A stretch of DNA of 53,262 bases, counting the filler, from Catajapyx aquilonaris (taxonomy: Eukaryota), in assembly GCA_000934665.2 (NCBI GenBank). It is 2 parts of 2 records of this genome, joined end to end, with 100 filler letters (N's around TTAATTAATTAA, not from the genome) between each part and the next. Parts side by side here need not be neighbours in the genome. Positions count along the whole stretch, not along the records: positions 1 to 26,629 come from KZ539302.1; 1 more part is not named here. One strand, 5' to 3'. Of the stretch, positions 1 to 53,262 are shown piece by piece; the stretch's first letter is position 1; the number at the start of each line of letters is the position of its first letter. The position numbers and the translations under genes are program-made. Below the pieces are notes generated by a model, which did no database searches, was not told where the DNA came from, and worked only from the letters and a program-made list of their open reading frames with translations.

Positions 1-20
1 AAGGTAATTTCACTCCTTAT

Positions 21-1517
21 GAGATGGTCATACTCGTAATAATTACGAGTATGACCATCTCATAAGGGTCTTCTTAATTATTAAGAAGACAAAAAAATTT
101 AAATAAAAATGATGGTCAAAAAATTTATTATTTTGATGTTGATCATTAATGGACCTCTGCGATTTATTTTGAACGGCACTTAATATGACAAGTGAAATGT
201 TTACTTGGGATTCCGCAAAATCTGGAGAACCCCTGTTCCCTGATTCAAGAACTCTACTGAGGTAACAATAAATACTGATGTCAATGGCCGAGTAAAATGA
301 TAAATTGCATGAAGTTAAAAGAGATTCCCATTTTAATGGGCTTCTCAGTGAGGAAGGTGCAAGTTTCAGAATCTTTCTTGTCGTGTATGGATGGCCAAAA
401 AAAAATTATCCCGTGGCTGAATGATTGATTGGATATTTGTCGATCCAGAAATAATATTACAGCTGCCACTTCAGCATTTACGTAACTGTTATTAAGCAAC
501 AATATGATAAAATGTTCTCTTTAAAACCGCTGACCATGCGAACTTGACGTGTGGACAGCAGTTGTCAATCCAGGGACACCTGCGGCAATGGTATTTTGGA
601 ATGATGTTGTATATGTCGTATTTCGTGTTGGGCAGTTTATCAGGGTTCATTGTTGAACACAAGAATGGACTAACCGTGTACATAGGTGGTTGGAGCAACG
701 ATGAAGATTCGTCCATAGGCCTCCAGCTATGAGCATGCCTTTCTCAACAGTTGTGTAGGCAGTAGGCTACATGTACACACTCAGGTCTGTTCTTGTGTCC
801 AACAATGAACCCCGATAAACCGCCCTACGCGAAATGCATCATTCCAAAACACCTTCGTTATATATATGTCCCTGGAGCAGTAACAACCCAAGCACGTGTT
901 ACGATGCTCAGAGATTTTGAAGAGAGCATCTATCATATTGTTGCTTATTAACAATTAAGTAAGTGCTGAAATAGCAACTCTAATATTATTTCAGGATCTA
1001 CAAATATCGGTAGGCCTACCCATTAAATCGCTGAGATACTTTACAATTTTATTGGGCATCCATAAATGACACGAAAAATTCTGAAACTTGCTTCTTCAGA
1101 AGCTCTTAAAAATTGTGGTATCTTAATTAATTTAATGTGATTTATCTTATTACTCAATGACATCGGTATTTATTGTTAACTCGGTCGAGTTCTTGAATCA
1201 GGCTTTCTCGCAATATCATATGTACGTGGTAGGCCTTTATTTATTATTAGAGCAACAATATTATTTTGTGAAATTTTGTTGCCAATTTACGGGATTTCTA
1301 GGTTTGGCACACAAAATGCTTTTGATATTTGTCAGATATCGAATTTCTGATCTCCAGATTTGGCAGCAATCTCAAGCAAACATTTCCCGTATTATTTGAA
1401 GCGCCATTCAAAATCAGTAGTAGGGGTCGATTAATGAGTAATATCAAAATATAAAAATTTTGGGAACCATTTTGAATTTAAATTTTTGATTTTCCTGTGC
1501 ACATGTATGACCATCTC
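21..1517. mobile_element. Old non-autonomous TIR element with GAG...CTC termini (possibly Sola-like), containing a degenerate internal palindrome
   Basis: GAGATGGTCATAC at 21-33 and its reverse complement GTATGACCATCTC at 1505-1517. About 355-690 and about 770-1092 are diverged inverted copies of each other. No clean TSD. Confidence 0.5.
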
Positions 1518-1988
1518 ATAGAAAGTGAAAATACCTTTCAAATGCACACATTAAATTTAAGATTAAACCTGATCTTGTGGTCCTCCGAAGTAACAGCATA
1601 TTATGGGTCAAAAATGCTAGAAAATGGGCATATGTGACACCCTGTAGTTTCGAAACCACGCATCGTACACATAAACAAACTCGGTTGCATAAACCCATAT
1701 ATGGGCACTACAGCATACCCGAATATGGTCAAAATCGGAGAAGGTTGTGTGGCCAAGGGCGGCCCCTTTGACGCGGAATCCCCCTTTGCGCAGGGCGATT
1801 TCTGAAAAAATGTCACGTGACAGGACCCATGTGCACTGATCGCGTGGATCCTACCAAAAATTATTAGCATAGGACCAAACAAAACTCCATGCAAAGTTTG
1901 GTGCTTTTGTCCAACTTGTCCCCTTCATCTCGCTAAGAGCCCCCACTATACGAAAAATATGTAAGTGTGTATAACCTTGGTATAACTC

Positions 1989-2290
1989 CCGAATTTCAAG
2001 AAAATCGGTGAGGTTGGAATTTGACCTCTGCCCTCATCAGAATTGGGTCACGAGGTCATTTTGATCAGGTAACTATATGTGCGTTTTTCATCCCTTGGGG
2101 TGGGCTACCAATGCACCGAATTTGAAGAAAGTCCGGTGAGGTCGAAATTTGACCTCTGCCCCCCTCAAAATTGGGTCACGAGGTCATTTTGATCAGGTAA
2201 CTATAGGTGCGTTTTTCATCCCTTGGGGTGGGCTACCAATGCACCGAATTTCAAGAAAATCGGCGAGGTCATAAAATTTCCGGAAAAGGG
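1989..2290. repeat. Tandem repeat, about 127-128 bp unit, about 2.3 copies
   Basis: CCGAATTT(C/G)AAGAAA starts at 1989, 2116 and 2244, with near-identical sequence in between. Confidence 0.8.
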
Positions 2291-3749
2291 GGAAAAAAAA
2301 CTCAGGCCCTGGGGTAATGCAATCCTTCAAAAACTCCGTCATCAAAGGGTTAATATGTTCTGTCTTGATAGACCCTTCTACCCTTGCTGCACATGTTTCT
2401 ATTTTCAAAAATGAACCCTGTGGTACCATATAAAAATATAAAATCCATGTCTTTACCCAGGGGGGGGGGGGGGGATCCGGGCCTTCAATGGCCCAGGAAA
2501 GGTAAATACTGGAACTTGTCATAAACTAGTTGAATACCCCTGGCCTAGTGTAACAATTTTAACTAAAGACACTGACCTTTGCGTTCATGAATTGAAGGAA
2601 GAAATCCAACATGAAGGACTTCCCCAATCGGAAGGCTCCAGCAATTGACACCCCCACGACAGGTTTGTCCTTAAGACTGTTCGTCACTCCCAGGAGGAAT
2701 TCACTCGTTGACTCACAGTGCTTAGCATGGCAAGGTCGGGAACTATTTGAAAAGAAAAAGGTATACAGCCCGTGTTTAACATTGGCAACATCGCATGTGG
2801 TTATCAGCTATAATCTGTTGGGATGGAAGGGGAAGTGACCTTTTACCTTCCCCTCCCCTCCTCTCCCCAGCACATTTCACACCTGTCAATACTAGTTTTA
2901 AAATCTTGTGAGGAATAGCCTACGGGGCTGGATTTTCCACGTTAAATATTGTACACCAAAGTGTAGCAATTTCAAGAAAAGTCCACGAGCTATAAACATT
3001 TTAAAATTCCTTGGTAGATTTTTTGCAATTAATTTTAATGCTGACTACGGGTTTGTGTGGCCCCTCAGGTTCATTATTAAAATTAATGTCCTGCTAAGTA
3101 ACATACCGTATAAACGTGTAGTGGCAACAATAATATTTTTACCAGACCCCACAGAAATCCACAGTCTAAGGTGTAATCAGATTTATTTCCGTTGTTAATA
3201 GCCAAATCAACTTAAACTTTGGTCCGCCTAACTCCATTGTTACACTTCACAATTATCTATTCTAAAGTTCAGATAATCATAACCGTGACTTTTTATTACA
3301 TTTTGTTTATTACCCCACCACTCCATTTTTAGGGTGGGCGAACTGCACTGAGGTTGGGCAAGTATTACATCGCTAAATATGATTGAGGTACAGTACACCA
3401 CATGGTCCGCTGTAGGAAATGCAGAGGAACAACTCCGAGAACATCACGAACGCTGAGCACCAATAAATACATCGAGAGTGCATACTGGCTTCATTCTCTA
3501 GACAAAGTCCTATTTGGTCCAATTCTACAGAAAAGCTGTTGCATTCCAAAGTGAATATTGACATCAGTCCCTGAAGCACCTTCTGCCCACAATGTCCATG
3601 TAACACATCGGAAAGACCTGTGGCTGCTGCAATTTTTATGAAATAGACACATCAAAACAATCCTACGGCCCGACACGACATGTCGACATGCATAATATAG
3701 GCTATGCACATCCCAGCACATCCTCTTCTCCCACTGACTACATTTTCCA

Positions 3750-3824
3750 GGAGCCATATACTCATCAAGGTCACTCGCAATCGACTTTGTCGATTGCGAG
3801 TGACCTTGATGAGTATATGGCTCC
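3750..3824. repeat. Perfect hairpin: 36-bp arms, 3-nt loop
   Basis: GGAGCCATATACTCATCAAGGTCACTCGCAATCGAC, then TTT, then its exact reverse complement. Confidence 0.95.
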
Positions 3825-3916
3825 AGGGTCGAGTAGAATGCTGGGACGGATGCAGGACTGACAAGCAATTTAATTCAAGTGTACAGTAGTTCTTGTTGTA
3901 GCCCTACGATCATATA

Positions 3917-4482
3917 CAGTTGAATCGGATATAACAGCCTCGGCTATAACGGACTGTCGGTTATGACAGACTCGAAATGCATGCCCCGCCATACTTCCAC
4001 AAGGTCTTGTGTATTTTTCTCCTGATATAACAGACTCATTTTCACCTTATCTCGGCTATAAGACACCATTTATTTTGGCCCCTGAGTGAGAAATATGCTG
4101 GTTTTGATTACTCATCTTTTTTTCCCCATGCGAGGAAAGCATTGCATAGCCTACTGGAGTGGAGGCGATTTTTTTACCTGTCACTGATACTCTTGCCGAA
4201 AAGGTCAAAATCATAACTATTCTTGTGCATTTGGCAAAAGAAAATAACACATGTTTTTGGGCCTGCCTAGGAAATGGGTGAGCTAATTTCGCATTTTTGT
4301 GGATCATATTGTAATAATTTCATTAATCAGTATGCAGTAGTGTGCACTGCTAGCATGCATATATTGAAAATGGAAAACTTTGCGCATTCTTGAAAAAGCG
4401 TAGTTTTGGCTATCAAACAGATCTCGGTTATGACATACTTTTTCCGCCGTCCCTTGAAGTCTGTCATATCCGGTTTCAACTG
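3917..4482. mobile_element. pogo/Tigger-type MITE (family P), copy 1
   Basis: TA|CAGTTGAATCGGATATAACAG ... CTGTCATATCCGGTTTCAACTG|TA. Homologous copy at 36008-37117. Confidence 0.8.
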
Positions 4483-6574
4483 TAATTGAATCAAATGAAC
4501 GGAAATGTAGTTAGGAACATTTCGGCATGTCAATATTTTCATCTATAGTGCAAAAAAATGCTACGAATCAGCACAATAATTTGTTAGCAATTTTATTTTG
4601 CGTTTTAGGTTAAAACTATTGTTATCACAATGTTCCTGATTTCATTCCCGTTCATTTGATATGCATAAGAACTCCACTTGAAATAAATTGCCCGTCCTGT
4701 TCAATTTATCGTTGCCGACACATGTGGTTGCAATAATATCTCCGTGGGAGATTCTTTTGCCATTCTCCTGTACGTATGCACATGTTTTTTAATATATGAA
4801 TAACTTATTTATATATCAAATTCTGAGATTGCCTAGCCACCATCAGCCTTCGGCTTGCCATGACCCTGCTGGATAAGTTGCTTTCCCCCGAAAGGTGGAA
4901 AATCGAGCCAAGAAATTACTCAGAAGATTATAGCAGATAAGGGCATGAGGCGACAGCCTCGAGTCGAGAACAGCTGCATTGCCAAGTTGAACGCGCGTCG
5001 ACTCCAGCGCTCTCAGGGAGACAAGTCGTGCACTACTTACACCCGAAATGGCCGGAAAAGCTCCGGTTTGCACCATCAACTTATATCCCCGTTATCTCCA
5101 CTATGGATCACTAGATTTAATTGAAACAAACGGCAACTTGCACCCAAAGAGTGTGAAAGTGATACTAGTGGAAGGATTTTTTCTGCAAATCCCTAGTTTA
5201 CGAATGGCAATTTTTTTCATCCTCACCCCAGTTTCCTGCCTGTTTAGCACCCTAAATGTTGATTATTATAAATAATTTGCAAAATGTAATCCACTGGTCT
5301 CAATTTCCTACTCATGCTCAATCATTTAATATTATAGTTGACAAGATTACGCTAAGTAGTGTAGGAGAAACAGGGGATATAAGTTACATGGGATACGCCT
5401 CTCAGAGCACTTTCGTTCAGCTTAAAGCCGGTTCCTTCCTTTTCCACTATGGTGACAGGCTTGCCCACCTCAGATGTTCTGTCCACTCTCCCTTTTGTGT
5501 AAAAAAATTTAATAAGTATCCTAACTAATATAATAAAATTACACTTAACACATACTAAACTAAATGTTGGTTTAAGACCTACATTTAAACTGTGTTGTAC
5601 TTGAAAATACTGGCTTGGAGGTTGGTACAGATGTGTCTTCCAGGTCCGACATATCTACTTTTTCCCAAGATTGCAAATCATCTGCATCATCAGGCAAACA
5701 GTGGCCAATGCGAGGCCCTATTAAATCCCTAATGGAAGTAAAACCAATCAGTAATAAATTCGACCAATATTGGAACAATACTACAACTAAAAAAGACATT
5801 ATTATGCTTTTAAAAAATTAGTTTGTGCGGATATCTATTACACGCACCATACATTGATGCTGATATTGTGCTACAAATTTATATACGTTTTAATAATGAT
5901 GTTCAAGTAAACTCACTTCCTTCTGATCTGGTTCACACTTTCATTCAGTTCACTGGCGACTGATTCTACCACACTTAGCAAAGTACTACGAGGCTCAACA
6001 CTGGCTGACTCATCTGTCCGTACTCCCACCGCTGACCTGCTGATCCCTTCCACCATACGATACTCGGTCAGAGCCCTACAAGTAGTTTGAAAAAATCAGT
6101 ATTGATATTAAAGATCCAAAACAAACATTACACAAACTTCACCTGATCTGGTTCAAATACTTGCTCATCGCACCTGCAACTGATCCGACCATAGTAGCCA
6201 TAGTGCGAGACTGGCCTCCGTCGGACTTGTTACTTGGTACTTCCATTGTGGGCACGATCCCTTTCAACAGGGCAGTGTTGCTTTAAATACCTGACAGGAT
6301 TATACGAGAAGATTTTCTCGGCTGCTGCTTCGAGTCCCTCCATGCCAACATCCCTCTGGATAGCTACACCACATGATGTGGCGTTGACTCTTGTCAGGCG
6401 ATCCCCATGAGGCCTCATGAGTGCCGCCTTCACCTGCAGAGAACGGCATCATTAGTAACGTATCTTCGTATCTCATTGTTATTTTACCACATTATTATTT
6501 TACCACATTATAACTACGAGATGATTGTTAGGTGGCCATTGACTCTTTGGCTAATACGTAAAAGTGTTACATGC

Positions 6575-6900
6575 AGGGGAGGCGGAGTGGTGCTGCGGTA
6601 ACGTATGCGCCCACGGATGTTAAGGTCCCGGGTTCGATCCCAACCCGGGGAGACCCCCTTCATCTCGTGCAGAGTTCATGAGTCGTCTCTGACTTCGTCT
6701 CAGGTGGAATTTCCAACAGACTAAACCACCCGGGGGAGTTCACTAAAAATGGCCACGTTAAAGACTAAGGTACTGCACTTGCACATCCCCTCCTGTCATC
6801 CTGCCCGTGGGCCCAGGAGCTTCAACAATAGGATTCCCAAAGTTGTACCAACGTTAAAATAAAGGTCTGGCAGAAAACCCCTAGGGCTACGCCGATCACC

Positions 6901-6954
<54 letters not shown>
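6575..6954 (+). mobile_element. tRNA-derived SINE (head type A) with (ATT)n tail
   Basis: tRNA-like head with B box GGTTCGATCCC. (ATT)n tail at 6902-6954. 13-bp TSD AAGTGTTACATGC at 6562-6574 and 6955-6967. Same head at 11051 and 21466. Confidence 0.9.
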
Positions 6955-6955
<1 letters not shown>

Positions 6956-7631
6956 AGTGTTACATGCTGGAGTAGCCTAATAATACAAAGAAAGTTGCAT
7001 TTTTCAGATAAATCTACCGAAAAACGGGATGAATAGGAACTAGTGAATTGCAAAATTGCGTTTGTAATGTACTGTACACTTGACAAGAGTACAAAAAAGT
7101 GACAATACTCCAATCTAATGTATATGTAAATAATTTTCCAATCTGAGAGGTTTAAATCCGAGGTTGTATAGCGGAGACAGGGCAGTAGTGTGTATATACT
7201 ACATAAATTGCGAAATATGCGCATTTTGACCAAAATATGCAAGATTGGAGATTTTTTTGGAAGCTAGGTGACTGTTCCATTAAATAAAGTAGTAAATGTA
7301 TAAATTACATAACAGAGCATTATTCCAAAAGCATGAGTTTAAAAGTTCATATTGGTTTTCTGAAAGGTGCCTGAAATATGCTCATTGAAACCAATGAAAA
7401 AAGTGCATCTTTCCATGAATGTTATTCATCTGAATGACCCTAATACGTATAACCTGCTCGGTGAAACCGACAATAAATATGATGAAACAACCTCAATAGC
7501 AACTGATTCATAAAGATTAGTGAGTAGGCCTCCACAATAAGGTCCTGGCTTATTGATGCATCCCGCAGCACAAGCTCAAGGTGAGGCAGGTGTGGGCGGG
7601 CGGGCAACACAAAGCACATACGATATAGGTC

Positions 7632-7940
7632 AGGTGCTATCATGGCCCTACGGGTACGGAAATGGTCCGGACATTTTTGATGGTAGGCTGAAGGCTATGC
7701 CGACCACCAATCGAATGCGCTATATGTGATGCTTGTGCAAGCCTGAGATTTATAAATTACACTGTTAGAGGGAAAAGTGCTGGAAAAGTGACTAAGTTTA
7801 TATGATCAAGACACTTTTCTCTCAAAAAGTGATAAATCTTAAACTCGCACAAGCATAGCATAGCGCACTCGATTGGTGGTCGGCTGATAACCCTCAGCCT
7901 ACCACCAAATGTCCGGACCATTTCCGTGCCCATAGCACCT
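7632..7940. mobile_element. Palindromic MITE
   Basis: AGGTGCTAT...ATAGCACCT ends with about 120-bp imperfect inverted arms, flanked by GTC on both sides. Confidence 0.7.
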
Positions 7941-8857
7941 GTCGTATATAGAGAACGGTGATGGCGGGAGGACTGGAGGACAGGGCGAGGTATATCCCAG
8001 AGCACTGACACTTTCCTTGCTCAGTCGTTGTCGCAGACTTTTGGGGATTATGCGGACTCATGAGGCTGATGCGGACTGATCCGGCTGATGCTGTGATGCT
8101 GTGATGAGGCTGATGCGGACTGATCCGGACTGATGCGGCTAATGCGGCTGATGCGGTGATGATAGGTCCGGACTCCGAGGATGTCTTCTCTCAGTTGTTC
8201 ACTAACTTGTTCACTATCACTATAATCACTTCAGTCACTTGGAGGTGGAGCTTGGAGCAGCTCCCATTCCTTCCAAATCCCCAAGTCCCAACACAATAGA
8301 CAGTGACCCCTGTGCCGTACTGACTGACTATACTGAGTACTGACGAACAATGAACAACCAACAACAAACTGACCGACCGAATAGACCGATTCCTCTCCAG
8401 TCGACAGGTATATATAGGCCTTATATAAGCTTAGGCCGGGGCGTGTTGCGTCCCCAAGCTAAATTCAAGGTACGACCCAAATCAAACCAAAGAGGTTTTT
8501 GACCAGGACTTTCACTGTTTCACAGGCCTATGAGAAAAACAAAATGCTGCCTAAAGGACGAAACCAGTATAGTAGGCCTATATTGGCTTAGTACAAGTCA
8601 GTGACCGATCACAATACCGTGGACTTTTAACACTCAACTCAGGGACATTGACAATGCCTGTGTCTTTGCATTCCCTCTCCGATAAGATGCCCAGAAGAAA
8701 AGGGTTGGCTATATAATCGCAATAAGAAACTTCAGTTGGTACGAATTGCTTGCTTCCATTTACGTGCACCTGAGAACACTTCTTCGTAAATAACGGCTGC
8801 AGAATTTCGGGGAGGGCAGAGACAAGCAATAAAGTAGCCTATAGCTATACCGAGTAC

Positions 8858-9070
8858 TTTATAATTGATATTAGGGAGGTTGGCCCAGCTTTCCCTCTTC
8901 AACCTCCAAGGATAGGGAAGGAAGGAAGCAGCTGTGGCCTATTATACGGAAGTGACCCTGGAATATTATCCTCGGAACACAGTGGAAAACCACAGTCAGG
9001 ATCGCCGGCCCCGGGATTCGAACCCAGGACCTCCCGATTAGCAGTCGGATGCCTTATCCACCATGCCACA
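8858..9070 (-). mobile_element. tRNA-derived SINE (head type B)
   Basis: Minus-strand B box GGTTCGAATCC. Body GGAAGGAAGCxGCTGTGGCCTATT shared with 17939-18144 and 28849-29133. Ends approximate. Confidence 0.8.
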
Positions 9071-9099
9071 AAATGAGAGTATACATGCTTAAATTAGGC

Positions 9100-9558
9100 C
9101 CTGGTAGACCAACAAAATAGCACAACTCTTGTTCACTAGTCATCATAACTAACTACTCATAACTCATAAATTCCAGAAGTTCTTGCGGTGATGAGGTCAA
9201 AACAGAGACAACTGAGATCCATCTGGCCGTCGATGAAGTTCAACAACTGGGTTGCATCGTACATGCTCTCCAGCTGATTTGGATAGTGTTCCTAACATCT
9301 GACCAACAGCTGCAAATGCAAGCGCTTAAATATTGCTCTAATTACCAAATGTACTACTTACCTATGATGCAATCATATACACTTGAGTAGTAAGTGTAAG
9401 TACTGCTGCTCTCAGCAGTGGTGGGCTGGACGAGCAGGATAGCCGGACCCTGCAATTAGTATTTTATGAGTAATTTTGGCTGTATGTAACTTTATGCAAA
9501 TGCACTCACGGTGAAGGTACAATTACTGATACCATAATTTCTGATAATAACTCACCAT
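9100..9558 (-). pseudogene. ERH: Enhancer of rudimentary (ERH)-like paralogue, spliced, frameshifted in exon 3
   Basis: ATG|GTGAGT at 9558-9556. 88-nt exon 9449-9362 reads GPAILLVQPTTAESSSTYTYYSSVYDCII-G (ERH: [30 protein letters not shown]). 52-nt GT-AG intron. Exon from 9309 reads AVGQM, then a frameshift, then EHYPNQLESMYDATQLLNFIDGQMDLSCLCFD (ERH: YDISQLFDFIDDLADLSCLVY). 3' end approximate. Confidence 0.8.
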
Positions 9559-11050
9559 TTTCAATGTTTGATTGGTGCTCACACTTCCAGAAGCTTCGAG
9601 CCTGCAAGTTTCGAACAGAATAGAACAAAATTGAACCACAATCGAACGCAATAGGACAAAATCGAACCAAATGGAAGATAACAGAACCTTTCCCTTGGAA
9701 TAATTCAGTCATTCGAATGACCATAGATTACAGCTTATACCTAAGCTCTAAACAGTAAGTGCTGCCACCTCAATTCGGATAGTGAGAATTGAAATACAGA
9801 GCGCTTATTTGAATTAGTCTGGAACAAATAAAATGGACAATACTGCCACAATAAAGGGCAATACACAGTAAAATGGACGCTTATATTTATTGCAACACAA
9901 AACACAAACGAGCTTTGCGTAGTGGCGATATCGTAATGAGCGAACAGGAACAAACGACAGGGTGTCCCACAAGTGACTCACATATAGTACAATGATATAG
10001 TACAATGACATAGTACAATGTGTAGCCTACAATAGGGTGGCGCGAAAAAAACGAAAGTTGTCCGATTAAATCGCACGGGGTGTCAAATGTTGTGTATGGG
10101 ACAAGTATAACACTGGTGATTTTTTTTTAGAATTTTCGTATTCATCTTCATTAATTATTTTGTCGCCAGAGCCTTCAAGTTTCGCCATTTTTATGAGAAC
10201 AACACATATTACATTATGCAACAAGATTTGTGGCCATGGAAATTCATCGCTATTTCCATGTTGCTTAGGTCACTGGTAACTCATATAATTGAGCATTCAT
10301 TTTGTCTGGGATATTTGTTTTTGACCTTGGGGCAGTTGCAGTCAAAAAACCAAATTCCTCTAAATAGTGCATAGCACCACCTGGCGCTGGTATATAGCAG
10401 GTTTTGCCCAAGGTCTATTGCCTACATTGTACCTGTGAAAAATGCATGAAATGAGAACTACTCTAATTACCTCCAAAAATAGTTAAAATCATGGTCATAG
10501 AGCCCTCCACTTCCCCCCATCGCACAGGGGCCATTCATGAGAGCTCTATGCTCCTGTAAATTACTTCAGAATGTCTGTAACAAAATGTGACATTCCCATC
10601 CACTTTCTGAGCAAGGTTTAATTCCTTGACTTGAGTAGCTATCATCAGGGATTCTGAACAGCCTCCCCCCATGTGGCACATTGATTGAAGGGAGCCAAAT
10701 TCAACTGCCAAAAATGTGCAGGTAACATAGGAGTTACAGTTGAAACAGAGGTATGATAATGCATAATCGTCAGACATTGTGCTCAGGTGTGACATCGAGA
10801 GGAACTAGGAAATAGACTACTAGCAAAATTGTAATAAATATCATCCGATTACTGCTGATATAAAATAATTTCCACCTAAAACAGAAGATAGAATCTACAG
10901 GTCAGCTGACAAAATGTATGGAGAAGATGTAATACCCCAATATTACAGTATTACAAACATTACAGAAATAATCTTGAAGCGACGACTATTCACAGTCACA
11001 CATTACAGACAGAACCCATTGCTACACAGCAACAAATCATATCCAGTAAG

Positions 11051-11176
11051 CGGGAGGCGAAGTGGAGCTGCGGTAACGCACGCACCCACGAATGTTAAGG
11101 TCCCGGGTTCGATCCCAGCCTGGGGACACCCCCTTCATATCGTGCAGAGTTTGGGCCATCTCTGGCTTCGTCGTGG
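11051..11176 (+). mobile_element. SINE head type A, 3'-truncated
   Basis: Matches the first ~125 nt of the 6575 and 21466 copies, including B box GGTTCGATCCC. Confidence 0.8.
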
Positions 11177-11513
11177 GTACTATGTATTACAATATCATAC
11201 AGCAGTGCTCTAAGGAACACCACCAATATCCCAAATACCGTAATATGCCGTAGCTTCATTTGGCTAGTGACCATAACTCTCTTCCATGTGATTTAGGAAG
11301 TCAACAGCTGAACACCTGGCTTACAAGCCATGCTGCAGTGTGGCGGATTCATAACAATATTATCTTGTTTGTTGCTGCAGTGGCCCGATTTAGACACTGA
11401 GCTGCATGAAATTAGCAAGTACTCTTCCTGTCTAAAATTTTATGTTAATCCTACCAGTATTATTATATTGTTCCAATTGCTATATGTCACGAGAAGAAAT
11501 TCTATGCTATATA

Positions 11514-12528
11514 CAGGGTGGACGAAAAGTTTCGGACCCCCCCCCCCCCAGGTTTTTAAACCCTACTTTTCACAGCGTCTTTTCACATCTTTTAAAAGTC
11601 CACAAGCAGTTCTAATGTACACTATCTTTTGAAGCGTAATCTTGAGAACATCTGAGCACCTTCGCTCTCGCAATTCCATTAATAACTTCGCCTCTGTGAC
11701 TCATCTAAACATCCTATCTGTTTTGCGTTTATTTTGCTTGTTGCCTTGGAGGACCCCTGGTCATATTCTGCGTCAGATAATGTTTTTATGGCCCTTTTCC
11801 ATGAGTTCCCCTTCATGCAAATGTTGTGAACTCACTCCTGGCCTTATTTTTCGCATTGGTCCATAACTTGGTCCAATAAAAATTTGAAAAGGAATGCATG
11901 AAATGGCGGACCCGGATGCATTACTTTCGAATTGGTACCATCACATTTGTCTCCATTTTTACTTTAAAATAATTTTTGGTGGGAAAGGACAGTAAACAGT
12001 CTTACCTTGGTAAATTAATCAACATGACACATCCTTTCGTTCACGTCCTTTCTCACCAAAAAATTATTTTAAAGTAAAAGTGGAGACAAATGTGATGGTA
12101 CCAATGTGAGAATTCGAAAGTAATTCATCCGGGTCCGCCATTTAATGCATTCCTTTTCAAATTTTTATTGGACCAGGTTATGGACCAATGCGAAAAATAA
12201 GGTCAGGAGTGAGTTCACAACATTTGCATGAAGGGGAACTCATGGAAAAGGGTCATAAAAACATTATCTGACGCAGAATATGACCAGGGGTCCTCCAAGG
12301 TAACAAGCAAAATAAACGCAAAAACAGATAGGATGTTTAGATGAGTCACAGAGGCGAAGTTATTAATGGAATTGCGAGAGCGAAGGTGCTCAGATGTTCT
12401 CAATATTATGCTTCAAAAGATAGTGTACATTAGAACAACTGTTTGTGGACTTTTAAAAGATGTGAAAAGACGCTGTGAAAAGTAGGGTTAAAAAACCTGG
12501 AGGGGTCCGAAACTTTCCGTCCACCCTG
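11514..12528. mobile_element. About 1-kb palindromic Tc1/mariner-type MITE (family M), copy 1
   Basis: TA|CAGGGTGGACG ... CGTCCACCCTG|TA with about 470-bp inverted arms. Near-identical copy at 29663-30670. Confidence 0.92.
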
Positions 12529-14467
12529 TATTTTACTATGAACTGCAGATACTGTTTGATGTGCAATAGTGTACATGTCATACTGTTCTGAGTTATTCTT
12601 TGGAAAACTGGTGCCAACTTAATGAATAATTGGGTGAACATTTAAAAATATAAATTAACTGTCAATAACACAATCAGGTCAAAAAGTTATACAGTAAATA
12701 ATAATATTCCTCTGACTACTTTTCTGACTGTAGCGATTATGATACATGATTACATCCCCTTCTCCTTCACAAGTGTGCCATGGTGAGCTCCACACCAGTC
12801 CAGAATGTACTTGACCTACCAGGGAGAAGGCTTGGCATGATGCATGTTGCTAATAATATTATTAGTAGCAATTTTTCTAAACATCAGACGGCCAGGATGC
12901 ACATCAAGAACTCACTCCGAGACTTGTATTTCCAGCTACACATTACAAGAATGTCTGCAGTAGCAATCAACCTAGACAGAATAAAATGCAGTCATCAGAC
13001 ACCTTGCCCTTTGAGCAGAATTTCTGTCAGATGATGACACCCAATTCACTGGAACAAAACCTCACAATGAGACAACCAAAGCAACCACTGTAAAACAGCC
13101 AGTGCAAGGAAGAGTACTTTTTCAATCAACTATTTATTCACCGGTCAGTAAGCACTTGTTAAGATGTAGGGTACTGTTCCCAGCACACAGCCGCAACACT
13201 AAGAAGCATACATCAACATGCTAAACTCAAAGCCAGAAAGACGAGATAATATGCATCACACACTTACTGGTTTTTTGCCCCAAGAAGCAGCATTTAAAAA
13301 ATATCTTTCCATGATTATGACAAAAAATTGGCAAAATTGCTCATGAAAATAGAGTATACAGATGATGCTTAGTTAGGAAGTAGAATCATTCACTGACAAT
13401 TGTACGAGTAAATGAAACCATGCACAAAGCCACAATTAATAGTGTAGAGTATATTTGCATTAACCTTCTCACATATGATTGTAGTATGCTCAAAAAGAGA
13501 GAACAGTCTGGCTATATTTTGTGAAGTCAGAGGCAAGTGTAAAAGGCAGCCAATTAATTACAAATAAACAACCTTATTCCAGGATTTGCAACAGTGGGCA
13601 TAATAAATTATGATGTGATCCTATTTCCACAAATATTACATGTAGAAATGTAATTTAATAGACAAGACACTGATTACAAGAGATAAATATAATTCAGGAT
13701 GTGTACTCAGACAACAGGAGACCCACAACTCCTATTAGCCTCCTGGATTTACAATAATTAATCAGTGCACCACTCTCTACATTATGGATGAACATTAGTT
13801 GTTAAGGTTAACATAGTTGACATCGTAACAATATAGATGAACAGAGGTGTTGGTAGGAAGATAACAGTTGGCAAAGTGACTAGTCACCAGAATCCTAGAA
13901 CAGTAAGCAGGGATAGTGTTAGATTCTCTACTTCCCCTTCCCTATTGACATTACTCATTACATTTACTTCCCAACAAGAAGAACTCAAGTCCTCTTCCCA
14001 GGTTCCTCAGATGGTCGGCAACTCTATTCCAGCTTACTCGTTAGTTCAAGCCTACTCATTCAGCTTTTCCCAGCTCTTTGGCTTTTCCCACCAGAGAAGA
14101 AGCTAATTGGCATTGACAAGTACAATAATAATGCATTACCATGGACTAAAGGAGGACAGCAAAGTAAGACATGAGAATAAAGTGAGACTTAAAAACTTAC
14201 CAACTGTCATGATTGTGCAACATAAAGAAAAGTGTATATTCCGCAGTGTGGTTATCAGATATCAGTATTACCAAGAGTGGTATTACACATGAACAAGCAG
14301 TATTTAAAATGATATTGTCCAGTATTATGAATGTGTATTTTAAACTTACGATGAGAATAAATCTGCCAGGCACTGAAGAAGGCCACTAAACTGTCCTGTT
14401 ATCAGACCATACCGTATAGATGCTAAGCGAAACTGCTAATGCAACACTTATAATGAATGATTACACA

Positions 14468-14664
14468 CTAGACCACAAGACAGTCCTCATCCATGTCCTC
14501 AGTACTTGTTGCCTCAACAGGACCGATAGTTTGGCGCATAAACCTACGGTCCTTGCTGATGGATGCGACAGGATAAGGGGTGTTTCTGTCCTTGAAGTAA
14601 TCGGGCGATGCATGCAGCACTAACTCAAAATACTCCATATCATGTGGCATGTCCTCCTCAGGAC
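14468..14664 (-). CDS. GATAD1: GATAD1-like, last coding exon
   Basis: GPEEDMPHDMEYFELVLHASPDYFKDRNTPYP resembles GATAD1 GPEEDLPRKMEYLEFVCHAPSEYFKSRSSPFP. AG acceptor, TAG stop. Confidence 0.9.
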
Positions 14665-14740
14665 CTGTGCAAATAGTAGAGATGCTATAGTATACAAAAT
14701 ACAAGAAGAAAGTTGTTTTTATTAACAGTAAAACACTCAC

Positions 14741-14927
14741 CTAAAACGTATGTTGAAGGGTCAAAGAACCTTCGATCCGTAGGACTGTTCTGAGTAGGCA
14801 ACAGCCAGGAAAAGACAGCACTTTTTTCCCCATATCGGTCCTGCAAAAAGCCCCTTAGCTGAGCATAATAAATTCCTCCTTCCACGTCAATCAGCGACAC
14901 AATGTCACCAGTGTGATAGCACGTTCC
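14741..14927 (-). CDS. GATAD1: GATAD1-like internal exon (BAH-like region)
   Basis: GTCYHTGDIVSLIDVEGGIYYAQLRGFLQDRYGEKSAVFSWLLPT resembles GVYYQIGDVVSVIDEQDGKPYYAQIRGFIQDQYCEKSAALTWLIPT. AG and GTGAG boundaries, consistent phases. Confidence 0.92.
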
Positions 14928-15019
14928 CTGAAAGACAATGATGAGGCTTTACTATCTTGAGGTACACAATATATTATTAGCCAGTGACACAAGGTGTGCA
15001 TCAGGTTCTGCATACTAAC

Positions 15020-15079
15020 CCAATGGAACATGTAATCAGATGTCACTTCTGTTGCATTGGCTGGAGGAAACTTGGCTGG
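15020..15079 (-). CDS. GATAD1: GATAD1-like internal exon (60 nt)
   Basis: PAKFPPANATEVTSDYMFHW resembles PIKAPESVSTIITAESIFYK. TTTTTTCCAG acceptor, GTTAGT donor, phase 0 at both ends. Confidence 0.85.
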
Positions 15080-15156
15080 CTGGAAAAAAAAGAGAGAAAG
15101 AATCAACAACATTTTCTTGCATTTGAAAATTACAATTGAATAATTTCCACACTCAC

Positions 15157-15888
15157 AGCCTTGTTTTTAAGCAGAGTCCTCCTCCCTATTCCTGTGGCCT
15201 TCCTCCCACCACCTCTGACACATCCTCCACCCCTCCCCTTCCGTGATTCCTCTCTTCCTGTGGCCTTCCTCCCACCACCTCTCACACGTCCTCCACCCCT
15301 CCCCTTCCGTGATTCCTCTCTTTCTGTGGCCTTCCTCCCACCACCTCTGACACGTCCTCCACCCTTCCCCCTCCTCGATTCCTCTCGTCCTCTGGCTCCA
15401 TCAGAAGATGTCTTGCTCGTACTGGGACCTCCTTCTTCTGGTTGCTTCCTCCCACCACCTCTGACATGTCCTCCACCCTTCCCCCTCCTCGATTCCTCTC
15501 GTCCTCTGGCTCCATCAGAAGATGCCTTGCTCGTACTGGGACCTCCTTCTTCTGGTTGCTTCCTCCCACCACCTATGACATGTCCTCCACCCTTCCCCCT
15601 CCTCGATTGTGAGTAGAGTTCAGCGAGGATCCTCACTGCACTCATCTCCCAATCTGACTCCCCATCATCATCCTTGCTCGTACTGGGACCTCCTTCTGGT
15701 TGCTTCCTCACCGCACCCTTCTCACAGTCTGACTCCTCATCATCAGCATCCTCTTTCTCTTGCGAAGAGGGGCAAGTTAAGCAGCGGATCTCTCTCAACT
15801 GAGTCCTCCTCCAGTACCCTGCGTCCTTGGCGTGGCATCTTCCACACTCTGGCTTGAAACCCCTCCACTTGCCTTTGGGTGGTGGGGT
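15157..15888 (-). CDS. GATAD1: GATAD1-like exon: GATA-type C4 finger plus RGG-rich repeat linker
   Basis: GFKPECGRCHAKDAGYWRRTQLREIRCLTC resembles GLKPTCSVCKTTSSSMWKKGAQGEILCHHC. Ends GIGRRTLLKNKA (GATAD1: GKGRRHIFKLKN). TTGCAG acceptor, GTGAGT donor. Confidence 0.85.
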
Positions 15889-15892
15889 CTGC

Positions 15893-15936
15893 AATAATAA
15901 TAATGACGACGCTAACCCAACATAACCCAACATATG

Positions 15937-16005
<69 letters not shown>

Positions 16006-16019
16006 GATAATAATAACAG

Positions 16020-16082
<63 letters not shown>

Positions 16083-16153
16083 CATGATAATAATAACAAT
16101 AACATATGATGATGATGATGATGATGATGATTATTATTATCATAATCATAATA
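15893..16153. repeat. Compound (AAT)n/(GAT)n microsatellite, intronic
   Basis: Visible trinucleotide runs. Confidence 0.95.
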
Positions 16154-17067
16154 ATCTCAGTCTGCCTCCTATACTTGGATGACCCTGCCAGTAGACCAAT
16201 GGCGGTTCTCAAACCGTTGGGCGCGCCCCCCTGGGGAGACGCGAAGGGGTGGCCGGGAGGGGGGGGGGGGGGGGNGGGGGGCGAATCCAAAAATTATGTG
16301 ACTCGAAACAGGCACAAAAATCGCACCGATTAGGTAAGAACTACTTCTCAGAGCTTATAAGCCCTGAGAAGTAGCGTGCAGTTCTAAAAGCCAAATGTGC
16401 AGTTCTGAATAAGGATTTGTGCAGTCAGATAATAGCAGACAAATCTGTTATATCCGGATTCGATCAACTGCCCTTGCACATTGGCACTGCGGGAAATATG
16501 AAGAAACCGATCTTTCTACTTGCTTATAGAGCTTGCCAAATGTAATACATACAGTGACACTTAAAAGAACAAAAGATACAACAAACAAAAACAAGGGCAA
16601 TGTCAGCGACACAATATTGCGAACGGTTAAACATAGTAATAACAGAGGCAAACGAACAAAACATAAATTATTACCATGGGCATATATTGGGCAACGTTAA
16701 ATCAAGATGGTCGGCAAGGTGTGGAATTAGCGCTTGTTTACTCTAATCCCCCCCCCCCTTTCGGGACAACAACCAAATATACATTTTCCCAATGAGGTCA
16801 TAGAGATGTGAATAAAGCAGACGAGAACCCAATGGGGGAAAGCTAATGGGAGGTGGGATTCATTTGAATGTGTTTGGCAGTGTTACAAAACAATATCAGC
16901 GAATTGAAGCAGGTGCGTGGTTTTCAAAAAGAAATAGTAGGCCTACAATATTATATTTATGTATTTGGTGGATCTTTGTCAGTTAATACATTCACGTAAG
17001 ATTGTGTGACCTTGAACAAAAAGTTATTTTTTCCGCATGTGGCTGGCTTATTGCGTTTGGGGAAGAC

Positions 17068-17071
<4 letters not shown>

Positions 17072-17120
<49 letters not shown>

Positions 17121-17342
17121 NNNNNNNNNNNNNNNNNNNNNNNNNNNNNNNNNNNNNNNNNNNNNNNNNNNNNNNNNNNNNNNNNNNNNNNNNNNNNNNN
17201 NNNNNNNNNNNNNNNNNNNNNNNNNNNNNNNNNNNNNNNNNNNNNNNNNNNNNNNNNNNNNNNNNNNNNNNNNNNNNNNNNNNNNNNNNNNNNNNNNNNN
17301 NNNNNNNNNNNNNNNNNNNNNNNNNNNNNNNNNNNNNNNNNN
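17072..17342. other. (GA)n microsatellite running into an assembly gap (N 17121-17342)
   Basis: GA run followed by N characters. Confidence 0.95.
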
Positions 17343-17375
17343 AAAAAAAGGGGGGGGGGGTTATACGTGGCACCA

Positions 17376-18850
17376 CTAGTCAGATATTAACGGGGTTATT
17401 CCAGACCATGTAGGTCCTTAAACCCCGGGCCCCACATAGGGCCTATATCATCACTCTAAGTCCCTTTCATCGTGGTCCACCAGGGGCGGACCATCCGTTC
17501 GCTTCCGAATCGAACCCAAGCCGTCATAGGGTCGAGACTCGACCATCGGGACGACACCCAGAGGAGCCGCCCGTCCCACGATCGAGTCCCAAACCCGTAA
17601 GGTCCGGAGCTCGCCCCAATCCCGTCCGACAGGCCTCTCGACTTCTGCCTGGTCACCCAGGCCTCCGTCGAGCCCCAAAGGGAAAGGTCCCGTCAGAGAA
17701 ATCGGGGCCCGCTCCGGACCGACCCCCGTCATGTCCCACCTGTGGGACCCCACTCACCCCAGCCGTACTCTATCATCTCTGTGTCTCACTCCTCCTCCGA
17801 CTCCATCCCCGGCTCCGACCCGCGTAGCTTTCATTGTCCCCGGCGTTCCCCGCGACGACCTCCGCCTCGACCACCGACTACACCCACTCTGCCGTCGGTG
17901 ACGCTCGCCAATTGTCGAATGACTGCCAGGCAGAACCTTTTATAATATATTGATATACGAGTATTTAAGGAGGTTGGCCCAGCATTGCCTTTCAACCTCC
18001 AAGGATAGGGAAGGAAGGAAGCGGCTGTGGCCTATTATACGACGGAAGCAACCCCGGAATTATCCTAGAAAGACCGTGGAAAACCACAGAAAACCACGGT
18101 CAAGGTTGCCGGCCCCGGGATTCGAACCCAGGACCTCCCGATTAGCCAGGCAGAACCTGTTGAACTCGTGGGGCAGACAAGACAACAGCACCTCCCCGGA
18201 GCAAGGCCAGCCGCACCCGCTGCAGACTGCGTCCCTCAAAAGGGCCGCCCACGCCTGCTCCACCTCCGGTAGCAGACAGTCCAGCAGGACGTGCGATGCG
18301 TCCTGACTCCCCTCACCGCACGGGCATGCGCCGCACCCGTCCGACAGCAGATGAAACCTCTCCAAGTAGGCCCGGAAGGGGCCGTGGTTCACAAGGATCT
18401 GGGCGACGTGTCCTCTCCAGGTCCGGCCGACGACCACGTTCGGGAGCAACTCCCTCGTCCACGTACTACCTTCCCGCTCCCATTCCTCCTGCCAAAGCCG
18501 AATGCCCTCCAGATGTCAATGTGTAGCGATGTTTCGTTGGTGCTCTCCCAAATAGAGGTGGCCAGTCTGCCGCTCCGTCGCCGCTTTAGCCGCCTGGTCC
18601 GCCAACTCGTTGCCGAGTGTGCCGACATGCGCACGGACCCAGCCCAGGCGGACATGAGAGCCCCGGGGACCCCGCAGCGCACCCTGAGCGCGAGCCACCG
18701 CCGCGCCGGCTGCGAGGCCCCAGGGCTGGCAATGGCCTGCAGTGCCGAAGCTGAGTCCGAGAAGACCCAGGTACGGACGTCGCCGATCGGTCCGTCCCTA
18801 ACCGCCGCCTCCACCGCTCGCACCACCATCTCCAGCTCAATGTCAAAAAT
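17376..18850 (-). mobile_element. 5'-truncated non-LTR retrotransposon (RNase H plus CCHC knuckle; I/R1/Loa-type group)
   Basis: Frameshifted pieces VFSDSASALQAI, WVRAHVGTLGNELADQAAKAA (RNase H) and NHGPFRAYLERF...CPCG...HVLLDC (CCHC). GC-rich island. GCACCA duplicated at 17370-17375 and 18851-18856. Confidence 0.88.
17939..18144 (-). mobile_element. SINE type B (5'-truncated) inserted in the LINE
   Basis: 14-bp TSD GCCAGGCAGAACCT at 17925-17938 and 18145-18158. Removing it restores the LINE frame FNRFCLAVIRQLAS. Confidence 0.9.
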
Positions 18851-19465
18851 GCACCAACAGATTTCGGTCAAATTCTTCCCATTTTTTATATGTTGTGGGC
18901 AACGATATCCTGGTCATTTTTTGTATTTGGAAAAAAGTCCTAACTATGATAGGTCAAAGGTTATAGGTCAGGGAAATTCGGCAAATCGTTCCCTTCTAAC
19001 CCCCTATAAACAGCGCATCAATGGATAGGTGTCGTGCAGAGGATTCAGAAAAACATATACACCTGACCTCTGTGACCTACAGATCAAAACCTATTGACCT
19101 GTGTGTGAGGTCACACATAAGTATGCCGTGTTATTTGATAACCCAGTCACCCCACTCGTGTCATATATCGATCGATAGGTATATTCAAGAAGGTTAAGAA
19201 AATCATGTTGTGGTTGAGCATAACTAATTTAATATGTGGAATCGTGTCCTTTCAAGTTACAGCAAAAAAAAAAAAAAAAAAAACGCGCGCAGGATTTTTT
19301 TATTCTGTTATTCTATGCGATGTCTTCGGCAAACATGGCTGGAAACATATACTGCCGACGCCTCAAATGTTCATAAGTCGTTTAAACACACAGGTCTTTA
19401 AACACAGCTCAACCACAGTTAGGCCTAATCATCGGCATTTTCCGCTACACATACACTATGCTGTA

Positions 19466-19623
19466 CAGTACTGGCCCATATTAAATCGAGGCAACGACTA
19501 GCGACATTTTCCCGAAGCGGCAGAAGAAGGAATCTTGCTCGCCCGGCTTGTAGCATGCTTATCTTCGATGCCTTCTTCTGCCGCTTCGGGAAAATGTCGC
19601 TAGTCGTTGCCTCGCCAGTACTG
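19466..19623. mobile_element. Small TA-flanked MITE in the left arm of the Academ-like element
   Basis: TA|CAGTACTGGC ... GCCAGTACTG|TA with internal ~45-bp inverted arms. Absent from the mirror arm (about 20405-20420). Confidence 0.85.
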
Positions 19624-20923
19624 TACACTTCAGCTCTCGCCTGATGCAATTACACCTCGATCCGCATGTCGTTTTGCATTTGCATCGGATAAGTTCCAAG
19701 CAAGCTTGTGAAGCAACCGGCATGTTGGTACAGACGGGCACCCAAAAGTTATCTTCCCTTTTCCACCCCCATTCGGACGGACTGGGGAGATCTAGGTGTA
19801 GTTTGAGTGCTTGACCCCATATATGGACGCCCTCGTAGATGGCTCGCAAAATGTGTTGGTGCAGGGGGGAAAAAGAGCGCTATCGAAGCGATCCAGGCAT
19901 TACCTAATGCTACTGATGGATTTAAAGCAGCTGCAGAGGGTAAAATCAACGAAGGCATCCCCATACTACTGAGATTTGTGATAACGCTGTACGACAGGTG
20001 GTTACAAATTATTGTGCTTCCAGGTTGAAGAAAAGGTGACCCCCATGTAATCTAACTTTTCCTCTCTTAGTCAGATCTAATCCCTGCGCAACTGTGAATG
20101 AGTGCAGAAAGTACTTGTTCACGAAGGAAGACAGGCAGCTGGATAATATTCCACCAACCGAAGCGGCCCTGCACCAACACATTTTGAGAGCCATTTACCA
20201 GGGCGTCCATATATGGGGTCAAGCACTCAAACTACACCTAGATCTCCCCAGTCCGTCAGTGTGGGGATGGAAAAGGGAAGATAACTTTTGTTTTGGGTGC
20301 CCGTCTGGACCAACATGCCGGTTACTTCACAAGCTTGTTTGGAACTTATCCGATGCAAATGCAAAGCGACATGCGGATCGAGGTGTAATTGCATCAGGCG
20401 AGAGCTTAAGTGTGCAGCATTGTGTATGTGCAGCGGAAAATGCCGATGAATAGGCCTAACTGTGGATGAGCAGTGTTTAAAGACCTGTGTTTAAACGACT
20501 TATGAACATATTTTGAGGCGTCGGAAGTATGTTTCCAGCCATATTTGCCGAAGACATCGCATAGAATAACAGGAAGAAAAAAAAATCCTGCGCGGCCTTT
20601 TTTTTTTGCTGTAGCTTGAAAGGACACGATTCCACATATTAAATTCGTTATGCTCAACCACAACATGATTTTCTTAACCTCCTTGAATAGACCTATCGAT
20701 AGATATATGGGTGAGTGGGGTGACTGGGTTATCAAATAACACGGCATATAGACTATATAGTCTACTTATGTGTGACCTCACACACAGGTCAATAAGTTTT
20801 GATCTGTAGGTCACAGAGGTCAGGTGTATATGTTTTTCTGAATCCTCTGCACGACACCTATCCATTGATGCGCTGTTTATAGGGGGTTAGAAGGGAACGA
20901 TTTGCCGAATTTCCCTGACATAT

Positions 20924-22452
20924 GAGGAGCTTGCCAGCAAAACCAGTTCAATCCACTCCGGGTCGAAAATAATCTGGACACGCTGGAGGCATATACTTGT
21001 ATGTTCCAGGCAATGCCTTTCTATTGACATGAAGTTGCAAGTGAAACCAGACATTTCCACCGAATGCGAGCCATGGGAAAATTGCCCTTTCAAGCAGACC
21101 CAGCTCTATCCGAAGGTGGTTGCCAAGTAAAAGCAGTTCAATCCAGCAACCAATCAGATAGCGGTCTTGAAGAGAGATATATGGATAATATCGATAATAT
21201 CGGGGGAGTATCGGAATGGTTTAGATGGCACAATTGCTGTTGCTGATGCAAATAAGGGGACTAGAAAACGACAACAACGGTGGGCCAGTGATGAGCGGAA
21301 AAAGAAGGAGGCCAGATACGCAGTCGACCCACAGCTTCCCAGCCCAAAAAAGGTGACCTGCGACCACCTAGCAGGTGTGGCGAACACTGTGTACCAGTGC
21401 TGTGAACTTCTAGGGAGTGACATTGACCAATTTCGGGAAAATCTCTTCCAATATCCTGACAAAATAGGGAGACGGAGTGGCGCCGCGGTAACGCGCGCGC
21501 CCACGGAAGTTAAGGTCCCGGGTTCAATCCCCACCCGGGGTTCCCACCTTCTTTCGTGCAGAGTTGGGCCATCTCTGGCTTCGTTTCGGGTGGCAATTTC
21601 CGACAGACTAAGCCACCCGGGGGAGTTCACAAAATGGCTGTTAGAGACATTGCACATGCACTTTGCACATCCCCTCCTACCTACCCTTGGAACACACTAA
21701 ATACTATCTTAGTATACCAGTTCCTCCCAGATGGTGGTAGTCCACCCCCCTAAAGGAAATGTAACTCCCAATGGGGTAATGCAAAAAAAAAAAAAATATC
21801 CTGACAAAATTCGGCAGGACAACTTCATCCTGATGCACTGCAGTGGCGTTGATGTACGGCGGAGGCGTGCAGATGACCCCAAGCGTTCGCGAGTGTGTCG
21901 TACTACCGAATACAGTGTGGCCAAAATTTCTGGGAGGAAGGTACGCGTGTGCAAAAACACATTCTTGGATATTATCGCAATATTGTCGAGCTGCTGCAAA
22001 CTGCCCATGGGGAAGATTGGGAAACCAATGAGGTGCTGCAAGTTTTTCGAAACCTGGTCACTGTGCCTTCAGAAGATGATGCCGCCAGGAGGCCTTCAGA
22101 TGAGTGTCAATGTGGTGAAGACGATGTGGGAGTATCAATTTAGGTTCCTTTGTCAATTACTTTCATTGTATATTTGTGAAAAATAAAGATAATGCCATGA
22201 TTTTCATACACAATCAGCTCTATCCATGATTTGCACACAAAACCAGTTCTATCCATTTTTAACAATGCCCTACCTCAACAATCACCATACATTGAAGTAA
22301 AACAATTGTGTCTACATAATGGCAACCCCTATAGCATACTGCCCATGACAACTTCACTGCCACTTTTGCCACCAGCATTGAGTAATCACGTATTGGCTCC
22401 TCCTGAAAAATTGCAAATTGTGGATTGAACTGGTTTTGCTGGCAAGCTCCTC
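20924..22452 (+). mobile_element. Internally deleted DNA transposon, Sola-like
   Basis: Perfect 33-bp TIR GAGGAGCTTGCCAGCAAAACCAGTTCAATCCAC, 4-bp TSD ATAT, GAG...CTC termini. Remnant ORF ...DIDQFRENLFQYPDKI/RQDNFILM...VRRRR...YSV...VRVCKNTFLDI. Superfamily is recalled, not searched. Confidence 0.75.
21466..21794 (+). mobile_element. SINE head type A with poly(A) tail, inside the Sola-like ORF
   Basis: 16-bp TSD AATATCCTGACAAAAT at 21450-21465 and 21795-21810. B box GGTTCAATCCC. Confidence 0.92.
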
Positions 22453-22962
22453 ATATAACCTTTGACCATAGTTAGGACTTTTTTCCAAATACAAAAAATG
22501 ACCAGGATGTCGTTGCCCACAACATATAAAAAAATGGAAGAATTTGACTGAAATCTGTTGGTGCCATGTATGACCCCCCCCCCCCCCANGCACCACCCCC
22601 CAACTTGGCAACAACTCGAAATCGGCTCACATAGGTCCAAGTAACACATGTGCCAAGTGGCATGCTTTAATCACAAAGTCAAAGTGCAAGGTACCCCCCA
22701 AAATCGCTCCTTATAACCGTCCTAATAGAATAATGTATGAATCATTGTGGGTGATTTTTCCTAATTTGCTTTCAATCAAAATAATGCGACACGATATGGC
22801 AACCCCGCCTGCCCAATGTGGCTACACTATACATGAGCCGAAATGCAATCAACACGTAATTGTGAAGCAGTGTGATGCAATAAGCCAGACCCCGACGGTG
22901 TCCAACTGACTAAGTCATGCTTTGCACCGACCAAGTGTAAGTCCCCGTTGTCCTGTACTCAC

Positions 22963-23040
22963 CTCCAGAGATGACTCCGATGATAAGGAAGAGGAAGGAG
23001 AGAGAGGCTCTTCCCTTACGTTTGCAACGAAGTCGTCCAT
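22963..23040 (-). CDS. GATAD1: Putative first coding exon of the GATAD1-like gene (MDDFVANVREEPLSPSSSLSSESSLE)
   Basis: CCAAGATGG start context, 26 codons, GAG|GTGAGT phase-0 donor matching the phase-0 acceptor at 15888. The link between exons is inferred. Confidence 0.55.
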
Positions 23041-23152
23041 CTTGGTCTGTGGGGAAATGGGGAAGGAGGAGGGTCCTCAAGATAGGGGGACCAATCAGAA
23101 GACACGAGCTCTAACATGGCTCCACTCTGATCTGGATCAAGCCGGGCACGGA

Positions 23153-23257
23153 CACGGATCAAGCAATCAAATCAAATCAAATCAAATCAATCAAATCAAA
23201 TCAAGCAATCAATCAAATACGGATCAAGCCGGGCACGGACGTGAGCCGGGATCAAGC
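23153..23257. repeat. GGATCAAGCCGGGCACGGAC direct repeats around an (AATCA)n microsatellite
   Basis: Directly visible in the sequence. Confidence 0.8.
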
Positions 23258-25108
23258 CTAGTCGCCACAAAATGCCAGATGAAGAGGGTGGTGGGCAACG
23301 AGGTATAAATTAATAACTGTCACTATCACACTTAACAATGTTCTTCGTTGTTTTGTTGTTAAAAAAATCTCTGTTATGGACATTTGCCTACTCTTAGATT
23401 CAAGGATTCAATTGTCACAATCGAGTGAAACCCTTCTTTCGATACGTCTGGTCGTCTGGTAGACGGAGATCAGGAAATTGAGCATTTCTGTACATGTGGC
23501 CTACTCTCGACCTTTCGGCTGGGAAATGAGAAAATTTTCCATACTCGCCAACCTGAACTTAGGGAGACTGAAAATGCATTGATATCCCATGGTAAGGCCC
23601 TGCCAGCACTTCGAGTTAGGGAAGTTTATTTCCTATTATTTTACATTGTGACCAACCAGCAAGCTCATCATTTTCTTCGACTTAGGGAAGTTCGACATAG
23701 AAGTTTTACTGTATCATTAGTGGCCCACCTGGCTGATGTAACCCTTTGGGGCCTGACAGTCAATGGCTGTACAGTCTTTCATGAGCATTTAATACATCAT
23801 GCTAAATATCTGGTACCAGTAGGCTACATGTTGAAACACATTCAGCAGTGTGCTCTAGAAGCAGCCTGCATAAAAGCGGGCCACTCCACTCTTTACAGTA
23901 GATATAAATAACCCTCAGTGTGAAACGTCATTTAGCCATGCTTAACTTGCAAATTGTGGTCTTTTTTGGAACCCATATCGTTTTTATACTATAAACTTAC
24001 ATGGACAGCAAAAGTAAGAATATTTATGCCTCCGAAATTCGGTCTGGATTACAAGTGACATCCGGAAAAAATCGATCCCCTGTGATGCTTGGTTGACTCA
24101 TGAGACACAGTTCCCTGTTTACCTGTAGTTGTTCTTGATAATGTACATAAATAAAAATAGAGATATTGAAATAAATACTTTATACTTCTCAATAATGGGA
24201 AGGGTTGATCACTAACAAGTAAATGTAATTACATGGGTCTATTGGGTCATTTTGCTTTCTACTCTGCCATTGTGCATGTCACGGCATGAATTTTCTGTGG
24301 CTGATTAGGGTCAGAAAAAAACGAGTCGCTAACTTGAATCATATGGGGTCCTTCTTGGACCCCAAGATGACTAGTGAGCATTTTAATGGCATAACTCACT
24401 TGTAGCCTCTTTTTTTGTGGCTCATAATTTTCAGGCATGAAAGTTTTTTGGAGGAATGCAGGTGTGGGATATTTCATTTTGACAAAAACTTACTTCAGCA
24501 TGGTGATATAAGTATACCATGGGGTCCAAAAAGGACCCCACGTTTCAAGTTGAGGGATAAGTGACCACATTTATTTCAAATGATAGCACTCTTTGAAGTG
24601 TATGGTATGTACAGTGGGCTTAGGTGTAGCAATTACTGTTTTCCTGGGTGATGCAGTGGCTGTTGGATTGACCTCCATCAAAGTTGCTTTGGCAGCCGTG
24701 CGTAAGACACAGTTTACATGGCATTGCTATGCTACAAATAGTTAAGTATGCCATTCCCTCTTGGATGGCAATGAATTACGTTGTCTAAATTCACATTTAG
24801 CGTACCAGGAAAAGGCACGCGCAGACATTTTTTTGGATGTTTTAAATACGAGGGCTGGGAGACGGTGCGCTGAACCTCCAAAAAATGGTTCCTGGAAGGG
24901 CTGGAAAGGTTGCCACACCCATGACTCCTGTTCATTCAGCTCCAAGAGGATTCACTAGATAATGTGTGACTATCTGCCGACCTGCACTGTATTTGTGGCA
25001 AAAAAATGAATTGTAAATCATTTTAGTATGGTCCTCGAATAAGCAAACTCATTCATTTGGTTACATAATCGATTCATCATGTGCTTAATCTTGTTTCAGA
25101 ATATCATC

Positions 25109-26221
25109 ATGCCGTCTCCAATGGCACATTTGCACGTCACTGCCCCGTCAAGCTTTGTTGAGATGCTTCACATGATTAAAAAGGACATCACAATTGTGTG
25201 CTGTGATGGACATGTTGCTGCCCACAAGCTGGTCATCTACACAATGGTTCCATATCTACGGACACTACTGAAGGAGACACCATCGGCAGATGTTATTTTC
25301 TTGCATGAGTTCAGTAAGGTTGTAGTAGAATGTTGCCTTCATCTGATTTATACCGGGGATCTCAAGCTGAGTGTGAGCCAGGTTGTTGAATTCGAAGAGT
25401 TGATTCTGGCTCTAGACTTTAATCCTAATATCAAATGGTCTCGGACAGGGGAGGTGTGGTGGCCGTGATGGTAACGTCACGGCTTGCTGAGTGAAAGGCC
25501 CCAGGTTCGATCCCCGCCTGGGGAACTTTCCTTTCACCTGCGTCGGGAGGGTCTCTGACCTGCACCGAGGAGGTGTCTGGCAACCTAACCTCCTGGGGAA
25601 CAGCACATGACCCATTAGCTACGACACTGCACCTTGCACCCATGTTCCCTCCCCAAAAATCCCTATTCTTTCCCTTTGTCCCTGTTTCCTTGCACCGGTG
25701 ATTGAAGTGAAAATAAATACAGATAAGTGATGGTGGTATGCCACCCCCCTATAGCTCCCATAAGGGACATCACGGGGTAAAAAAAAAAAAAGTCTCGGAT
25801 ACCTGAAGCGGAAACTAGCACTATTGAAGATGATGGTCCTAGTTTCTTTTCTAGTCCAGATTCCACACCTTCTGGTAGTGGAGTAGTTGTAGAGTCAGAA
25901 CCAGAGAACCCACACATTAAGTGTGATTCATGTAATGGGCAATTTTCTACAGAGGAGAAAGCTAAGCATCATATTGAACAAGTTCATGTCACCTCTGAAA
26001 TAATTGTGTGCATGTTTTGTAACCAAAAGTTTGTAAGTACGACCAAACTGTTGTCTCGTGAGAAGATGTGCAAGATAAAGCAGGAAAGGAAGCTGCTTAA
26101 AAGTCGCAGAGGTCCTCGGGAACTCCCGAGACTCCATGCTGGTGTGACAATTTGCATAATAAGTTGTGTCCTCATTGGGTTTATTTTCTTATACTTAAGC
26201 CAACAACATCAACCAGTTTAA
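25109..26221 (+). pseudogene. BTB/POZ-C2H2 zinc-finger gene interrupted by a SINE (252 aa when the SINE is removed)
   Basis: BTB motifs DITIVCCDGHVAAHKLVI and CLHLIYTG at 25109-25445. After deleting the SINE plus one TSD, the frame continues KWSRIPEA...CDSCNGQFSTEEKAKHHIEQVH...CMFCNQKF...VTICIISCVLIGFIFLYL to TAA at 26221. Confidence 0.8.
25446..25791 (+). mobile_element. tRNA-derived SINE (head type C) with poly(A)
   Basis: B box GGTTCGATCCC. Core TGGCAACCTAACCTCC shared with the 27915 and 40460 copies. TSD GTCTCGGA at 25438-25445 and 25792-25799. Confidence 0.92.
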
Positions 26222-26629
26222 GCTCTGGTTCTCGTATAATTGTTCCCTATTGCAATGACCCAATTCAAGATCCACAGAATAGGCAGAGTTGTCATTCAAT
26301 GATTGGGTGATCCAAACTACAAGGCTTACACTTTATGCAGTGCTTCCTTAGTATTTAGTAGTTATAAAATTGACGCTAAAGGAAATTATGAGTCAGTGAT
26401 GAATATCATTAGCACAAGATGATAATGTGTTATTGTGCAGTTAGTCAAATAAATATGCAAATTTTATTATTTATTATGTACAATCATCATTTTTGTAACC
26501 TTAGACCTGGTTTCACCATTCAAGATATAGGAGGGTGGTTCCATTTCAAATCAGGCGGAGGCTGTCAGGGCTTGGTCTCCGATTATTACGGAAAAATTAC
26601 ACGAAGTACCACTGTCGAAATGATGACGA

Positions 26630-26729
26630 NNNNNNNNNNNNNNNNNNNNNNNNNNNNNNNNNNNNNNNNNNNNTTAATTAATTAANNNNNNNNNNNNNNN
26701 NNNNNNNNNNNNNNNNNNNNNNNNNNNNN
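26630..26729. other. Artificial 100-nt scaffold linker N44-TTAATTAATTAA-N44
   Basis: Symmetric N runs around a six-frame stop spacer at 26674-26685. Confidence 0.9.
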
Positions 26730-27914
26730 GATAATCTTAATGGAAACTTTTTATCACATCCTGTGTATAACCCCACCACTCCATTTTTTGGGGGTGTCCC
26801 AATATTTTCAGATCAGGGCAAGTAAATACAAGTAGGAATACCTGCGGGTGACATTCTCCTACTTGGGAAATTTTTCGATTGTGACTAATAATAGTATCAA
26901 TAGCAAGGCAATTGAGAAATTCAATGTGGCCTTCACTCTGTGCTTTAAAAATGCAGAACTTACAAGTCACTATGGAATTATTTTCCACACAAATTGTCCC
27001 TCAAGTCCAATATGCACATTACCAATTTGGGACTTGCAATACTTGTCCAAAATAGAGAGAAAACAAAAATTTATTTAAAATTCTTGTGACTTCCACAGTT
27101 GGCAGCAAGATATTCTTTCAACTAGAGACTAGCATTAGACCCTTGCAGTGAAACTCAATCATCCTGACAATTAAATTTTGGCAGGGATGACAAACTTGTC
27201 AGAATTCCACCTTATGCACTATGACTTTGCAATACTTCGCATCACACCACTCATCTATTTTTAGTAAGCCCAACTGGTAACTGGTTCCTTTCATCCTGAC
27301 GCGTGGCTGCCCGCTCAACGCAACGGGACAATTCTTTTTGAACTGTTGATACAGTTTTTGCTTTTGAGGTCTTTACAATCTGTTGAAGTCAATGAGTCTG
27401 ATTACTTTCTACTAGTTCCATGCAGGTAGCCAACCATCTTCAGCATTTCTCACAGGAAGCAGACCTGAAGAGCCTCTGGACATCAATGTCATATGCAAAC
27501 TATTCCACCTTAAAGACAACTTCATTATTGGAAAATTATTTCACTTAAAATCTCCCATTGTCATGGCTCTGGGTAAATGTAAGAAATCACTTGCACCCAT
27601 TAGGCATAGAAGGTGCCAAGACTGACCTGCCCAGTGATCAGATTTGCGATTGGTGTCTTTACGGTCAACACATATTAATCTTCCATCTTCCATTTGATGT
27701 CCAATCATGTCTACCTCCCTCCCTCTTCTGAGTGTCTAGTGATAAGATTGATCTAGCATTTTTTTAAACATATTTTCATTTCTATGAATATAATTTCTTT
27801 CTGAATATTGGCAAGAGGATAAACTTATGTTTCATGTCTTTCCATATAGGAACTGTGGTCAAGAACAAGATAAAACATGAACAAGGTGGTAGCTACCTAG
27901 AATAACTAACACAT

Positions 27915-28233
27915 GAGGAGGCATGGTGGCCAAGACGGGAATGTCTCGGCTTGCTGTGCGGAAGGTCCCGGGTACAAACTCCGCCCGGGAGTTCCCTTTC
28001 GCCTGCATCAGGAGTGTCTCTGACCCGTGCCTTGGAGGCATCTGGCAACCTAACCTCCAGGGAGACTGCACATGACCCTTTTTCAGACATTGCACTTGCA
28101 CCTGTGTCTCCTCCCCAAAAATCCCCATCCTTACCCCATGTCCTTTCATCCTTGCACTGGAGTTGAAGAAAATTACAGAAAATGGATGGAAAATGGTGGC
28201 CCCATCATGGGGTAATGTAAAAAATAATAAAAA
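27915..28233 (+). mobile_element. SINE type C
   Basis: Homologous to the 25446 copy. Near-perfect TSD AATAACTAA(C/A)ACAT at 27901-27914 and 28234-28247. Confidence 0.88.
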
Positions 28234-28848
28234 AATAACTAAAACATCAAACATGGTTTTACATTACACAGCAGAATCTTTGGTATGGTGACTACACACA
28301 ATTTGTTTAACATAAGAAAATATATGTGATGTGTGCAGTTCTTATAATATTGGAACCCATATTATTCTATAAGCATATTAACATTACATTCCCTGTGTAA
28401 ATTCCTGCAGGTATCTAGCTGTCCTGCAGCTAGTGATAAGTCTCATACCTCCAGGGGTACATATAGTGTCCCTGAGTCAGCTCAGAACCATATTAGTGGA
28501 ATCTCATGTATGCTTCCAAGTGAAGTTCATATCTCTGTACGACTTTCTCAGACTGCCTGCTCTCTTAACGCTAATGCGGCAGGAGTCAGGTATGCACTGA
28601 TGGCAAATCTGTTTTTAAACCTGCTAGTTAATATTTTCAAGCCAAATATTAATGCTTAATGCAGAATTATTTAATTGTCAGTAACTGTGGTTGGGGGAAG
28701 TGCCCTCTAGAGCAGTGGTTTTCAAACTGGGGTACGCGAACACAATTTGGGGGGTATGCGGAAGATTTTGGGCAATGGCGTCCTATATATTGTGAGAACC
28801 ATTATCCTGATTCGCGATAGAATACTTGGGACCAGGACGATAATGACT

Positions 28849-29133
28849 AATAATAATAATAATTCATACCCCGTTATCAGCCTATCGGCTCTTTAGGGGG
28901 GAAGTTTTGTTTTGCCTGGAACTCTTTGCTTTCCTTTTACTGCGCTTTTCGGGATAGGATAGGGACGGAAGGAAGCGGCTGTGGCCTATTAATTACGGAA
29001 GCAACTCCGGAATTTTCCTGGAAGGACCGTGGGAAACCACAGAAAACCACGGTCAGAGTTGCCGGCCCCGGGATTCGAACCCAGGACCTCCCGATTAGCA
29101 GTCGGACGCCTTATCCACTATGCCAACCTGCTT
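28849..29133 (-). mobile_element. SINE type B with (ATT)n tail
   Basis: Homologous to the 8858 and 17939 copies over head and body, with a different 3' tail. Ends approximate. Confidence 0.82.
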
Positions 29134-29662
29134 CGGCCGAGAAGGATTAAATGAGCATAATGAAGTGGCAGTCTGACTAGAAATGAAGAAATTACTTCTG
29201 GTTCCATGTAGGGTCAATATGCAGCACCGTGGAACTTCAAAGTAGATACGTCACCCAACAGGTGCAGAACAACTTATTCCCATTCTAGTGTATCAGTCAT
29301 CAGTGTATGGAACCTTGCTCAGTTATGGCCTGAATTTTGTTCGCAGTAGTAGTGGTGGAAGTTTCTCGATTCATGGGTCATGTGGCTGCTAGGAAAATAT
29401 TATTGAATCAGTTGTTACGAAAAGGGTCTAAGCGCTATGAACCAATTTAGACCCATTTCTGAGAAAAACACAGAAAAATTGTCCTACTCATTCCCATTCT
29501 TTTCTCAAATTATTATTTTAGTGACCCAGCAGAGGAATTTGACTGATGTTGTTTTCATTCAGCATGCGCGTTGAAACTCAAGAAGCAACATGGCAGTGTT
29601 AACTCAAAAATTTCAAATTTTGAAGCAACTGCAGAGGGGCCGATTTCAATGCCAACATACTA

Positions 29663-30670
29663 CAGGGTGGACGGAAAGTTTCGGACCCCCCCCAGGTTTT
29701 TAAACCCTACTTTTCACAGCGTCTTTTCACATCTTTTATAAGTCCACAAGCAGTTCTAATGTACACTATCTTTTGAAGCATAATCTTAAGAACATCTGAG
29801 CACCTTCGCTCTCGCAATTCCATTAATAACTTCGCCTCTGTGACTCATCTAAACATCCTATCTGTTTTGCGTTTATTTTGCTTGTTGCCTTGGAGGACAC
29901 CTGGTCATATTCTGCGTCAGATAAGGTTTTCATGACCCTTTTCCAGGAGTTCCCCTTCATGCAAATGTTGTGAACTCACTCCTGACCTTATTTTTTGCAT
30001 TGGTCCATAACCTGGTCCAATAAAAATTTGAAAAGGAATGCATGAAATGGCGGACCCGGATGCATTACTTTCGAATTCTCACATTGGTACCATCACATTT
30101 GTCTCCATTTTTACTTTGAAATAATTTTTTGGTGGGAAAGGACAGTAAACCTTGGTAAATTAATCAACATGACACATCCTTTCATTCACGTCCTTTCGCA
30201 CCAAAAAATTATTTCAAAGTAAAAGTGGAGACAAATGTGATGGTAACAATGTGAGAATTCGAAAGTAATGCATCCGGGTCCGCCATTTCATGCATTCCTT
30301 TTCAAATTTTTATTGGACCAGGTTATGGACCAATGCGAAAAATAAGGTCAGGAGTGAGTTCACAACATTTGCATGAAGGGCAACTCATGGAAAAGAGTCA
30401 TGAAAACCTTATCTGACGCAGAATATGACCAGGTGTCCTCCAAGGCAACAAGCAAAATAAACGCAAAACAGATAGGATGTTTAGATGAGCCACAGAGGCG
30501 AAGTTATTAATGGAATTGTGAGAGCGAAGGTGCTCAGATGTTCTCAAGATTATGCTTCAAAAGATAGTGTACATTAGAACTGCTTGTGGACTTTTAAAAG
30601 ATGTGAAAAGACGCTGTGAAAAGTAGGGTTTAAAAACCTGGGGGGGGTCCGAAACTTTCTGTCCACCCTG
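29663..30670. mobile_element. About 1-kb palindromic MITE family M, copy 2
   Basis: TA|CAGGGTGGAC ... GTCCACCCTG|TA. Near-identical to 11514-12528. Confidence 0.92.
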
Positions 30671-31817
30671 TAGTATTGGAGCACTTGAATCAATTGCTGC
30701 AACAGTTTAGATATAATTTTCCCAAGATGGTCAATTGGACATGTCAATCAATTGGATCAGATATCAATTTGAGATTTCTTGACCACTTTTCACATAGTGT
30801 ATCAGTGCAGGATCTGAAATGATCATCGAAATTTCCACGAATGGAAGTTTGTCTGAATTTGTGCCAATAACACTTGTGATTTTTTGGGCTGAAAAAATTG
30901 AAGACTATCCAGCTAGTAGAAACCTGTGCTCTGAAGTATTTAATACCATGTGTACTACTACCTATTTATGTGAAGCAAGTTTTTCGGCATTAACGTCCAT
31001 GAAACCAAAATTATATCAACGACTTTGTGTTGAGAAAGATCTCAGGCCTATATTGACGCCACTTGTCCCGAATATTGTGTGAGAGAAAGAAAACTTGCCC
31101 ATCACACTAACTACTGGTAAGTGCCTGCAATTACTATTGTTAGGTAACAGGATCAGAATGGGGGTACAAACTGTCTTTACATATTTGAAAAGGGTTACGT
31201 GGCAATTTTTTTTGGGAAGCACTGCTCTAGAGGCTCAAATGCCTCCCTGGGGACTGGCATGCATTGCTGATGGGGTTGGCCTTGCGAGAGACTGCTAGTA
31301 GGGGGCTTTTTCTTAGTCGCTGCCGGGCATCTGAAGTATTGCCAGTCATGTGACATCATGGGATCAGATGACACTACTAGACACTGCTGTTGGTGTGGGT
31401 TGCATCTCAAAATTATCATGCAGAAAAACCAGAGGAAGGATCCCAAGAACTATCACACAGTATATGTAATGTGCTGTTTGTATATATTGACTTCCCATCC
31501 TGCAGCAAGAGAATGTTGTACTGTAGCATTATGACACAAATTGCCATAGCGTTGAAGAACAACCCACGACATGGACTTGAAAATAATGCAACTTTGACCA
31601 TTACATGTCAGTATCTAGAAGCCTGCAGGTTTTTCAAAATAACCCATCTCAAAATTTGCGAAAAATACAAAATGGCACCTGCCTCATCAACATTAATGGG
31701 AATCCCAGCACACCTGTCCATCATTTTGGAGATAATTGCAATTTCCACTGATAAAGATCTGAATTGATTTTGGGACAATATTAACAATATTGGTGACTTG
31801 CATAGCATCACAGAGGG

Positions 31818-31910
31818 TCATGGTTCATGCAATTGATTTTGATTGAAGCCAGAAGGGAATCCATCATTCAGTAACTGTGATAAAGGATCCTCCAATGTCA
31901 CTTCCTTTTC
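31818..31910 (-). CDS. AP4E1: AP4E1-like, putative last coding exon
   Basis: TTTCAG acceptor in phase with the previous exon. EKEVTLEDPLSQLLNDG...HEP-TGA. No recognisable homology. Confidence 0.55.
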   Translation of the reverse strand, partial: EKEVTLEDPLSQLLNDGFPSGFNQNQLHEP

Positions 31911-31968
31911 CTGAAACAGTAATAGCATTTTAAGTCAGTTGCAATATGATCAGAAGAAAAACACTTAC

Positions 31969-32110
31969 CTTCTGACCCTCCAAAACTGGAACTTGCGTGT
32001 GAGTGTCACATGCCTCTGGCATTTTATACTGGGACTGAGTACCTTCCAAAGTTTCTCCTTTTAATCGCCCTGCACGACTCCAAACTTTTGCAGCCTCACT
32101 GACAACTCTG
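31969..32110 (-). CDS. AP4E1: AP4E1-like exon (hinge)
   Basis: TTTTCACAG acceptor in phase 2, AAG|GTAAGT donor. KVWSRAGR resembles the AP4E1 KLWGKEGY motif. Confidence 0.7.
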
Positions 32111-32171
32111 CTGTGAAAATGCAAGCTTTCATTAGTTCAAATGTTGACAGGCATTTTGCAGCATACCTTAC

Positions 32172-32814
32172 CTGAAAGATGGCTGAATGTCTTCTGACTT
32201 GGTTGACCAGGATTCTATCCCAAATGATTCAGGGCAACTGGTTTCATCACCAGACATGGGATAAGGTGTGAACTCCAGGCTATCTGTATGTGGATCTTTG
32301 ATGGATATAGCACCCTTCAACTTGCACAATAGTTTTGGCTGGTATGGCTTGCTACCAGCTTTTAAAGCATCGACAACAAACTGGTCCATGAAACTAAGGG
32401 TAAAGTCTGGCTCCCTTTCTGAACCTTCAGGCATAATGTTCAGATGGCATAGAACTTGCAGCTCTTTTGATTGTAACTTCAGATGCATGTTTGCCATATT
32501 ACTGGTTTTATTAAGCAGCTCTGTGACTTGTGTACCTGATTCACCAGCCTGTAGAATAACCGTTTGCAATGTATGCAAAAGAGACAGCCATAGTTCCACT
32601 TGCGTTTCTGTCAGTGTTCTTCGTAACCATGTCTTCCCTAATGCAACAAGGTCATCTAGCACTATCAGAGACATTGCTTTACCCTTGCAACAGTAAGATA
32701 TAATCCAAAGGCATAGTTCCACAACAGAATCAAACACATTTGTAGATGCCAATATCTTCAGAGCAAGTTGCAACACCATATTCTTGAGATCTACATCTTG
32801 CCCCGCATCTGAAG
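32172..32814 (-). CDS. AP4E1: AP4E1-like exon
   Basis: TLSFMDQFVVDALKAGSKPYQP and LEFTPY resemble AP4E1 SLSFLDGFVAEGLSQGAAPYKP and LNFEPY. Alternative in-frame acceptor at 32808. Confidence 0.82.
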
Positions 32815-33244
32815 CTAAAGGAATCATATTAGCTGTGATAATATATTTATGCCATTTACACCTATTACACTATCCAAAAATAAGTACCGGTACTGTTTGT
32901 TTGTAAAATAGTTTTAAGAATTTCCCCAAAAAATCAACATAGCCACATGATGGCACTAATCTTTAGCTACTATGCACACAAACATATTTACATATTTTTA
33001 AAACCCTGGTACTGCATAAAGTGACCAAGAGATGAACGGATAGGCTTTGCAGTGAGTGTCGATGTAGACTGGCAAGATCTCATACCATGGTTTTAAAATG
33101 CTTAGATTGATATGAGATTTGTGTGCAGCACTAGCTAAGAAGAGGTGCCATCATGTGCCTACGTTGACTTTCAGACACAGTTCTTTAAAAAAAATTACGG
33201 TAATAGCCAAACAGTATCTACTTTTGCAAAATGGTAATATTTAC

Positions 33245-33834
33245 CTGTCGTTAATATGTCCTTGATTCTTTTTACTATTTGACCTACACAGGTCTCAGAT
33301 GATTTTGCAAGCACTTTGAACAAAATACCAATGGACACAGACTTGTTTGATCCATGCTTTCTTGATACATCAATTATGCTATGAGTTACTTCTTGCAGTA
33401 AAAATGAATCCTGGCATTTTTCCATGTAATTGAGCATGTGATTGCATATTATATAAGCATTTTCTTCTCTTGCTAGGCATGCTAAAATCTGCAGAGATTT
33501 GTGCTGGATAGAAAAGTCAGGATGGCACAAGGCACGCGTCACAACAGTCCGGAAATCTGATGGAAGCTGGACGGCATGCATTTTCAATAAGGCACCTAGA
33601 AGGCTGAGACCAGTATGGCAGAGGTTTTCATCTGGGTTGCCCATCAGCTGGCTGGTGTACTGAATCACAGTTTCTAAAGGAAAGTTTGAGCATGTCTCCA
33701 ACATGGTCAGGATGCACTCATGGGCAGTAGCCACATATATAGGTTCATACTGCTTGTAGCAGGCCATAAAAGTTTCTTGGAGTATAGCTTCTGTCTGCGA
33801 GCATTCCTTATCACTGGACAAGAATCGAAGAAGT
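33245..33834 (-). CDS. AP4E1: AP4E1-like exon (adaptin N-terminal trunk)
   Basis: Long helical ORF with adaptin-like HPDFSIQHKSLQILACLAREENAYIICNHMLNY. TTGCAG and GTAAA boundaries, consistent phases. Confidence 0.88.
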
Positions 33835-34077
33835 CTGCAAGAGATAGGATGAGTTAAGGTTTGTGTGATTTAAATTCTGACTTAATTACGACTTCAAACA
33901 TCCATCAGTGTAATGGGACTGAACAACAGCTGTGATATTTGAATGAATGTTTTGCAAGATGGATGTCCATTTTGTGGACACAGAACAGGGATCTTTATTT
34001 ATTACTCAGTGAACTAGAATAATATGAATATTAATAAATTATCCTTTGTACAGTTATGTGTTAGTTTACCAAGTCTA

Positions 34078-34490
34078 CAGGGTGGACCAACTTCAAGTGT
34101 CGTTTTATAACGACGATTAATAGCAGTGATTTTGCGATGACGTAGCAGCGACGTGTAAAATGTCCAACTTCGGCGCCATCGAAAATATTAGCTGCCAATA
34201 GCAGCACACATGTAATCAACCCTGCTGCTGGGTTGACCTGGAAAAAAGTAGGTGCACACATGACCTGAGATGCGCCTGGGTGAAATGCCTTCTTTGCGGA
34301 CTTCCGGATTGGCATTGGTCCGCATGTGGTTGCACTCGTTGCAGCAGGTTCATTACATGTACGCTAATATTGGCAGCTAATATTTTCGATGGTGCCGAAG
34401 TGGGACATTTTACACGTCGCTGCTACGTCATTCGTAAAGCGCTTCTATTAATAGCCGTTATAAAACGACACTTGAAGTTGGTCCACCCTG
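34078..34490. mobile_element. Palindromic TA-flanked MITE in an AP4E1 intron
   Basis: TA|CAGGGTGGACCAACTTCAAGTGTCG ... CGACACTTGAAGTTGGTCCACCCTG|TA with about 150-bp arms. Confidence 0.9.
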
Positions 34491-34794
34491 TATATCCAGC
34501 AACCCAAAAGCTAATAAAGTGATTCCCATCGAAACTCTAGCCTACCAAAAATTCAATCACCTGATTTCAGGATCTCCAAGGCAACTGGAGCCCAAACAAC
34601 AACCCAGATGGGATACACACAGAAAAGACCACTTCATTTAAAAGTAGGCCTCAGCAGAATGCTATTCGTGAACCATTTATGCCCAAGTCATAAGCCTGTT
34701 ACCACAAAACCTTGGGAAATGGATAAGTGGTTTTACCATATGATGACAGAAGAGTTCTGATGGTCATATATTGCATAGTAATCATTAAGCTCAC

Positions 34795-34928
34795 CGCATT
34801 ATGCTCATCTGCATCCAGGGTGCAACCATGGACTTGTAGTGGTATTCTGCTGGGAGCTTGTTCTGGAGAATCTGCTTTTGTATGGCAATAATGGCAGGCA
34901 CCAAGTCTGTCAACAGGAATGCATGCTC
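34795..34928 (-). CDS. AP4E1: AP4E1-like exon (frame not shown in the ORF track)
   Basis: EHAFLLTDLVPAIIAIQKQILQNKLPAEYHYKSMVAPWMQMSIMR resembles LKQVVGGKLPVEFNYHSVPAPWLQIQLLR. AG and GTGAG boundaries. Confidence 0.92.
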
Positions 34929-34988
34929 CTGGGGGAAAAATATCAGTTGATCTACCTCTATTTACATGTGAATTCAATCACACCATAC

Positions 34989-35344
34989 CTTGGCTAAATC
35001 CTCCAATAACTGCAAACTGGCAGCAACAACTCCAGGGTTGGCATCTCCCAAGGCCTTACGAACAGGCACCATAATAAGATGAGACTGCTCCGGACACTTC
35101 CTAAAGATGTAGTGGAGTGCTACTAAGGCCTTTCTCCTGATGTAATCAGATGTGTGGCCAAGTCGTTCACAAACCATAGGTAGCACAGTTGGTGTCAACT
35201 CAGCCGGAAGAAAGTGGCAGATGGCAACCAAAGCCATGTTGACTTCTAAAGGATTTGTGCTGGCCAGATCACGAAGGAGACCATTCACAAACAGGACTAC
35301 CCATTCATCCTGTTCATGAAAGAAGAGGCAACAAGCAAGGTAAC
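34989..35344 (-). CDS. AP4E1: AP4E1-like exon
   Basis: GYLACCLFFHEQDEWVVLFVNGLLRDLASTNPLEVNMAL...IRRKALVAL...RKALGDANPGVVAASL matches the AP4E1 N-terminus. Confidence 0.93.
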
Positions 35345-35418
35345 CTGGAAAGCAAGGATGCTCACATCACTACCATACATACAACTACACACTGCCATTC
35401 ATACAATAAATTGCCTAC

Positions 35419-35617
35419 CAGTGTGTTTCTCCATCACAGATGCACTCTGTTGCGCTAGCTTCAAAGCATGAATGTAAGCAAATTCAGCAGAATATCCCAA
35501 AAGCTTGCAATACATGGCATACACGAGGCAGCTACGAGTGACAGTTGTCTTTACTCCAGGCTTTTCCAGGGCCCGTCGAACCAATTCCAATTGCTTTGAA
35601 ACAGCAATGGCTTCTTC
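35419..35617 (-). CDS. AP4E1: AP4E1-like exon (most 5' exon located; start exon not found)
   Basis: EEAIAV...YCKLLGYSAEFAYIHALKLAQQ..EK resembles YCEMLGYDASFGYIHAIKLAQQGNLLEK. Confidence 0.92.
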
Positions 35618-36007
35618 CTATAAATGAAAAGTCATTTGAATGAAACATATTTGGAAACATTACATAGTAAAACCTCTATAAATTGAACATCCACAAGTCA
35701 AAGCTCCCTAGTTTTTCCAAACTTCTTTGACTCAAATCTCCACAACCTCTGGTCTCTTGGTGTTTCAGTTACAGACATTCTACAGAGTACAGGGTGATCC
35801 TAAATACATTTCAGACTAATATGGCTATTGTTACTACTTGGTACTCTCCATATCATGCCACAAACAAGGTTAATCATTCATTATGAATAATCCAGGGCAT
35901 GCTAACTCAAATAAGTACATGGACATGAACTACATGTTAATTAAAGCTATTATATTTATGAATTGAGATCTTGTCAAGGAGCAATTAGGAGATCCAGTAA
36001 TTAAATA

Positions 36008-37117
36008 CAGTTGAATCTGGATATAACAGCCTGTTATAATGGACTTTCGGTTATAACAGACTTGAAGTTGAAAGGCAGGTCCTGGCAAACTTCCATAAAG
36101 CCTCTGTATTTTTACTCCTGATATATCAGACTCCTTTTTACCTCACGTTGGCTATAACAGACCATTTCTTGGCCCCTCCGTGGAAAAATATGCTTCCTTT
36201 CCCATGTGCAGGAAGGCAGCTAGAACACTGGAGCAGGGGTGATATTCCCATCTGTAACTGATCTAAGGTTCCTACTAGCAAGTTTTGCACCTCAAGATTG
36301 AGGCACACATGGACTCTGTTCAATATATTTCCAGGAGTCTTAATCCTTTGTGCAGAGTCACAGAGCTGACCTTGGTTCCCAGGCTTGGACCCACTATACC
36401 AGGGGTGGGCAAACTTTTTTCTCTGTGGGCCGCAAAGAGATTTTAAAAAAATTGACGGGCCACACCTAACAAAAGATATATATTGCAACTTATAAAAAAG
36501 TTTACAATAATATATATCCATCGTTTTATGAACTTCCATAAATTGCATGAATTATCATTAATTCTCTGAAAATCGATAAAATTAGCTAAATATATCAATG
36601 AAAATGGCCTGTATAAATAAAAAACAATATTTTTGTGAATTTTAAAGAATTAAAAAGAAAGGCACAGGGATAAAATTTTGCAATTTTTATTTGTCAACAT
36701 TTTCAGGAATACTGAAATTTTTGCGTGGGCCGCACAAATTGTCTTTGCGGACCATAGTTTGCCCACCGCTGCACTATACCGAACCTATTCCTGAGTGAGG
36801 CAGTTCAGACGAAGGCAGCCAAGATGTCCTGTGGCAAGTTCAAGAGGAGCCCCTTTACACTTGCCGAAAAGGTCACTTCCTGTATATTTGGTGACAAGGA
36901 GACAGCAGAATAAAGTTATGGATTTTTTGGTCCTGCATAATTTATGGATGAGCTAATTTTGCACTTTTGAGGACAGTTTCATTAATCAGTATGCAGTAGT
37001 GTGCATTCTAGGCATATGGAAAGCAGAAAACTTGGGTGTATTTGTTGAAAAAGTGGCGATTTGGCTACAACAGACCTCGGTTATAACACTCTTTTCTGTT
37101 ATATGCGGATTCAACTG
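36008..37117. mobile_element. pogo/Tigger-type MITE family P, copy 2 (with nested hAT MITE)
   Basis: TA|CAGTTGAATCTGGATATAACAG ... CTGTTATATGCGGATTCAACTG|TA. Homologous to 3917-4482. Confidence 0.82.
36400..36771. mobile_element. hAT-type MITE
   Basis: CAGGGGTGGGCAAACT ... AGTTTGCCCACCGCTG with 8-bp TSD CACTATAC at 36392-36399 and 36772-36779. Confidence 0.92.
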
Positions 37118-39750
37118 TAAAATATGCATCACTCAGTATGGAGAATTAAATGTGAAGCAAGTATAGGAGATCACTTAAGAAGCATAAAATTTGTATTTTC
37201 CATCATCAAGATATGTAGGCCTATTTACTGACATCGTGACAATTAGAACCATCATAAATTACATTGTACACATTGAAAATAATTTATTTTCAATGTAACT
37301 GAATAAAAATAAAAATAAAAATAACTTGTCTATTATCTTTAATAAGCAAAAATGGCACATTTAACAATCTCAATATGTAGATATTCTGCCTTCAAAGACA
37401 GACTCTCCTTTGAGTAGTGCAGTTCAAGATCGGGACAATCCGCACATTACGACAATGCAATGACAAACTCATCAATTTTAAAATTGCAGCAGTTGTTACA
37501 ATCGTAATTGATTTGTTACAATTGAGCTCTTTATTTGCAAAATTGAATTCAATCAGAATTCTGTAATATTTTGCTGTCTCAGTACACTTTTATTCCATGA
37601 TTAATTATCAGTATTAAATATTTTACTTGTAACTGTACCTGGATAGAATTTTAGGTTGGTTCATATCGGTTGATTTATTGCATATGGATATTTAACAAAA
37701 AAATTCAATAGTAAACAGTGATAATAAAATGTTGCAAAGGTGATATTTTGTCTACAGCTTATGCACAGGCCATCATTCTTGTTTCCAACACTTGTGTAAT
37801 AATGCCACGCATTACATACATTAGCTCAGCATTAGTTTTACAGACCAGCCTATACTTCCTTCATATAGGGTCGAGTGGGAGGGCAGGGGAAGTTGTAGAT
37901 GCTGCGCTGTCACCGTAACATTAGTCTGTTATAAATATTTTTGACACATCTTGTTCATTTTTGTTCTGTTACATTCCAAAAAGTTGCGGCAGCAACACCA
38001 ATCCATTATTTGTCTCATGCTATCCTTCATATGATACCTTTTTGGTTTTCGCCTGCGTCACCTTCTTCAGAAAAGCTTGCAGTTGGAAGGACACCCCATC
38101 AGCTACCACAGTGTTTTGTGGCGAAGGGAGAACAAGGGCATTCAATGTCTTCACAGTCTTCTCCAGCACCTGTGCCATTGCTTCGTTGCCTCACTGACCC
38201 CATGAGAGGCTCCCAACTAACTTATTCCAGCTACCTGCTATGAAAGTCAAGACACCACAAATTACCAGCTACCCAGAGTCCCAGACACATCAATCACACC
38301 AGACGCTAACCAACACAAGACACCACACCTGCACGTGCTCTTCGTTTCCAAGCAGCACATTACCTACAGACTACATAAATGAATCTCAAGTACACTGTTG
38401 CGCATGCACTAGAAATAAAACAGCTGACCCACATCCTCCAGCTAATAATGAAAGCAGCTATTTCAAAACCGCCAATGCAGAGACCACCTCCTGTCATTCA
38501 TTCTCTCCTGGTACCAACGCTGCGAGCAAAGACTGATGCCTCGCCTGGGACTACGTGAAGATACGCATCGCACGAATGAACTCGCACGCTACGTTGCATT
38601 ATGACTGATTTTCGAAAGATGCTCAAAGATTCCGTCTTGTGGTAGCCATGACGAGACTTGATGCTGTCAACGGGGTTTTGACGAGTGACTGCCGATGCGA
38701 TACCAACTCTTGCAGAATCTGATGACATCGCCGTAGTTTTCGTCTCAGGTGCTTCGAGGTATCCTCGAAAGATCTGTCATTTTCTGGGGATGAAGATGCA
38801 TGGAGTGTTCAGATGCTGAGGTGTGTTGTACCATGTCTGGTATGGTTCGATCGTTTTTTACTTATAATCCTGGTGATATTATATGAAGGAAGTGGACATT
38901 AAAATGAAAGAAACACGAATAAGACGCAGTTGATTTTCTGATTCGCGGATACTCTCTGGCAAGGAATCTCCCAGACATCAGAGGCTCGAGGGCCCAGGCA
39001 TTGCTCGCTACCAGGCCAGAATCAGTGTCAGGGTGACATGCATTGTGCAGCCAACAAGAGGTGGAACAACCGTATCGATGAATAATCCTCCCCGATCCTG
39101 CCATACGTGTTGCTGCAAAATGTCTGCAACTCTGGGCTCGGGGGACTGGGTATGCAATATGACTGTGTGACCTTCAATGCACGAAGAGGCACAGGTCGGC
39201 AGGTGGCTTCACTACTACTTGATCTTGATGCATATATATGTACAGATCACGGTACAGATAGTTTACCGAGTACAGGTGGCCGTGGGTGTCCTAGCTAATA
39301 AATGTTTCAAACCTTTTGGCTTTTGATGCAGTTATTGCGAAATCGAAATGTGGACGAAGGTTGTGATATGTTCACTACAGGTTGTTCGATATTTTCGTAC
39401 AATTACTTTTTTATTTTTAATATTCAGTCTTTCAACGAGTACAGTAACATGAAGTCATGAACCCGACTAGCTCAAGAGAGTTGAAATGTGTCGGAAAAAA
39501 AGGTTTCATCGGACGAAATGTCGCTGTCGTCTCGTACAGTACCGGTACTAAAAAGTAGATCGGACGAGATGTCTTCGTGTGAATTGCATTCATGCAATGT
39601 ATGGTCTTCGGACGCCAACAGCGAAGATATATAGGCTACAGGACCCGTTCCAGAATGTTGTCCCCGGTCTACGTTCCTGAAAATGTCCATAAGTCGTATT
39701 TGTACGTGACTTAGATCCCTGAGGAGCAGTTTATATTTTTTATTTATATA

Positions 39751-40455
39751 CAGGGTGTTCAAAAAAGGTGTTCCCAGTAAAGAACCAATGCAGTTTCAGA
39801 AGTATTCCATATATTTTATTCAAATTTGCCGGGAAGGTGGGACATATGATCAAGTTTTTGTACAAAAAGGCACACCTCCACATGTCCACCCTGGCGTCGA
39901 AGACACAGCTTAAACCGTTCTTCAGCCGCTCGCCAGGTGTATAGCTTGTACGGATACATCTTCAGTAAAAGCAAAGTGTGTACTCCTTTTCGCTGAACTG
40001 AAAAGTGTGACTAGAGTGCGAAGAGAGTTCCGGCGACTCTATGGCAAAGACCCACACTATTCGAAGCGACAGGCTGCATCGTCCATGGCAAAAGCTCTGG
40101 GCGTCCACCTGCAACTTATCGTGTTGAACAGGTGAGGGAAGCCATGTTGAAGAGTCCGCAGTCCGCAGAAGTCCCTGCGTCGGGGATCCCTGGAGATGGA
40201 TATCTCACTGAGTTCGATGCACCGCGTCGTACGGAAAATGCTGAAGATGTATATCCATACAAGCTACACCTGGCGAGCGGCTGAAGAACGGTTTAAGCTG
40301 TTTCTTCGACGCCAGGGTGGGCATGTGAAGGTGTGACTTTTTGTACAAAAACTTGATCATATGTGCCACCTTCCCGGCAAATTTGAATAAAATATATGGA
40401 ATACTTCCAGAACTGCATTGGTTCTTTACTGGGAACACCTTTTTGGAACACCCTG
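39751..40455 (+). mobile_element. Deleted Tc1/mariner-superfamily element with about 210-bp TIRs
   Basis: TA|CAGGGTGTTC ... GAACACCCTG|TA. Internal remnant KAKCVLLFAELKSVTRVRREFRRLYGKDP / FEATGCIVHGKSSGRP resembles a DUF4817-type transposase HTH. Confidence 0.88.
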
Positions 40456-40459
40456 TATA

Positions 40460-40785
40460 TTATTTTTATGGGCCATCTTGGGGGGTGGAACACCACCATT
40501 TTTCCTTCCAATTTTCTGTATTTTCTTCAGTCACCGTGCATGGAAGAACGGACATGAGGTGGGGTAGGGATTTTTGGGGAGGAGACACAGGTACAAGTGC
40601 AATGTCGGTAAAGGGGTCATGTGAGTCTCCCTGGAGGTTAGGTTGCCAGTCGCCTCCATGGCGCAGGTCAGAGTACTCAGAGACCCTCCTGACGCAGGCG
40701 AAAGGGAACTCCCGGGCGGGGATCGGACCCGGGACCTTTCGCTCAGCAAGCCGTGTCGTTAATACCGACTCGGCCACCACGCCTC
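40460..40785 (-). mobile_element. SINE type C
   Basis: Reverse-complement homology to the 25446 and 27915 copies (GGAGGTTAGGTTGCCA core). Ends approximate. Confidence 0.85.
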
Positions 40786-41339
40786 ACAGTGGGGCAGATT
40801 CGAAAAGTGGCGGAAAAAAATCATACAACTTATTGCGAGTGACAATATTGAATTTAAATGCGAAGTAAGGGCGTTTTAGCATGTTCCAATAGATCGTGAG
40901 AGGGGAAGAATTGCCGAATGTTAGATACGGGCACTGAATATCACATAATCTAGTGGAAGTTTTTTTTTTTTTTTCATAACTAGTGTAATAGCGGAAGGGC
41001 TGTAAAGGTTTGTTCAACTAATAATGCGAGTGCAGATTCAGATTCAAGTACCAAGATTATCTATTGTCGCAGAATTGGATAGCAACTGCATTAAATTATA
41101 TGCGTGGTTAGAAATATTAGAAGCTGGCACACACAATACACTTGGTCTTCGCCAGGATTCTCCTTCAGCACATAGTACAAATCTCTCTTTGTAACCACAG
41201 TCATTTTGTCACTACAACACCAAACTGCTCAGCTCAAAACCAGATGACTAAGTAGCAGCAAGAGCAGCAAGCCCGACTCGACTGGTACAAGAACATGATG
41301 CGTGTTGTTGGTACCATGAGTCAACGAGGTATTTGCGAG

Positions 41340-41790
41340 GGGGTACTCACTCGACTGTAAAGTGTACACCGGAGTACCTGGGAGTACCAAGGAGTACCTA
41401 AGGAGTACCGAAGAGTACGGAAGAATACCAAAGAGTACCACTGCAGGTGTACACCGGAGTACCGAAGTGAGTACCCCCTTGGGTATTTGTTTATGAAATT
41501 GTGGATGATGAAGTTGGTTCAGGCACCTCGAAAGGCATCATATTGCTCTCATAGGCATTCATTCAATCTTGCACTGGTCGGTTCGGGAGGGCTCTTCCAC
41601 TTCCTTCCTTTTCGCGGTGTGGCACTGCAGACGGGTGCTTGCCAAGGGGGTAATCACTTCCGTACTCCGGTGTACACCGGAGAGTGGTACTCCCTGGTAC
41701 TCCTCAGGTACCTTACTCTTTATTACTCCTGGGTATACTCCTTGAATTTGGTACTCCAGTGTACACTTTTCAGTCGAGTGATTATACCCC
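41340..41790. mobile_element. Foldback-like element: inverted arms built from GAGTACC sub-repeats
   Basis: CACTCGACTG..GTGTACAC..(GAGTACC)n..CCCCCTTGG is mirrored by CCAAGGGGG..(GGTACTC)n..GTGTACAC..CAGTCGAGTG. Confidence 0.7.
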
Positions 41791-42663
41791 CATGGTGCTT
41801 GCCAAAAGAAACCGACTCTTGTGACGAAATGCGCCCATACGCGCAAACCATTTCCGGTTGCTCTTATTCCCCACATTTTCCTCTACACATGTAGCAAAAA
41901 ATTATTATGGGATAATGTGGGATAATTTTTGTATCTTAATATTTATATTGGCATTATGCTCATATTTTTGTGTTTGTAAGCCTATATGATCCACCCCGAT
42001 TTTTAGAGCCTTCTAGCTGACACTTCAATGGTGAAAATGAATGTTTATTACCGCTCTATAAGATCCATTCAATAACATCCATATCGTTGTTTTGGCAAAA
42101 TTGAGATGTACACCGCTCATAGCGACCCATGAATGTTAAGACACTACGCACACGCCTCTCAAACATTTTGCCCACGCAAAAAAGGCAAACTTTCGTGACC
42201 TCTGTACGGGTTAGGGACGACCGCAGAGGCAATTTTTTTCCGGATTACGTGACGATTACGTGGCAGCCCAGGAGCAGCGTAACAGTATACAGCGTAAAGA
42301 TTCTTCTCCAACGAACCGCTTACGTCACGTATACATGTATGTTAACATGAGCGAAAAATGTAGTTTTCCAATTATTTATTAATTATGCAGTATTTACGTT
42401 AAACTTGGTGTCGGTCAAGGGTCAACGTACGAAGAAGTGACTGAAAGTGGAGGAATAATATTATAAATTTTCCTTCCCGGGAGCAATGGGACTATGGGAG
42501 GTTCGTAAGTACGGTTCGCCGTAAGTCGGGTCGTTTGTAAACCGGGGACTACATGTATGTAGGTTGCTAGATCAATCAACAAATATCACCAAATGTAGAC
42601 ATGAGTTCCAGTCGCGTAATTATCTATTATTTATTCTTCGGTTACTTATTTTTGTATGTGTAA

Positions 42664-42820
42664 GGGCCGTTTTCTCGAACAGTACTGTTCGAGAAAACGG
42701 CCCTTACACATACAAAAAGCCAGTTTAAACCCTTAAATTGTTTGTTGTCCTTGGTTGTCAAGGGTTTAAACCGGCTTTGAACCGGGTTTACATTTGAACC
42801 ACTGTTCGAGAAAACGGCCC
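42664..42820. mobile_element. PIF/Harbinger-type MITE with an extra internal TIR copy
   Basis: TAA|GGGCCGTTTTCTCGAACAGT ... ACTGTTCGAGAAAACGGCCC|TAA. Confidence 0.8.
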
Positions 42821-43593
42821 TAAATTTGCCGCCCCTTGAAATCTGCCGCCATAGGCAACTGCGTAGGTTGCCTTGCCGAAATTCGGCGCTGGACTTGATT
42901 GTTGACAAGAAACTACATAGGTTGGCAACACTATGCCCAGCAATCAACTAGAGAACCGGTTCTAGAACGGGATAGGTGCTGAGTGAATGAAGAGTGTCAT
43001 AATGTCCATACCTTGACTGAAGATACTGTCAGCGGTCATGACCTCGAGGCCTATGACCAGTATGAATTTTAATTTGTTTGAAATTATTAGTTAAAAAATT
43101 ATGGTATCAAACTGCTGTAACTACATGAGAAATCTTCGGTTAGTCTCAGCTAGAGATAGATTCAGCTGGATGTAGTCGCCTGCGACAATTCTCATCTGAC
43201 AGTGAAAATTATCCTAATCATAATTATCCAAGTACATTTTGAAGAAATAAGTTGGCCATTGTCTGCTAATGACACAACAGCACAATATTTGAATTATCCA
43301 CAGAGTATTCGACTTGAACATTTGCGTTTACGAGGTGATATGTGTATCGGTATCTCCAGACACCCACGGGGAGCCCACAGCCGGGAAATCCATCTGGGTC
43401 TCTATTTTGGCCAGGTTGATTGACAGGGGGCCATGCGCACTTTGAGCTAGCAGGAGGTGCGCGAGGGATTTAACTGCTTTTCGTCATGTGTGTCACCGCT
43501 ACTGCTATTCCAGATAATCAGTGTGTTCATCGTGGATTATTTTGGGTCATAAGCACACTGCACTCCACGCTGTACTCTAAGCAACCCAAGTAA

Positions 43594-43826
43594 AGGGTGG
43601 TATCCACTGCTCAATATCAAGTGGTTTCAACCCGTTCAACCCCTTGAATCAACCCCTTGAGCGGGCTTGAACCGAGTAGAGCACGGCCCTACCTGATTCA
43701 ACCCCTTGAATTCAATGGGTTGAATTAAGTAGGGCCATGCTCTACTCGGTTCAAGCCCGCTCAAGGGGTTGAACGGGTTGAAACCACTTGATATTGAGCA
43801 GTGGATGGCACAGTGGATACCACCCT
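43594..43826. mobile_element. Palindromic PIF/Harbinger-type MITE
   Basis: TAA|AGGGTGGTATCCACTG ... CAGTGGATACCACCCT|TAA, almost fully self-complementary. Confidence 0.88.
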
Positions 43827-44897
43827 TAACACGAACATTGAACATTGAGCAAATGTCCTGAACATGTCTAGTGTTCACCGCGATGTGATTACTACCTCAC
43901 TGCTACCAAGTCGTACTAAGTGATGAGTCATTTGCTACCTATCTGACACACGCATTAAATTTATTATATATTTTAAATATTATTATTTAAATAATATTAA
44001 TAAATGAGTTGGGCCAGGATTGCATTTAACCAACCTGCTTTTTAAAGCAGCTTTCTCCACTATAGTTGCTACATCCAGGCATTGCCCTCGCTAAAAATAT
44101 GTTCGCATTACGCCTGTACCCACTCGAACAATTTAGCCTACATAATCAGACCCGAAAAAATGACCTTAAATCATAATTTTAAAACAATTATCTCCTACAC
44201 TGCTGCCATCTGCGGGAAACCCGGCCGACTCTAAATAACTAATATGAATCGCTGATTTCATAATATTAGGCCTAATTTGGCGATGTGACAGCAGCCGGAC
44301 ATGTGCCATGTAAACAACAGAGGGAAGGGGACAGATTTCCCAACACGTGCACGTGAAAAGCAGGCTAAATAGCGTGGTGTCCTACGGGTTCGGATCACCC
44401 CCTCTGCACCAGTCAGAGCAAGTGACTGACCTATGTGAACCCTAAAATATGGGGTAAGTTGGTAAGCGTGCAGTGGAGGAAGTTTTCTTTGTGGCTTTGA
44501 TGGTTGGTAGTCGTGAAGTTAGGAGCACTCATGGAGGTCAACTGAAACGAACAAAGTACAAGTGGTAGTGGTGATGCCAGCTTGCCTTCTGCGCATGTGA
44601 GAAGCTTTTATTTTCTTCTTGGGCGTTTTTTTTTTTTGGTTGCAAAGTGCAAGACATGTATCTTGGGGAAGGTGAGGAACGTTGCCCTCCTGTTTCCAGT
44701 AGTGCTGGAAATACAACGGTGCGTTCTTGAGGGCCGGAAGTGGGACAGTGGGGGTGCCAACTGTGGGCAACATGCTGTCAGGGAGTGTTGGGCGGACGCG
44801 GGCGAATATATGATTTTATCCTGTGAGTGGGCCTCCAATTTGGTAGCCAGATTGGTTGTATAATTTGGACATTAGTTAGTCAGATAGGATGGCCTGA

Positions 44898-45421
<524 letters not shown>

Positions 45422-45470
45422 GTGAGATATTCAGATTGTTACAAGAGAGCCATGCTGTCATTAAGGTATA

Positions 45471-45587
45471 TAGTCTGGTGACCCGGGGTAGCTTGCCCCC
45501 TGGGGTAACTGTTGTTTACTGCTATCCTTTTACATATGCTGCCATGGTGATTGCCCGCGGGATAGCTTACCCAGGGTCATCAGACTA
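45471..45587. repeat. Short imperfect palindrome (mini-MITE) in a Medea intron
   Basis: TAGTCTGGTGACCCGGGGTAGCT ... AGCTTACCCAGGGTCATCAGACTA. Confidence 0.7.
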
Positions 45588-45733
45588 GGGGCCTAAATCC
45601 AGAAGTGGAAGCCATATTTCGTCATTACATTTTTCACACACCATATTTTTAGCTGTCGATTATAGATTTTAAATCATTATCACACTAAAAGTAGGTGCCA
45701 ATATTTTTAATTATAATTTGGTTGAATTTAATA

Positions 45734-45910
45734 CAGTGAAACCTGTTCATAATGGACACAGAGTATACCATAAACTTTTCAATTGGATAATGATTTATGG
45801 GAATGTGCATAGGACACGAAATGTATTTTTTAATGGATATAGTGGAAACCTGTCCATTATGGAAAAAGTTTTCTGGTCCCATGTGATTTCGCTCTGCACA
45901 GGTTTCACTG
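45734..45910. mobile_element. pogo/Tigger-type MITE
   Basis: TA|CAGTGAAACCTGT ... ACAGGTTTCACTG|TA. Confidence 0.85.
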
Positions 45911-45929
45911 TATTCCTTATATTAGAATA

Positions 45930-46818
45930 CAGGTGGTACCCGTTTTACGCCGGTAATATATTGGTTCCAGCAAAATGCAGCGTAAAGTGAAAGGGCGTAA
46001 AACGAGACAAACTTATAATGGAAGTAAATGAGATAGGTTTCAAGATTTCCAAGATTTTCCCTAAGACAGTACTTATATTGCTGTTTTTAATGCTGACTAT
46101 TTGAAACATTTATTATGCACATTTAATGGGAAGTTACAGGTTGAGGATCATCAGGTTCTGCGGCCTCTTTTTCCTTCTTTTGGCAAGAACTGCAGTAGAC
46201 GTAGGCTATTGAATAGACTTCGGAGAGTGCAGGGACCAACAATACATTATTGTATTTATCGATAGACCCCTCCACAAGAAAAGAGCATTTATGGTCGTAT
46301 GTTTGGGCTCAGAAGTGTTGCTGTTCAGATTGTGTTGTTATCGTCAAATATGTCACAATTTTCAATTAAATTTTTTTTAAATGTCATTTTCAAACTGCAT
46401 TAATGTGAAACGGCGTAAAATGGTGGCGTAAAACGGGTACTTCGGCTATTTTCACACGAGGCCACCATGGCAGCGCTGCCGTGTAAATTAGGTGGAGCTT
46501 CTCTGGCGGCGTGTTGCAGATTTGTTCATCACCACGGAAGCGCTGCCAGCCGAGCACGGTCTCAAAATGCATGTCTGGCGGGACGAAAAGTCGTGCGTCT
46601 CGTGTGAAAGGCTTCATATGATTCAATGCAAACATGTAGCAGCGTGGCCAGTTGACGACGCCAAAAATCGCCTTGCCTGCCACCAGTATTTCTGGCAGCC
46701 CTGCCAAGCATGCGGCCACCGCCACACATGAAAGGCTCTGTTTGCAGCAATGCAAAGATGTGGTGGCGGCGCCTTGGCAGCGCTGTTGTGGTGGCCTCGT
46801 GTGAAAATAGCCTTACTG
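45930..46818. mobile_element. pogo/Tigger-type element whose right TIR is split by a Harbinger-type MITE
   Basis: TA|CAGGTGGTACCCGTTTTACGCC ... GGCGTAAAACGGGTAC[insert]TTACTG|TA. Confidence 0.7.
46444..46812. mobile_element. PIF/Harbinger-type MITE
   Basis: GGCTATTTTCACACGAGGCCACC ... GGTGGCCTCGTGTGAAAATAGCC. Flanks TTC and TTA (probable TTA TSD with one change). Confidence 0.82.
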
Positions 46819-48845
46819 TACATGTGTAATGCAACACTTATTTTATTTGATAAGATCAGAATATAGCTTGAATAGAACACAGATTTTAAAAAACTAACAA
46901 GGAACATATCTCGTGGGATAATAACTGATCTTGATGATACTGAATATGCTAATAAAGGACAATATATGTTAACCAAAAATGAAGTCATTTCGGGCGGAAG
47001 TTCATATTTGCAAAAGTTATGGTGTGTTAAAGTGATAAAAAGGGTACATTTTCATGCGCAATGGGATTACGTTGGCGACCACATATAATGGCATTGAAGT
47101 GTGTAATCAGTTTTATTGTACCAAATACACTTTAAAAATAAAGAAGTAGGCCTAATCGATGAGGTTGACACTCATGATTAGAGTCTGGGTTTTTAGGCAC
47201 GAAAAAACCCCGAAATAGGCACGGAAAAACACTGGAATGGCACAAAAATTTTACTTTTGCAGGCGTATGGAGAATAATGTTAACAGAAAAAAATGGAAAA
47301 TATATAATGGTTTTATAGGCCTAAAGTATAAAATATACAGTCACAAACCAGAGCGAAAACTGAATAGCAACAATAAACTTATAGAAAATCACAAAACTTG
47401 GGCAAAAGACACATAAGTGCAAGCAAGTATCATTAATCTTTTGCTCTGGACTCTACCGCTTTCCACTTGCACAATATTTGGCATATGCGTCACGGCAACA
47501 TGATTCACATTACTTCTGAACGATTTTGGTCCTTTCAGGAGCACAAAAAATACTCGGCAAAAAAAACCAAACATGCCTAAGAAGGAATATGTCCGGAATA
47601 GGCCCAAAAAGTCCCGAAATTGCTTCAGAAAGTTCAAAAACTACCCCAAAAAATGCCGAATAGGTATGAAAAGTTGCAAAAAGCCAAAATAGGTAAAATA
47701 GTTCCCAAAACCACGAAATAGGCCATTTTAGGCACTATAAAACCTACATTTTCCACATCCTGGACTCATGAAATGGATAGATCTCTTCACAAAACCATGG
47801 CAACACTGTTAAGGAACTAAATAGGCATTTGAACTGCACACTATGTTTAAATTGTATGACAGTTACATAATGATTGTGTATTTGGTGCAATAAACCTGAT
47901 TACACACTTCAATGCCATTTTAGTTATTGCAGATTTCACCTGAAGTTGTTACTCTTGTGTCTCTTTTTGTGCCCCAATTGATGTGACCAATTACATAGCA
48001 GCTGCTACTTGCAACCACACCTGGGAATAATATATTAGACACGTGGATTGGGGTGTAAAAAGGCATACAAAAATAACAACTTCCGGGAAAAATTGCAATG
48101 AAGCTGATGGTGAGCTAGTGTGATATGGTGCAGCTCCAAAACAGGGTCTGCCAGGATTTCCATCAATTACATCAATGACATAATAATACACATTTAAAAA
48201 TGCAATGTCCTGGTAGGCCATGTTTTACAATGACGTTAGGTTCCAGCAAAATAGAATCGTAGAGTGGAAAGTTGTAAAGCGAGGCCTACCTGTATACTTG
48301 GTGTTTCATATTAGTCGTCTGACCAACAGCATACTCCATGACCCAAAACAAGTAAAAAATGTAGGGGAGAGAAATGTCGAGGGATCAACTTGTGCCAATT
48401 TACAAGACAAAAGAGTGATTTCCTCATGTGCAGTAGTTGCCAAGGCAGGATGTGATCCAGATATTAATCACTGTGCATGAGATGGTGTAGCCATAATACC
48501 ATCAGTTTATCCTGTGCAGACTGTACTGAATCTATCAGTGGACAAGTTAAATTGAAGATATGGTATTGGAATTCAGTGAAAGCTAAATTAGTACCAAGTG
48601 CTGGGTGCATATCGCATACACTGCAGCTGACCCTCTCAAGAAGCCTTCTGCCATCTTTTTTTTGTAGTCAAATTCGTACTTGTGAACTACACCCTCAGTA
48701 AGGCTAGACCCACCACCACGTCGTTTTTATCACTTCAGCCTACACCATTTAAGTACGGGTGCCTGCCATTGCTGTTAACAAAGAGTCTGTTAATGGGTGC
48801 CTGCAGAGTGTTTGGATCCAGAGGTGTTCTAGGGATGTTTTAATG

Positions 48846-49369
48846 CAGTGCTTCCCAAATTGTAATGTAATGTAATGCAAGGGAGGGTAACAAATTATTT
48901 TCACAAAATGATGCTATCTTTCTTGAAAATCATGACCATCAGGTAAGGTCATTTCACTGTTTGCCTGTATTTTCATGTTGGCGGATCATGTGCACATATA
49001 GGGGGTCGCAATGGTTTGTTTTTTTAAAAAATTATTTACCCCGTGATTGAGCCAGTGGCTCTCTTAGGGGGGAAGGGGGTGGTTCCCTAGGGAGGGCGCT
49101 GAAATTTTTAGTCATTTCTGACTTATGAAAATACACCAGGCCTTTTCTACTGGCCCCGGGCAGATAGGGAGTGCAATTCTGCCCCGGCATGTCGGGTGAA
49201 AAGCAGAAAAAGACCCGGCCAAGCAGAGGTGACGGGGACGGGATTTGAACCCCGGCCTCCCGCTTGGCTGGCCAACGGCGTAACCGTTAGACCACCATGC
49301 CGCCCCTGGGTCGCAAATTTTACAAGACGATTTTATGGGGTCGCCAACGAAAGAAATTGGGAAGCACTG
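48846..49369. mobile_element. hAT-type MITE with nested SINE
   Basis: CAGTGCTTCCCAA ... TTGGGAAGCACTG with 8-bp TSD TTTTAATG at 48838-48845 and 49370-49377. Confidence 0.9.
49030..49307 (-). mobile_element. tRNA-derived SINE (head type D)
   Basis: Minus-strand GGCATGGTGGTCTAACGG (A box-like) and GGTTCAAATCCC (B box). 3' end CCCCCCTAA...CACGGGGTAAATAA. Ends approximate. Confidence 0.8.
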
Positions 49370-49657
49370 TTTTAATGTTTTTAGGTTTTTGTTATTTTAG
49401 ATATACAGTATCTTCACAATTTTTGCTTTTCAAGCAGATTTTGAGAAGGTCTTAAAATGGGATCTACCTGTACTTCCTGATGCACCAAAATACCTAACTT
49501 TTAGAGTGACATGAATTTGAGGGAGAACCCTGCTGCAATTCCAGTGCAGCAGGTTCACCTTGTCTCTGCTCTAGTCATCTTGACTTACAGTAAATCATTA
49601 CTGTAGTTTGGAAAATGGCGTTCCACTTGTGGCTTTCTCTTGGGAAATAATTATTGA

Positions 49658-50101
<444 letters not shown>

Positions 50102-50104
50102 TAG

Positions 50105-50308
50105 ACTTGTCAGGTTTATCTCTGCAATCTGGCTCTGGTCGTCTAGTGAAGGATGAATACTCTGCTGGATCAAGCGGGATGGATGTGGACACTGTGGGTC
50201 GAGGAGAAGCTCCGGCAATTACCACTATCCAACACACACCCCAGACTATCCAACATCACCCGCCACAATTTCCAATGATGTCACAACCATCATCAACAGC
50301 AACAGCAT
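50105..50308 (+). CDS. SMAD4: Medea/SMAD4 coding exon 4 (linker)
   Basis: (D)LSGLSLQSGSGRLVKDEY...TIQHHPP. TTTTAG acceptor, T|GTATG donor, phase 1 at both ends. Confidence 0.9.
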
Positions 50309-50366
50309 GTATGAACACCCACCTCCATACTGTTTTCTTGTAGTATATTGATTATATTCCTTATAG

Positions 50367-50513
50367 CTGCGGGTCCGTCCTCACCACCAGCAACACACAG
50401 CATACCTGCAGCAGCACCAGTAGCACCACAGCCACCTCCTGGCACCTCAGCAACTATGGGCTCTCCCACACAGAGGAATCCAAATTTCTTTACTCAGGAT
50501 TCAATGCAACCAG
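50367..50513 (+). CDS. SMAD4: Medea/SMAD4 coding exon 5 (Pro-rich linker)
   Basis: CCTTATAG acceptor, CAG|GTATGG donor, phase 1 at both ends, open frame. Confidence 0.78.
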
Positions 50514-50558
50514 GTATGGAAATGAGTACTGAAACAGCTGGGTGCCATGACCATATCA

Positions 50559-50632
50559 GTCCCTGTAGCTCAGTGGCCAGCGCAATTGTCATTCATAGAC
50601 AAAGGACCCAGGCTTGATTCCTGGCAGAGATG
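50559..50632 (+). pseudogene. Degenerate tRNA-like sequence (tRNA pseudogene or solitary SINE head)
   Basis: GTCCCTG/CAGAGAT acceptor-like stem, TAGCTCAGTGG A box, TTGTC-ATTCATA-GACAA anticodon arm, damaged T loop GGCTTGATTCC. Confidence 0.6.
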
Positions 50633-51229
50633 TCTTGTGCGCACTAATTTTTAGATACGTACAATTTGCCGTTAATATTGAATTCTATGAGACTTTTTTC
50701 CTCATGTGATGGACTCACTTTCAAACATGCCTGACAGAGACTCATTGCAATGTAGGACAGGAAGCTCTGTGTAAACAATCTCAAGAGCAGTTACTTGGGT
50801 AATTGTGAAATGTTGACCAATTCCGATTATGCATGTTATACTAGGAAGAAAGCTTATGTGCCACTTGAAATTGAGCCCAAGGGGTGTGGGAAAATGCATT
50901 TTATTTGATGAAAGACCATACAGAAGTGTGAAGATAGTTAGGTGGATGGAACTTACTTTTGACCATTTGACAGTTCTTGACTGTTGCATGAAGGTGGCCA
51001 TTATTCCGCATTATCCAGTGAGAACTTGTTGTTACTGTTCAGTTATTACAGTACATGATGTAATACGAGGGGTGTTCAAAAAAAGACTGAACTTTTTAAA
51101 TAGCACGTCAGCCGGCACAGAGAGTGTATTGCGGACAGCACCTAGCGACATGTCTTGACCACAAACTGCCATATGCCACGTTCTGCTATGACCATTGGTC
51201 ATCGAGATACAGTTAGTTTAGATTAGTTT

Positions 51230-51450
51230 AGTATCGACTGCAAGCCAGGAATGTGCTTGATAAAGTTACATCGTGCTCTATTACACTAAAATTTTTAAAA
51301 GTATTGTTTTAGTAAGTTTAATAGATAAGTACCCAGCCTGCTTTCTGGTGGGAATAGACAGTGATGCTATCAAATACTTTTAAAAATTTTAGTGTAATAG
51401 AGCACGGCGTAATCTTATCTCACACATTTCTGGCTTCCCGTCAATACATT
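51230..51450. repeat. Imperfect palindromic element, downstream of a truncated mariner-like end (TACGAGGGGTGTTCAAAA at 51064)
   Basis: GTGCTCTATTACACTAAAATTTTTAAAAGTATT is mirrored by AATACTTTTAAAAATTTTAGTGTAATAGAGCAC. Confidence 0.7.
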
Positions 51451-51759
51451 CGCGAAGTAATTCAGAATATAAACGGCCGAGATCACAGAGGTGGGCAATT
51501 AACTTAATTATGATTATACAAATGGCGATTTCAATGTTTCAAATATATCATTAGATAGACAAAGATTTGCACTATCTAGGGTTCAGAGGGGGATTTTTTT
51601 GGCCTCCGGGAAGTGTCATTTAAAAATTCACTTTGCGGCATAACGTTGGCAACTAGTCAAAAAATGACACTCCTGGTTTGGGAGCTTGTCATAGCCCCCA
51701 CAAAATTAATATTATATTTGTAGTGTCATGAGCTGTTATTGTTTGTTTTTTTTCCACAG

Positions 51760-51815
51760 CATCAGTTCCAGCTCAAGCGCAGCCAGTAACTCCTGGACCT
51801 CTGTCACCCCATATG

Positions 51816-51847
<32 letters not shown>

Positions 51848-51863
51848 ACAACAGCAGCAGCAA

Positions 51864-51895
<32 letters not shown>

Positions 51896-52101
51896 GCAAC
51901 AACAACAGTCCCCACCTCAACAACCCCAAGCTTCTCAACAGCAACCTCAACAACAACAGAATGGGTTTGGAAATTTGAGCAACCAAGTGGCTGGCAGCCA
52001 AACGTTCCCAGGAACACAAGCCACATATGTTGGGGGTAGCACACTCACATACACCCAGAACATGCAGCCACCTGACCCTAGGTCTCACCATCCTGGTTAC
52101 T
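51760..52101 (+). CDS. SMAD4: Medea/SMAD4 coding exon 6 (polyQ linker)
   Basis: TTTTTCCACAG acceptor in phase 1. ASVPAQ...M-Q31-SPP...STLTYTQNMQPPDPRSHHPGY. T|GTAAG donor. Confidence 0.9.
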
Positions 52102-52332
52102 GTAAGTTGGTGACCCACATGGTCTTTGCTATTGCTTGAAAAAAAAGAAGATAATCTGATTGTATGACCATTAAATTCTGATTCATTTTTATCTGATAGG
52201 ATTGAGTTGAATGAGGTCTACAATTTGGAGGTCCAATGGACTTGTACGCATAATCTCAATAATGAATCATGTTCCACATTGATGTGAGACAATTACTTTT
52301 TATCCATGAAAATAAATGATGCACTCTTTCAG

Positions 52333-52579
52333 GGCCTCACCAGCAGCAACTACAACATGACATGTCCTTAACGGGCATGCTCTCATCTCAGCCAGCTCCT
52401 GAGTACTGGTGTTCCATTGCCTATTTTGAATTGGACACTCAAGTAGGAGAGACTTTTAAGGTTCCATCCACCTGTCCCAGTGTAACAGTGGATGGTTATG
52501 TTGACCCTTCAGGAGGAGATAGATTTTGCCTGGGAGCACTCAGCAATGTCCATCGAACGGAGTTGAGTGAAAGAGCCAG
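52333..52579 (+). CDS. SMAD4: Medea/SMAD4 coding exon 7 (MH2 start); gene continues past the window
   Basis: (W)PHQ...[60 protein letters not shown]. Confidence 0.97.
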
Positions 52580-53262
52580 GTGCGTGTTGCTAGGCAATAA
52601 TATTGATGGTTGTGGGTAAGATCCTGTAGTTATAGGTGGGACCCCTCACAACTGTAGCACTTATGTGTCAAATTGCATGTCTAGTTCATAAATTCATAAA
52701 AATGCCAAAAGCTTGAAAAGTAATGTTCAAGTTGGGTTAAATGTTAGTCATACAACTTTTACCATTTTCCATGTCAACCAGAAGAGGCATTTGTGTGTAG
52801 TCAGAAGAAATATGGTTTCCAAGTTATTGATCTGTAATATTTTGGCATATGACATTTCCAATATTTTTGCATGCAAATAATCAGAGTTTAATACCATTGT
52901 GTTACAAAGTTCTATTCTTCTGCAAAGTGACTGTCATGAATATATACAGGGAGTGCAAACATTTGCAGATAATTGCCAAGTTGGATAGGACACGCAAAAG
53001 TTGTGTAGGGATGTCAAAGTCATTTTCGAGTGCGTTCCATAGTTTTTACATGCTGCACCTTTTAAAGTTTTTTTATGTCACATTCATCCCGCCAGCTTCA
53101 AAGTAGCAAAGCCAGCAGGAAGCCCTCATCATAATATGGGCTTAGGCTCATAATGCATTGTCCATGTACTATCACGGTCAAAAAGATTGTCGGACTGTTA
53201 TGGAATCGTCCGCGACTTTTTCTCCCGCCAATCAGTGTGCCAGGTGCAGGTGATTTGGGCGA

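Follow-up and report, generated by a model that had tools for sequence, protein, structure and literature searches.

A probable unprocessed pseudogene of a diverged ERH paralogue in Catajapyx aquilonaris

The window analyzed here is a stretch of 53,262 nucleotides (nt) from the genome of Catajapyx aquilonaris; it contains 312 N, with gaps at approximately 17.1-17.3 kb and 26.6 kb. A locus resembling ERH lies on its minus strand at 9100..9558. The first-pass annotation of this DNA had described an ATG followed by GTGAGT, an 88-nt exon, and a third exon, all colinear with ERH, and every coordinate and junction of that description was borne out on the minus strand. The start codon ATG (9558-9556) is followed directly by the donor GTGAGT (9558-9550 for the two together), which places a phase-0 intron after Met1. 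Intron 1 (9555-9450) is 106 nt long and its 3' end reads ttgcag. Exon 2 (9449-9362) has 88 nt, made up of 29 codons and base 1 of codon 31, with GTAAGT coming next; it translates as GPAILLVQPTTAESSSTYTYYSSVYDCII (29 aa) with one base left over. Intron 2 (9361-9310), 52 nt in length, sits in phase 1 inside codon 31 and runs from GTAAGT to ttgcag. The GT and AG signals are therefore intact at both introns.

Exon 3 completes codon 31 and, over 9309-9295, continues in the entry frame as A-VGQM, the equivalent of human residues 31-35. Directly after AVGQM, at 9294/9293, the frame shifts by +1. From there the entry frame encodes unrelated residues until a premature TGA stop (9199-9197, minus strand), 36 codons into exon 3 (ORF 9197..9325), and this out-of-frame tail had no Pfam match. 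In the +1 frame, the rest of exon 3 (9291-9160) is ERH-like over the equivalent of human residues 42-74 and is followed by 11 unmatched codons; the sequence of this frame ends in a stop at 9159-9157. The uninterrupted reading frame expected of ERH is thus not present at the locus.

According to the review PMC10605862, human ERH has three introns: phase 0 right after Met1, phase 1 in Gly31, and phase 2 in Val71. The same review describes the Gly31 intron as widely shared and the Val71 intron as not universal. Compared with that description, introns 1 and 2 of the locus have the same position and phase as human introns 1 and 2. At the third position there is no donor, as TT, and not GT, stands at the phase-2 point of the codon equivalent to Val71. 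From there the frame runs on for 15 codons and then stops; the alignment to human ERH extends over the first four of these and not over the other 11.

Both coding pieces match the Pfam ER family (PF01133). Exon 2 (29 aa) aligned to profile positions 3-28 of 98 (18.8 bits, E = 1.8e-3), exon 3 in the +1 frame (9291-9160, 44 aa) aligned to positions 42-73 of 98 (22.8 bits, E = 9.9e-5), and exon 3 read through the break with an X reached 24.5 bits over positions 39-73 of 98; each of these fragments, scored separately, is lower than the Pfam ER gathering score of 25 bits. Identity to human ERH is 50% for exon 2 (13 of 26 residues, human 4-29) and 44% for exon 3 in the +1 frame (14 of 32 residues, human 43-74). 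The identical residues include ILLVQPT, TY, SV, C, YD, QL, FID, and DLSCL. PDB matches for either piece were to human ERH structures only (1W9G and others). No Pfam ER match was obtained among the 209 other ORFs and frames tested (103 ORFs in 3004-9152, 50 in 46-3044, two other-frame pieces of exon 3, and 54 at 3-15 kb), and blastn and tblastn detected no second ERH-like copy within the 53-kb window. With two independent and colinear matches on one strand and canonical splice signals between them, homology of the locus to ERH is secure. The Pfam matches, taken with the human intron positions, uphold the earlier proposal of a diverged, ERH-derived duplicate that has introns and intact GT/AG boundaries.

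The 44-aa exon 3 peptide was also compared with large protein collections. In a collection of 5.8 billion protein clusters, none of the proteins of 78 aa or more had words in common with it; one longer candidate came up, no candidate was scored, and there were no near candidates; among 1.84 billion representative proteins there was no true relative. The sole match among the representatives, P0002, is a 303-aa tandem-repeat protein with five matched stretches and no ERH likeness, and was judged to be a chance match. The ESM Atlas gave no usable match to the same peptide.

The first-pass annotation attributed the frame shift to one indel near 9293-9296. A frame-breaking lesion after AVGQM is real, but it is better described as a 14-nt deletion. 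This description comes from a hand alignment to the 30-letter loose-end consensus of a sister copy found in the reads (copy C, described below), relative to which the window lacks 14 nt in codons 36-41 at 9294/9293, hence the +1 shift; after its 14 extra letters, copy C agrees with the window at 15 of the next 16. We considered whether copy C is an allele of the locus and judged this unlikely, as it has five mismatches in 60 nt against window positions 9294-9353 and nothing downstream matching at 90% or more. The context of the break is not a homopolymer. Rescue by an alternative acceptor was rejected by eye, because the AGs located 11 and 18 nt into exon 3 both give the wrong phase.

The break was checked over 9050-9750 in the Logan contigs of three DNA runs (X1, X2, and X3), all of one sample, possibly the assembly's own. 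Each of the three runs contains a 301-nt contig that equals the window over 9050-9339, with 0 differences and 0 gaps, and that spans the break, reaching 244 letters past it on one side and 46 on the other. No contig with an insertion at 9294 was present among the three DNA runs, with the proviso that contigs drop rare variants. A fourth run of unspecified kind, X5, had no contigs on 9050-9750, which says nothing on expression. The frame break is not an assembler artefact; a private or heterozygous allele is compatible with these one-sample reads.

These contigs answer the call in the first-pass annotation for a read check of the indel, and they speak against one of its two readings, a live paralogue with an assembly indel. 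We consider it quite improbable that the locus is a live, fast-evolving ERH paralogue in which the break is a sequencing artefact or one null allele and the product is approximately 85 aa or longer. Such a gene would be expected to keep its splice sites intact and both of its ERH-like frames open, as the locus does, and the sister copies B and C are themselves in frame over the part of them that is visible; however, the break recurs in all three DNA runs outside any homopolymer and with no contig carrying the insertion, two very large libraries hold no matching protein, and even when read through the break the product would be without profile positions 74-98.

That C-terminal part is the second defect of the locus. 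The ER match ends at profile position 73, no recognisable coding sequence remains for the last strand and helix (positions 74-98), and the full domain of approximately 100-110 aa is therefore incomplete. Profile 74-98 was matched neither by the remaining two frames around exon 3 nor, in the 9 kb downstream, by any of 153 ORFs on the minus strand with a length of at least 20 aa (103 in 3004-9152 and 50 in 46-3044); a last exon of approximately 30 aa that has diverged could score under the hmmscan filters or sit beyond the window start. The last-exon stretch appears to be absent or unrecognisable. Neither this loss, nor the missing GT at the third-intron position, nor the existence of several ERH copies had been part of the first-pass annotation.

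A SINE whose head resembles a tRNA begins approximately 90 nt after the stop (8871-9068, minus strand), in the same orientation as the ERH-like locus; an Rfam tRNA match of 31.5 bits covers 9011-9068 (minus strand) in the head. Two further copies lie at 17965-18146 and 28956-29125, the three being 81-84% alike, and similar peptide strings near 11.1, 21.5, 25.6, 28.0, and 40.6 kb suggest still others. The third copy overlaps a tRNA-Ser(GCT) called by ARAGORN at 29060-29131 (minus strand; Rfam, 39.7 bits), and this 'gene' may be a SINE head. A 9-/19-nt tandem repeat of the ATGCGGCTG type, with approximately 12 copies, occupies 8050-8161, approximately 1 kb downstream of the ERH relic. Further downstream on the same strand, ORF 2562-2807 matches the N-terminal domain of guanylate-binding proteins (GBP; 29.1 bits) and, weakly, a RING/U-box-like domain; this ORF probably represents one exon of a GBP/atlastin-like gene.

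Elsewhere in the window, 15130-16293 (minus strand) is a 387-aa open frame with low-complexity runs and repeats of a glycine/arginine-rich unit of approximately 38 aa. At 25 kb on the plus strand, a BTB/POZ exon (25043-25465, 29.4 bits) is followed by ORF 25781-26218, which has C2H2-like Cys/His spacing and no Pfam match at E <= 0.001; the two may belong to a BTB zinc-finger gene. Exons of an adaptin large-subunit gene lie at 32171-35366 on the minus strand (Adaptin_N, 53.8 and 68.9 bits). The plus strand carries a SMAD gene whose introns are long (44898-45341, 49658-50101, 51732-52139, and 52320-52616; MH1, 81 bits; MH2, 69.9 bits); its linker exon has a long polyglutamine run, and the wording of its N-terminal exon looks SMAD4/Medea-like. 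ARAGORN also called a tRNA-SeC (tca) at 50559-50632 (plus strand), inside the SMAD gene region. It has no Rfam match at the gathering threshold and is probably a false positive.

Read depth indicates that parts of the ERH-like locus are repeated in the genome. The single-copy baseline was 31.7 in X1, 21.7 in X2, and 33.1 in X3, and the depth at 9330, in intron 2, was 466.7, 311, and 505.2, respectively, which is approximately 14-15 times baseline; the true copy number over intron 2 may be half of this depth ratio, as overlapping contigs are summed. No other part of the locus is as highly repeated in the reads as intron 2. The 3' half of intron 1 (about 9453-9505) is multi-copy as well, at approximately 5-7 times baseline (in X1, an identical 47-nt contig has a depth of 83 compared with a baseline of approximately 31), and the 5' region at 9602-9697 has 2-8 times baseline depth. 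The exon bodies and the 5' half of intron 1 are at single depth. At 90% likeness or more, the multi-copy stretches consist of the 3' ends of both introns together with the first ~16 nt of the next exons (9290-9361 and 9434-9505), and the single-copy stretches are the exon bodies (9362-9433 and 9050-9289). Non-coding patches are better kept among the ERH copies than coding sequence.

The 5' region itself can be compared with that of another copy, as a 425-nt X2 contig aligns to 9609-9750 with 12 mismatches in 142 (approximately 91%). Within it, TRF identified a 31-nt tandem repeat of 2.5 copies (9611-9687), 53-131 nt upstream of the ATG. The repeat may be a promoter element that the ERH copies share, or a minisatellite unrelated to them.

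Three different contigs leave intron 2 or the start of exon 3 into other ERH-like coding sequence. The peptides given here are hand translations of 30 letters each. Exon 3 of copy B reads M-YEEHLKHQYP; its intron 2 part has three mismatches in 45 against the locus. Exon 3 of copy C, which is at single-copy depth, reads M-FQDHIKEQYP; copies B and C are both in frame over the 10-11 codons visible. The third version continues after the intron's ...cag as GVCKIYE and is canonical-looking, GVCKIYE being how canonical animal ERH reads. At a fourth loose end, the end of another copy's exon 2 and a slightly longer intron 2 are seen. The sample therefore holds at least four ERH exon 3 versions, the locus included. 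Most genomes have one ERH gene, nearly invariant, and C. elegans and Physcomitrium patens have two, as stated in PMC10605862. The locus in C. aquilonaris has the look of a dead gene belonging to a multi-copy ERH family with introns, and not of a lone paralogue; we infer the size and state of that family from the loose ends and read depths.

High copy number over introns and upstream sequence, and the missing last exon, would both be accounted for if a gene fragment (the 5' region with exons 1-3) had been captured and amplified by a mobile element. The depths over intron 2 (approximately 14-15 times), and over the 3' half of intron 1 and the 5' region (2-8 times), agree with this, as do the absence of the C-terminal exon and the SINE that adjoins the locus. 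We nevertheless regard capture as unlikely. The locus is not flanked by terminal inverted repeats (the best pair, 26 nt at 73%, is inside the gene), there is no second copy in the 53-kb window, and none of the 54 tested ORFs with at least 50 aa at 3-15 kb (from both strands above 9560 and from the plus strand alone below 9560) has a Pfam match at E <= 0.01, which means that no transposase, helicase, or reverse transcriptase was seen among those 54. Moreover, the ERH-like coding sequence differs in the three copies with a visible continuation, whereas captured fragments would be identical.

The state of the 5' part raises one further alternative, that the locus is a transcribed relic acting as an RNA or encoding a 67-aa peptide, with its first 35 residues ERH-like, that interferes with ERH dimers. 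We consider this very unlikely. As such a role would allow, the start codon and splice signals are intact, as is the 5' region, which is approximately 91% like that of another copy; against it, residues 1-35 amount to two strands and part of helix 1, in a fold that needs all four strands according to PMC10605862, and the out-of-frame tail is without a family match.

On balance, the locus is probably an unprocessed pseudogene of a diverged ERH paralogue, that is, a copy that was duplicated as DNA and retained its introns. Its homology to ERH comes with both introns retained, and its disabling lesions are the 14-nt deletion, the premature stop, and the missing C-terminal part. The same DNA runs contain three further ERH-like versions of exon 3, seen over 30 letters each, which may come from a parent or sister gene. 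A processed pseudogene (retrocopy) is ruled out by the two GT...AG introns at ancestral positions.

We infer the order of events and the loss of function as follows. An ERH gene would have been copied together with its 5' region and two short introns, and the copy, or its immediate ancestor, would have diverged to approximately 45-50% identity with canonical ERH while still open. The loss of 14 nt in codons 36-41 may then have followed, with the effect that translation from the ATG would stop early, after 67 residues. In its present state the locus is most likely a non-coding relic without protein function. Both ERH-like frames are stop-free over 73 codons, as happens by chance in 2.3% of shuffles and 4.9% of placements. 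These open frames would fit a history in which most of the divergence took place while the copy was coding and the break came later, with a fairly recent death, as the first-pass annotation had proposed. Because the splice signals are intact and both frames are open (2.3-4.9% by chance), decay has been slight, and the locus could be a very young pseudogene or could still somehow be used.

If it is a pseudogene, the locus alone is an ordinary one and matters little beyond annotation, where a gene finder could miscall it as a short protein resembling ERH. It is of value in pointing to several divergent, intron-bearing ERH copies in one animal. Between copies B and C, 10 of the 30 coding letters that can be seen are different, most of these changes being non-synonymous, yet against intron 2 of the locus the two have no more than 3 mismatches in 45 and 5 in 60. 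The canonical-looking copy, which aligns to part of intron 2 at 90% or more, differs from the locus at approximately 6 of 20 letters in its first seven codons. Coding sequence that changes faster than a short intron could reflect diversifying selection, intron constraint or gene conversion, or sampling noise, the source of noise being that very short contigs were matched at a 90% threshold.

We tentatively suggest, as a possibility that is open to considerable doubt, an expanded intron-bearing ERH family with at least four exon 3 versions and approximately 7-15 copies as judged by intron 2 depth. It would comprise the canonical gene and a diverged subfamily (B, C, and the dead locus) in which the short introns and 5' region have changed more slowly than coding sequence, notably that for helix 1, which lines the partner-binding groove. 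If true, this would imply that a protein normally frozen and single-copy is under diversifying selection, and live members of the family might have a new partner, as nematode ERH-2 has in piRNA biogenesis. Should some of the copies be intact and expressed, they would represent the second animal case, after nematode ERH-2, of ERH duplicated and repurposed, and a natural experiment on which ERH surfaces can change. Among the papers listed by full-text searching, none concerned ERH family expansion in arthropods; in a sawfly paper, ERH occurs only in an immune-gene table.

Compared with canonical ERH and Drosophila e(r) (PF01133; PDB: 1W9G, 2NML), the locus has the same motif order (ILLVQPT, TY, SV.C, YD.QL.FID, and DLSCL), the same intron 1 (phase 0 after Met1), and the same intron 2 (phase 1, codon 31). 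It departs from them in being only 50% and 44% identical over its two pieces, in its broken frame, and in being without profile positions 74-98 and without a third-intron donor.

C. elegans ERH-2 is a diverged ERH paralogue in the PETISCO/PICS piRNA-biogenesis complex. Like the locus, it is a lineage-specific, strongly diverged ERH duplicate that keeps the intron positions of its parent, as PMC10605862 describes it. Unlike the locus, which is frame-broken and truncated, ERH-2 is intact, expressed, and full length. Any functional likeness to ERH-2 would concern the sister copies and not the locus.

Human ERHP1 and ERHP2 are intronless retrocopies, whereas the locus keeps both introns and the 5' region, which argues that it arose by DNA duplication. 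In the human genome, these are dead ERH copies beside a working gene, as reported in PMC10605862. More than one ERH gene per genome is also known from Physcomitrium patens, which has two copies in the account given in PMC10605862; that case is in a plant, whereas the reads here suggest at least four distinct exon 3 versions in an animal.
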